A stretch of 61,050 bases of DNA, the filler included, from Circinaria calcarea (Eukaryota): NCBI GenBank assembly GCA_051942165.1. It is 16 parts of 16 records of this genome, joined end to end, with 100 filler letters (N's around TTAATTAATTAA, not from the genome) between each part and the next. Parts side by side here need not be neighbours in the genome. Positions count along the whole stretch, not along the records: positions 11,506 to 15,239 come from JAVECS010002649.1; 15 more parts are not named here. One strand, written 5' to 3'. The notes beneath the pieces were generated by a model. That model did no database searches, had not been told where the DNA came from, and saw nothing but the letters and a program-made list of their open reading frames with translations. The translations under genes were made by a program, and so were the position numbers. Below, piece by piece: positions 1-61,050 of the stretch. Within the stretch, counting starts at the first letter, position 1; the number at the start of each line of letters is the position of its first letter.

Positions 1-753
1 AGCGCACGCTTGCCCTGGCCTTGCCATCCTCCAGGTTCTTTGCGACTTCTGAATGCTTCGATCGCACCGGCAGTAAGAGCGGCTTTGACAGCCTGCTGAA
101 TCTTTTCTTTCTGATCCCCGGAACGAGAGCTTGACCGGGAATGTGAGTCACCACGGCGGCTACCACGGCGACTGCGACTGCGAGCACGATCGCGGTGAGA
201 ACCTGCCGCAGCACCTGCAGCCCCACCGAGACCTATGGCAGCCAACGCTTGCTCGCCGAGAGATTTGCGGCGACGACGGGGAGGACTTTCGGATTCCGAA
301 TCAGATTCATAGCGGCTGCGTCGAGAACCTATACTGCATCAGCATACTGTCAATAACATTTACACAAGCTGTCCCACTTCTCCTATCATCATATCGATCA
401 TCGTAATGCTTGCTACTGCGTCCACCGCCGCTCAGCGCGCCATCTGAACGTCGCGAGTCGCCATAGTAATAATCATCTTCATACCGACCGCGATCAGCCG
501 ACCGTGCCCGCTGAGCGGGATACCTGTTACGAACAGTGGTTCTGCGCTTTATGTATTCGCCTGGAGCGAAATCTCGTCGGATCTCTTCGATAGAACTGGT
601 GCTGCTATCACGGCGACGGACCAACTCCATGTTCCCGGGATTGCGTGGCGCCCGGGTATTTCGAGACTCGATGATTTCTTCCTCCTCATAGGTTCGAGGA
701 CGGTGTGATCTATGCCGCCGGGGCACATCTTGGTCTTGGTAGTATGAAGACAT
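1..753 (-). CDS. Arg/Ser-rich fungal protein, DUF3824-like (5' part, truncated at the contig edge)
   Basis: ATG at 753 (MSSYYQDQD). A GT-AG intron at 329-377 restores the frame: ...RRRKSLGEQALAAIGLGGAAG...RSRSRR...KIQQAVKAALTAGAIEAFRSRKEPGGWQG. Confidence 0.65.
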
Positions 754-1959
754 TCTCAACGCAGTGATGGGTGATGTCGCGAGGAAGAAGGGTCCTTTAG
801 GTCAAGTGATGGAATGCACTTGAGCGAACTCAGTTCACTCAGTAGCTAAACAGTTTTTGGTAGTGATGTCCTTTGGACTCGACAGTCGCTCGCGACTGCT
901 TCGACCAGAGGGAGGAAGGAGAGGATGAGCTTTGGGTGAATGTGGCGGAGTCTGGATGAATCCGGGGATCTGAGCTGATGGATGATGTGCCGGAATGCGC
1001 GGCTTTTAGTAGGCAAGTACGGCTTCTCCGGACTGTTGGGGTTGGGTTGGACGAGGCTGCAGCGCTATCTGTTGCGAACGAGGCTCGAAAGAATCAATGG
1101 AGAGTGTGAAAAGATTGAAACCTTTGATGTTGGGCATCGATGGATGTTGGTTTGGAAGGGAGGAGTGATTTGGCAGTTTAAGGGTCTGTCGGGGGGGTTT
1201 GAAAGTTGGATTTTGGTGGTGGGCAGCGGATACGTCACGGGCAGAAGTCAGCCCGACAGGGATTCCCAGAACACGTCCTCCACTTTGCCTTCACGGCGCC
1301 TTTCGGACGCGATCAGCCTGTAGTCGAAGTCGTCGCAGAAGAATGAATGTGACCACTAAAAGCCTCGGGATCCGAAGAATGAGACTTGTTTGAGTACGAG
1401 TGTCACCAATATGCGCAAGGCGATTGACTACAGACAGTATCAGGATCTCGTCCCCACCCGCCCGCATTCTAAAACTGTGCTACAACATACGCAATGCTTT
1501 GATCGTGGCTTGATTACTCCCGCTTACGAAGTACTCCACTTGGACCACCTCTATGTACTATACGGGCTCGGGGCATTGTCAAACCCTACACTCCCCACTA
1601 AAACCATTCGCCAGATAGTTGGATGTCTGCATAGGATATATACGGTCTACCTCCCCCAACTACAAGTTAGCATAGATCAGCCTGTACCTCTCTTGGCTTA
1701 GGTTTCGTTATTTGTCGACGGCATTGATTGCGTAGGTATATTGCATCAGTCGGTTGTTTGGTAACCCTCTCCCGCTGAGTCGGAGAGGAAGACTGCTCGG
1801 CAGCCACTTATATAAAGTCACAGCTGTTACTTATGTTATACATTGAAGATCCCAGCAAAGGCCGTCAACTTAGTGGTTACAGATTGAGAGCATCTTCATG
1901 CTCTTCCTCTGCTTGCCGTGTCAGTTCAAACTCCCCATAATGCCTTGCTTCCTAACATT

Positions 1960-3144
1960 CTAGAGTGCCACCATCTCTGCCAACCTATCCTCTTCTCTCT
2001 GACAGTTGCGATGCTGGCTGATGTTGAAGGTATACGCCTCGATGAAGTCCTTGCCTCCCTTCATCATTTTAGGACTCTCCCGGCAACTTTCTACCTTCGT
2101 CGCTCCGACTGTGAAAATAGCATAGGAATCCAGTACGTCGTAGCTGCCAGCAGACGAGAATTCCATATCTTCGATCCCACATACCATCTTGACGAGCTCA
2201 ACACCCTCGCCAGGTGCACCAATGGCTTTCAGGTGGCCGAAAGCCTCCCGAACCCAATGCGCCACACGACCATTCTTCTTAAGGGTGTTGATATGCGAGC
2301 CACCGGGGACAAAAATTGAATCGAACATGGTGGAACGCATCCCCTCGAAATGATGATCTGGCTGGACGCTCTTACTAGTATCCTTACTCTCGCCTTGAGC
2401 AAAAACAGGTTGTCGCTTGGGTCCAATAGTAAACAGAATGGCTTTGGCTGCCTTTAATGTAGTGAAGACACTATTGTAGGTTACTGCATCGCAGCATCAT
2501 ATCCGTTAGCAATGAAGATAGCAACACGACGAGTAGCAATCGTAAATTCCTTGGTCTGAAAGTAGGTTTGAGTAAGAGAGGCACCCTTCTGGCCATGATT
2601 AGGCTGGCCTTGCTTCGTAGGAGTGGGTGCTCCAGCTTTATCGACAACCGCTTTAGCAAGCTCAAGGCCGATATCGCAAAGACGATCAACCACTCTCGTG
2701 TAAACCACAGGATCATCGCAGTGGTCAAGTTCAAAGCTCAGGTCAGAAATCGAACGCGTCTTCTCTGATGTTGTCTGAGAATTCCAGGACAGCTGAGCTT
2801 GGATGATATGATCTTTGAACTTCTTACTCTTTCAAGCTTGACGGCAAACTCTCTAATATCCTTTACCGAATCGGGGCGGCTACCAAATACGGTAGAAAAC
2901 CGCACGAACACTGGTGTGATCCGGGAGGTATCCGTCATTACGCCAGCTTTAACATCCGAGGCACTCTCAGGGGGCTTGAGGGTAGGATTATTAACCAAAC
3001 ACCAAGAGCGTGAAACCAGTCGCTCGGGGATACGCTCATAATCAAATCGATTAATCTATTACCCAATGCTAGCAAATACATTTGCAGGGGCAGCCAGGTG
3101 TATATATGTTTCCGTCCCTTCTCCCGGCATAGAAAGTCGTGCAA
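1960..3144 (-). pseudogene. catA: Large-subunit (CatA/Cat-1 type) catalase pseudogene
   Basis: Recognisable blocks are INRFDYERIPERLV, TPVFVRFSTVFGSR..SVKDIREFAVK, FKDHIIQAQLSWNS..SFELDHCDDPVVY and a C-terminal DJ-1-like domain (RRVAIFIANG, MRSTMFDSIFVPGG, WVREAFGHLKAIG). There are several frameshifts and most of the heme core is missing. Confidence 0.85.
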
Positions 3145-3736
3145 AAGCTTCGAGTGTCTGCTGATGTTTTAAAGGAACTTGCGCTGTGGGCGTCAAGGGC
3201 AAGGAGGTTGTAATGTTTGGTTGTGAGAAGTGCTCAGCAATGAAATTATGAGATATTATAATCATCCCCTCAAAAAATTCAGACTTGTCGATATATATGT
3301 TTGCCTTGCCTTCGCCAATAGGCCAGTCAAAGAGATCTCACGGCCCAAAAACCAAAAATTGACATGATTTTGATTGGCGGCCACCCCTAATCATCTGACA
3401 ACCCAGGTCAAGCGTTTGAGGACTCTCCGGGTGATTCAAACTCAAGTAGATGCATCGAGTGTAGCACTAGTTCACAGCAAAGGTGCATACAGCCAAAAAC
3501 GTGACGGGAGACATGCATGTTTGTAAAATGGGTAATCTAGAAAATAGACCAAGGAGTTATATTTTCTGGAACAATGTTTGATAACTACAAAATAAACGGA
3601 CTTGATGTGCGCTATACAATCTATATAACGGCCTGTCCTTCCTGACCTTTCACCCGTCTACCTTCGAGGTAACTCCTTCCACTCTCGTATACACCGAGAT
3701 AGAGTCCACTACCAAGCGCCGTCCAAACCGCCCTCA

Positions 3737-3836
3737 NNNNNNNNNNNNNNNNNNNNNNNNNNNNNNNNNNNNNNNNNNNNTTAATTAATTAANNNNNNNN
3801 NNNNNNNNNNNNNNNNNNNNNNNNNNNNNNNNNNNN
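3737..3836. other. Artificial contig spacer, first of 15. The others are at 7572-7671, 11406-11505, 15240-15339, 19073-19172, 22904-23003, 26733-26832, 30561-30660, 34386-34485, 38207-38306, 42023-42122, 45834-45933, 49644-49743, 53451-53550 and 57251-57350
   Basis: Each is an identical 100-bp block, N44-TTAATTAATTAA-N44. The segments between them decrease steadily in length and genes are cut at the spacers. Confidence 0.98.
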
Positions 3837-3837
3837 G

Positions 3838-4743
3838 CCGGAGGCTCCCAAACGACCCGCATTGATAATTGACGAACGCACCATCAAAGGCTACGCAGAA
3901 TGGCACTACGACAATTATGAACCTCATCAAAGATGGAACGGCAGACAGATCCGCAATGCTTTCCAAATTGCCTACTCGCTGGCGGATTTTGATATGCAGA
4001 GGACCTCCTTGGATAATTGGGACGACGAGAATGCCGATATCCACGCGGATGCAGAAAACGACAAAGTAGGCAATGGGAACACGGCGGCGTCCAAATTGGA
4101 CCACCACCATTTCGAGATCGTTGCCAAGGTTATCGAGAAGTTCGATCGCTACCGCTTTGATGCCATGCAAGGAAGTACAGATACAGATATCGCTCTACAA
4201 AATGGTACTCGAGACGATAATTATAACGAAAACGATGGGGATCAAGGAGCCGTATATCATCCAAATCCAAGATCTCAACGTCAGGGTAACCCATTAATGC
4301 CTCGTCGTTCTCAACAACAATTCACGAGCAATTCGATGCGTCCAGGCCGAGGTGAGTACAACGGCCAAGGTCAACGACAGCGCCCACAGCAATTAAATTA
4401 CGAGCCTCCTCCACAGGAATACCAGCCTCCAAAACAGGGTTCACAACCACGACCAAAACAGCGTCCAATTCCACAAGAGATTGCACAAGACGACAATCAT
4501 CGACTTCGTGCTCGGGGTTCTCCTTCAAAAGTTACCCAACGCTCCAAGCCACCTTTGGACCGGAGATACGATTCGGGATATTCGACCGGCCCCTCCGCGC
4601 CCCCCAATAATGAATATGTCCCAGATGAGGAGTTGAGTGGTGAGTACCAGGATTATGTTGATGGTGGCGATGGTGGCGATGGTGGTGATCCGTACTATGA
4701 GGAGGATGAGGAGGATGAGTTTCAGACTAATGGGAGGTTGTGA
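3838..4743 (+). CDS. Fungal AAA+ ATPase, C-terminal lid plus disordered tail (5' truncated)
   Basis: WNGRQIRNAFQIA motif and the L..HHFEIVAK...FDRY helix typical of the expanded fungal AAA family, followed by a Q/P/acidic tail. Confidence 0.8.
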   Translation, partial: PEAPKRPALIIDERTIKGYAEWHYDNYEPHQRWNGRQIRNAFQIAYSLADFDMQRTSLDNWDDENADIHADAENDKVGNGNTAASKLDHHHFEIVAKVIEKFDRYRFDAMQGSTDTDIALQNGTRDDNYNENDGDQGAVYHPNPRSQRQGNPLMPRRSQQQFTSNSMRPGRGEYNGQGQRQRPQQLNYEPPPQEYQPPKQGSQPRPKQRPIPQEIAQDDNHRLRARGSPSKVTQRSKPPLDRRYDSGYSTGPSAPPNNEYVPDEELSGEYQDYVDGGDGGDGGDPYYEEDEEDEFQTNGRL

Positions 4744-5316
4744 TTTGTTTTCCCGTGATAGTTGCTTGGAGGATTTTATTTATTTTCCGTTGAAGATATT
4801 TATGATTACTTTCATTAACAAGCTAATAAAAAAGGTGTATTATAGAGAGGGCTTTTACGTTTTTCAATATTCTACACAGTATAACAGGAATAAACATTAT
4901 ATATATACAAGTGCTATGTATTGGATATATGGCGTGGCGTGACTTGAGCAATATATTAAAGCAAGGAATCAATACGTACACCTACAGTGTATATCGTATA
5001 CGATGTTGTAGTGTAAACTACATGGTCCGCAAAGTGCGAAATTAGGGGAAACGGGGAAACTCTACAGCCCACGCTATTACTAATAAATACGGGTAGTGCA
5101 GAACTTCTGCATATAGAAGTTCGGCATAGTAGTTGGGGCATATAATATACTTGGCTGTACCATTCAACAAATTTAATCTTTTTTCATTGCTTTCAAGGAT
5201 GAATTATAAAACGAGGGATAAACAGCTTAAAATATCAAAAAGTGGACCGGAGAAGGTAAACCGTGATGCTCAATCGAAGAAGAAGCTTTTAGATCCCATT
5301 ACCGTTACCGAATCAT

Positions 5317-6434
5317 TCAACTATAATACTCCTTCCCAGGTAACTGATATTCCTGTAGTCGCTGCACGCCAATTAGCTCCCCCTCACGGCAAAAAAACCA
5401 AAAAAAACACCATCCTTCTAATCACAACCTACATACCTCCTTATCATGTCCTAAAATAACCTTTGCCCCCGTCCGCTTCGCCAACATGTGGATCATCTGG
5501 TTACTTCTCACCCATTCGTCATGGTCTCTCGCCAACCAACCTTGCGGATGACTTTCTTCGTAATTCTCCCGCACGTGGTATTGGTCTGTGGTGAAGATCC
5601 AGGTGCCGGATTCGGGCATGTTGACTTGTAGGATGCAGAGACCTGGGGTGTGGCCGGGGGCGTGGCGGATGATGAGACCTTGCGCGATTTCTAGATAGGA
5701 ACCTAGGAGATGCATGGTTTAGTTTAGTGATTAGGGGGGTTGGAGGGGAAAGGAGGCGGGAGGGGGGAAGGGAGGCACCTGTAAAGGTCTTCCAGTTGAC
5801 TTCAAAGTTCAAGTAGTGAGGGAGGTAGACGCCAAAGTCAGATTTGGTAGCGACGCTGTAGAAAGCATGCTTCAACTCTATCTCATGCACGTAGATGGGC
5901 ACATCGGTATCTCGGAAGTTCTCGAGGCCACCGGCATGATCCATGTGTAAATGTCCGATGATGACGGCCTTGACATCTTTGATATCGTTTCCAGTCTTGG
6001 CTATGGCGGCCGGAAGTTCGTGGTCTGCAGTGAAGCCCGTCCGGGCGAAAATGTCGTTGATGGGAGCGCCCCAGATGGTGGGATAGTCTTTGCCAGCGCC
6101 AGTCTCAAAGAGAATGAGGCCGTCAGTTGGGTGGTCGATGAGAACGGAGATCATGGCAAGCTCGCGGCGCTGATTTGTGGGGTTGGGACCGCTGAGGGTG
6201 CTGGTGGTACCGGCGCGCATCATCCAGCCCATGTCGACCTCGAGGTTTCCGAGATGAAGGAGCTGTATGGATGGGTTAGTATTTTACCCGGAATGTAGTC
6301 TGGCGGAACCTACCCATAGCTTGGTTCCCTGCCAACAGCCAGTAAGGTTAATAGAATGTGCTGGCTTCCTTAGCGAAAGTATGTACCTTTGGAGCCTTTA
6401 TGATGCCATCCAGTGATATAGGGAATTCGGCCAT
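5317..6434 (-). CDS. Metallo-beta-lactamase fold hydrolase, N-acyl-homoserine lactonase (AiiA/AttM-like) family
   Basis: Spliced model MAEFPISLDGIIKAPKGTKLWLLHLGNLEVD...GHLHMDHAGGL...PGHTPG...FTTDQYH...ILGHD..RLQEYQLPGKEYYS*. It has the HxHxDH zinc motif and about 4 GT-AG introns. Confidence 0.88.
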
Positions 6435-7357
6435 AGCTCGAGAATCTGGCAACCGTTCTCGGTCTGAGTACTGAATCTATGAGTCTGATGTCCCTCGGAG
6501 AATCTACGTCGATAGATGTATCTGTTTTCTGTACGAAGGAATATGGACCTCTTAAGTGCCCGTCCAAAGGCCAATATCATATCACGATAAGTCGGATTAG
6601 GACGCCATCGTCATACTGCAGCCCTTTGTTCATTGTGTCTTCATGATTTCAAATTCGAAAGGATCTTTAGTCTCGCAATGCTCTCGATGTTGTCAGGCCT
6701 ACCATGCTGCATAATCTCACTGTGGGTCAACCATTTCTCTCGTTGCCTCTCTGGTTCATAGTGCTAAACGAAAAGGGCGCATTCCCGAGAGGATTCTTTG
6801 CATTTTACCTGGTCCCACGGATGCGGTTGAGCTGCCAGAGCTGACGACCGTTGCAACGGTGAGCCGCTAGTTTAATAAACTAGCGACGTTACATCAACGA
6901 ATCGGGTAACTCCCACGTTGGACTCTGCGGGCTGACCTGGCTGACATGCATAAGTTAGATTCATAGCGTTTATAATTGTGAAACCATCACATTGTGTGAA
7001 AATTACTTACGGGGTACGGGGTAATATTGTAGGCAACTTCGCGTCAATATTTAAAATCCAATGAAGCCCGGGCTGGACGTAGCCCCTGCATCTTGACCGC
7101 TCATAGCAGTGCTCATCTCGGAACATGTAATTGTCATTGTGCAATCCGCGTAGCGATGGGTTGCTAAGCAAGTCAATAGGAGCACAGACCTAGCCTCCCT
7201 TGAGTGTAGGGGGGTACCCGTATATGCAGACTTTAAAACCCTTGTTAACTCTCGCAGCTCCTCCTTGCTTTTCCCACCCGCAGATATAAACCATCACCTT
7301 ATAGCATCAGAGTCAGTACACAGCCGCAATAGCCCATAGCTTCGGTTTGACGCCGCG

Positions 7358-7571
7358 ATGTCGAAGCCCATCATTCTCTACTCCCAGGGCAGAGGTCCTA
7401 ATCCATGGAAGGTAGCCATTATACTTGAGGAACTTGGCATCCCTTACGAGAACCAATTCGTCCCCGCGTCGGAGATCAAGAAGCCTCCTTATGTAGAGCT
7501 CAACCCAAATGGCCGGTACGTATGATGTAGAATCAGTACAAAACAAGTCTTATTGACTAACCTCTCATCTT
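7358..7571 (+). CDS. Glutathione S-transferase (Ure2p-like), N-terminal exon (3' truncated)
   Basis: MSKPIILYSQGRGPNPWKVAIILEELGIPY...KKPPYVELNPNGR, followed by a GTACGT donor at 7516. Not in the ORF track. Confidence 0.9.
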
Positions 7572-7672
7572 NNNNNNNNNNNNNNNNNNNNNNNNNNNNN
7601 NNNNNNNNNNNNNNNTTAATTAATTAANNNNNNNNNNNNNNNNNNNNNNNNNNNNNNNNNNNNNNNNNNNNT

Positions 7673-9007
7673 CCTAATACCAATCAAGCAAATCTTGTTG
7701 CAAATGGCCTTGGGCAGGATGCTAACCGGCTTCTACAGGCTTATAACGGGATGCCGATGGGACAAGTATTCAACAATGCTTCAGATTTAGCAAACGCACC
7801 TGGTGTGGCCCGCTCGTTGATAGCAATGCAGGAGCGGCTATCTACGCTAGAGGCAACACTCAACAATGGAGGAGTCCCACTGGAAGATGATATCTATCAA
7901 GCGCAATTACAGTTTGACGAGTTATGGCGTCAACAGCCTTTACTTCAAGGCCGGCCGGGTACCCTGTTGCAAACTCAACTTTTAAACATCATGCTCCGGG
8001 CTTCGCAAGCTCGAAGAAGGAGTCACAACTCATCAAACCCAACGCCTGAAGTATCTACAGCGCCTTCATTCGTGCCGCAGCCCACAATGCAGGCGTCATC
8101 TATGGTGTATCTTTTATCATCTCCGAGTGGCCCACAAGCCCTCCTGATATCACCCTCGGGAACGATGTATGCTTCTCCAGGGTTAAACACTGTCCAAGCA
8201 GGAATACCATTTGGACTCCAAGCTCAGCAACGTCTTGGAAGGCAGATTCGACTAGTCAACCCTGCAAGCAACATAAACGTACAGTCGCGACCTCCTCCGC
8301 AAAACGATCAGGTCGTTGAGCAACAGCAGCAACAGCCTCAAGTCAACGAAGCTCGAGACCTGGTCCGTATACTTCTACCTTTAGGAGGTCACTTATGGCT
8401 TCTGATACGTCTCTTCGGATTTGTCTACTTTTTTACAGGTGGTACCGGATGGCGACGCACAATCTTACTTGGTATTTGCGCTCTTACGGTTTTCATCGCC
8501 CAGACCGGTGTTTTTCGACCTTTGCAACAAGCAATATGGGATCCTCTTAGGAGACATGTCGAAGGATTGGTGCCTTTGGGTGCTCACGCTGCCCCTCGTG
8601 CGGATGTAAACCGCGAGGAAATTGAAGGACAAAGGCGCGGAGGAGCTCGACCTGACCCCAGAGATATGGCAGATCGTCTACTGCAACAGCGAGATAGCCG
8701 TGACGGTAGTATCCTTCGGAGAAATCTACGTCGTGCGGAGAGGGCTACTGCGCTATTCGTGGCCAGCCTTGTCCCGGGCGTTGGTGAGAGACACATAGCT
8801 GCAAGAGATGCAGCTGAAGCGGCACGATTAGCCGAAGAGAGGGAGAGGGAAGAGCGGTTAAGGAGAGAAGTAGAGACCTCAACGCAGGAAGTAGCCATTG
8901 CAGCCACCGAAGAACATGGAGAGGATATTTTCAGTGATGCTCAAGAGGATACAGGGGCGGGTTCAGGGCAAGTTTCCCAAGAAAACGTGGTAGCACCCGC
9001 TACATAG
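7673..9007 (+). CDS. ER membrane protein, Usa1/HERP-like ubiquitin-domain family, C-terminal part (5' truncated)
   Basis: VYLLSSPSGPQALL, HLWLLIRLFGFVYFF with two hydrophobic segments, and ERATALFVASLVPGVGERHIAAR resemble fungal Usa1/Herp-like proteins. Confidence 0.65.
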   Translation, partial: PNTNQANLVANGLGQDANRLLQAYNGMPMGQVFNNASDLANAPGVARSLIAMQERLSTLEATLNNGGVPLEDDIYQAQLQFDELWRQQPLLQGRPGTLLQTQLLNIMLRASQARRRSHNSSNPTPEVSTAPSFVPQPTMQASSMVYLLSSPSGPQALLISPSGTMYASPGLNTVQAGIPFGLQAQQRLGRQIRLVNPASNINVQSRPPPQNDQVVEQQQQQPQVNEARDLVRILLPLGGHLWLLIRLFGFVYFFTGGTGWRRTILLGICALTVFIAQTGVFRPLQQAIWDPLRRHVEGLVPLGAHAAPRADVNREEIEGQRRGGARPDPRDMADRLLQQRDSRDGSILRRNLRRAERATALFVASLVPGVGERHIAARDAAEAARLAEEREREERLRREVETSTQEVAIAATEEHGEDIFSDAQEDTGAGSGQVSQENVVAPAT

Positions 9008-9349
9008 GGTTTCCACAGAGGCATATCTGGTACTTTAGCGAGGCGTTGTAGGTGTGGACGGCTCTGGTGCGTTGGATCACCCGATGCTGAAACATGAATT
9101 TCGTTAGTTCTTCTGCAACCGCAACTGTTTCGTCCTTCCACCTTGACCAGGTTACACTCGTTAGCTTTCCTTCCGGACCAATCTTCTGATTATCCCGTCC
9201 ACCGGTCTCCCATTATTTTTTAAAAACCTATCCCAATGATTATATGACATCTCCGGAGGCCGGCTCCTTAGCCCGCAGTTAGCCCCTTTAATCAGCATAT
9301 ATGTAACTTTTCTACAAAATATTGTCCACATTGCAATTTCTATACTCAT

Positions 9350-9894
9350 TCAATAGACTCTCTTATCACCATCTGCGGACAAACAACAGTAGCTGGTCCT
9401 ACAGACGTCGAAACAACTGGCCCACCTTTGTCCTCAGGCATAACCATTACCATTGGGAATATCCCTGTACACCCTGACTCTGTTGGACTTGTAACTGGTT
9501 CTACTACTCTCTCGGTATTTGGACCAAGCCCAACTCCAGCCAATGGTGTCCAAGGTAGCGGTCTCACTCTTGATAAAACGCACAGTTCCTTACAATTGGA
9601 GGATCAACAGCTATTCTCAATCACACACCGTCCTACCGCCGATCCAGTAGCCCTTTAAGTGGTACAGAATTGATATCCAACCCCGATGTGACCCCGACAG
9701 CTTTAGGATGTGAAAGGACTATGGCTGTAACCTCAGACACTTCTGGATCAGCATCGAACAGCGATATCATACCCGTCCAAGGCTGTATTACTGTGCACAG
9801 AGCGGTATTCGTAGCCCTGATTTTAGGGATAGGGTTCTGGTTGTCCTGTGTTGCTCTTGTAATAGTCGAAGTTCTGTGGAAAACACTCTCTTGA
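9350..9894 (+). pseudogene. Degenerate Ser/Thr/Gly-rich cell-surface protein remnant with a C-terminal hydrophobic segment
   Basis: ITICGQTTVAGPT...GITITIGNIPVHPDSVGLVTGSTTL beta-rich repeat-like sequence, broken by a stop and frameshift at about 9658, ending in VFVALILGIGFWLSCVALVIV. Confidence 0.35.
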
Positions 9895-10666
9895 AGATTG
9901 ATTCATCTATTTTTGAGGGTATTCTTACAAACACTCCAATGCCCGTATCGAGGACAATATAGACGATGTGGACTTAATAAAGGAGGAAGTAGGCAAGTCA
10001 CAGGGCCCACCAGTGCTTCTTTTGCATAGAGCTCTGTTCGCGATTTTAGCCGCGTGGGCCGGCTCACTCAGTTCTTGCAAAGCATTAACCTAGGAGAAAT
10101 CAGGGAAGCATGGAATAGAATGCAAAAAACGTAGGACTGCTTCTTCCCACTTTGTACACACTGTTGTCTGTACATATAACCATTATCCACCTTACGACGT
10201 TTGGTTGACCGTCCACCTCCTAACGAATAGCCCACAGTTTTATGTAAATAACTTCTTTTGCACTGCACATTTCTATGTAAGAGAGGTGATCGCGTGTCAA
10301 GCTACCAGAAAGAGACAAGCGCGTTTCCCCCATTCATCTCCAATTTTGATACAGCGAAGTGTAGACCGAGCTCCACTAATTCTAATGCACAAGCCGGCCA
10401 GGATCTTGTTACATGAAGCGGTTGGCTATCAGCAGAGAGTCTAACTAAGTTTAAATCGCCAAGTATCTTGTTTGCCATCTCTCGATTGCACTTGGCCCAC
10501 TTGTACTGCATACCTCGTCCAAGACACAAGAACAAGCATCCCAGTAATGATCCTACCTCCATCTCCTCTCCCGCCAACTTCCTCTCATATTTCCTTGATC
10601 TATGTCTCTCATTGCTCTGGACACTTGAGTACCAAGTGTCTCTGACTTCCATCTTCTCTACCAGCC

Positions 10667-11405
10667 ATGGTCTGCATCCATAGAGCACTAACAGCACTAC
10701 CAGCATCCGCTCAGGCCATCGATCGCGCCTTCCTGCTGCTGTTCTTTCTCATCGGACTCTCGGTGCTCTACCGTTTCTCCTTTCTAGGTACCTAAAGTCG
10801 AGGCGCGCTTGAATTGGGAAATGTGCCGGCCACTGTGGACTAACTTGTATCCCTAGACGTCGATGATCCGTATAAGTGCAAAGCGCTATTGAACCGTGGA
10901 CAATGGCTCGATCCATCCTCTTGGCCTTCGAACCAAAGGCCCCTCCGCAATTGGCAGCCTCCAGGCTGCATTCTCCATGACTACACCACGAAAGATATCT
11001 CGACATGCCTGAAGTCTAAGAGAATAGTGCTGGCAGGGGATTCCACAATACGGCAAATATACTGGGCTATCGCCAAGAAACTTGATGCTGCCGGTGCAGA
11101 GAAGGACCTGGCTGTGGCGGAGAAGCATGGAGACTTAAAATTTCAAAGCGCTGGCGTGGAGCTTCGTTTTCTCTGGGACCCTTTTATAAATTCTACATTG
11201 TTGCACATGGAATTGACCGCTTTCAAGGAAAGAGCAGATCCATCCAGCAGGACGGATGATAATAATCGAATCAGTTCAGGTATCATCCTCGTGGGCGGAG
11301 GCTTATGGTATGCACGAAATATCAATGTTGCACCCCAGAAGCACTTTCGGGAAGCCGTTGACGACATCCTATCGTACATGCAGCCAGCTGTCACTGAAAA
11401 CGTAC
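10667..11405 (+). CDS. Cas1p/CASD1-like O-acetyltransferase, N-terminal SGNH-like domain (3' truncated)
   Basis: N-terminal TM exon and intron 10788-10856, then DPYKCKALLNRGQWL...WQPPGC.LHDY...CL...IVLAGDSTIRQIYWA...FLWDPF, including the GDS motif. Confidence 0.85.
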
Positions 11406-11505
11406 NNNNNNNNNNNNNNNNNNNNNNNNNNNNNNNNNNNNNNNNNNNNTTAATTAATTAANNNNNNNNNNNNNNNNNNNNNNNNNNNNNNNNNNNNNNN
11501 NNNNN

Positions 11506-11796
11506 TCTATTATCGGCATTGCGATTGCATCCTCCGTCTTTCAAAATATACTGAAATCGCAACTCTGGGGGAGATTCGGTGACAAGAAAGATGCCGCCGC
11601 AACCATCTCAAGGATCCGCGACAGCCTAGATGAGATCAGATATCTATCTCCAGAATGGAAACAAGGCGTTATGGACGCCTATATGGATGCCTTGCGAGGG
11701 GTCTTCTTGATTCTACTCGGAATAGGGGTTTTGGGAGCAATGGTGAGCTTGCTAATGCGCGAGCACAAGCTCCACAGCAATCTGGCAAGAAAGTGA
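11506..11796 (+). CDS. MFS DHA2/Vba-like transporter, C-terminus (5' truncated)
   Basis: IGIAIASSVFQNIL...IRDSLDEI...VMDAYMDALRGVFLILLGIGVLGAMVSLLMREHKLHSNLARK*. Confidence 0.85.
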   Translation, partial: SIIGIAIASSVFQNILKSQLWGRFGDKKDAAATISRIRDSLDEIRYLSPEWKQGVMDAYMDALRGVFLILLGIGVLGAMVSLLMREHKLHSNLARK

Positions 11797-12362
11797 AATA
11801 TGCATAGAGAATAGCGATATACTATACAACGGATATTCTTACCTGCCATAGGGGATTTGTCTGATGTGGCACTCATACCTGGAATGTAGATACATCGATC
11901 TATAAATATCGTCCCTGTCCTATTGCTGCGCCAACCTTCTTTCGTCCATTCTATCCGCCGCAATCCTTTTTACAAAGCCTAGTCTTGTACTACAACTGAT
12001 ACAATCCCATCGTTTCCTATCGATGTCTTCAGCACGATTTGGAATCTCTGATTGTGGTATATCTTCATTGGCTGAATAAATATGCAGTAACATGTTCCGG
12101 AGTGTGCATGGGCGCGTAATTGTGGCGTGCTCGCCACATCTTTACATGGTTTGTAGGATGCATTGCCATGAGCGATTCGCTGGTGAACAATCCTCCCGGT
12201 TTGCTCGTTCTTATCAATTATATTCCTGTCTGCCTGTCATACTTCGCTACATCACTTTCTTTCTACAAACGTGCTCCATTGCCTAGTCAGTCCCTTTGCC
12301 TACCTACCTGTGACAAGCTCTCGAAAGACTTGCCTTGAGCTTGATTGTGAAGTCCCTTCTGT

Positions 12363-14003
12363 ATGTCAAACACTACATGCGGGTTTCCTGGTAACTCTGA
12401 CATCTATGGCGTTGGTATCCGCATTGGTTATTATACCCAGGCTCTGGCAGCCTGGCACGCGAACTTCTTTTTTCTTCGCGAGGCCAAAGGCTTGCGTGCT
12501 GTTAATGGGTTATTCTTGTTAGCTTTGGTTATAGTCGTCCTAATTTATGCGCACAACGCCCAAGACACCCACGCTATTGAAGTTTTCCTCCTCATGCAGA
12601 TTGGATTCTGTCTTGGTTCTGTCAGCATCATGGACTCAACGAAATATAGTTCTCGATACCTTCGGCTGTCCAAAGAGAATTCGATAATAAGACTCGTCCT
12701 TTTCAACTTTGGTCTTGCATATAACTTATACTTTTGGTGGTTTGGACTCGAAATCTTGCAGGAGACGCCATGCGGAACGTACGCCTTTTATTTCGTGCGC
12801 GCTAATCTATATGGGAGTATGCGGACTGTTATGAAGGTGTTTGCGATCGCTGGCTTGGTCTGGAGAACGATTTTTACAACCTTTTGGGCTATGGGCATGG
12901 TAATTCGTCGCCACCGCTTCAAAGCGGCTAGGGCAAGTTTCGTTCGGAATACCAGTTCCGCAGAAACGGAGCAGTTTGTGCAGGTAGAGCACCAAACATC
13001 GAGCCCAGTCTTGCATACGTCAGCTCCCAAGCAAGAGTCTGACGGGACCATTGTTGCATTGGTGGCAGCTGCCCGAGACGAGGGGGATCAGCATCAAATT
13101 CAAAGCTCTACTCAACAAGCACTGCCGCCAACGATAGAAACAGACTGCAGCAGAACAGATCACGCCGCTGAAGAAGCAAATAGTCCTCCCACTGTACACC
13201 CGGACTTTCCACAAGAAAGGCTTGCGAGACCAACGATCGATATGCTGGTGAGATTCCAGAAAATCTATGAGGCAGAGCTGTTCTTGGAGAAAGTGTTTTT
13301 CATTTCTCTTGCATCCCCAATCTTGCAAGGGGAAAAGCACTCACTCCGCATTTTTGGCTACAGTGTGCAAATAACTATACCGAGATTCGGCAATCAGCAT
13401 AGCCAGAGTACGAAGTTTTTCTCCAGTATGACACGTACAGCACGGGCCACCTGGGCCGACGACAAGAACACACGATACATCCGAGAGACCCTGTCCGTTC
13501 ATAGCAAAGCAACAGAATCACAAATCTATCGGTGGCCATTCATAGTCAGCCGCATGCTCGAGCTCAAAGCTACAAGTGCACTTCCAGACTGGCGCGCGGT
13601 TGCCATCGCCTCTGATATACAGCTTTCGCAAATGCCCCTGACTATCTCCACCCGCGTTTGGGTCTACATGGCAGTCCAGAGCTTCCTGATTATAGCGATT
13701 CTCATCGTTCAGATTGAATTGACAACTATTTGGAATTCCATAGACGGCATACAAAACTTGAACACGGTAGGAGAGTTGGTTCCATTTATACTGGGAGTTG
13801 GAGGGCTTGTAAAGGTCGTCTGGGGTAAGTGGTGTGAGCTTAGAAAGGGGGTGAAGGAGGACGACGAGCTGGAGAGGAGGCAGCTGACAGAGTATGAGAT
13901 GGCAATGCAGAAATATTTGGGCTGGAAGAAAGGAAAAGTCGATCAAGCACAAGCAGAGGAGGTATCCAGATTAGAAGCCGTCGTCACTTCCACAGCGACT
14001 TAA
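12363..14003 (+). CDS. Uncharacterised fungal multi-pass membrane protein, 546 aa
   Basis: Single long ORF with N-terminal GNSDIYGVGIRIGYYTQ, about 6 N-terminal TMs, a large loop, and a C-terminal IELTTIWNSIDG...GELVPFILGVG TM pair. Confidence 0.8.
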   Translation: MSNTTCGFPGNSDIYGVGIRIGYYTQALAAWHANFFFLREAKGLRAVNGLFLLALVIVVLIYAHNAQDTHAIEVFLLMQIGFCLGSVSIMDSTKYSSRYLRLSKENSIIRLVLFNFGLAYNLYFWWFGLEILQETPCGTYAFYFVRANLYGSMRTVMKVFAIAGLVWRTIFTTFWAMGMVIRRHRFKAARASFVRNTSSAETEQFVQVEHQTSSPVLHTSAPKQESDGTIVALVAAARDEGDQHQIQSSTQQALPPTIETDCSRTDHAAEEANSPPTVHPDFPQERLARPTIDMLVRFQKIYEAELFLEKVFFISLASPILQGEKHSLRIFGYSVQITIPRFGNQHSQSTKFFSSMTRTARATWADDKNTRYIRETLSVHSKATESQIYRWPFIVSRMLELKATSALPDWRAVAIASDIQLSQMPLTISTRVWVYMAVQSFLIIAILIVQIELTTIWNSIDGIQNLNTVGELVPFILGVGGLVKVVWGKWCELRKGVKEDDELERRQLTEYEMAMQKYLGWKKGKVDQAQAEEVSRLEAVVTSTAT

Positions 14004-14586
14004 TCCATTTCAATTCTCATGTCCCATGCTCAGGCTCCTCCAGAAGAAAGCAAACCGTTGCAATCAATCACCATTAAGACATTGTCGCCAGCCGGGATTG
14101 AAGGTCAACAAACCGGGGTACATCAACGGGCGAGCAATGTCAAATCAAGATCAAATAACTATTTATATCAACCAATCATCGTGCTCCTTAGGTCCTGGAC
14201 GCGCAATGTCCCGCAAGGCTGAGGAGGCGCCCCCTCCGTTTCAAGGATTCGTCCAAGTTTCCCGTGTGGCGTGCCAAGGAAATACTGCGTAGCCGTCCGA
14301 TCATCTCTACTATACATATTAATCCACCTGAGGCCTTTCGATACTCTCCCTTTCCTGTTCTTTAGTTCACCTGTCGGACTGTACATATCTCTCTATTATA
14401 TCGAGTTCTATATAAAGTCTTAGTAAGTACTTCCTATCCCCCAATACTCTCAACCTACTCAAAGAAGCCGGACTGACGGGCCTCCCCTCCTTTAGACTCC
14501 TTTAACGATTGCGAGGTGCATCTATACCTATAAGAGCCCTTTGATTATATCACTTCGCCCACTCACACAAGCCGTACAACGCAATC

Positions 14587-14757
14587 ATGTGTTCCACCAC
14601 GATTTCCACCCCAATCAATAACGTCCTCCCCACCTCTTCTTCCTCCTCCATCACCAGCATAGGCAAGCCAGCCGGTACCGAACCGGGAAGGACCAAGTGT
14701 ATTGAGTGCGATGGATATGAATGTTGCTGTATTCCGATTCCGTGCACCATTATGTAA
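14587..14757 (+). CDS. 56-aa Cys-rich peptide ending in a CaaX box (CTIM)
   Basis: MCSTTISTPINNVLPTSSSSSITSIGKPAGTEPGRTKCIECDGYECCCIPIPCTIM*. Good start context (gcaatcATG), an in-frame upstream stop, and a candidate 5'UTR intron at 14423-14495. Confidence 0.7.
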   Translation: MCSTTISTPINNVLPTSSSSSITSIGKPAGTEPGRTKCIECDGYECCCIPIPCTIM

Positions 14758-15403
14758 ATGAATTGGGATGAGAGTTAAGATGATGGGATGGGAGTTAGAA
14801 ATGATGGGATGAGAATCGAGATGATGGGATCGCTTGAGTGGATAGAGGATGGGATGATGGGTTGTAAGCTTGGCATATTGATGGATGGGGGAGGGGGTTT
14901 AGAGGCAGAGAACGGTACTGAAGGGTAAGCATGAAGAGGGGAGGACTGGGAGAGTGGATGCTTATTATGATTTACGACCTTTCTCTTCCCTTGCCCAATT
15001 TATACAATCATTACTCTCATCCGTTTATTCTCTTCACTGCTACTCTACCACCGTTCGATTGTTCACATGCAGTAGCAAAACCCGACGTTTTTTGTTTGAA
15101 AACGTTGTGTAATTCCTAGGACCCGGAATATCCTCAATGCAAGACCTGCACTCAACATCCAAATTTCCCCCCATCCCAGCAGGTCCAACGAAAGCTCAAA
15201 CATATATGCATTTCTCCCTCCTCCCTTCCTCCCTTATAGNNNNNNNNNNNNNNNNNNNNNNNNNNNNNNNNNNNNNNNNNNNNTTAATTAATTAANNNNN
15301 NNNNNNNNNNNNNNNNNNNNNNNNNNNNNNNNNNNNNNNCCCACTTCTTAGCCTCCACCCACTTTCCCCCCCCTCAAAACTTCCCTCTGAACTCCCCAAA
15401 ACC

Positions 15404-16474
15404 CTACCGAATCTTATCGATCCTCTTCCGCGCCACATTAATCTTCCCCTCCACCCTCGTCACATCCTCATCCAGCATCCCCAGCATCTGATTCTGCACC
15501 ACCAGTTCCTCCTGGATCGCCACACCCAACTCCTTCTGCCGCGTCACCGCCTGCAGCAGCGCTCGCACGTCCTCGTCTTGCTCTTCCATCATCTGCTGCT
15601 GCAGCTGCAGCACCCCCTGGTTGTCCAGCTCCCTGGTCCGTTTTGTTTCTTTGCCGAGGACGCGGCCAGGCTTGGCGGTGCCGGGGTGGGCATGGGAGGA
15701 AGGGGAGGTGATGAGGGCTTTTTTGTCCTCGACGGTGGCGTCGACGCGAGATTTGGCGACCATGGCATTGAGTAAGGATTCCAGCGTGTCTTTTTCTTTG
15801 CGGGCGCTGGCAACGAGGTCCCGCCGGCGACGGACTTCACCCTCGCCAAGCTTTTCGCTGCCCCAGTCGTCTTGGCTCTTGAGGCCTTGGTCGAGGGAGG
15901 CGATCATGGTGCCGGCTTTGACCAGGCATTTCTTTGCCTGCGCGCCGCTTTCATGTTGGGCTTGGGCGTTGGAGGCTTGGTCGCGTTGGGTGAGGTGTAG
16001 GCGGGCATTATGGAGTTGAACCTTAAGATCGCGGTGGCAGTCTAGCCAGACGACTGGGTCGGTGACAGGACCGTTGTTGGAGATGGCGCTGTGGAGGGTG
16101 GATGCGACGCTGGATTTGGAGCTGAGGTTGCTGGGGAGGTTGAGGAAGGTTCGCCAGGCACTTGTGTCTCGCCATCGCGCGTCATCTATCTCGTTGATAG
16201 TTTTGAGGTAGGCTTCCAGGCCTTTCCGACGCTGTTCGGTGAGTTCGGGGTTGTGAGTTGTGCTGGAGAACCAAGATTTGGCGGGGATGGAGGCGGGTGG
16301 AGGTGCGCCAGCTTGTGCGGTAAGAGCGCTGTGGAGGGTGGTGCAGTCGGAGTAACGCTTCTGAATGGTAAATGAGCGGAGGGGGAGACGGAGACTGATG
16401 TTGTAGACGGTGTAGGGTTTAGGTGTCGAGGAGAGCTGTGCGCTGGGGATGGAAATCTCCACCGCGGGCGCCAT
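15404..16474 (-). CDS. VAM7: Vacuolar Qc-SNARE with PX domain
   Basis: N-terminal PX domain (YTVYNI...IQKRYSD...EQRRKGLEAYL) and a C-terminal SNARE helix (ETKRTRELDNQGVLQLQQQMMEEQD...QNQML), with no TM segment. Confidence 0.93.
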   Translation of the reverse strand: MAPAVEISIPSAQLSSTPKPYTVYNISLRLPLRSFTIQKRYSDCTTLHSALTAQAGAPPPASIPAKSWFSSTTHNPELTEQRRKGLEAYLKTINEIDDARWRDTSAWRTFLNLPSNLSSKSSVASTLHSAISNNGPVTDPVVWLDCHRDLKVQLHNARLHLTQRDQASNAQAQHESGAQAKKCLVKAGTMIASLDQGLKSQDDWGSEKLGEGEVRRRRDLVASARKEKDTLESLLNAMVAKSRVDATVEDKKALITSPSSHAHPGTAKPGRVLGKETKRTRELDNQGVLQLQQQMMEEQDEDVRALLQAVTRQKELGVAIQEELVVQNQMLGMLDEDVTRVEGKINVARKRIDKIR

Positions 16475-17248
16475 GTTCGAGAGAGTTCAGGAGTTACTTA
16501 ATGGGGCTATCAGTCAATCTAATAATACAAAGGTTGTGTATCCAGACAATGGGGAAAATGTGGGTGATGTAGCTATTCATTCTATCCCCGAAATACCCTA
16601 TAAGGGTCGTGGGGTCCAAGCTTGGAAGGTTTCCTCGAATCCTAAATAACACGATGCAATACGTCACACGCCCGAAATCCGGGGATGTCCCATTTCGTGG
16701 GTTTAGGTCACGTCTCAAAGTCATAGATTCGCCAACTGATCCCCTCTTCCGATCATAAATTATCTCAAAGCTGACAGGTCTTGCGGCGTATGTGATTCAA
16801 AATAAACGTCTCACATAAGGCCTATTGCATCCCGAATTCAATTTCACATCGAGTTGTTGGACAATGTAGTCACAGACCCTAACACTGAGCTCTGCGGAGA
16901 TGGTAACTGTGGTACCACTTTTAACGGAAGGTCTGATACCGTCCATGTATACTTATCCGGCAGCGACGCCCATGGACTTGCCTTATGGGAACTAAAGCGC
17001 TTGTGGATAAGTGAAGGGAAGAGCTCCACCTTCTCCTATTTCTTTACCATGAGCGCTCCCGTGCTGGTTGCTCTTGCTTGAAAATTACATGGTTCGGAGG
17101 CAGGCGCCGACTACTTGGTTTGTTAGATAGACCCGTTCATTGTCTATTTGTTTTTTTTTGGCACTATTTCCCTTCCTTTTCCATTACTATATGCAAACAT
17201 GTTTGTATACCGCAGTCCCAGCTACGCAATTGTCCTCATTCCTTCAGG

Positions 17249-18022
17249 TCAGTAAATCCCGGGAATAAACCTCGCTGTCCTCCGACTCCATCTCTCCCAC
17301 TCCCCCGGAAACTCCCTCTTCAACATGACCTCCTCGTCCCTCACCCTGGGCGGAATCACCCATCCCAAGAATACAGCCCAACCCGTACAATGAAGCGCCG
17401 CAACCACACTAGCCCATTGAGTTACTCTCTGCGGTAACCAACATCCCAGCACCCCATCCAGCCTCGTCAGGGACGCATGTAGCGTAAACCAAACAATCAG
17501 GACAGCCGGGTACGACGGATGCTGCGCATACGCATACGGACCCGTCGTCACCAGATGCGAGGGCCGGTTCAACTGGTAGACAAAGTTTTTGCCCAGGGCG
17601 CGATAGGTCCAGAGGCGGATATTCCCAAAAGTGCTCAGGAGGGTAAACGCGACGATGGATGGGAGGCTCCAGGTGAAAAGGGCCGGATTGAGGTTTTGGG
17701 AATTGGGACACAAGTACGCCGGGGGATGGGGCCCGGAGAGGACGATGAGAGAGTGGAGGATGCCGAGGAGAGGGATGCTATACTTGAGGCCGATGGAAAC
17801 GAGGTCGAAGGCGGGCGACTTCCACCTGTCAACATCGCTGGGGTCGGGGACATCGGGGTTGGGCCTTTGAAAAGCCCGGTTGGTGATGTAGACGGAGTAG
17901 AGAGTTGTTGCCGCGAGGAGGAGCGTTGCAGGGTCGAGACGCGGGCGGAAATCCATTTCGGCCGAAGGACCGTCAAATGTTTTATCCCTTCGGTAATCGA
18001 ATTCGGGGATGACAATCATCAT
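17249..18022 (-). CDS. Isoprenylcysteine carboxyl methyltransferase / PEMT-family membrane methyltransferase
   Basis: RLWTYRALGKNF...HLVTTGPYAYAQHPSY and RVRDEEVMLKREF.GEW..W...T.RFIPGIY motifs. Confidence 0.85.
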   Translation of the reverse strand: MMIVIPEFDYRRDKTFDGPSAEMDFRPRLDPATLLLAATTLYSVYITNRAFQRPNPDVPDPSDVDRWKSPAFDLVSIGLKYSIPLLGILHSLIVLSGPHPPAYLCPNSQNLNPALFTWSLPSIVAFTLLSTFGNIRLWTYRALGKNFVYQLNRPSHLVTTGPYAYAQHPSYPAVLIVWFTLHASLTRLDGVLGCWLPQRVTQWASVVAALHCTGWAVFLGWVIPPRVRDEEVMLKREFPGEWERWSRRTARFIPGIY

Positions 18023-18309
18023 ATATCTCCCATCTCCTGTATAGTTGCGTCATATTTGCGTGGTCGGTTGGCTTCCTGGCCAATTGATCACGAGTCAAAG
18101 GACAATCGGAGGGGCTTTGCAGCACGACTTGACCTGGCTCCAGTCTGCCTTCGTAAAACTGGAATTATCTATCTGCTTAGCAAAAGTAGTGGATTAAACC
18201 GGTCTTGGTCCTGGTATAGCATTATTCATCAGACACTATAGACTAGATACTACTTCATCCCCATGTCCAATCCGGGTTTCATAAGTCGTAATTCCCTTCT
18301 AATGCATTT

Positions 18310-19072
18310 CTAAGCACTCACGCTGCAATGGCAATGCCCGATAGCTTCGTCATCCTTGTTCGATGCTTTTAGCGATTCGTAGTCCACCACCGTCTCCTGT
18401 GCAACATGTATGCCGTTCTTTTCTCCCCCTTTGCTATCGGGATTGTTCTTCCGGGAACGCTCCTCGATGATATGTTCCGCACTGCTGGAAATCGTTAGAG
18501 GATTTGCCGTTCGAGGCTTTCGCGATATTCTGACAAAATCCTTGAGCGGCGTTCCGTTACCGGTGCTGGCAGAGCTCAATGATGGAAAGCTCCGGCTGAG
18601 ATGATTAATCGAACGAGTGAGAAGTGGTTGGATCATGGGGATGTTGCCGATGGCGACGGCTACGAAGGTTTCACGGACCGCCCAGCTTCCGGATTGTTGA
18701 GCACCGTTGGCTCCGGCCTGTAGATGGGGGCATGTTAATGAGATATTCCCTACACGAGCGTAAAATAGGGGAGACGGGGGGCTAACTGACAGTCAAAATT
18801 AGAACGCAACGGAGGATTCCAGCCATAACGACGAAGATCCCTCCGCTAAACATAATCAGTAGCCAAGTTTTCTTCTTTAATGGGATTTGGGCTTTCCAGA
18901 ACAGCTACATGGTTGAAATGTCAGCTACAGTCGCCTAAATCTGTTTCCCAGGTAGAGACAACAATCTTCGGCTTTACTTACGGGCAGTGGGATGGACATG
19001 AGATACAGGTCCGTGACCACATTCAACACCACCGTGAAGAATAGATCATATCTTGATATGGCTGGCTGGCAA
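18310..19072 (-). CDS. PTH11-like (fungal rhodopsin-domain) integral membrane protein (5' truncated)
   Basis: CQPAIS...VLNVVTDLYLMSIPLP | LFWKAQIPLKKK...MFSGGIFVVMAGILRCVLIL | ...SWAVRETFVAVAIGNIPMIQPL, with two introns. Confidence 0.88.
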
Positions 19073-19172
19073 NNNNNNNNNNNNNNNNNNNNNNNNNNNN
19101 NNNNNNNNNNNNNNNNTTAATTAATTAANNNNNNNNNNNNNNNNNNNNNNNNNNNNNNNNNNNNNNNNNNNN

Positions 19173-19405
19173 AATTAAATTTAATAAAATAAAAAAAAAT
19201 AAAAAATTAAATTTAATAAAATAAAAAATTAAATTTAATAAAATAAAATAAAATAAAAAATTAAATTTAATCGAGCGAAAAATTAAATTTTTTTAAATTA
19301 ATTTCGAAACCAAAATAAGAATACCGTAGAATTTTAATTCGGTTCGGAAAATCTCCCGCCGAAATTAAATTTTTTTATTTCGTTTTATTTCGTTTCAGGG
19401 CATTA
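19173..19405. mobile_element. AT-rich, probably RIP-degraded transposon end with subterminal repeats
   Basis: Very AT-rich, with repeated AAATTAAATTTAATAAAATAAAA units and TTTCGTTTTATTTCGTTTC repeats, ending abruptly at the return to normal GC content. Confidence 0.4.
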
Positions 19406-20725
19406 ATAAGGCCTGGGATAACTACGAGTTCAAGATTATATATTTAATCCGTGATCTCGAAGTCCACACCGTGGATATTAGATCCCGGTGGCAATGAAGA
19501 GCTAGTAAACTGGGATATATGCTTTACGAATTTTTATCCTCTATACTAGTCCTAAGCCTGTACATGAAAGAAGAGTTGTATCCCCAAATCATTCTTGAGT
19601 ATATGACCTGTATGTCCTTAGCCACCCTCTTTCCACCTCCGAGCCACTTGCTCCATTGATCACTTCTGCTATACTATTCATCATTATGTCCCCTGCAACC
19701 ACAAACCTCAAAAACCACCCACTCCTCCTATATATGTGTTGTGTCTCAGCTATATAGCTGTAAGAACATCCACCCTTCCCTTTTTATCCAATCTCGGATC
19801 AAACATTCCTCGGAATCATCCCCCGGAGATTTACCCAGCATAACCCCCTCCCCAAAAAACACCCGCACGCCCCAAACACAAAAGAGAATTCGTGCAATAT
19901 CCTTGCCCCCTTCCCTCTCCCCATCTACCACCCCTTCCAACTCCTTTCCCTTTCCTTCTCCCTTTCCCTTCCCTACCTACACTTCCATTCCTCCCCCCCC
20001 CTAAATCTTTCGGCACTATACATTACCAGGGCAGGGCAGCACCAGTCCTCACCCCGCTACCAAACTTGCTCTTGAACCACACGGGCAGGGTAGGACGGGT
20101 GGAAATTTTCTTTGGGTTGGGAAGAGAGGGGAGGGAGGTAGGGAAAGGTGGAGAGAGGTAGGGAAAGGGGGGAGAAAGAACGGATAGGATAGGATGCAAT
20201 GGGCATGGATGGGTATGGAAGGAGGGAAGAGAGAAGGGAAAAACGGGATTAAAATTTCAGTTAGGGATCTGGGGAGGTTGAGGTGAGGTGAGGTAAGGGA
20301 ATTTCCAAAAAGAAGATCTGATCCGATTCGGGCGGCCTTTTTCCGCGTATGTGTGGTTTTTGGAGGTGGTTGAGAATTTAGGTGCTCGGTCTCAGTATTG
20401 CATGCTAAAAGTCCTCAAAGAACCCGATGGGAAGAGTAAACGGAAGGATGTTTTGGTTTCTTGGTGGTATGCCTAGCTCTGAAACTCCCCACGTTTCCCA
20501 TGTATCAACCCCAGGTATTCCCTGGAGTCAGGCGGTATCCGTTTTCCCGAATGTAAGAAGGATATAAGATGGATATGTACAAAACCCCCCCTCCCCCAAA
20601 TATAAAACCAAGACTCCGCACATCAGTTTCGTGAGCCGTCCTCGAAGGGGTTTCGAAAGTGTGCCCCTCGAATTCAAAAATTCCTCCCGGCTTAACACCC
20701 AAAACCCCAAAACCAACCGGTACGC

Positions 20726-21449
20726 TTACTGTCCCGACCAAAACCAATACTCGGATGCATACGGCACTTGAAACGTCGACCCCATGCCCGCACAGGTTGC
20801 CGGCGCACTCCCGCCCACGGTCTGCATCCGGTAAATCTCATGGACAGTCCCAACGCTCCCCGTCGTCTGGTAACCAAGCTTCAACCATGGAACAGCCCCC
20901 GCCGTCAGGGAAGGCACAGCAGCAACTTTCTTGGCGAGGGTGAAGCCGACACCGACAGGACTCATGTCGAAGGCGGCGGTAGTGCCGTCGACGAAGTAGT
21001 GGCTGCCGGACTGTAAAATGCCGGCTGGGACGGAGTCGAGCGTTAGGGCCGTGGCGGGTAGGGTAGCGAGGACGGCGGCGTTGTAGGCTGCGATGCAGGA
21101 GACATTGTAAAGGTAAGCAACCGCACCGACGGGGGCTGGAGTGGCAGAGGGGCTCGAGCATGTGTAATTCTATTTACCGATCAGCCAGTGCTCTAATCCT
21201 AGGGATTTGTCGCGATCAACTTACTTGAGTGCCGCGCCCTATCGCAACGTGGGAGAGATGAAGGCCGGGGGAGACGGGCGGTAAGTCACTCGATGCGGTA
21301 GGCATGGTTGCCGATGCCAAATCGCAAGAGGCGACATTGGGGATCTTGTTGGACTTCGCGGCATACAAACGTAAAGGAAAATCCATTGGTACTGCTGCAG
21401 CAAAGGCGAGGTTGCTGAGCGCCGAAGCGGCCATTAGGTAGGACCACAT
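20726..21449 (-). CDS. Secreted DUF3455-family protein
   Basis: Signal peptide, VAIGRGTQ | NYTC (intron 21170-21224), GAVAYLYN, GSHYF, AVPWLKL, EIYRMQTVGGSAPATC and VPYASEYWFW. Confidence 0.88.
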
Positions 21450-22671
21450 GGCGGAGGGTGGCAGTGTCGGCACGAGAGTTGAGGGCGGGTTGGCGATATC
21501 AGAGTATGGAAGTTACTGGCACAATGGAGGATAATGGGGAGGGTGGAACTGGACGATGGCGAGGACGGTGAGGCAGAGCACGACCAAGTAGAATCCCCGA
21601 AGCACCTGCACAATGGCAGATGGAGGGCGGCCATGGCCCTCGTCTAATATACGTCTCGCATTCTGCAGACATCAATGACTATGCGCACGCAGCTTCTGCT
21701 TTCCGCGTGTCGATCAACGGTCCGGCGGTACTGAATCTAAAAACAAAACGCGGGACACCCCCCTCATCGTTGGCTAGCCCGAGTCCAATCCCACGATTGG
21801 TTCCCGAAATCTCAAAAGGGAGCGGCTCCTTTCTCGGATCCATGACGCTTCCCGATAACCCCACGCTTTGATTCGTTGTTGATGCGGGAGAGCTAAATGA
21901 TCATGGCGCCTCCCCGGCCAAGCGTTGTCGACAAGGCCATGTTGTCGCTTCTGGAAGCAGGCCACTGGTGGACCCTTACCTTAGGCATGATGGAGATAAG
22001 CCAGAGTGCTGGTGGTATTCGCGAGTTGCCTGCCCAGTCCGACAGCTGGAGCATAATGGTGACTGCACACGATAACAATCGAGTGGATTCAGAACGTGCA
22101 CTCGCGTTGGAAACATCAAGATTGATTGGGATTTGTACCATGGGATTTGGAATGGCGTCTTGGCACCCCAACCTTAAATAATAATACACGACCACAGTAC
22201 GGAATAAGGTATGCAGCTAATTAAGCGTCAGGGTTGGACTGTCCGCGTGGAGGCCTGGACTGGCGAAGCGGGATCCACTCTGGCGCTTGCGGCCTTCTCG
22301 AGCTTTCAGTAATGATGGATAATGCAGCCAAATTGCTCCTCTTCCAGTCTATTTTCAGACCTTCGGGTGGTTAACGAGGTAAGTATAGTCCAAGCATGGG
22401 CCAAGGAATCGCCGTCAAGTGTCCCAATGCTGCTAGTCGCGCGATTGCGATATAATTATAGCACCATCCAGCTCAACAGCCCGGAGACATATCCCCAGAG
22501 CGGAAACTGCAAAGGTACGCGATCCAATCGTAGCAAGTGTGCATCAAAGCGACCGAAGGGAGGCTAAACCGGATATGCTTCGAAAGGTAATGCAGTTTGA
22601 TGGAACCAGTGGGGTATCAAAGGACGTCTCGGTGTCCGCGCTCAATTAATTGCAATGCATAGAGTCCACTT

Positions 22672-22903
22672 CTAATCAGGACGACCGCCTTGCAAGCTTT
22701 CCCGATGCCATTCTCCATGATGTGCATCAGATCCGGAAGTGTCTCGGAGGGCGCCACCGACGGCTTGGACAGTGTCGCTCAGGTTGCTTGCATGCTTTTG
22801 GACGTCCACCGTTTGCATCCAGTAGAGCATGACGAAGATCAAAACATGGAGCGCCACACAATACGCGGCAAACAGGTTTCTGCTCGTGCGGTTCGCCAAG
22901 ACG
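22672..22903 (-). CDS. COY1: Golgin CASP/Coy1, C-terminal TM region (5' truncated)
   Basis: VLANRTSRNLFAAYCVALHVLIFVMLY, with the conserved Y...H in the TM segment of CASP. Confidence 0.8.
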
Positions 22904-23904
22904 NNNNNNNNNNNNNNNNNNNNNNNNNNNNNNNNNNNNNNNNNNNNTTAATTAATTAANNNNNNNNNNNNNNNNNNNNNNNNNNNNNNNNNNNNNNNNN
23001 NNNACATCTTACGGAGTATAAAGAGGTGGGCAGGCTTTGAAGAGGATAAGAAGGTGAAAGGGTGGGAAGATGGGCTTGTGGGCAGTGAGTCAGAATAGGG
23101 AAGGCGCTTCCAGCTGAAAGTACCGCTGCTCCAAGTTATCACCGTCGTCCAAGCTCATGGGAGCCTAGAGGAGTAATGTTCTTTATAATTGTATATAGTG
23201 AGATACCCATGGAGAAAACTCGCCTCTCCTCCCTCGTTGTCTTTCCGAATAGTTCTCAATGGTACGTCCACTTGTCCTTATCATCAGTCGGTCGTCCAAA
23301 TAATAAAAACATACCATTCTCACTTTCGTGATAGCCATCAGCTCCATAGCGCCTTCGGCATCGTTCAGCTGCAAACGAGGCCATCGCAATTCGCCACCGG
23401 GTTTATAACCTACCGACTTAAGGTAGGAGTGTCAGCACATTATGCCTGACTCTAGCCATCCGGCTCGGCATCTTGGCTAGAGTGGAGGCTTACAGGATAT
23501 GTATGGCTGCTTAGTAACATCCCCGTATGGTAACGCCAAAGACAACTTGCGTCTTCCTGTTGGCTGTGTAAATCCGGGCTATGGGAGCTTCTTTTATTTC
23601 ATATCCGCATTCATGCCATAATTGGCTCGAGCAGGGTAGAAACTACAGCTCCCTAGATGGTTAATCTAGGTAGAATCCGTTCCTGTTGGGCTGCATGCGT
23701 TTAATAGATAGCGAATAAACTGCGCTGTAAAGGGCTGTTCCTGAGTGCCTTGCAGCCTTGCTTACGGAGTACTAATGTAACCCGTTGAAGACAATAGTGC
23801 GATAGGTGGCAGCAGGTCGGATTTGAATGAACTCATCCCACCAGGTTTATATCCTGCCATCGATTTCCAGCTTTACTGTTTAACCTGCGGTCGACAACTA
23901 ATGA

Positions 23905-25922
23905 ATGTATTGCCACGCGTGTTTAGACATCTTTCGGGTGTATCACAGACGGCTGGTCGAAAGCGCTCAACCTACTTTACATCAGCAATCCGATAGAGCA
24001 GTGTACAAGTCGTATAGCCAGGGCTGTTGCATCTGCACGCGCCTCTGGAACCAGCTTATAATCTACCGTTCCCGCCCCTTCCAGAGCATTGATCCCTATT
24101 CCGAACTTTCAAGCGTTTATGTGGTTAAGCCAATCTTGGACCAATTTAAAAGGACTCCCGGTCACTACGAGACTGATCCATATACCGAGAAGCTGTCATC
24201 AAGTGGACTGGAATATACTGTGCAATTTAGCTGGCTGGGGCTATGGAATGAGTATGAGGACGGAGTAGCTTCCATACAGTATCATGTCATTGCTACGGAG
24301 AGTATAGGCTGCACCCAGCAAAACGCCCTTGACGCTCGGCTAACGCTCCACTAGAATTGTCAAAGTCCATTGGGGGTTATGACCCGAGTAGCAGAACCGA
24401 CTCCCCTACCTCATGGGACCTTCAGAAACGATGGATCAAGAACTGTCTAGAGAATCATCCCGCGTGCAGCACCACTCCAGAAGATTGGGTCCCTACACGC
24501 GTCCTCGATGTTGGGGTTGACGCCTCCTCCGAGGTGCGACTTATTGAATCTCGAACCCAACCGTTAGGTCGTCCGTATATGACTCTCAGCCACAGCTGGG
24601 GTCAAGCAGAAGTTATCAAGCTTACAACAGTTACTATCGACAGCATGCGAAACGGCATACCAGTTTCCGAGCTGCCGCTGTTATATCGAGATGCGGTCAA
24701 CACTTGCAGGCAGTTGGGAACACGATACCTGTGGATTGACTCGTTATGTATTATCCAGGATCAGGAGCTCGACTGGATTCGCGAAGTAGCTAGGATGGGA
24801 CAGGTGTACGGTAATGCTTTGTGCAACATCGAGGCCGCACATGCTGCAGATGGACGTGGCCAACTGTTCTTTTCTAGGGATGAGGCAAGAGTTAAACCAT
24901 TATCAGTGACAGTGGAGTGGCATAAAGATGGCCCTCTTGCATGCCTTATGATTGATAGCTCAGTTCATCATGACACCGACGTGTCTGATGCGCCACTTCA
25001 GGGAAGAGCTTGGGTCTTGCAGGAGCAATTACTAGCTAGTCGTACACTTATCTATAGCAAAAGACAGGTTCATTGGGCATGCCGGACACAAGAGGCCTCT
25101 GAGTTGTTTCCGGAGGGGATGCCGGATCTCCGCAGAGGGGACGACCTCTGCAGCCACTCGCTCGCACGACGCCCACTTCATGTTTTGAAACAGTGGATTG
25201 CTTCTGATAATCCCATACATCTCAGTCACTGGTCACTTGGATATTCCCCAATGGTAAGCCCTTGGGAGAAATTTTGGCTGTCTTGGAGAACCATTGTCCT
25301 GGATTATACGAGGCGGGACCTGACTTTCGAAAAGGACAAGCTTGCAGCCATTGCCGGTATAGCCTCTGTAATCCAGCGAAAGATTAGCGTGCCATATATT
25401 GCAGGCATGTGGAACTTTAGGTTCTTCATTGAATATGAGCTTTGTTGGGAAGCGAAAACACAAGCTAATTGCCGGGCACCTTTTCGGCCTAGAGACTATC
25501 GGGCGCCAACTTGGTCATGGGCCTCGATCGAGGGCAGCATCTCCTATACTTACATGACAGACTACGATGTAACAGGAGATACGCAACTTGCTTATGTCGA
25601 AGACGCCAAAATTGAAACCGTTGATGGGACCCCAACTGGGCCGGTCAAGTCCGGATTCATACGGATCGAAGGACCTTTGGTAGAAAAGCGCAATGGAGGG
25701 TTTAGTCCGGATGACCAGGCGGACCCAAGACCCGAAAGTATCTTCTATCTGACGATGTTCGCGTTATATTGCGACCAAAGGGTTTGGGGATTGGCTCTTC
25801 GACGCTTGGAATCCGGACCGAACCATAGATGCTACGAGCGTGTCGGTACTTTTAGCTATTGCGACGAGGAGATATATGAAAAATTCTACAGTGCACCAAA
25901 GCAGCTTATTACAATTATATAA
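23905..25922 (+). CDS. Heterokaryon incompatibility (HET domain) protein
   Basis: N-terminal CxxC...GCCIC, intron 24302-24354, then WIKNCLENHPAC, PTRVLDV, YMTLSHSWG, YLWIDSLCIIQD, RAWVLQE, YTRRDLTFEKDKL and APTWSWAS. Confidence 0.93.
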
Positions 25923-26067
25923 TGCTCCACCCGATTTCCAAAAATAAAATAATCATTACGACGTTTCAATCCAATTTGCTCTTCAATTACCTGAAATTTA
26001 GGCGAGTTTTGCCGTTTCCGGTACTCTTAACACTGGCTTATCGATAACCCGAAAGGCCTGACGTCTA

Positions 26068-26281
26068 CTCGTCCGCAGGGGTAATAATCGTTAGCGCCAA
26101 TTTGGTTATCCCCTTGTTCTCTCAACAATAACCGTATAAAAAGCTAGAAAAAGGGACTGATATTATTAGATATATCTCCTTGTAATGATTGAGCTTTTCT
26201 AAGCAAATTAAAATTTTATTTAGGCCTGATGTATGGGTTGTGAAAAAAATGGCGCTAACGACTATTACCCCTGCGGACGAG
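26068..26281. mobile_element. MITE (Tc1/mariner-type), 214 bp
   Basis: 32-bp TIRs CTCGTCCGCAGGGGTAATAATCGTTAGCGCCA / TGGCGCTAACGACTATTACCCCTGCGGACGAG (1 mismatch), TA on both flanks, and an AT-rich non-coding interior. Confidence 0.85.
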
Positions 26282-26422
26282 TATTTGCCCGTTACCCTAC
26301 CCAACCGCAACTGAACTCCATTGCAAATTTAGCCTAAGGTGATAGAAAACATTTAGGGAAGATGTAAGTATACAAACCTCTGTCATGACATCAATTGTCC
26401 CACGCAAGTACTTTCTTCCAAT

Positions 26423-26732
26423 ATGTCTTCATCTAAGCCCCGCATCCTGCTCCTAGGGGACATTGACCAGTAAACCCTCCTTCTCCTCTTCTGTTTTCCC
26501 GTTCCCGGTTCAGTCCCATTACCTTCTTTAATTATCGACTAATCACTTGCTCCCCTCAGTGCCCCAGCTCGCAAAGACTTCGACTCCCTCGCCTCAATTG
26601 CCGAACTCGTCACTCCCAAAGCCAAATCCCGTCCCGAGTTCATCGAGGAATGCCGCCGTGGAGCTCTCGATGGAGTGGTTGCTGTATACAGAACATTCAA
26701 TAGTGCAAGTATAACGGGTAAATGGGATGAGG
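26423..26732 (+). CDS. Glyoxylate/hydroxypyruvate reductase (D-2-hydroxyacid dehydrogenase), N-terminus (3' truncated)
   Basis: MSSSKPRILLLGDIDH | APAR...SRPEFIEECRRGALDGVVAVYRTFNSASITGKWDE, with one intron. Confidence 0.85.
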
Positions 26733-26854
26733 NNNNNNNNNNNNNNNNNNNNNNNNNNNNNNNNNNNNNNNNNNNNTTAATTAATTAANNNNNNNNNNNN
26801 NNNNNNNNNNNNNNNNNNNNNNNNNNNNNNNNTTGCTCTAACCACCTTTCCTAG

Positions 26855-27885
26855 ACTCTTGAGAAACCAGACGCGCCATTACATACCCTTCAACTTGCCG
26901 TCAAACGTGAAATATTTAAACCGGTCTTTCTCAACTTTCCCTTCCTCGATGATTTTCCTATTCCAAGTAGGAATCGCGCAAGAAAGCTTGTCCGAGCTTT
27001 CACAGACGAGCTTTGCCGAAACGTTTGCGGTAGCCCGAATAATCTTGGCTCGGGGAAGACGGAAGGGGCAGTATCGACTCGAATGATAGCCGCACGAGAA
27101 AACGGAAAACTCTCGGAGAAGCAGTTTCGACACAATCTCGTCAGTGTATTTCTGGCGGGGCACGAGAACCCTCAGCTGCACCTGACTTCGGCAATGTATC
27201 TACTTGGGAAGCATCAAGTAGGTTCAGGAAAGCATTCTCTCGTAGGTTCCAGTTTATGCTGAACTCGGAGTGCAGGACGCCCAGCAACGGCTACGCGTAG
27301 AGATCCAGTCTCTAGGCGACGGCGACTCTAGGTTTGAAAAGGCCCAGGATCTACCCTTCTTGACCTCGGTTCTCTACGAGGTGCTGCGCCTATTCCCTCC
27401 AATCTCGCAACTCCTGAACCGGAGAACTTCCAGAGATGTTTGCCTGGGGGGAAGAATTCCCATAGCAGCAGGCACATATGTCGGATACAATGCGTACGCA
27501 ACCGGTCGGAACAAACAAGCTTGGGGCCTGGACGCAGACGAGTTCCGTCCCGAACGATGGGGTACGACAATGGAAGCGATCAATTCGCGATACCGTCAGG
27601 CCAATGCTCGGGCAGAGTTCATCTCGTTCCACGGTGGGCGCCGAGCTTGCTTGGGGCAACGCTTCGCGCTGCACCAGATCCGGATCACGCTGATTATCCT
27701 GATCACCAACCTGAAGTGGAGGATTGACCCGGCATGGCCGGAGACGATGACACCGGTGAGTTCTACATCGCACCATCGGATTTCTTGCTTACTGCTGAGA
27801 TGTCGTTTTCTCATGGCTAAACTTTCCCCCTCAGGCGGGCCCTCTGTATGCCAAGCAGCTGCAACTGCTACTCGAAGACTTGTGA
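26855..27885 (+). CDS. Cytochrome P450, Dit2/CYP56-like (5' truncated)
   Basis: I-helix VFLAGHENPQL, EVLR, PERW and heme motif FHGGRRACLG. The last exon is AGPLYAKQLQLLLEDL*. Confidence 0.88.
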
Positions 27886-28380
27886 CCCGGTGTGTCAGCG
27901 ATGAGCCGGAGGGAGTTTGCCTGATCGGCAAAGAGTTGGAGAAGGGCCCTTCTGAGGCTAGAGAATGTTATTAGCCATTAGATTTTAAGTCTTCAGCCGT
28001 GCTCGGGACAGTCCCGTATCTGCACCTTTATGCCAAGCGGTCCCATTTGGCTGGGTTTATCTCCGAAGATCATCAGTTTGTGTAACGTTCAGTGCCTTTG
28101 GCTGCAGCCGGAAACAATTCATCTGTCGGGAGCCTCCATTCCGCACCAACCAGCCTAACAGTAGAGGATACATCCGCTTGGCTATTTTCCATTTAACGAT
28201 TTACTGTGGTAAAAGGTCCGAAGCCATCTTACGATCAATGCAAAGTGGCGTCAGGTGCCAAGAAAAGCCGTCCAACGGCTATCAGTCGTATTTCTTACCC
28301 GTATGCCACGCGAACTCATCTCTCTTCCACTCCCACCGTCTTGAGTCGGCGTCCCTATTTGAAAATGAAATCGGTGTCTT

Positions 28381-28494
28381 GCGCAATCTTACTCGCTCAA
28401 TCTTACTCGCGCATTCTTACTCGCGCAATCCTACTCGCGTAATCTTACTCGCGCAATCCTACTCGCGCAATCTCACTCGCGCAATCTCACTCGG
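28381..28494 (+). repeat. Minisatellite, 14-bp unit GCGCAATCTTACTC, about 8 copies
   Basis: Tandem copies with single substitutions, read directly from the sequence. Confidence 0.92.
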
Positions 28495-30088
28495 GCCATA
28501 TGATTCCCCAAAAGAGACACGGCCAATCGATCCTTCGTCCCCAGGGACCAAAACTGGACAGATGTGGATGCCACAAGATGTGATTTACCCCACTCCCCAA
28601 TCCTCCCCACTTTGGCGGAGTGGCGGAGCCATCTCCGGTGATCCTCTCGCCGGCGGGGCGTCAAAGGGATATCCTACCACTGTTACGGAGTAGTTGAAGA
28701 GGCTGAAGCGAAAAACAGAACCTTGTTGCCCATTTCGTATTGCATACCTACTCCCTACGGAAACCCCCCGGTTCAGTTCGAGAAAAAGTACCGAGTACGG
28801 GACCTTCCTTTCCTATGGCCATCCTCCATCCTTCCTGATAGGATGGGATAAACTGTCAAAAACACGCCCATTGTCCAGCTTTCTCGACTACTTTTTTAAG
28901 ATTCTCACCCCGACGGCGTAATGTAACGGTGTAATAAGCAATCAAATGCACGACATACCCCCCAATCTGTATTCCTGTGGAAGACTTGCACGGGGCGGGT
29001 CCCGTCGATCAGGCTGACACACACCCCCCGTTTCCCGTTTTATTTTTTCTCTTCCCCGCTGACGTTTCGTTCTTGGCGGGCCTTAAAAGTAACGGTACCG
29101 GTAGATAGACATGGGGCGGGGAAGGATCTGCATAGCATAAAGCGGTGTGTGTGTGTGTGAGGAGACCGGAAGCGAGAGAGAGGGAAGGGCGCGCCTTGAC
29201 GAAAACGCGCTCGGATCTGCCTTCCCCGTTAATTTTTCTTTTTAGGGCTTACCTAACTAAAGTAAGGGTAAAAAGGTAGGTAGTACCATAAGCACTAGAA
29301 TTATAGTAGGGGATCTTCCAGGCCGTGTTGGCCCACGCGATGACTGCCACCTTTTTAAAAACTCCGCGCTACAAACTACAGAAAAAGTCGAAACCGAGCG
29401 AACTATCGTCGGGGGGGGACCCCGGTCTCGTACGCCTGAGCCGAGGACTGACTTGCCCATTTTGCCCATCATCTCTGCTCTTTCACCGGGCTGACCTGAC
29501 CCGTCCATTACCGCATCTTGCCAGCCTGATGAGCTTTTTTTCTCATGTGAGAAATGCCCCGCCCCGATAGGAGAGGAAAGGTTATCAGTACCACAACCGG
29601 AGTTTGACATGCATTGGGCCCATACCCGGTTCCAGAGAAGGGGGCTGTCTGGGGGGTTTGGGGGTGCACCGCTGGCAGAAGGATATTTCGCAGAGAGACT
29701 AAAAGCAGGCAACCCTCTTCCGCAGTCACCCCCGTTAAGGAGAGGCACTTTGGCGCCTGACAGCTTTACGAAGATCAGAGAAGGGGATGGCCTTGACGTC
29801 GATCCGAGGGCTCAGCCGTATGAGGTGATCAGCTACGACGATCATCGGGTTTCTTGGGATATGGCGCCAACATGGTACTTCTTTGATTGTAACACGGTCT
29901 GGAGACTACGAATCAGATGTGAGGTTTCGGATCTATCTGCATACACCCAAGCCAGCCTATGCGTCTGCCGTCCCCGCTCTTCAAGGCCGTGAGGCTGAGA
30001 AAGATTTTGCTTCGGTAGACCTCTCGGACCTCCTAGCCGTCCAAACCCAGCGGGGAAGGGTATTTCGGCTTTTTCCCTCGAAGAAATA

Positions 30089-30560
30089 TCACTCCTCTGA
30101 TTGAGCCTGGAGTGCATCCACCATACCCTTATCAATATCCACCCAAATGTAGAACCCCAGCGCCAGCAACATCAGCAACACGTTCGGGATCATCGGGAAG
30201 CGCAAGTTGTGTGTGCGGTTCTGAATCGCCCCCTGTACCAACGGAGAGATCCACCCGGTGGCAAGGTCCAGCGTGATCTCTAGCCCGAAGAACTGCGCCT
30301 CCCGTCCCCGCGGCAGCATCGAGCTATACACAACGCGGTTGAGCGAGCGGAGGGCGGAACTGGTGCTCAGGAAGAGGACCTGCTCGATCCAAAACTCCGG
30401 GCGGTGCTTGTAGCCAATGGGAACGCCGTCGTTGATGCCCAGGGCACCCCAGACGATGCAGGTCATGTTGACTGCCAAGAAGGCGTATGCCCAGGTTTTC
30501 ACATAGAGCCTGGCGTGCGGAAAGATGAACATCCAGGAGATACTACCCATGCTTGCAAAT
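30089..30560 (-). CDS. Atg22-like MFS transporter, C-terminus (5' truncated)
   Basis: WGALGI...IGYKHRPEFW...RVVYSSMLPRGREAQFFGLEITLDLATGWISPLVQGAIQNRTHNLR...WVDIDKG. Confidence 0.8.
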
Positions 30561-30883
30561 NNNNNNNNNNNNNNNNNNNNNNNNNNNNNNNNNNNNNNNN
30601 NNNNTTAATTAATTAANNNNNNNNNNNNNNNNNNNNNNNNNNNNNNNNNNNNNNNNNNNNGCGGAGGAGGAAACAGAAATAAAAGGCTTCAGCCTTTTTG
30701 TACTAAAACGTAACAGCTGGACAGGCACATTATAGGGAGTGTGAGTTATTACTCTTTTCAATTTGTGCAACATGGTTACGGTAGGCGTTCTAGAGTTATT
30801 ACGTGAGTGAGGATAGGTGCAATGCATTAAATAAGAACGTATTCTAGTTACTACGGTTACTGAACAGTTACAGCTACAGGAAG

Positions 30884-32593
30884 ATGGCATTTGAGACACG
30901 CGGAGCTGGACTATCCGTCTGTGGGTACAAACTTGTGTATCTAAAAGTCATGTTGCTAAACATGCTTTAGCCCATATCACTTCCATATACATCATATGTG
31001 TATATATTCTGCCATTAAGAAATTAGTGGCGTTAAGCTCCCTAATTCTCTCAGGTTTATCACGAAAGATGCCTTTCCGACCCTGGAAATCGAAAGGAGAG
31101 AATTCTTACGCTATTTCAATGTGCCTGGTCTCTTAGCTAGTGATGTGTGTAACAAGGGGAATGGACACTTTGGCTGTGAACAGACCTTCAACGAGATGGG
31201 AGAACTGCAAGCCCACAGTAAGTATATCAATGCCCTATTTTGCTTGTAAAGAGGAGCACTCAAGTTTTGTTTCATGTGTTGGAAGTCATAGGGCTTACCG
31301 AGCATGTGTTGCTTAGGAGGTCCATGCTTAACACTTCCACACACCATAAAAGCACTTTTTCGTAGCATAGGTAGTTACTAAGTTACATACTCAGGTAGTA
31401 ATGCCACCATACATTCTACTGCCCAACATCATGCACTTGGTTCCGTTGTTTAGTCAAGGACGTAAACGCAACGAACGCTGGTTTAAGCTACGGATGGTAT
31501 GAGATGACCTTCTTCACCCGATGGGAGCGAAATCATTCCATAATTCTGTGCATCGATACACCTAGCAACACAAAATCGATGCTTGAAACTGCCTTATCAC
31601 GAGATTTAAGCACGCTAAACCTGATGGATCCGTTCGCTATATATGTTCCCTTAATCGACCATATTATCATGCTATATGACCGATCTATCTGGGGAATCCG
31701 AGACCTGATTCGCAATGTCGAAAAGGTATTTTTGACGATCTTACAATAATAAATTGTAATCAGCTAAGCAAATCTCATAAGACCCGAGAGAAGAATTATG
31801 ACTTTGAGCTAGACTTTCCGAGGTTACATGAGATCTCACGGCATTCAATACATTGCTGTGAGGTTCTTACAGTGGCAGCGGAAACGACCAGTCAATTAAC
31901 GGCAGAGCAAAAAGAGGTTTGCACCCGAATCTATCAGCCGCCAGAAAAGCTGCCAAGAAGCTTTGATACAACGCACAAGCACTTGAGCTTCCAGATGCAG
32001 TTCATCAGGAATTTGAAATTCCGTTCAGAGTCCAATCAGCAGCGACTACAAGCAGAGATTACTCTGGTATGTTTTACTTTTTTTTGAGCCAAAATATCTC
32101 AAACTCTTCAGGCTCCAGGCTGCATTAAGTGAGCTCATACCCAAACCCAGGCATATAATACAATTGCAGAGCGTGACAGCAAAGTGATGGTAGCGATTGG
32201 GAAAGCAGCCAAGAACGACAGCACCGCAATGAAGACTGTGGCAGTTGTAACGATAACATACTTACCTGCCACCTTCACGTCGGTACGCCTGGGCCCTCTC
32301 CTTTTCATCTTCGATTTCGCTAAGACTGGAAGTAGGCTCTATTTGGCATGAGCTTCTTCGATTTCTCTCCCAGTAGGGAGAACCAATCCAACGAGTGGAG
32401 AGTGTCAGAGAAAATTTGGATATATTGGGTCACTGCGCTACTTCTGACGTTGCTGACGATGGGTGTTTGGCTTGTCTGGCAGTATAGTGAACGCCTTGGA
32501 GCTCGGAGTCACGGATTAAGCAAAAGGAGGTTGCGCGCTGAGGAGATACAGAAGTATGCCAGTGGCATGTATCTCTATGACATGACCAGGTAA
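30884..32593 (+). CDS. CorA-like domain membrane protein, multi-exon (start uncertain)
   Basis: Exons TWFRCLVK..YGWYEMTFFTRW, LYDRSIWGIRDLIRNVEK, FPRLHEISRHSIH and NDSTAMKTVAVVTITYLPATFTS|ALFGMSFF...WIYWVTALLLT. Confidence 0.8.
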
Positions 32594-33820
32594 ACATCGA
32601 AGTAATTGGTCAAGGCGTAGGTTTACGTTGGCATCTGTATTTAGCCGTCAATTCAGGACCTCATAATGTGGAGAGCAAGCTATATCAGCGGTTGCTGTTC
32701 GTATCTCTGAATCTAACGAATATCTATGCCAAATAAATCTCTAAAACACCGCACTCCCTTTCCCTTGTACTATCTTCACAGTCAAAGCTACTCAAGCGGC
32801 AATATCAGGCCATCAATTGCTTCCTGAAGCATCAAATAGCGCGACATACCACAAGCAACCTCATGTCAATTCCCCATATCAACATCGAAAATCTCTCCAG
32901 CAGTAACCTTACCACACTTCCTCGCCTCATCATCAAACCCCTGCGCTTCAGCCTCCTCAAGAAAAGCCTTTTGCACACCAACACCCCGTGACGTGTCCGA
33001 CACAAGCTTTCCTTACCACCGCATTGTAGATCACCACGATACCGTAGTCAACGGCTGCTATGTTTGTTGTTCTCGTCGGCAGAGGCAACGGTACGGGCGG
33101 CTACTCTTTGGAGATAACTCTCTATCCCGGCCACCAGGACCGTTCCGACCTTCGTTCTGAAACGGAAATATGTTCATACCTAGAAAGTTTGAATTTCGCA
33201 ATTTTCATACCGCACCAACCAGTTTTCAGGGAGTGCCTCTGGAGGAAAGCACTACTGCCACGAGATACATGCCTTTCGCACTTGGTTTGTTGCGGTTGAT
33301 TGATGGCCGAAAGCTACTGAGCCAGGTTATGATCGCAAAAGGGTCACTGTCGCAACAGGCATTACGACACATCAAAGGTGCAATATAGTGGCATTGCGAC
33401 GGCAATCTACTAGGAACCGCCGACAGTGGACTTGACCTATTAGCCTCGGGCCAGGCCAGGGTACTGTAGGCCGGTATCTCTCCTGTCAACGGTGTGTTCC
33501 CTCGGGGTGCCCCCTGAAATAATGGCGTGTTGGGCAATAAAACTCAGGTTTTGGGGTATATAAATTTGCATAAGTTCCGGTGTCTTGACCTCACAAAACA
33601 AATCCGTTTTCTCTTTGATGTAGTGTTTTTGCTTTTTGGCTACATCGTCATGGCCAAAGTCCCTGGTATCTTACCTTCAATACAAGGCAACTCCAAGAGC
33701 ACAGGGAGACGACCTAGATCTCAGAAGCTGCTCCAGGGAATAGTTATTTTCGGCCTCCGCATCCGCTTCCTTCCTTCTGCGTTACCCAGCTGTTACCTTC
33801 GCCTCACTTTTACCCTCTTC

Positions 33821-34354
33821 CTACATCACCTCACCGTTTTCATCCTCTACCTTACCTTCCACTACCGCCTCCCCTTCCACAGTCTCACTGTCCTCGGCTT
33901 CGGTCATCTCGGCTTCGGTCTCACTATCCCCAGCCGCACAGAATTGACGTTCTTCGTCAGAGGTTTCATCATCATCTGTGCCATCTAGTCTGTCCGTGTC
34001 GTCGTCCCCACTGTCGTCTTTGTCATCGATCGGCAGATACTCTCTGTCCCCATAGTCCCACTCGGAGCTGCTAGTCTCATACTCGGAGTCGTAATCGGCG
34101 GGACGCCACCCGGCAGGGAGCTTGGAGTGATCGATTGTGTGCCCAGAGGCGCAGCTTATTACCGCCGAGTCCGAGTGCAGGTGCCATCCTTCAATCTCCC
34201 AGAGGCAGAATGTGCAGCGCCAGATGTCATCCAGGACGCAATAGGCGGCAGATGGTTCTTGCATCGGGAGGGAGGGTTCGTTAATATTGGTTGTGGAATC
34301 AGAGGCGATGGGCAAAGACGTTGCTGGTGCTGTTGTGGGGTTGGGCGCTGCCAT
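33821..34354 (-). CDS. Hypothetical acidic protein with a CxxC...C..GH motif
   Basis: 177-aa ORF starting at ATG, with DDIWRCTFCLWEIE...CASGH followed by an Asp/Glu-rich tail. Confidence 0.5.
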   Translation of the reverse strand: MAAPNPTTAPATSLPIASDSTTNINEPSLPMQEPSAAYCVLDDIWRCTFCLWEIEGWHLHSDSAVISCASGHTIDHSKLPAGWRPADYDSEYETSSSEWDYGDREYLPIDDKDDSGDDDTDRLDGTDDDETSDEERQFCAAGDSETEAEMTEAEDSETVEGEAVVEGKVEDENGEVM

Positions 34355-34485
34355 TGTGTTTGTGGAAGTGAGTTCGTACGTGGTTNNNNNNNNNNNNNNN
34401 NNNNNNNNNNNNNNNNNNNNNNNNNNNNNTTAATTAATTAANNNNNNNNNNNNNNNNNNNNNNNNNNNNNNNNNNNNNNNNNNNN

Positions 34486-34937
34486 CAAAGCCTTTATCGG
34501 AGTGATCATATCCAATGTCCTTGATTGTATTACGAATGACTTTTTGAAAATCGAGAGATGCCTTGGTTGTGATTTCGCCAAACACCATAATCATCCCTGA
34601 TTAGAAATCAGCACTGCATACAAGCAGGAGCGTAACACTTGCCAGTCTTCGTGGCAGTCTCGCAAGCCACCTAGATGTAGTGAGTGCTATAAGCTGTGTC
34701 GGAGAAATGGTTGATCAAACCTTGGACAAAGGATCCTCAGCCAGACAAGCATCCAAGACTGCGTCGGACACCTGATCCCTGTAAATTGAGTATCAGTACG
34801 CATTCCCTTAGACGGTGAGCGAGGACTTACGCAATCTTATCAGGATGCCCTTCACCAACAGACTCGGACGTGAAGAGAAAGGTGCTCTTCTTGGGGCCAT
34901 GGACCCCATTGGGGGTGCCATTGCTCGCACTGACCAT
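34486..34937 (-). CDS. SAM2: S-adenosylmethionine synthetase, N-terminus (3' truncated)
   Basis: [17 protein letters not shown] | [19 protein letters not shown] | [10 protein letters not shown] | [12 protein letters not shown]...[10 protein letters not shown]. Three introns, the third being GC-AG (34597-34642). Confidence 0.96.
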
Positions 34938-35856
34938 CTTGTCCGCTTCTTTTAGATTCAAGTAAGAAGGAGTAGATAGGAGTACGATTTGCTAGTATCG
35001 GAGAGGGTTCTCAAGCTGTGAGAATAACAAGATCTTAGGCACAATGACTGTTAACAGGAATATCTAAAATGCGTCTAAGACAATCTCCTGTCAGCAGTTT
35101 TTCCCAGGCACGCCATTTTCTTTTTACCGCTGCAATAGATTTTCCGAGCGGCTCTCGGCCGGACTTAGGGGACTACCAAAATATAAACATACAAATACAT
35201 ACTTGTGCTCATATCTACGCTCTAGTGAGTGGAGACTTAGTTAGCCTTCACCATAACTCTGTGCTTGTACCAATGGATCGGTAGCAACCGTGCAATACCA
35301 AAGCCCGCTATGACTTCTTACGCAAGTCTCTATCGCCCTGTAATTCTGGGCGGGGCTCTAGTACTTCAATCAAGCAACCCTGTGCTGCCATTAGGCCACG
35401 GCTTTAGAGGAGAGCATGGCGTAGTCTGCGAGGTAGTCGCACCGAGGGGACTATTGCTCTTCTAGTAATGCTAGGAAGAATCGTGAATGGCGCTATAAAT
35501 ACCGAGTTGGTATCAGGAAACCAACACCGAAGAGGAAGCCGGTTCCGAATAGGAGTACTCTAATCAATCTCACACACAACAGCTTTTGTGAGGCTTGCAT
35601 GCTAACATGAGATTCCGGATGCTTCCGGCATCCAAAGATATTCAGTACCAACGGGTACGAACAAAATTATGCTAAGAATGGGCGAATCTATTATTGATAT
35701 CGATATAGACATCGTACTTCATGTTGTTGTGACAAAGCCGCTTTCAAGCTCGCAGTCGCCGGCAATGCTCCGGACAAATCCGCCATGCAATTGTCCCCGC
35801 ACCTTACCTCAACAGCCGGCGAAACTGAGCCAAGTATAAGCTAGGTCGTCCATCCA

Positions 35857-37386
35857 TTACCTCTTGCCACCTTCGCCTGTTCTTCTCCTGCTCGGCCTCA
35901 TCTCTACAGCGGAGGAAGTAGCAGGCGTGGAGGGAGTAATACTAGCGGGACGTGTTCGCTTCCAATGTTGCGGAAAGGGGAACAGGGCTTCAAGAGCCGT
36001 GCTAATTGCCGGTCTTCGAACCTCAAGGCCATGGTCGATGATGTTCTTGACGGTATTGTTGCATGCTCGGATGTCTTTGGTAGTCATGGACGAGTAAGAC
36101 TTCAGGAAAGACATGTAGTAGCGGCGGTCGGCTTCGGAGTACCAATGGAGATAGAATATGGCCTCTCTATGAGACATGGTAATCGTGAAGGCGATCGTAT
36201 CCTTGAGTGAAGAGCTGTCATATGTACCAGCTTCTTTGAGGAGCCATAACAGAGCATTCACAGAATGCGAACCGCTGCCTGCAGCCTGGTTCTCGGCCAC
36301 GTAAATTGACCCTCCAGCAGCTTCAGACTTTATTTCAACCATGAGGAAAGGAAACGTGTTGCCTGGCGCCGGTTGGGCATAAAGCCGCGCCACTGGATGA
36401 GCGATGACGTTGTTTTGGGCAGTCGACCAGGCCGATCTTTGGTTGGTTGGATATCCGAAGTGGGTGTCAGGCTCGGGCACAGCGACGTCGTACTGATATT
36501 CCGGGTTGTTTGGCAATCCAACGGTACTCCACGGGCTATTCCCTCCTTCCGCAATGCCAGGACGTTCGAACGGGAACATGTCTGTCCTGATAAGCTTCGC
36601 TATGGGGCCTTCAGTGCATTCGGCAAGCTCCTCCGCCGTGTCTTTCACTTTAGCCACCGCTTCGTCCCCCAACTGAGGAGACTTTCGTTGCTTTAATATA
36701 TATTCATCGGCGAACGTCCTCAGCTCTTCTGGTATCCGTCTCCCCGAGAAGTCTAAAGTGATGTGGTTGTTATAGAGCGTGCTTCGATACAAGGGATGTG
36801 ATGTACCCGGCTTGCCACTTTGCGAAGTACCCAACCCGGAGTCTGCATTTTCTCCATGTTGTGATGGTTGTTGGGACATTTGCTTGATCCTCGCAAGCGA
36901 CGGAGGTGTGTACTTGTCTTTGCCGACGTCCACGGTAGCTGGACAAGTCGATGGGCGGTCGCTTGGGGGGCTGATTGGGCGATCACTCGGGAAATCGGAT
37001 GGGTGAGTGTCTTGAACGCAGACTGCGGAGATCCAGTCGTTGATTGGCTCGCCGGTCGAAAGCTGAGGGCGGTAACCTTTGCTCCCCGGCACCCGCGTAG
37101 GCCACGGCGGTGCACTGCCTGAGCGAGTAACTCGGAAGTGCTGGTCGTCGGAGGGCTCGGAGCGTGGTGACTGCAGTCGGCGATGCTTCGTCGGAGGCGT
37201 GTCACGAGTATCGAGATGGTTGAAGCTCGGTGAACGAGGGCGACGAGGTGGGTGGTGGCTCTGGGTCAATGGAGTGGGCAGTAGAGGTGGTGACCACCGA
37301 GGGTCCAGCAAAGCGTCTGGTCCGATATCTATAAAGGCTCGTTGGTGCTGCCTCTGAGGGCTTGGACAGAAGATCTCGGAGCTCAT
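35857..37386 (-). CDS. Fungal protein with a PD-(D/E)xK-like domain (DUF7924-like) and disordered N-terminus
   Basis: Intronless ORF with PEPDTHFGY...FPFLMVEIKSEAAGGSIYVAENQAAGSG...FYLHW...NIIDHG. The likely start is MSSEIF at 37386. Confidence 0.75.
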   Translation of the reverse strand: MSSEIFCPSPQRQHQRAFIDIGPDALLDPRWSPPLLPTPLTQSHHPPRRPRSPSFNHLDTRDTPPTKHRRLQSPRSEPSDDQHFRVTRSGSAPPWPTRVPGSKGYRPQLSTGEPINDWISAVCVQDTHPSDFPSDRPISPPSDRPSTCPATVDVGKDKYTPPSLARIKQMSQQPSQHGENADSGLGTSQSGKPGTSHPLYRSTLYNNHITLDFSGRRIPEELRTFADEYILKQRKSPQLGDEAVAKVKDTAEELAECTEGPIAKLIRTDMFPFERPGIAEGGNSPWSTVGLPNNPEYQYDVAVPEPDTHFGYPTNQRSAWSTAQNNVIAHPVARLYAQPAPGNTFPFLMVEIKSEAAGGSIYVAENQAAGSGSHSVNALLWLLKEAGTYDSSSLKDTIAFTITMSHREAIFYLHWYSEADRRYYMSFLKSYSSMTTKDIRACNNTVKNIIDHGLEVRRPAISTALEALFPFPQHWKRTRPASITPSTPATSSAVEMRPSRRRTGEGGKR

Positions 37387-38004
37387 AGCGGTCGAGCGTG
37401 GCAGGAGACAAAGAAGGAAATTAAGTATGCCGGAGGAGGTGAGCGCGCGGCAAGTGATGCTGCGTGTTTGCACTTGCCTCAGTGGAGGCCTCAGACTTCT
37501 TTCATGCCCTGAAACCAAAGGAACGATGTTGAAGGGTTTATAAATCTGGGCACATGGGCCTTAGCTCTTACCTTTTTGATATGGCGCCAGCACCATGACA
37601 TGCGCTAGAGCCCGAGAGAGACTAGCTCAGGAGCGGAGGAACCCCGGGAGCACTGGAGGTTGCTCAGTATACTTATAAAGGTAAACAGAATAAGCACCCT
37701 ATTATATACAACAGGCTATTCCCGTTCTTTATAATAGCATGCTTATAGAACCATAAAGAGTTCAATATACTCCTTTTATATTGAGCCCAGGGCAACAGTG
37801 CCCTGAAACGAAGAATGAGTGGAAGGGTTTAAATCTGGGCACGACCCGGTCCGATCCGAGCAAAGTTTCACTGGAGTCGCAGCGTAAAGAGTTTAGTTTT
37901 CTACGCTTTTCGGCCTAGTTTTCTGTCCATTTTGGGCCTTAGCTCTTACCTTTATAGGAAGGTCGTAAAATGCTCGATTATACACTCTCCGCGCAGATAT
38001 TCAG

Positions 38005-38206
38005 GACTTATATGCAGCGTGCTCTTTCCATACTATGCTGCATACTCTTTCCGTGCTATACTATATGCTCTTTCTATGCTATGCGGCGGGCTGTCGCTAT
38101 TCTATGCCGCGTGTTTTCGCTATGCTATGCTCCATGCTATGCTGCGTGCTCTTTCCCTGCTATGCAGAATGCTCTTTCCATGCTTTGCTGCATGCTCTTT
38201 CTATGC
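38005..38206 (+). repeat. Degenerate minisatellite (about 20-24 bp, TGCTCTTTCCATGCTATGCTGC-like) running into the contig end
   Basis: Repeated TGCTCTTT and TGCTATGC motifs. Confidence 0.75.
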
Positions 38207-38306
38207 NNNNNNNNNNNNNNNNNNNNNNNNNNNNNNNNNNNNNNNNNNNNTTAATTAATTAANNNNNNNNNNNNNNNNNNNNNNNNNNNNNNNNNNNNNN
38301 NNNNNN

Positions 38307-38645
38307 GAGCTATCGGCGAACCAAATCGCTCTGATTTTAACGTCGAGGGTCTTGTGCAGATCATCCCACAAAGGCTCATAAGTCTCCTTGGATTATGGTG
38401 AGCCTTCCCTGATGCCCAGCTGCACAGTGTCTGAGAGCACGTATACCACGAACCTTTGGCACGCCGTTGGCATGAGCCGCTATAATGGTAATGGAATCAG
38501 GTGAAGCGTTTAAATTGTTCAAAGGCCTGTATTCCTTGATGGCGAGTTTGATAGCATCTTGGGAGGACTTGACGGCATGAGGATACTCTCTAATGTGCTG
38601 GCATGGTATGATATGCTCTGTGACTTCGAACAAAGAAGCAGACAT
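38307..38645 (-). CDS. Alpha/beta hydrolase (MpaH-like, Abhydrolase_6), N-terminus (3' truncated)
   Basis: MSASLFEVTEHIIPCQHIREYP...LAIKEYRP...TIIAAHANGVPK | ETYEPLWDDL...IRAIWFAD. Confidence 0.82.
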
Positions 38646-39731
38646 TATTACCGTAGCTGCAGGCGAAGGAAATAATCCCAAGTCAAGCTCAAGATCTCTC
38701 AGCAGTCAATTCTGGTAAGAAGACACGATAGCTTACTGAGTAGCATAAACTGAAGGGCACATACTCGATAGATTTACCGGAGGATGCAAAAGTAGTTAGA
38801 CGACTCGCTTAACTTGCACTTTTCGGCCTGAGGCATTGAGTGCGGTACGGAGTATCTGATGCGAAGCCAGCGTCCAGGATAACGACGGCTAGCGTTGGCA
38901 ATAACGGGCCGTTACCGACGGCCACACGGCCTGAACTGACCGGATCGATTTAAGCGCCTCAGCCCACCTTAAAGATAGTAAGCTAAGGTAGGCTGTCAGC
39001 TTTAAAATTTTAAACTAGTCCAGCAAGCTACCGCTAACGCTGAGACTCACCAAACTCCAAAATTACCACGTCGCCCGGCATATTGAACGCCTACACCCTA
39101 GACTCTTTTAAGTCCTTTGTATGATTTTCAGCGCTAGCAATGATTACTCCTGACACCGTAGTACGTCACTTTATTATCATTCTGCAGGACAATTCTGGTT
39201 ATTGGCCAGACGTAGAAGCTGGGGGGACACCGGTCCCGTCAGCACTTACGGAGTAGGCAATGCAACTCAAGAGTCTGCTTTGCCTCCATAGCTGAACCGA
39301 TTGATGCCTTGACTGACAAGCCCTCGGGATCAAGCCAACCTACGATTCGACGGCACGAGTACTCCTGCATAGAAACAATCCGACTGTACTGTGCCTTAAA
39401 CCTACTCCAAAGTCACTCGAAGGACGGTGGACATGGATTGATGTTTGTGCCGCTAGAAAGGTACCCAAGCGGTATTGTCAGGATCCACTCTGGGTGGCAC
39501 CGACGCTGAGCTGTTTCGATGTCTCTCCTGCATGGACGGGAAACCGAAAGTGCGAGAAAAGCGCCATTTGTCAGGGCTGGTTTAACACGCATTTTATTCC
39601 ATATCTGCGCCATCCCCACCGGCTTTCTTCCAACACCATCTTCTTCATCACATTTTTCATAGCATTTTTCCATAGCATTTATACACATTTCCTTCCCTCG
39701 TGCCTCATAGTAGAAAACGTAATGCCCTACC

Positions 39732-41150
39732 TACGGTGGCATGAATGGACCTTACGGCAACAATAAATTTTTGAAAAATTTTTTAGAACTTTTGTTTTCG
39801 GAAAATCGCTTTTCGACTTCGCGCACGCCAGCTTCTGTCGTTCCTACCATAGTAATTACTATGGCAGCAGCGACAGCGCATGTAATTAGATAGCTGTTTT
39901 GCGATGTATTATTATGAAACTAAACTTATGCAATTTGCGCTGCAACTTGCTTATAAATTATAATAAATTGCGAAGCCTTATTTACAACGCAAATAAGGCG
40001 TATAACCGTAGAAACCAAAGCTGTGGATAATAAAGTAAAAAATCGTTATTGGTCGGTAAGCGAATTGTATAATTATATGAAGAACTTTAAAACAGCTGCC
40101 ACCTATTATTTTATATTGATATAGTGTTACGTCCCTAAGCTTCTTAGGCAAAGGCAATGCTAGTCACTGGTATAAGGCGGGGACTCTGTAATAGGCACGA
40201 GGATTCTATACCAATCACTTGGCAAGTAATGAGTAACGATAGAAGTATATTGCTACACTTGTAAGGTCTTGACCACACCGGTCAAATACTACGGAAAGGA
40301 CTGAGACTATATAGATCATCTGAGGTTACACGAATCTTCCCAAAAGGGGTGGACGTAGTGGACGTCGTGGACGTAGCCACGTCCAGTACGTCCAGTACGT
40401 CCAGTACCACCAATACGCCTAACCCGCGTATTACTCAGACCTCTTGGCACAGCCCTGTGGGTCGCGTCATTACATATAGCTTTATGCGCCACCGACGGAT
40501 TTTCGATATTAAAACGGCTTTTAATAGAGCTGAATACAGCGATAAAAATATTATTTCAATTTCGAAATTTGGAGCATTATTCGTAGAGTAATTAAATAAG
40601 AAGAATATATATTTATTAATATTATAGTGGATTTCGCGAGCATATATTATTATTATATATATTATAATATTCGCAGTTGAATATAATTTTTTCTATACTA
40701 CTGATTTGAGTAAGTGAAATAGTATTCGAATTCGCTGAATGAGCGCATTTAAATGCCGTTTTATTTACTTGAATTAATAATATAGAAAAAATCATATTTA
40801 ACTGCGAAAGTTATAGTGCGCGTGGTGATAATGCGCGATCGTAATATTTTTGGTTTCTATAGTTACGCTCTTTGTTTATTAGTTTTACATTGTAAATAAG
40901 GCTTCGTAATCTACTATGAATCTACGAGTGAATGACTGCAGCGCAAGTGGCAGAGATTTGCTGTCGTAATAGTATTATCTCAAGCTATCTATCTAATTAC
41001 ATGTGCTGTTACTGCTGCCATAGTAATTGCTTTGATAGGAACGACAGAAGCTGGCGTGCGTGAAGTCGAAAAGCGATTTTCCGAAAAGAAAAGTTCTAAA
41101 AAAATTTTCAAAAATTTATTGTTGCCGTAAGGTCCATTCATGCCACCGTA
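39732..41150. mobile_element. Non-autonomous DNA transposon with long TIRs (about 160 bp well conserved, about 290 bp degenerate), flanked by CTACC direct repeats
   Basis: The left end TACGGTGGCATGAATGGACCTTACGGCAACAATAAATTTTTG is the reverse complement of the right end. CTACC lies at 39727-39731 and 41151-41155. Confidence 0.9.
40125..40474. mobile_element. Solo LTR (350 bp) nested inside the TIR element
   Basis: TGTTAC...ATTACA termini, a TATAG target-site duplication at 40120-40124 and 40475-40479, and higher GC than the surrounding element. Confidence 0.85.
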
Positions 41151-41290
41151 CTACCTGTATACCTTCCTGTTTTCTTGGATTATTTTATAATATTAACATC
41201 TCTATTTGTTGACAGCACATAACCGTGTGTGAATAATGCGAAGACCGTAGATCGACTTGCCGCAATCAAGAAAGCAAAAGAACATTCAGT

Positions 41291-42022
41291 ATGGAGGGTT
41301 GGACAGACTCCTACAATAAGACTTTACTGGCACATTGGAATTCGTTCATAAAGATTTTCAACTCAACAAACGGCGATATTTCTATCAATGGTCACAGTCT
41401 TAATCTTGCAGAAGTCGTAGCAGTAGCCAGGCAAGTTTAGTACTTTAGAGTGTGGCATTTCTGATACTAATATAAATGGTCGTTAGGAATGGTTCTGCAA
41501 TTCACCTCGAGGACGCTGCCATACAGCTTGTGGCAAAGAGCGCTCAGGCGGTCCACCGAAGCCTAGAAAGGGGAGAAATTATATATGGTCGGTGAAGAGA
41601 ACCTCTTTAATGTTTTGTCCTAGTAATATACTAAGGCGGAAATAAAAGGCGTCAATACTGGGTTTGGAGGTAGTGCAAATACTCGGACAAAGGCAGTAGA
41701 GGAACTCCAACGGCTATTGACTCGAGGCCTTCACTATGGTATGCTGGTGCAACCGGCAGACTTGGAACACATACCCGCCAAGAACGGATCGAGCGTGACG
41801 GCTAAACTTTTGAAGTCATTGCCTCTCGATGACCCTGAAGCTGCCACCTGCATGCCAGAGTCTTGGGTCCGGGCGTCCATGCTGATTCGTCTGAACTCCC
41901 TTGCCAGTGGCGTATCGGGAGTGCAAGTATCTACCGTTGACAGCCTTGTGCAACTCCTCGAGCACGATATAGTCCCAAGGATCCCAATCCGCGGAAGCAT
42001 CTCTGCATCAGGAGATTTAAGG
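41291..42022 (+). CDS. Aromatic amino acid ammonia-lyase (PAL/TAL/HAL family), N-terminal part (3' truncated)
   Basis: INGHSLNLAEVVAVAR | ...GEIIY | GVNTGFGGSANTRT...RASMLIRLNSLASGVSGV...PRIPIRGSISASGDL, containing the ASG MIO triad. The first intron is GC-AG (41431-41486). Confidence 0.93.
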
Positions 42023-42122
42023 NNNNNNNNNNNNNNNNNNNNNNNNNNNNNNNNNNNNNNNNNNNNTTAATTAATTAANNNNNNNNNNNNNNNNNNNNNN
42101 NNNNNNNNNNNNNNNNNNNNNN

Positions 42123-42302
42123 GAAGAGAATGGTGACGAGCGTGATGGGGAAGATGGATTGCTTGACGGTCAGGGCCGAGGCACCGGTGAGGCCTCTGTT
42201 GGACACGCTCTTGCGGTGCATCTGATTGATAGCATCGACATTGGATGGCCGGCGCTGTTGCAGAACCTCTTCAATCTCCGGCTCTTCCTTCTTTCCCCAC
42301 AT
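42123..42302 (-). CDS. L-fucose permease / glucose-galactose (FHS) MFS transporter, N-terminus (3' truncated)
   Basis: RKSVSNRGLTGASALTVKQSIFPITLVTILF resembles fungal FucP-like N-termini. Confidence 0.65.
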
Positions 42303-43986
42303 ATTGGCGGATGGTGGAGGGTGCGGGTAGGAGGTGCTGGAGAGGATGGTCGTGTAAATGGACAGAAGGGGAGGGAAGGAGTAGGACAGGCCAATCGGAT
42401 GCTATTCGAAGAAGCAGCTGCAAAGTGCTCTATGAGAGATGTACGATGATGATAAGGATGAGGATGTGCAGGGTGGAAAGAGGGGTCGGGCTGTCTTGCT
42501 GATGATGATGATGGTTGTTCTCGAGGGAACGCTCCCCTCATATACTTTCCCATGGCCACTGAGGATGTTGGCTCGGATTGGATCTGGATGGTCCCATTGA
42601 CGGGGATATGTGGGATCGTGCATCATGCGTATGTAGGCCATGTCAACTAATCCGTATGTCCAGCTCCAAGTCATGTAAAGGTGGTGAGGTATTGGATGAC
42701 TTTACTTTTCGTGCCTATGCAGAGCTTAGAATCCTATCTTATCGTCTTAGCGGCCCCCCGGAGTCAGTCGTGAACGCTAGTGGACTGCTGGCTGCAACGG
42801 GGAATTCCGATGGGTACTGTTCGGCGAAAACACTTTGTCGAATTCGCGGGTCGACTTTCCCCCTCTGGCAACATACCCATCCCCAGGTTTGACTATTTTA
42901 CAAGCCTAACGCGATACGAAATCGCGGTAGTTTCCCCGCTGTATGGTATATTCTTACGTAGCGAATGGATCGCCTTACGCCAGCACTAAGAGGAAAAGTG
43001 GAGTGACGCTGACATGTACGAGCGCGGTCTTGGACGAGTCCATTTCTTCTAAATTCTGATGAGCCAATCCCAATGATCGCGTAACGCTCTAGACTCCTTC
43101 TAGCGTCTTCAAGCTGGCGAGAGGATATGCCGAGAGACTGTCCGAAGAAACCCCGAACGCTCTTGGGCTGGTGGGTTGGTCCCACGAAGATTTCCTGCAT
43201 CCTGTACGTAACGGTTTGCTCCGACCTTTGACCATCCACTCGGAGTATTTGCCTCCTCGAGGAATCCATTCCATTTTACTAGTGGCCAGGCATCATAGGG
43301 CTAGCAGTGCATCAGGAGATCCTGCGTGCGACGGGCCCCTGTCCGTTGAGTGATGCCCTAGAAGATGCATCTTAGAGTTTTCATTACCACGAAGCTCTAT
43401 ACGGATTATGGATTCATCTAGATCTGCAAAGGCCGACAGCCGCCCTGAAAATATACATCTTGGTCTTTTCAACAGATTGTCTTCCATGAGGGTTAAGCCC
43501 GGAATAGAGAAAGCAAGTAGCCAGGATAGATACATGGTACCGAATGCTAGCTGGCAAGGAGAAGCTTCTATCGTCGAGACACCTCAGACTTAATGTTCGA
43601 GCTTCAAGCCCGGTTCTTGGTCAGCATCTTTAGTCATCGTAATAATTACACAGGGGCCAGAAGGAGCGATTACACTTTTAGGGCTCGTGGTCTTATCGAC
43701 GCGAGGATATGGAGTCACGGTATAAAGAGATGAGGATACCAAGCTTCCACACGAGCGCCGATGGATGGATATGATATCTTCTATTTGAGGATGCAACTTA
43801 ATGCTTCTTGAGTTCCAAATCCCTACCATAAAACGGTGTCAGCTGGCCAGAGTCCAACAAGGTATTGAATCAAGCGTGTCTTTGTTGGAAAGGGGGATTG
43901 AACACACGGCGCAAACTGACCACGGACAGCTTGACTTACTCATACATAAGATTGTCTTCCTTTCGAGGAATGATGCAAGATACTTG

Positions 43987-44385
43987 CTACGTCAAAAGAC
44001 CATTATCGGAATGGAACCTCTGTACGATATTTTCTATCTCTGCCACAAACCGTGACGCTTTATGCAGTGCCCCATGGATCGAATTCTCGAATCTTTCAAT
44101 TAGGCAGTATTGTACCCGAAGCTCCTTGGTGCAGTCATGGAAATTTGCTTCAGCTCTCCTGATACCTTGGAGTTCATTTTGGGGAGGTTTCTTGTGGTCT
44201 TCCTTGTAATGCGCCATCATCCTTTGAATGACTTTGTCGATTTCCGCTTGAAAATCTAGATACTTCAGTTTAACCTGCGCTTTCATGCTAGCTTTTTCCT
44301 CCCCAAGATCAGCGAGAAGAACAAGGCAATTATCTATGTGAGCCTTCACTCGAGCCGCCTCTGCTGTCGTTACAATGTAGCTCAT
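43987..44385 (-). CDS. Hypothetical helical protein, 132 aa
   Basis: ORF starting at ATG with a good context and a coiled-coil-like composition. No family recognised. Confidence 0.35.
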   Translation of the reverse strand: MSYIVTTAEAARVKAHIDNCLVLLADLGEEKASMKAQVKLKYLDFQAEIDKVIQRMMAHYKEDHKKPPQNELQGIRRAEANFHDCTKELRVQYCLIERFENSIHGALHKASRFVAEIENIVQRFHSDNGLLT

Positions 44386-44971
44386 AGTTTATTCTGCTTG
44401 CACGGACGTTTTGATACCCAGAGTTGGCTTGGTATTTGAAGGAGGCTTAGGTCTTGACGAGAGTCCGCGAAATGAGGCCAGAGGGTGGAGGTTGAAGGCG
44501 GGAGTGGAATATTTGTACGTGGGACTGTCAGTTGAGGTTTGATTGTGGAATATTGGAACGACGAAATACATCCTCTACTTACTTATGAGCAGTTTGCTAG
44601 ACGACTGAGATTTTCTCGCGCATTCGAGTTCCTTGTGTTCCATGTGTGGAATCAAATACTACGAAGTTCTAATTTCTAAATTCTTCCGCATTCCCTACAG
44701 ACCCTTGATCCATGTCTTATAGCCTTTTCTTCTATCCGACACAGGAAACTTTACTTCTGGAACTTTCCTTTGGTGCCCAAACCACAACAGTAATCACTAG
44801 ATCTCGAGCACACCAGTGTATCTCACGGAAGAAGGTAGATATCGTGCAGACCGTGTGACAATTGCCAACCTCCAGCCATTACCCCCTACCGGCTAGCACC
44901 ATCCACTGATTTGATTTGCTTTGCGGAAAGCGGAAAGCGCAAAGATTCGGTAGGAAGGAAATTCCTTCCGC

Positions 44972-45624
44972 TCATCGAAGGCTAATCCCAACCTCAACTA
45001 CGCTCAATTTCCGAATTTGTGTTTCCGGCAGCTCCTCGCCATCCTCCCCTCCACCAATATCCAATTCGTGATCATTACCGCCGACCTCTACATCCACTTT
45101 CTTCCTCAATTTTGGTTTCTTAACCTCGACAATATCATCCACCACTCCTACACTCGCAGTCCTCAACCTCACCCTACAATCCTGCTGGCCCTGAAAGTAT
45201 AGCGCCAAGCCCAAAACCTTCTCGATTGCCTTATTCGTAGCTTTTAACAGCACTTCCTCCGGCTCCTTTTCTTTCCTCGTCACTGCCTTTAGCCGTTGCT
45301 TGTCGCTTGATTTGCTATTCACGAGGTCCACGTTGCCCATGGAGCGTTTCTCGACGAGCGCTAAGAGATTGCGCACACGTTTAACAACGGAGACGAAGGG
45401 TGTTGTAGTTGAGACGTAGATGACCTTTGGCTGGTTGGCGCCAGTATAGGGAGAGGGAATGGCAGGGTGTAGGATTGGTCGTTTTTGTATGCGCGCATCT
45501 GGTGGGGGTATCAGCGCGGGAATCATGGAGAGCTTGAATGATGCGCACTATCTGGTAGCCGTCGAAGCTTTGCAGTACTGTCTTTCTTTCTTCTCGGGAC
45601 ATTCTTGCTCGATTCAGACGCCAT
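44972..45624 (-). CDS. POP7: RNase P/MRP subunit Rpp20/Pop7
   Basis: MASESSK...KLRRLPD | NARIQKRPILHP (intron 45499-45548), IYVSTTTPFVSVVKRVRNLL, EEVLLKATNKAIEKVL and RTASVGVVDDIV. Confidence 0.85.
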
Positions 45625-45933
45625 AACTGTAATACAGCCGGAGTTTATTTATGAAGCTCCCATATGAGATCATACGTTGTAGGATTTTCGACAAACGAGC
45701 GCGTTGCGCGCTTGACATTACTCCAATCGCAGCCGATAGCGCCTAATTTCGAGCCAAAGGGACATCATCTCATCGCGGTCTATCTCAAAGTCTCCGATGC
45801 TCCTCCGTCACCTCCATATCCCCAATCCCATCCNNNNNNNNNNNNNNNNNNNNNNNNNNNNNNNNNNNNNNNNNNNNTTAATTAATTAANNNNNNNNNNN
45901 NNNNNNNNNNNNNNNNNNNNNNNNNNNNNNNNN

Positions 45934-46602
45934 TATGTCTGCTCTGGTCTAATCGGAGGAACGAATTCATTCATCGAGATAGTAATGCCCATGAGCTGGA
46001 ATGCCGGGTTAGCACCTATAAATGCCTTAATATGTCAAGCAAGTGGCTCACTATGCCTGTTGCAAAGTACCACAAGACAATGGTCATGGGCAGTGCCACA
46101 ATGTACCTTATCCGCCTTGTGAAATTGAAGAGAAGAAAGACGTTGCCGACAAATCCACAGACCAAAGAAGTAGCATTGAGAGCTACGCACCAACGTGGAT
46201 CTGCAAAGCCGTAGGATTTCATATCTTGGCCGGGGTACTGAGGATCATAGTTATTCCTCCAAGGTGTGACTAGCGCGGCGATGGACATGACATTGGCGAG
46301 CGGACCTGTAGTAGCAGCCAGGAGGGGTATAGCAGTGGATGCAAACCACCAATCTCTATTGGTGAGGGAACTCGGTCAGTAGGAAGACCCTGCCATAATA
46401 CCTGTAGAATATAAACTCACTGAGGTTCCTCATCATCAGCGGGCCGCATGCGGAACTTCCATAACTGTTTGGTATACGTCGGTGCACGTTCGAGAGGCTC
46501 GAGTTCTTCCTTCTTCTCCAAGTTGCCTCTTGGAGAGTCCGGAGTCCTATAGATAGACTCGACGGCGGTCGTGGCGCTGTCCGGGGGTGTATTGTGATCC
46601 AT
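45934..46602 (-). CDS. TOK-family two-pore potassium channel, N-terminus (3' truncated)
   Basis: DDEEPQ | DWWFASTAIPLLAATTGPLANVMSIAALVTPWR...DPRWCVALNATSLVCGFVGNVFLLFNFTRRIRY. Confidence 0.85.
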
Positions 46603-47097
46603 CGTACCGTCCTGTCACCGGCACTTGTGCAGCTTCGACATCATCATCACCAAAAACACAATCAATGAGAGATCTTGATAGTTGGGACCAAGCCAGACTT
46701 TGGTCGCGCCAGCGGGTTTTGGGCCCCCTCGCCTTCGAGATGAGCGAATCAGTCAAACAACTGATGAGGGAGACTCGCAACCGGTATATGTCTGTAGACT
46801 CTGCAAAGAATATTGTCTTGCCTTTTGCACAGAGACATTCGGCGATCGAATCTGGAGCAACGGCTCAGAACAACCAAACATCTCAGCATAGTTTCGGAAC
46901 GGGACTAGAAAGTATACTCCTCCCAGTCTGGCTGCTTCTGGGTATCGCTAATCACCTCTGTGCCTCGGTAAATCCATATGGTAGGCCATGTTCGACCCAC
47001 TCGTAGTATTCACGTTTTGTGATGGAGAAGCATTTCTCATACATTAACCCAAAGGCAGCAGTTTACCACTCGACTTACGGATGAAATCTAGAGCATT

Positions 47098-48608
47098 ATG
47101 TCTATCAATCGAATTGCAGAACTGTCATCTATTATTGCTATCAATACCAATAATATCAACAGCTTTCTTGCTGCGCAAAACCTACCGACTCCTTCGTTCA
47201 ATGCGGACAGCCCACCAAGACTTCTCACCACGCCTCCTTTGGCTGGTTTCCGTACTGCAGTGCTGCAAGCTGCAGAGGAGCTTTCTGCTTTGGTGCAAGG
47301 ACCTATCGGACTCTTGACGACCCCACCAGTTAGTAGTGGGAGCAATACCATTTAAGTACGGGAGCTGAAACAAGGAAATAGCATAACTCTCTGATCAGCC
47401 TCCAGGCAATATGTCGTTTCAACATCGCCACAAGCTTTCCCGATAGAAAAGAAGAAGCAACATACGAGGAGATTGCGAGAACTAGCGGACTCCCTGAGCC
47501 AGATGTACGACGTATTCTGCGGCACGCCATGACACATTACATTTTTCGGGAGTCAAAGAGGGGCGTGGTTGCTCACACAGCAGCATCCAAGTTGCTGTCG
47601 ACAAGCCAATCAATGCGTGACTGGATCAGCATGATGTCTGAAGAGCTCTGGCCAGCAGCAACTAGGGTAGGCGGTGAAGCCGGTACAGGCACTGCTTGAC
47701 TATACTAAGACCAATGGCGAAGACAGTTGACGCGCTGAAGAAATGGCCGGGGTCCCAAGAGCCAAATCATGCGGTACCTAATCTCCTAATATCCAGGCAC
47801 AGATGTGCAGTTCCGGCAGACGTTGATGATATTCTATAGGGCTATAACATCGCACATAATACGGAAGATAACATCTTTGACGAGCTTTCGAAAGACCCTG
47901 CAAGGGCACGGCGCTTTGCGGGGGCAATGAGTCTGTTGAGTCTTGATGAGGGATATAGTCCAAGGCATTTAGTCGACAATTACCCCTGGGCTTCCATTGG
48001 CGAGGGTACTGTTGTAGACGTTGGGGGCTCCCACGGTTCCTTCAGCCTTGCAATCGCCCGGGCATTTCCTCTCACCTGTATCGTCCAAGATAAGCCCGAA
48101 GTCTTAGCTGACCTTACTACGGCAGTACCGACCGACTTGGAAGATCGCTTGAAATTCATGGCCCATGATTTCTTTGCTGAACAGCCAGTACATAATGCAG
48201 ATGTTTACCTTTTCCGGTGGATTTTTCATGACTGGCCAGACAAGTATTCTATTCGGATTCTGAAAGCGTTAATCCCAGCTTTGAAAAAGGGGGCAAAGAT
48301 AGTGATTCATGAGTATGTACTACCTGAGCCTGGTGCAATACCATTGCTTCAGGAACGGCAATTAAGGTTAGGAGAGTCCCTTGATAAGCAGCAACCTTAA
48401 CGGAGGCTCCCTGCTAAGGCAACATTCGCTTACAAGATTCAGAGCTTTCGACCTGGCAATGTTAGAGCAAAGTAACGCCAAAGAACAAGAGTTGGGAGAT
48501 TGGGCTAATTTGTTCGAGAATGCTGATTCTCGCTTCAAATTTCTGGGTGTAAAGCAACCACCATCCTCACGATTAGCTATCATCGAGGCTATGTGGCAAC
48601 CTGAATAG
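47098..48608 (+). CDS. SAM-dependent O-methyltransferase (OmtA-like, secondary metabolism), multi-exon
   Basis: RRILRHAMT..IFRE...VAHTAAS, VVDVGGSHG, MAHDFF.EQPV.NADVYLFRWIFHDWPD and FDLAML...AKE. Confidence 0.92.
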
Positions 48609-49135
48609 AAACCAACAATGTCACTGCCCGCTTAAGGTGGCCTTGGCTAGGCGGAGTCGACGCGGTTTTGTCCCGGATGAAGATAATGCTTCAAAATCAG
48701 ATCAAGCAGAATGCGTACCATGTAGTATGCTTTACTCGCGATAAATCTTTGCGGGCTAAACACCCCCAGCATCGCACCGCCATGATTATATACAAGAAAA
48801 GAAAGAAGTCTCTATAGCAATCCAACGTCCTATACGAGGGGCCTTAACCACCAGGTCATATGTGGCACAGGATTACTAATTTATTACCAATGGGATCGAT
48901 CGGCATCCTTGTATATTTCGCTGCATAAACGTTACAGCGCTAATAAGCTAGCCGCGATTACTCAAAGCGCTCAGCAGTACTAGGAAGAGTTAGTCTTGCA
49001 CCCATGCAAGGCGTATAAAGTCTCATCCTGTCCTGCCAGGGCTTTATTCTTTTAAAAGTTTATTTCTCCATACGGAGTGCCTATTCTACACATGTTGTAA
49101 TCGTTGAGAAAGACTTAAAAATTTATACTATTGCA

Positions 49136-49643
49136 ATGCCTTTTCTATATTATTGTCTTATCGCCCTGCTCTCTTTCGCGCTGTTCGAAGGTACTCGAGA
49201 GATTTTCCGTTATTGGACTCGCTTTCAGATTATCAGAAAAAAAGGTTGCAAGCCACCTCCCTCACTCTCTCAGGCCCATTTATTTTTCGGGCTCGATCTT
49301 CTCTTCCAATTCCTCCGTTCCGTCAAGGAGAATCGGGTAAACCTGTCCTTGCAGAGCCAATTCGAGAGATATGGCTCCACCTTCCAATCAAAACTCTACG
49401 GTACGACCAAATTCTTCTGCATTGAGCCGCAGAACATCCAAACAGTCCTCATGAAAAACGCCCGGAGTTGGGGCCTGCAGCCGATCCGGCTGTTTGCGCT
49501 GGAGCCGTTTGCAGGCAAGGGCATCATGAACACGGATGGCGTTTTCTGGGAACACTCGCGCGCTCTGATCCGGCCGATCTTTGCCCGCGCCCAGATTGCG
49601 GAGCTCCACCTGGTGGCGTTTCATAGGCACGTGAACCGGTTTC
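49136..49643 (+). CDS. Cytochrome P450, CYP52 clan, N-terminus (3' truncated)
   Basis: TM anchor, GCKPPP, FGLD, FERYGSTF, EPQNIQTVL and GKGIMNTDGVFWEHSRALIRPIFARAQI. Confidence 0.9.
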
Positions 49644-49743
49644 NNNNNNNNNNNNNNNNNNNNNNNNNNNNNNNNNNNNNNNNNNNNTTAATTAATTAAN
49701 NNNNNNNNNNNNNNNNNNNNNNNNNNNNNNNNNNNNNNNNNNN

Positions 49744-49877
49744 GGCGGATTGCAATTTCACCATGCGCGGGGTTAAATCCTTTGCATACGACTTAAATAC
49801 TCGCCCAGGTCGTGTACGCGGTAGAGTAGCCTTGTCGCTACGATCCGCTGAGCGTAAGCCTGGGGCGATTAGATTTG
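49744..49877 (+). rRNA. 28S (LSU) rRNA 3' end
   Basis: GGATTGCAAT...AAATCCTTTGCATACGAC...GTAGAGTAGCCTTG..GCTACGATCCGCTGAGCGTAAGCC...TAGATTTG matches the conserved fungal LSU terminus. Confidence 0.88.
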
Positions 49878-49944
49878 ACTTCTCTGGAAGTATTCTCCCC
49901 ATTCGTCCCTCCACTATTAGTGGGTGTCGGAAGGGGGGAATTCC

Positions 49945-50055
49945 GGGTTCAGTGGGTTCAGTGGGATCAGTGGGTTCAGTGGGTTCAGTGGGTTCAGTGG
50001 GTTCAGTGGGTTCAGTGGGTTCAGTGGGATCAGTGGGTAATGGGTAATGGGTAAT
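49945..50055 (+). repeat. (GGGTTCAGT)x10 followed by (GGGTAAT)x3
   Basis: Tandem repeats read directly, about 70 bp after the 28S end. Confidence 0.95.
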
Positions 50056-50169
50056 GGGGAGGTAGGAGGAAAGAGGCCTGAGTGGGTTTTAATGAATATA
50101 TAAATCCGCGAGGAAAAAAAATCAGAAAATTAAAATAAATAGGAATAGATCAGGGTTTATTTTAGAGAA

Positions 50170-52016
50170 ATCTCACCGCCGGGTAAGAAAAGTTTTTCCC
50201 GGGGGTGAGAAATAAAAATGTATTTACCCGGGGGTGAGAAAATGAAAGAAGTTTACCCGGGGGTGAGAATTTACACGGGGTGAAAAAAGTTACCCGGGGG
50301 TGAGAAACTAGGAAGGTTTTACCCGGGGGTGAGAAATTAAATTGTATTTACCCGGGGGTGAGAATCTATATTGGGAGCGTTTAGCTCGGGGTAAAAAGAT
50401 GGAAGAATTTACCCGGAGGTGAGAATTTGGTTGTGTTTTCTCACCCCCGGGTAACTTTTTATTTATTTACCCGGGGGTGAGAAAAAGTTAAAAAATACTT
50501 ACCCGGGGGTGAGAATTTATACTGGGTGAGAAGAAAGTTACCCGGGGGTGAGAAATGAAAAAGTTTACCCGGGGGTGAGAAAGCAAAGAATTTACCCGGG
50601 GATGAGAAAGTGAAAGAATTTTACCCGGGGGTGAGAAAATAAAAATATTTACCCGGGGGTGAAAAACTTAGAAAAAGTTGCTCGGGGGCGAGAATTATGT
50701 TTTTCGATTTACCCGGGGGCGAGAATTTAGAAGTAGCCAAGGGTGAGCATTTAAAGGAAAGTTTATTTGCCCGGGGGTGAGAATTAAGAAATTACCCGGG
50801 GGTGAGAATTTGAAAAAAGAATTTACCCGGCGGTGAGAGTCTGGAAAGAAATTACCCGGGGGTGAGAAAATATTTTTCTATTTTACCCGGGGGTGAGAAA
50901 TTGAAAGGGTTTTACCCGGGGGTGAGAAATGAGAAAATAGTTACCCGGGGGTGAGAATTTAAACGGTGGTTATTCGAAGGTAAGAAAATAAAAGTTACCC
51001 GGGGGTGAGAAAGGAAAAGAATTTAAAAAACCGGGGTGAGAAATGAAAGAGTTACCCGGGGGTGAGGAAATGGAAATGTTATCCGGGGGTGAGAAATTGA
51101 AAAATGAGTTACCCGGGGGTAAGAAAACAAAAGTTACCCGGAGGTGAGAAATAAAAAGAATTTACCCGGGGGTGAGAATATTTTGTTATTTCTCACCCCC
51201 GGGTAAATTCTCCGCTTTCTCACCTCCGGGTAAAACTTTTACACTTTCTCACCCCCGGGTAAAACTTTTATTTTTTCATCCCCGAGTAAATAATTTATTT
51301 CTTAACCTCGAGTAATGTTACCGTTTAAATTCTCACCCCCGGGTAATATTATAAATTTAATGTTCAAAATTTATATTTAAAATTTATATTTATATATATT
51401 ATAGAAAAAATAGCAAATAATAATTAAATTTTATTTTAATTTAATAATTTTAATTAACGGGCTGAATAAAAAATAAAAATTCGATTTTATTGTTTATTTT
51501 TTTATATATATTTTTATATTCCTGAATAAAATTAAATTCTTATTTAAAATTTAATTAATTTTATAATATATATTATAATCTAAACAAGAATATAAACACG
51601 AAAATATTAAAATTGTAAAACGGATTTTTTTTAAATTAATATTTAAAATTATAATAATTTTTTTATATGTAATTATTTAAAAAATATAAAATAAAAATAA
51701 ATTTTACTCGATGAAGAATTTATCCGGGGATGAGAAAATAATATTACCCGAAAATTAAAAATTTAAAAGAAATTATCCGGGGGTAAGAATTATAATTTTC
51801 GATTTACCCGGGGGTGAGAAACTGCAAAAAAAGTTACCCGGGGGTGAGAAAATGAGAAAAGTTACCCGGGGGTGAGAAAATGAGAAAAAGTTACCCGGGG
51901 GTGAGAAAATAGAAATATTATTTTCGATAGTAATAATAATATTAAAGGGATTTAAGCTAAAAAGAGTTTTACCCGGGGGTGAGAAAAATTACTATTATTT
52001 ACCCGGGGGTGAGAAA
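50170..52016. repeat. rDNA IGS subrepeat array, about 50 copies of TTACCCGGGGGTGAGAA with short variable A/T-rich linkers
   Basis: Period is about 27-32 bp. Most copies are forward. Inverted copies lie at about 50171, about 50440 and 51190-51346, and an AT-rich gap lies at about 51350-51700. Confidence 0.95.
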
Positions 52017-52399
52017 GCTGAACTTCCGGCGGCGGCAGTAGTATTGAAAAACAATATGCGGAAAGGCAGCGGTAACGGAGATTTTCCATGTCAGCCAAGT
52101 GGGCACGGAATTATCACGAAGTTTGTATGTAAAATGGGCATTTAACGTTCATACATACCAAAAAGCCGCCATCTGTAAATCTTTATTCGCCCCCGAACAT
52201 ATTTTTATGTTCGACCGAGCCAACCCTTGTCGGAATATACATAAGGTGGAAGCAAAAAAAAAAAAAAAAATTCATTGCACACTCAGATTGCGCGGGTTAT
52301 CCTCTGAGTGCCGGACCATTAGGCGCCCATAGGCCCAGAGGTATTGGGGACCCTGCCACTGGTGACCGAACGGATGTGACACGAACCGGCCCGTCATAG

Positions 52400-53333
52400 C
52401 ATTCAGAGTGAGTTGCCGGGCAGTCTGCTGTGCTGGTGAATTTTTATTTTTATTTTTTGTTTCCGGGTGGTCCCCTAGCAGGCTTGGCCGCCGTGAGTCC
52501 CACGGCCTGTTCATTTCTTGCTAGCCCACTTGCCGGGTACCGTGTTGGGGGGGTCGGAGTAATGGGACGCTTAAGTCCCGGCCGAGATCTTACTGAGCGC
52601 GGAGGCCGAGCACTGACTTTTGTCTCTCCCCTTTCCGCAGTTACCCACCATGAAAAAAGATCCTCGCGGGCAAAATGATTGGTGTGTGATTGTGGGCAGG
52701 GGCCGACGTTAAAACCGTCCATGAAAATTGGACTCCTAGGCGCAGGTCACTTGTCCCTTGGCCGTGGGACCACTCTCCGTGGGCCGAGTTCTCTTCGGAG
52801 GCTCCGGCTTTCGGGGTGTGGGCCCCCCTCGCCGGCTCGCTCTGCCACTCCCCTGAAAATTTGACGGGAAGTAGCCGGGCGCGCCGGCACACTCAAGTCC
52901 CCTCGGACCGTGCTGCGGTTCGGGGGGCACCGTGGGAGTCCGTGGGTGGTTGGCCGATGGCCATCACTAACGGATATAGAAACGTTTGCGGGGTATGCCG
53001 AAGCCGGTAACCGTCCTCCGGGGCGTGACCCGATGGTTGGTGACCTCTTTCTGAAAGGGATATGCAGCAGGCCACCGAAGTTCCTTGGCGGGGATGAGGT
53101 CTGATCATGCTGCGGACTCCTTTTTGGGGAACTCAGTGGGGGCAATTGGAACGCCCGCACTGCGGCAGCCGGTGAGCCAATCCTCCCGCCGGTCGTGGTG
53201 TGGGTCGGGGGCACTGGGCGGTTTTTTTTTTCGCTCGGTGTTCTCGGACTCTGTAATATATTCTGACCCGCTCCTTTCGGGGTGTGTCTACCCGGGTGTT
53301 ACGCTGACGCGCGGCTTCCGGGGAAAAGATAGT
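52400..53333 (+). other. rDNA 5' external transcribed spacer / Pol I promoter region (5' boundary approximate)
   Basis: GC-rich, hairpin-prone sequence ending in ...GATAGT immediately before the 18S start. Confidence 0.7.
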
Positions 53334-53431
53334 TACCTGGTTGATTCTGCCAGTAGTCATATGCTTGTCTCAAAGATTAAGCCATGCATGTCTAAGTATA
53401 AGCAATCTATACGGTGAAACTGCGAATGGCT
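53334..53431 (+). rRNA. 18S (SSU) rRNA, first 98 nt (exon 1)
   Basis: TACCTGGTTGATTCTGCCAGTAGTCATATGCTTGTCTCAAAGATTAAGCCATGCATGTCTAAG...GTGAAACTGCGAATGGCT. Confidence 0.98.
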
Positions 53432-53450
53432 CTGACATTAGTGGGCCGTT
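53432..53450 (+). ncRNA. 5' end of a group I intron at SSU position 114 (E. coli numbering)
   Basis: The sequence departs from the conserved CATTAAATC right after GGCU. The internal guide TTAGTGGGCCGTT can form P1 with the exon and P10 with the expected 3' exon. Confidence 0.8.
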
Positions 53451-55499
53451 NNNNNNNNNNNNNNNNNNNNNNNNNNNNNNNNNNNNNNNNNNNNTTAATT
53501 AATTAANNNNNNNNNNNNNNNNNNNNNNNNNNNNNNNNNNNNNNNNNNNNCAACTGCCTGTATGTTGAGGTCCTCGTTTTGAACAGTCTCCGGCGTTGCG
53601 TTGTTGCGATCGTGGCTAAAGATTTGGTGTGAAGCTCTCCGCATCAGTCCACTGGGGAGAACGACATTATGGACATCTTGGCTCTGATGCCCCTGCTCGG
53701 GTGGTCTGAAAAGCATGTCAAGTAAACCGTAAGGGCCTTGGAAACAGAATTATTCTCTGAAAGACGAAGCATTCACATATAGATAGAATACATGCCGTAA
53801 CCTCTCCTATGCTGTAGATGATGCATGCCACCAATATCAGAATACAAATAGAGATCGAAGGGGATAGATCTGAGCTTTAGTGCAAGGTAGTCTAAGGGTA
53901 TGTGGACCATAGCTTCCAGCTATCCAGGCCAACAATGTGAAAACGTGCCTGGTACAAGACCGACCTTGTGGGTCGATCCTTGAACCAGTGATGTCCTAGC
54001 AGGGAACCTTTGATGCATGGAGACTCAAATGGTCCTTTTCGGTCTGATCTACCGGATCTTCGTCCGGTGTGGCTAGCGGGTACCATTCCAGATGTATGTA
54101 GCCATGGCGCCATACTACGCAGGGCCTTTGCCCTATTTCCTTTTCTCCTCGGGGTGAACATGAATCAGTAACTTTCCCCAGGAAGGGCACAGCCGAAGTT
54201 GATTCTCAAACAGGGATCAGGGCAGCCCTAGAGCGATCGCCGGTTCAGGCTCAATCCATAGTACAGTGAGTACACGAGGTAGAGTCTGTCTTCTCTCATG
54301 TGAGATGCCCACATGAGATGCCCATGTGGGCTTACTGCTACCTTGATACCATCCCTTTGCATATCGTGTTCGGAGCAATTCCAAGCCGTCCATTACAGAG
54401 GACAGCCAAAAACGAAAGGGAAGCAGTAAAGCACATAGGTCCAGAACAAAACAAGCATAGAAACTATTACAGTAGCGACGGTAATAACCAGGTAAGTACT
54501 AAAAGAAATTTATAATGGTGATATTAGCAATCGACCTCGGAGGGTGGAGTTTCAACTGTCATAGCTAGGAGAGTGGATTCGGGTTTGCCTCTGATCCACA
54601 AAAGCCACAGTTATACACAGATAGTTAGACTCCCGTCGAATGCGCTCTCCTTGATCACCGAATAGGGTATAGGGTTTTTGCTGTTGCTGGAAAAGAAAAT
54701 GCTTTCGGGAGTAAGGGCTTTTTTAGGCTTTTAAGATTTACCGCTAAAGTAGATCGATCTGGTCGGCCCTGCCGTGGCGTCCAAATACTGCGAATAACAA
54801 CGTCATGCAAAGGGAGGGAACATGTTTACGTGAAGAATCTGCATGATTGGGCGCTGGGCGGAAAATGGGCGGAACATGGGCGGAATTGGGGGAAAGAAAG
54901 GAGAGAACTGGCTGAATGAGCGGAGGGTCATTGCCTGACGTCATGATATTCCCCTCCGAAGCTGCGTTTCCAACGTCTCTGCATATTCACTAGTATAGCT
55001 ACCTATTCCGCGCACAGTTGTACTACGGTTATCGCAAGAAGTCTCCATAGAGACGGAATCAGTGTGCCTTTGTGCTGTCCGTATTAGTCGGTCTGACGCT
55101 CCTGGCTTTCGACATCAAAAGCCTGAGTTGGGAGCGGCAAGTCGGGTTGCAATGAGCGGTATGCAGAAGTCGTTCCCGATGAGAGGATCAAGTGTATCCC
55201 TTAAGATGTTGCTTCAAGCGGACCGAACCGTGCCACCCCAGCTTCCCAGCCTTGTTCGACCAATCCCAACCCTGTATTCAAGTAATGCACGGTTCGGTCC
55301 GCTTGAGCAACACCTTAAGGGATAAGGGGTACTCCGTCCTATCCCTTAACCTGTTGCTCTGGCAGCATGAACCGTGCACGCTATACTAGTAGGGGGGATT
55401 TTTAGTTTCCCTGCACAAATTACTTTGTAAATGGGCATTTCTTCTCCGCTAATTGGCCAGAATTAGAATTTTTATCGGTACTCGAAACCCCCTGTATCG

Positions 55500-56810
55500 T
55501 GCACGATTCGTGCTGCTTGAGCAACTCTTTAAGGGATATCAAGCCCTCGAAACGTCTCAAATCACGGTCGCCCGCACCGCCTCAGGTCTGCTGCATCCAA
55601 GGTGGAAATCAAGTTCGTAACAGTCCAAGTTCGCCCACGAAACTGAATATAAGGTCCGCTGATGGGTTTAAGCGTCGCGGTAAAGGAGATGATGGCTTTT
55701 GTCTGTTATGCGAGTCGAGGAATGTGGCGAGGGCACGGGTGTGGTTACCCCAGATTCGATGTTTTGGGGGTCCAAAGCCGAACGGAGCCGTGATGCGACA
55801 GCGCCCAAGGGCTCCTCGATCAGCTTCTGGAGCGTGGACGTATGATACATCATATTCTGCACCAGTCCCGGGTACATCTGTGAAATATCCAGATATTGCC
55901 GTACGTTGACAGCGCGGGCGAAGATGATTCGGCTGTGGGATTTAAGCGGGGGGAGGCAGGCGCGGATGACGGATTGCCAGATAAAAGGCGCCGAGGGTGT
56001 CGTAGGTGAAGACGTAGCCTGAGGGGACGGGTATGGTCTTCGTGGCGATGAGTTTTAGAGCGGTGAGCGAGGTGGGTGGAAGGTGGAGTGGGTCCAGATG
56101 CATTTTGGAGGGGGAGGAGGTGCCGGGTGGCCATTGGTGTTGTTGAAGACGGGACAAGATGGAGTAGGCTTTACAAAAATCTGACGAGCGAGATCGGAGC
56201 CTTGTTAGTAAGAGTCGTCGGGTAAGGGGATGAGGTTGCAGCGGGCAAGGTTTCCGGATGACAATTCTTCGGCTGTGAATTGTTCATGGTGGCAAGCTTT
56301 TTGAGAAGAGATGGATGATCTGGCCGTGGCCCGTCACGTCCATTGTGTTGTGCTGGCCGACAAATGGTGAGCAGGAGGCCGCCCGGGGATGAAATTGGCT
56401 TGGAGGAGGACGACTGGTGCCGAGACCGATGCGGATTCGGCGGAGCTTCCCGGGAAGGGTTTGCGAGGTTGCAACGATGGTTTTCGTCTAGCATGCCGAA
56501 GGGGAAGTTGGCTGGTCTGAGGGCGTCCATTGTTGGTATCGAAGGGGTCCTGTCTGAGATCTTTCACGACCAGACGGGGGATTTTTTCCAGCGGTTTGAT
56601 CTGGAAGATGCCTGAGTTGCCTTTGCCTGAAACCTTCGTTGACAACCTGGCCTGCTAGCCATGGGAAGCTCGCCGACAGTCGTTCGAGTAGGGTCGTCAA
56701 CGTGTCGATGATTGCTGGGTCTGAGGAAGCATGGCCCACTGAAAAGCAAGAGCATATTTGAGTACATATCTCGAACAATGGCTGCTATCCGAGAACAATA
56801 TTACGGCCGT
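55500..56810 (-). pseudogene. Trichothecene 3-O-acetyltransferase (TRI101-like, BAHD) pseudogene
   Basis: Blocks FEICTQIC, LERLSASFPWLAGQVVNEG, IPRLVVKDLR, FPFGMLDEN, LLQANFIPG, GQHNTMD (HxxxD), YPGLVQNM.YH, EEPLGAVASRLRSALDP and DFHLG..RPEAVR are spread over three frames, with stops. Confidence 0.88.
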
Positions 56811-57350
56811 TGGCGCTTTTTTAAATGGATTTCAACCGTGCCTCTGCCACGCCGTACTACGAGTCAACTCTAAATCACGGAGCAATGTTCCCAGAACAAG
56901 TCGCGCTCAGCGTAGATGTTAGAAAGTACCAAGGCAGAGCTGCAATCGGTCACTGGAAATTGTAGGTGAACCCAGGGTAGTAGCAAGGGAAGAACCATGG
57001 CACTACTTTGGCGCACCACGAGCGCTGGAAGTGGTCGGCCCTGAGCGCACCGGCTAACAAACAAAGACAATCGGGTCATATGACAGTTTTACTCATAGCA
57101 GAACATTGACAAGAAGCTGCAGAATAGTGAATCAGCCTGTTCTAAGTGTTAGGAAAACAGGTGATGGGGATGTATATGATTTGTTGTCAATCCGAGGAAC
57201 CAACATAACTCTTATGACTTTCATTGTCCCCAAAGCTACCTAATCGAATGNNNNNNNNNNNNNNNNNNNNNNNNNNNNNNNNNNNNNNNNNNNNTTAATT
57301 AATTAANNNNNNNNNNNNNNNNNNNNNNNNNNNNNNNNNNNNNNNNNNNN

Positions 57351-60182
57351 CCAGAAACCGGTGACGAGGTTTACGAAGTTCACGAAACATATTTACACTC
57401 ACGCCCGCAACGCCAGCAGCGTCGCCAAATATCACAGATTCACTCCCGGCCCTCGAGCTCTTCGGGAAGCACACGTACACTTCGAAGAACACCCAAGTTC
57501 GAAGAGCGGAACGCTCCCCATCGACAAGCTCCTTCCATTCCCACCCTCGATCGGCGCAATACAAATCCACCGGGAGGTCAATCTTTCCAGCTACCTGATC
57601 TACCGTTCAGCGACGAGGGTGGTGGATCTACAACACCAAGATCCAATCGGCAACCTTCTCCTGAAGCGTCATACTGGCCACGCAGGAGCACGCGCATTTC
57701 GAGACGTACAGCATCTGCTATACTTTACGCCCTTGAGGTCGCCATCAGAACACCATTTCTCTTTTCACCTGACACAGTCGAAGAAACCGCGTTGATGTCG
57801 GATCTAGCGGGCGCTAGACCTATACCTACGTCTACTGGTACCGGTCGGACTCAGAATGGCGGATCTCGAGCAGCTGCTGGACCGGTTCCGGTTTCCCAGA
57901 ATCCTACACCGCGTGCCATGACACCGAGGGAGGTTATGAGACAACGGGAAGACAGAGTGGCCAGAAAGAAGGCAGAGAGTGAAGCCAGACAAAGGGAACA
58001 GGAAGCAAAGGAAGAAGAGGCATTGCGGGAAAAAGCACGATTGAATGCCGAGAGAAGGGATCTAGCTGCTGGCGTTGCGGTGGGAGGTGATGCTGGAGGG
58101 GAGGGGTCCGGAAATCGAAGAACACGAGTTCAATCCGGTGCGAGGGTATCCGGAGGTGAGTTACCAATCCCTCAGAGCACTGGATTAGAGAGAAGACGGA
58201 GCGACCGAGAAAGTGGTACTACGTCTCGAGTCAACCCAAACGCAGGGAATCAGCCTAGCACATATGTTCCTGCAGGTGCCCGCCCTCAAGAGCCGTTGAG
58301 TGTGCCACGCGCGGTGGCAGAGAACAGTAGCTTGCCGCAACCTTCCTCGGCGAGAACTAGAGGCGCTTCGGTGTCGCAAACACAGCCGAGACCGATCCAA
58401 CCTCAGACCTCTCGTGCAGCATCTGCCACATATAGCGCCGCACCACAGCCATCACAAACCAGGTTGACCTCGGCAGCGGGAGCAACCAATCAAGCCCAAG
58501 CAGGTCCATCTGCAGCTCCGTCTACTTCACAGCGACCTCAGCCTACGCAATCTGTAGGGGGTGATCAACCGCGGAATGCGACCGCATCATCCTTTCCTCA
58601 CGCTTTTGAAAGATGGGAAACGCTTTCTTCTCACTGGGAAGGTTTGACATCTTACTGGATCAGAAGGCTCGAGGGTAACAGCGACGAGATGAACCGAGAG
58701 CCCCTTAATCAGCAATTAGCTCGCCAAGTCACTGATCTTTCGGCCGCTGGAGCTAATCTCTTCCATGCTGTTGTTGAACTGCAAAGGTTACGGGCATCAT
58801 CGGAACGTAAATTCCAACGATGGTTTTTCGAGACACGAGCAGAACAAGAAAAGTCACGGGAGAAGATAGCTGAATTGGAAAACGCGCTACGAACGGAACG
58901 GAAAGCTCGTGCGGATGCTGCGTCCAGTGCGACCCTGGTGGAGACGGAAAAAGCATCAGCAGAACAGGTGAGGAGTAATGCGGAGCAAATGGTCAAGGAA
59001 ATGAGACGAGAACTTCAGATTTCAAAAGAAGAGGCTAGACGAGCGTGGGAAGAATTAGGTCGGAGGGCGCAGGAAGAACGTGAGCGTACGGCATCATTGC
59101 AAAAGGGCGAGCCTACTCTTGTTGGTGATGTTCAGGTTGTACCACTGCTGCAAGGAGCCGCAGCCAGGCAAACCAGTACAAATCGGCCACCGGCTCGAGA
59201 CGGACCTCTCCCTGGTGACACCGGTACTCTAACAGGGAATCCTGCTCTGACAGGGAATCCTACACGACCACGGCAAGAGGAATTCGTCGAGAGTCCAAGG
59301 GAAGGTGAAGTCGGTTTTACCAACTACGATCCGACCAGATCCGAGACTGACACCGATCCATTTATTGAGGGTGGTCGTGAAGCCTCTCGTCCTGATGTGC
59401 CACCTCCCCCGGGTACGATATCACAATCTCACCAACAAACATCAAATCCGTCTTCTGCGGCAGTCCAGGCGTCGAGAGCACTACATTCCAATCCACCACA
59501 ACGAGCTAACCCCCCAGTCGCCTCATCCACTCCAGCATCTAATGGAGGTGGTACGTATCTTTCCTACGGCCCAGAAGGTGCCGTCATCCCACCCACCGGT
59601 CCAGGCTCATTCTACCAACACCAAGATACGGCTCTCCTTCCTGAAGAAGCCGCTCATCCGCGAATGACGGAGGCCGACGAGCGTTCTTACGTGCAGTCCG
59701 CCAACGATACCATTAGCGAAGAAGAATACGAATACAACGAGCGGGGTGAAATACGTACCGATGCGGAAGGCAACCCGCTGATCTACCGGGGCGACCCGGG
59801 CAGCGAAGACAGCGACGAGTACGACGTCCAGGATCAGCTGGAGCAGGAACGCATCAACCGGCAACGATACGGCCAGACCGCCTTAAGTGGCGTCGAGTAC
59901 GGCCGCGGCTCAACGGCTACCATGGGTGGCCCGAGCAGTAGACCTAGCGGTGCAATTTTCGTTGCTAGTCCGGAGAGAGGGCAGCCGGTGGTTTATGGGC
60001 AGCCACCGGGTGGTGGAGTACCAGGTCAGTTGGTGGATTATAGCGGGAGCGGATACGGCACTGGATGGGAGGCGGTGCCGAGGCATCATCATCCGACACG
60101 GTTGAGCGATGTACTGGAGGAGGACGAGAGGAGTAGGGCTAGCCCGTCGAGAGCAAGTGAGGGGAGTCGAGGGTTCAGGTGA
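57351..60182 (+). CDS. Conserved filamentous-fungal protein of unknown function (coiled-coil core, disordered flanks; 5' truncated)
   Basis: The frame is open from the contig edge. Core SFPHAFERWETLSSHWEGLTSYWIRRL...DLSAAGANLFHAVVELQRLRASSERKFQRWFFETR and C-terminal HHHPTRLSDVLEEDE. Confidence 0.85.
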   Translation, partial: PETGDEVYEVHETYLHSRPQRQQRRQISQIHSRPSSSSGSTRTLRRTPKFEERNAPHRQAPSIPTLDRRNTNPPGGQSFQLPDLPFSDEGGGSTTPRSNRQPSPEASYWPRRSTRISRRTASAILYALEVAIRTPFLFSPDTVEETALMSDLAGARPIPTSTGTGRTQNGGSRAAAGPVPVSQNPTPRAMTPREVMRQREDRVARKKAESEARQREQEAKEEEALREKARLNAERRDLAAGVAVGGDAGGEGSGNRRTRVQSGARVSGGELPIPQSTGLERRRSDRESGTTSRVNPNAGNQPSTYVPAGARPQEPLSVPRAVAENSSLPQPSSARTRGASVSQTQPRPIQPQTSRAASATYSAAPQPSQTRLTSAAGATNQAQAGPSAAPSTSQRPQPTQSVGGDQPRNATASSFPHAFERWETLSSHWEGLTSYWIRRLEGNSDEMNREPLNQQLARQVTDLSAAGANLFHAVVELQRLRASSERKFQRWFFETRAEQEKSREKIAELENALRTERKARADAASSATLVETEKASAEQVRSNAEQMVKEMRRELQISKEEARRAWEELGRRAQEERERTASLQKGEPTLVGDVQVVPLLQGAAARQTSTNRPPARDGPLPGDTGTLTGNPALTGNPTRPRQEEFVESPREGEVGFTNYDPTRSETDTDPFIEGGREASRPDVPPPPGTISQSHQQTSNPSSAAVQASRALHSNPPQRANPPVASSTPASNGGGTYLSYGPEGAVIPPTGPGSFYQHQDTALLPEEAAHPRMTEADERSYVQSANDTISEEEYEYNERGEIRTDAEGNPLIYRGDPGSEDSDEYDVQDQLEQERINRQRYGQTALSGVEYGRGSTATMGGPSSRPSGAIFVASPERGQPVVYGQPPGGGVPGQLVDYSGSGYGTGWEAVPRHHHPTRLSDVLEEDERSRASPSRASEGSRGFR

Positions 60183-61050
60183 ATAAGAGCTTAAGGAGAG
60201 ATGATGTTTTTCGTCATCTTCGTGTTCAGTCTCCGGGATTGTAGCGTTCCCTTCATGCCCTGGCATTTGTACAGCAAAAGGTAATGGCGCTTTCTGCATG
60301 GGGAAATTTAAAGGAAAAAGCCCCGTTTATTTTCTTCCGTCGCTTTTTGGGGTGGTTGGGGAAGGGCGGGCGACTACGGTTTCCAGTTTGTGCATATCTT
60401 GTCAGCGATAGCGATAGCGAGGGTGAGGGTGATACTGGCAGAGACGGTGGTGGGGATATGGGAGAGAAAGAGAAAGACGAAGACGCAAGCGGGGCAGAGA
60501 TTCTTTGTCAGTACTTTTCAATGTACTTGAACTTAACTTTTTCTCCTTCCCCCCCCGGTCTCTGCTCTGCTCTGCCCTGAAGGAAGCAGGAAAAGGTGGA
60601 AAAACTTAGCTCTGGGTTGTAGTGTAGGTAGCTTATCTAATTCTTTTCAAATATCATTCCTGATGGTCGAGGAGAGACTGAGGTTATAGATTTTTGATGT
60701 GGATTTGATTGGTGATGTGTATGTTGATGGGTATGGGTACTCCGTACACTTTAAACCCCCCCCCCCCCCCTATCCTCATATTATAATACAATTGCAACTC
60801 ACCCCTGATCGGTGGGGTTAACTAACTGACTAATGAACCAACCACCCACCACTATCTCTGTTCCCAGCATCCCTCTTCTCCTCTTCTTCTCATCTTCTCA
60901 TCCATCCATCTACACTCTGCTCTCCATTCTCGACCTTCTCGAATCTTCTCGAACCTTCTCGAGGGGGTCATTGGGTATGGGAATGGAATTAAGTAGATTA
61001 AGTGATTGAGCTGAGCTGACGGAGGGGGGGGGTTTGGGAAGGAGGAGGAC

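Follow-up and report, generated by a model that had tools for sequence, protein, structure and literature searches.

The window, i.e., the whole 61,050-nt stretch of DNA from Circinaria calcarea that was analyzed, consists of contigs of ∼3.8 kb that are strung together by 15 N/TTAATTAATTAA linkers. The contig at 11506 to 15239 contains a complete coding sequence that runs from ATG to TAA, is uninterrupted by introns in the C. calcarea genome, and specifies 56 residues ending in the tail KCIECDGYECCCIPIPCTIM immediately before the stop codon (Table 1). A sequence-only reading of this DNA had claimed a Cys-rich CaaX peptide of this length, with an A at −3 and an upstream in-frame stop codon, and each of these statements is borne out: AATCATG is the start-codon context, and the upstream in-frame stop, a TGA, ends at 14544, 42 nt before the start. 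As read from the sequence, the peptide has neither a hydrophobic N-terminal segment nor a signal peptide. A Ser/Thr-rich stretch spans residues 3 to 24, D-G-Y occupies positions 42 to 44, and the peptide ends in CTIM. The conserved C-terminal block holds a CxxC motif, a CCC motif, and the terminal CaaX box (C53-T-I-M), and 7 of the 56 residues are Cys. A 546-aa ORF lies upstream on the same contig; the Vam7-like gene beyond 15340 belongs to a separate contig and so is no genuine neighbor.

Table 1. Features at the microprotein locus (positions count along the window)
Feature	Position	Strand	Basis
Upstream neighbor, 546-aa ORF	12363..14003	+	No Pfam family; hydrophobic stretches by eye
ATG-free leader	14209..14586	+	In any frame, the nearest ATG upstream is 381 nt away from the start
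TATA-like box TATATAAAG with a pyrimidine-rich tract after it	14409..14417	+	Sequence read
Candidate 73-nt 5′-UTR intron, GTAAGT...aCTGAC...TTTAG	14423..14495	+	Motifs; comparison with relatives
CDS, Cys-rich CaaX microprotein	14587..14757	+	ORF, homologues, purifying selection, best frame, start and stop kept in 16/16 complete loci
N-terminal Ser/Thr-rich block, about residues 9-27	14611..14667	+	Invariant P15, S17, and S21; A19 and I25 at ≥90%
Conserved C-terminal block, residues 35-56, R/K-T-K-C-x-E-C-D-G-Y-E-C-C-C-I-P-I-P-C-T-I-M	14689..14754	+	Invariant columns, pS/pN, Cxxx ends
Five direct repeats resembling GATGATGGGAT, within a stretch rich in G and poor in C, presumed 3′ UTR	14779..14864	+	Motif count

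The flanks of the frame carry candidate transcript features. The intron-like element that had been proposed upstream has its motifs as described (GTAAGT at 14423 to 14428, CTGAC at 14473 to 14477, and TTTAG ending at 14495), and comparison with relatives supports it as a candidate intron. Specifically, intron-like elements occur within 400 nt upstream of the start in 9 of 13 nonredundant family loci compared to 0.63 expected from dinucleotide shuffles, and none of 300 shuffle sets reached nine such loci; for this and for the flank-identity and six-frame analyses described below, L003 and L012 were removed as near-duplicates of L002 and L011. The TATA-like box that had also been claimed is present in a region with a GC skew of −0.46 (14350 to 14649). 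With 6 nt between the end of the box and the candidate 5′ splice site, box and intron cannot both serve one transcript, and the box would either lie inside exon 1 or belong to an alternative, unspliced transcript. The ATG-free leader fits a long 5′ UTR; only about 1% of the intervals between ATGs in the window reach 286 nt or more. Downstream, five of the six GATGATGGGAT-like matches in the window, in which 1.3 are expected, cluster in the presumed 3′ UTR, and G-rich, C-poor 3′ flanks are common to most relatives.

Several lines of evidence from sequence comparison place the peptide in an old family of ∼50- to 60-aa microproteins that includes BCIN_13g03330 of B. cinerea and FGSG_05361 of F. 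graminearum. First, BCIN_13g03330, which has been described as the presumed a-factor pheromone of Leotiomycetes (Wilson, Coetzee, Wingfield & Wingfield 2023, PLoS One, PMC10569646), aligns with the window peptide over the full length and has the same architecture and the same core (supplementary file 7, PMC10569646). Second, the named Leotiomycete members match the window peptide with E values from 7.7e-17 to 1e-9 over 54 to 100% of the query (84 to 100% except for two), and with identities of 54 to 77% in local BLASTP alignments and 56 to 66% over alignment A2. Third, the Leotiomycete proteins have a length of 45 to 64 aa, a Ser/Thr-rich N-terminus, GY near the end, the core K-T-K-C-x-E-C-D-G-Y-E-C-C-C-I-P-I-P-C, and a CT[VI]M end, all of which the 56-aa window peptide shares. 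The end variants given for Leotiomycetes are CTVM, CVVM, CIVM, CTIL, CSIM, and CSVM, among which the CTIM of the window is absent (PMC10569646). The two also differ in the N-terminal block, which reads NNVLPTSSSSS in the window and NRNGPGSAASS in Leotiomycetes; its counterpart is LVNRNGPGSAASSTIESIVKP in Leotiomycetes and Sordariomycetes, and the window version is more diverged (PINNVLPTSSSSSITSIGK).

Full-length relatives of ∼50 to 60 aa occur in several classes of filamentous ascomycetes. Members were found in Leotiomycetes and Sordariomycetes (Fusarium, Colletotrichum, Apiospora, Microdochium, Cytospora, Sporothrix, Claviceps, and Ustilaginoidea), in Podosphaera of the Erysiphales, and in Choiromyces of the Pezizomycetes; L017 is a divergent member on a Dothideomycete-like contig. 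The gene has been described for Leotiomycetes only (PMC10569646), and the window gene would thus be a member from a class previously unreported for the family, that of a Lecanoromycete-like fungus, a placement that is based on one Vam7-like protein of another contig whose best named match is from Icmadophila (71%). In the literature searched, BCIN_13g03330 appeared solely in Wilson et al., which a 2026 Ceratocystidaceae paper merely cites, while searches for FGSG_05361 and its aliases and for motif strings returned nothing further. Likewise, searches on CaaX and metallothionein in fungi and on pheromone in Lecanoromycetes returned nothing relevant.

In a word-indexed search with a cutoff of E ≤10, the window peptide matches 42 database proteins (the weakest three at E 0.013 to 0.15), and an exhaustive profile search with the family recovered 47 representatives at E ≤0.001, among which no fused long form was seen. 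P0067 (678 aa), with 10 weak repeat matches in the profile search, is an unrelated repeat protein. Among the metagenome loci, 17 of 18 encode a relative; L018 (36% identity) lacks a CaaX end and is a false relative, and the relative in L015 is truncated by the contig end and was excluded from CDS analyses. The family protein consists of a moderately conserved Ser/Thr-rich N-terminal block, a variable linker, and a tail that hardly varies, K-T-K-C-x-E-C-D-G-Y-E-C-C-C-(I-P)-I-P-C-a-a-X. In an alignment of 28 sequences, T36, K37, C38, E40, C41, Y44, E45, C46, C47, C48, P52, and C53 are invariant. Mean pS and pN are 0.68 and 0.20 for the whole CDS, 0.61 and 0.31 for its N-terminal part, and 0.84 and 0.056 for the C-terminal 22 codons. 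By these measures, selection on the gene, and above all on its tail, is strongly purifying. Conservation of the Cys/CaaX tail had been proposed as a check on the gene, with its absence as the outcome that would speak against it, and the outcome is clear: relatives exist in several classes, and in all 16 complete metagenome loci the frame is open, the start is kept, and the stop codon directly follows the CaaX box.

The alternatives to a sense-strand gene are a chance ORF and a conserved element on the opposite strand in the form of the antisense ORF at 14550 to 14750. The antisense frame that shares wobble positions lacks stops in 11 of 17 CDS, and its pN/pS is fairly low at 0.45, a mirror effect that is expected because third positions are shared. 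However, pN/pS is lowest in the sense frame (0.30), and the remaining four frames have values of 1.27 to 1.47. While antisense-frame matches ranked top in a tblastx comparison of the contig with the metagenome loci, the six-frame test favors the sense frame. Moreover, pairwise DNA identity averages 0.65 over the CDS and 0.77 over its last 66 nt but 0.23 to 0.25 over the 150-nt flanks. Together with the start and stop codons kept in every complete locus, these comparisons effectively refute the chance and antisense alternatives. Thus, because of the homologues, the kept frame and stop, the excess of pS over pN, the best-of-six frame, and the conservation of the CDS relative to its flanks, we conclude that the 56-codon frame is a real, strongly conserved protein-coding gene.

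In most of the loci scanned for synteny, the family gene has housekeeping genes, and not a biosynthetic cluster, as its neighborhood. MED7 followed by a PAP2-family gene adjoins it in five of the seven loci scanned, and a homologue of the 546-aa ORF (35% identity over 147 aa, E 5e-26) adjoins the divergent family member in L017. This bears on the idea that the peptide is the precursor of a ribosomally made, posttranslationally modified peptide, possibly with Ser/Thr-Cys thioether cross-links introduced by neighboring enzymes. The succession of a Ser/Thr-rich and a Cys-rich part would suit such a precursor, and the next gene downstream in L017 encodes a LanC-like protein (PF05147, E 9e-34). However, LanC-like genes are widespread and of housekeeping type in fungi (984 proteins at E ≤1e-30), one lies beside the small gene in only one of the seven loci, and no dehydratase, protease, or transporter gene is clustered with it. 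We, therefore, regard this idea as very improbable.

The predicted family proteins support the CaaX end as a common trait. In 73 of 90, the protein ends in Cxxx right after the core (CTVM in 29, CTIL in 29, CVIL in five, CTIM in four, CVVM in three, and others in three), and these proteins, like the complete metagenome loci, end in C-[TVI]-[VI]-[MLIT] as expected of CaaX substrates, with prenylation itself being a prediction. The remaining 17 models extend beyond the CaaX box; we read these as probable gene-model errors because alternative models from the same or sister species end at the CaaX box (P0014 versus P0015; P0035 versus P0036 and P0048). Under the established rules for prenyltransferases, Met at X predicts a farnesyl group and Leu at X a geranylgeranyl group. 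Because X varies between Met and Leu, the family appears to retain "a prenyl" group and not one particular lipid.

The sequence-only reading had offered two interpretations of this peptide, i.e., an a-factor-like CaaX precursor and a member of a separate small lipidated Cys-rich family. The first coincides with the proposal published for the family in Leotiomycetes (PMC10569646), and the overall build of the window peptide suits it: the precursor is short, lacks a signal peptide, is rich in Ser/Thr at its N-terminus, and carries a GY motif and the terminal CTIM. As the mating pheromone precursor of its lineage, the peptide would undergo farnesylation and N-terminal trimming, leave the cell through a Ste6-type ABC transporter, and be recognized by Ste3; a weaker version of this explanation is a paralogous secreted lipopeptide signal in non-mating communication. 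Canonical a-factors (S. cerevisiae MFA1/2, N. crassa mfa-1, G. zeae ppg2, and F. oxysporum MFa) are likewise short, lack a signal peptide, have a Ser/Thr-rich N-terminus and often GY near the end, and terminate in a CaaX or CpaX box. However, canonical single-copy a-factors comprise 21 to 40 aa as opposed to the 50 to 60 aa of the microprotein family, and they lack the CxxC/CCC cluster. The mature peptide would bear five further cysteines, which are absent from every a-factor in the list of Wilson et al. Canonical a-factors also diverge fast between genera, and those listed diverge widely even within Colletotrichum, whereas the family tail has hardly changed between Lecanoromycetes and Sordariomycetes and the N-terminal block is conserved as well. 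No canonical a-factor was among the database matches or the profile-search matches of the family.

The family has a Ser/Thr-rich N-terminus, a GY motif, and a CTVM-type end in common with Sordariomycete a-factors; the canonical a-factor of G. zeae ends in GYPLSCTVM, leaving room for a distant common origin. However, a separate canonical a-factor gene coexists with the family gene in F. graminearum and F. oxysporum: the 55-aa family protein P0208 is FGSG_05361 in the former and FOQG_04227 in the latter, whereas the G. zeae a-factor listed by Wilson et al. is a different peptide of 21 aa (PMC10569646), and F. oxysporum MFa, which signals through Ste3, is of the canonical type as judged from the printed qPCR primers. 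Other a-factors are also listed for Colletotrichum spp. (PMC10569646); coexistence applies at the species level for Fusarium only and at the genus level for Colletotrichum. In Leotiomycetes, the gene is present in at least 111 of the 124 species studied by Wilson et al. and was the only a-factor candidate that they found, as would suit a pheromone, but it is also kept by 11 of 12 STE3-defective species (PMC10569646). Its expression is independent of mating type in B. cinerea, M. fructicola, and A. resinae (PMC10569646), although Leotiomycete and F. oxysporum pheromone genes are not strictly mating-type regulated anyway. In B. cinerea, expression ranges from 46 to 198 RPKM with the maximum in sclerotia (PMC10569646). 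Wilson et al. report an unusually high conservation of the gene and themselves doubt that the putative a-factor functions as a pheromone (PMC10569646). Altogether, the coexistence in Fusarium, the mating-type-independent expression, and the retention of the gene in STE3-defective species argue against the family as an orthologue of the classical a-factor; in the Fusarium relatives examined, the family gene is neither an orthologue nor a functional replacement of MFa/ppg2. We consider a pheromone function in either form unlikely. Of the two interpretations offered, the separate family is the one favored by the coexistence, the invariant C-terminal block, and the expression and STE3 data.

The Cys cluster may be read in two ways. 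One is that the product is a prenyl-anchored metal-binding peptide, similar to a metallothionein or metallochaperone and functionally analogous to the heavy-metal-associated isoprenylated proteins (HIPPs) of plants, and that its CxxC and CCC cysteines would chelate Cu or Zn at a membrane. Within 16 residues there are six invariant cysteines, the acidic residues E40 and E45 that flank them are also invariant, and one source names the Apiospora member "Metallothionein", albeit automatically. HIPPs share with the family a Cys cluster and a C-terminal prenylation signal but have an HMA domain that the family lacks. Metallothioneins are recognized by a match to a family model and have a very high Cys content in CxC and CxxC motifs along the chain, with aromatic residues being rare. 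The family resembles them in its Cys cluster; by contrast, the window peptide, P0004, and P0023 match no Pfam family at E ≤1, including metallothionein and HMA families, the overall Cys content of the window peptide is low, and the invariant Tyr44 lies inside the cluster. In addition, CCC and the CaaX Cys are one I-P unit farther apart in some members than in others (IPIPC versus IPC). A structured metal site is without support because AlphaFold2, using the 28-sequence alignment, gave no ordered fold (mean pLDDT 43, pTM 0.13, no secondary structure). A PDB sequence search with the family profile returned just one spurious cytochrome match (E 0.02). No data on metal regulation of the family were found. 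On this evidence, we regard a dedicated metal-binding peptide as quite improbable; it overlaps with the explanation that we prefer, which leaves the chemistry of the cluster as either acylation or thiol/metal binding.

The second way of reading the cluster is as part of a lipid anchor. In Ras/Rho-type GTPases, cysteines just upstream of the prenylated CaaX box are S-acylated, resulting in stable membrane anchoring. The family tail resembles theirs in having several cysteines five to seven positions before the CaaX Cys and basic residues (K-T-K) nearby; however, these GTPases have a folded domain, whereas the microprotein consists of little beyond the tail and its acylation is only a proposal. 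CYSTM proteins (PF12734), which are tail-anchored Cys-rich stress-tolerance proteins, are likewise small and eukaryotic, and they combine a hydrophilic N-terminus with a C-terminus that is rich in Cys and associates with membranes. The family tail differs in being too short and polar for a transmembrane helix and in having a CaaX box instead. In a feature-based Atlas search, the protein matched its own unnamed ascomycete clusters at 0.97, 0.90, and 0.89 and CYSTM at 0.77, where values <0.9 are leads only; with no Pfam match at E ≤1 and 11 residues after the first Cys of CCC, membership in CYSTM was rejected.

We lean toward the idea that the product is a C-terminally prenylated and possibly S-acylated or metal-binding Cys-cluster microprotein with a role other than that of the classical mating-type-specific a-factor/Ste3 signal. 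We suggest that C53 of CTIM would be prenylated by the CaaX pathway, followed by cleavage of -aaX and carboxyl methylation. The cysteines of the CCC and CxxC motifs would then either be S-acylated to give a multiply lipidated membrane anchor as in Ras/Rho tails or form a thiol/metal cluster, and the product would function on the cytosolic side of a membrane or in the form of a lipidated peptide. For the family as a whole, we see an even chance that it represents an unrecognized class of prenylated Cys-cluster microproteins and not a mating pheromone, ranging from Pezizomycetes to Sordariomycetes and lichen-type fungi and dating to the early Pezizomycotina, in which the cluster serves as an S-acylated anchor or a membrane-tethered thiol/metal site in development or stress. 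With respect to the latter, compare the peak of expression in B. cinerea sclerotia.

A lipopeptide pheromone of the a-factor type is a long-standing gap in most filamentous ascomycete genomes outside the Sordariomycetes, and the only published candidate for Leotiomycetes is the family of BCIN_13g03330. Our analysis adds that this family would extend to lichen-type and Dothideomycete-like fungi and to truffle relatives, that it exists alongside a canonical pheromone gene in Fusarium, and that its tail is under extreme purifying selection. The resulting choice, which is testable, is between an old second lipopeptide signal and a new lipid-anchored Cys-cluster microprotein, in which case the actual a-factor has yet to be found. 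If the latter is true, the Leotiomycete gene would have been given the a-factor label wrongly, and the genuine ligand of Ste3 outside the Sordariomycetes would still await discovery. Genes of this type, with a length of ∼170 nt, are overlooked or mis-extended by gene callers.

The ORF at 14587-14757 is, on comparative sequence evidence, a genuine gene for a Cys-rich CaaX microprotein and adds a new member, from a class in which it was previously unreported, to a known family. The ORF and its CaaX end, the A at -3 of the ATG and the upstream in-frame stop (a TGA ending 42 nt before the start codon), all described in the sequence-only reading, are present (see table). Moreover, no ATG in any frame occurs across the 381 nt preceding the start codon; ATG-to-ATG gaps of at least 286 nt make up only about 1% of gaps in the window. 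First, a word-indexed protein search with the window peptide gave 42 matches (30-98 aa, E≤10), the best at E 7.7e-17 and 70% identity, and an exhaustive profile search, run against 1.84 billion representatives, gave 47 (E≤0.001), 35 of them at E≤1e-10. Second, a metagenome scan returned 18 loci, and 17 encode relatives; L018 was rejected as a false relative. One relative (L015) runs off its contig end, and all 16 complete loci have an ATG-initiated frame with a stop directly after the CaaX box. Third, across 17 coding sequences (the window and these 16 loci), mean pS is 0.68, i.e., synonymous sites are near saturation, and mean pN is 0.20 for the whole CDS, while residues 35-56 have a pS of 0.84 and a pN of 0.056. 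Conservation of the Cys/CaaX tail under purifying selection, the check proposed earlier for this gene, is thus borne out. By frame, pN/pS is lowest in the sense frame (0.30) compared to 0.45 in the wobble-sharing antisense frame and 1.27-1.47 in the other four, ruling out a 66-aa antisense ORF as the coding element. Pairwise DNA identity averages 0.65 in the CDS versus 0.23-0.25 in the 150-nt flanks.

Features of the window and of locus L017 (a metagenome locus with a divergent family member)
Feature	Position	Strand	Remarks
Small-gene ORF	14587-14757	+	56 aa, ends KCIECDGYECCCIPIPCTIM then stop
Candidate 5'-UTR intron, 73 nt	14423-14495	+	GTAAGT 14423, CTGAC 14473, TTTAG ending 14495
TATA-like box TATATAAAG	14409-14417	+	ends 6 nt before 5' splice site
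Upstream neighbour, 546-aa ORF	12363-14003	+	same contig as small gene
Vam7-like PX-domain SNARE gene, 356 aa, PF00787	15404-16474	-	on next contig
Linker	3781, 7616, 11450, 15284 ... 57295		44 N + TTAATTAATTAA + 44 N
LanC-like gene, PF05147	L017:3814-4956	-	directly downstream of Ser/Thr- and Cys-rich small gene

Family members commonly, though not universally, begin with M(A)C. A Ser/Thr-rich block follows (consensus LVNRNGPGSAASSTIESIVKP; PINNVLPTSSSSSITSIGKP in the window peptide), then a variable linker with indels, and finally an almost invariant C-terminal tail. The columns invariant among 28 sequences are P15, S17, S21, T36, K37, C38, E40, C41, Y44, E45, C46, C47, C48, P52 and C53. A Cxxx end directly follows the core in 73 of the 90 predicted proteins carrying it, i.e., CTVM (29), CTIL (29), CVIL (5), CTIM (4), CVVM (3), and CVVI, CVVL and CIIT (1 each), in counts that are redundant and Fusarium-heavy. 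The other 17 extend past the CaaX box; judging from the protein models, we take these extensions to be gene-model errors because alternative models from the same or sister species (P0014 versus P0015; P0035 versus P0036 and P0048) stop at the box. Several models (P0049, P0056, P0060, P0063-P0068, P0071, P0072, P0074-P0077) break off after KC-x-E or DGYE into unrelated residues. The off-motif continuation often starts with Val, corresponding to a read-through GTN codon, and in P0049 the motif resumes after 26 residues. These patterns indicate that, in some lineages, gene callers overlooked a putative coding-region intron; the window gene has no intron at this site.

The terminal CaaX box is conserved, under selection and preceded by CCC and CxxC. 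In the CaaX pathway, FTase prefers M, S, Q or A at the X position and GGTase-I prefers L, and after prenylation the end is processed by Rce1/Ste24 and then Ste14. The CTIM end of the window gene would be farnesylated, and the frequent CTIL and CVIL ends would be geranylgeranylated. Because M and L ends are both frequent, the family would seem to conserve a prenyl anchor in general rather than one particular lipid. In Ras and Rho tails, the classical S-acylation sites are cysteines lying a few residues before the prenylated Cys; the similarly placed CCC and CxxC cysteines are proposed to form an S-acylated anchor or, alternatively, a thiol/metal cluster. We consider a lipid-anchored Cys-cluster microprotein, and not a classical pheromone, the most likely reading, and hold it with slightly more confidence than doubt. 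A specifically metal-binding role, which overlaps with this reading, appears rather improbable; AlphaFold2 gave no ordered model of the family (pLDDT 43), which speaks neither for nor against a metal-dependent fold.

A pheromone or secreted lipopeptide ranks second, and we regard it as unlikely. In its favor, the a-factor-like precursor suggested in the sequence-only reading matches a published candidate. According to Wilson et al. 2023 (PMC10569646), the family gene (BCIN_13g03330 in B. cinerea) occurs in 111 or more of the 124 Leotiomycete species studied, encodes proteins of 45-64 aa with an S/T-rich N-terminus, a GY motif and, in most, a CTVM end, and is claimed as the first such gene beyond Sordariomycetes; the sequence in supplementary file 7 and the window peptide plainly belong to one family. 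The authors also give their own doubts, including very high conservation and the gene being missing from only 1 of the 12 species that lack a functional STE3. Beyond this paper, we found no further mention of BCIN_13g03330, FGSG_05361 or the motif strings in the literature searched. The 55-aa family member P0208 carries the gene names FGSG_05361 (F. graminearum PH-1) and FOQG_04227 (F. oxysporum). In PMC10569646, the reference a-factor of Gibberella zeae (= F. graminearum) is a different, 21-aa precursor, and many Colletotrichum species are listed with their own, highly variable a-factor precursors. A 2026 paper (PMC13097639) takes the Ste3 ligand of F. oxysporum to be encoded by MFa, with reference to Vitale et al. 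2019, and by our reading of its printed qPCR primers MFa is of the canonical PSTK.../...PGYP type. Together, these data show that the family gene and a canonical a-factor gene coexist, at least in Fusarium, with the canonical one taking the Ste3-ligand role. This coexistence, an argument that is new here, argues against the family being the a-factor orthologue. Canonical a-factors and the family share the S/T-rich start, GY and CTVM; between such very short sequences, this likeness could reflect distant paralogy or convergence. Altogether, a separate small lipidated family, the second alternative of the sequence-only reading, fits the data better than an a-factor-like precursor, and the earlier interpretation is supported in part.

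Named members include the Leotiomycetes Botrytis, Cadophora, Hyaloscypha, Mollisia, Diplocarpon, Rhynchosporium, Drepanopeziza, Rutstroemia, Stromatinia and Calycina, the powdery mildew Podosphaera, the Sordariomycetes Fusarium, Colletotrichum acutatum complex, Apiospora, Pseudomassariella, Microdochium, Cytospora, Sporothrix, Claviceps and Ustilaginoidea, and the Pezizomycete Choiromyces venosus. The matches include no named members from Eurotiomycetes or Sordariales; such small genes are often uncalled, so absence is not implied. The LanC-like gene on the contig of the divergent L017 has its nearest relatives in Dothideomycetes (Coniosporium apollinis, 64%). The best named relatives of the Vam7-like protein in the window are Lecanoromycetes (Icmadophila ericetorum, 71%, then Hypocenomyce, Toensbergia, Lasallia and others), and, judged from this protein of the next contig, the organism is most likely a lichen-forming fungus or a relative.

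Flanks were scanned in seven loci. In five (L001, L005, L006, L007, L011), MED7 lies convergent to the small gene, with a PAP2-family gene beyond it; this micro-synteny, downstream of the small gene in Leotiomycete/Sordariomycete-type contigs, is of the housekeeping kind and does not form a biosynthetic cluster. The LanC-like neighbour in L017 is suggestive of thioether chemistry but has no counterpart in the scanned flanks of the other six loci. The window is a chain of some 16 contigs (~3.8 kb each, slowly falling in size), artificially joined by 15 linkers; genes separated by a linker are no true neighbours. The contig carrying the small gene (11506-15239) also carries the 546-aa ORF, which matched no Pfam family. 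A homologue of this ORF (1405-2031, minus strand; 35% identity over 147 aa, E 5e-26) adjoins the family member in L017 on its upstream side, so that the adjacency occurs in two distant lineages, in opposite relative orientation; it may reflect ancestral synteny or a functional link, or be coincidental.

The upstream intron described earlier is plausible. With a relaxed fungal pattern (GT[AG][ACT]G[TC] ... CT[AG]A[CT] ... [CT]AG, roughly 35-130 nt in total), 9 of 13 non-redundant loci have an intron-like element in the 400 nt before the start codon, compared to 0.63 expected from dinucleotide shuffles of the same regions, in which 0 of 300 sets reached 9; the rate over all 400-nt windows of the data is 251/2676. 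By our reading, in several loci the candidate intron contains the nearest upstream ATG, or its 5' splice site overlaps with that ATG. Based on these observations, a 5'-UTR intron is probably a family trait. The TATA-like box is present but, if the intron is real, lies too close to the 5' splice site to serve the spliced transcript as its TATA box. Just past the small-gene stop codon, five GATGATGGGAT-like direct repeats with ~20-nt spacing occupy 14779-14864 on the plus strand. This stretch is strongly G-rich and C-poor (GC skew +0.53); the 3' flanks of most relatives are likewise G-rich and C-poor, with GGGA/ATGG motifs, and the repeats may be a 3'-UTR element.
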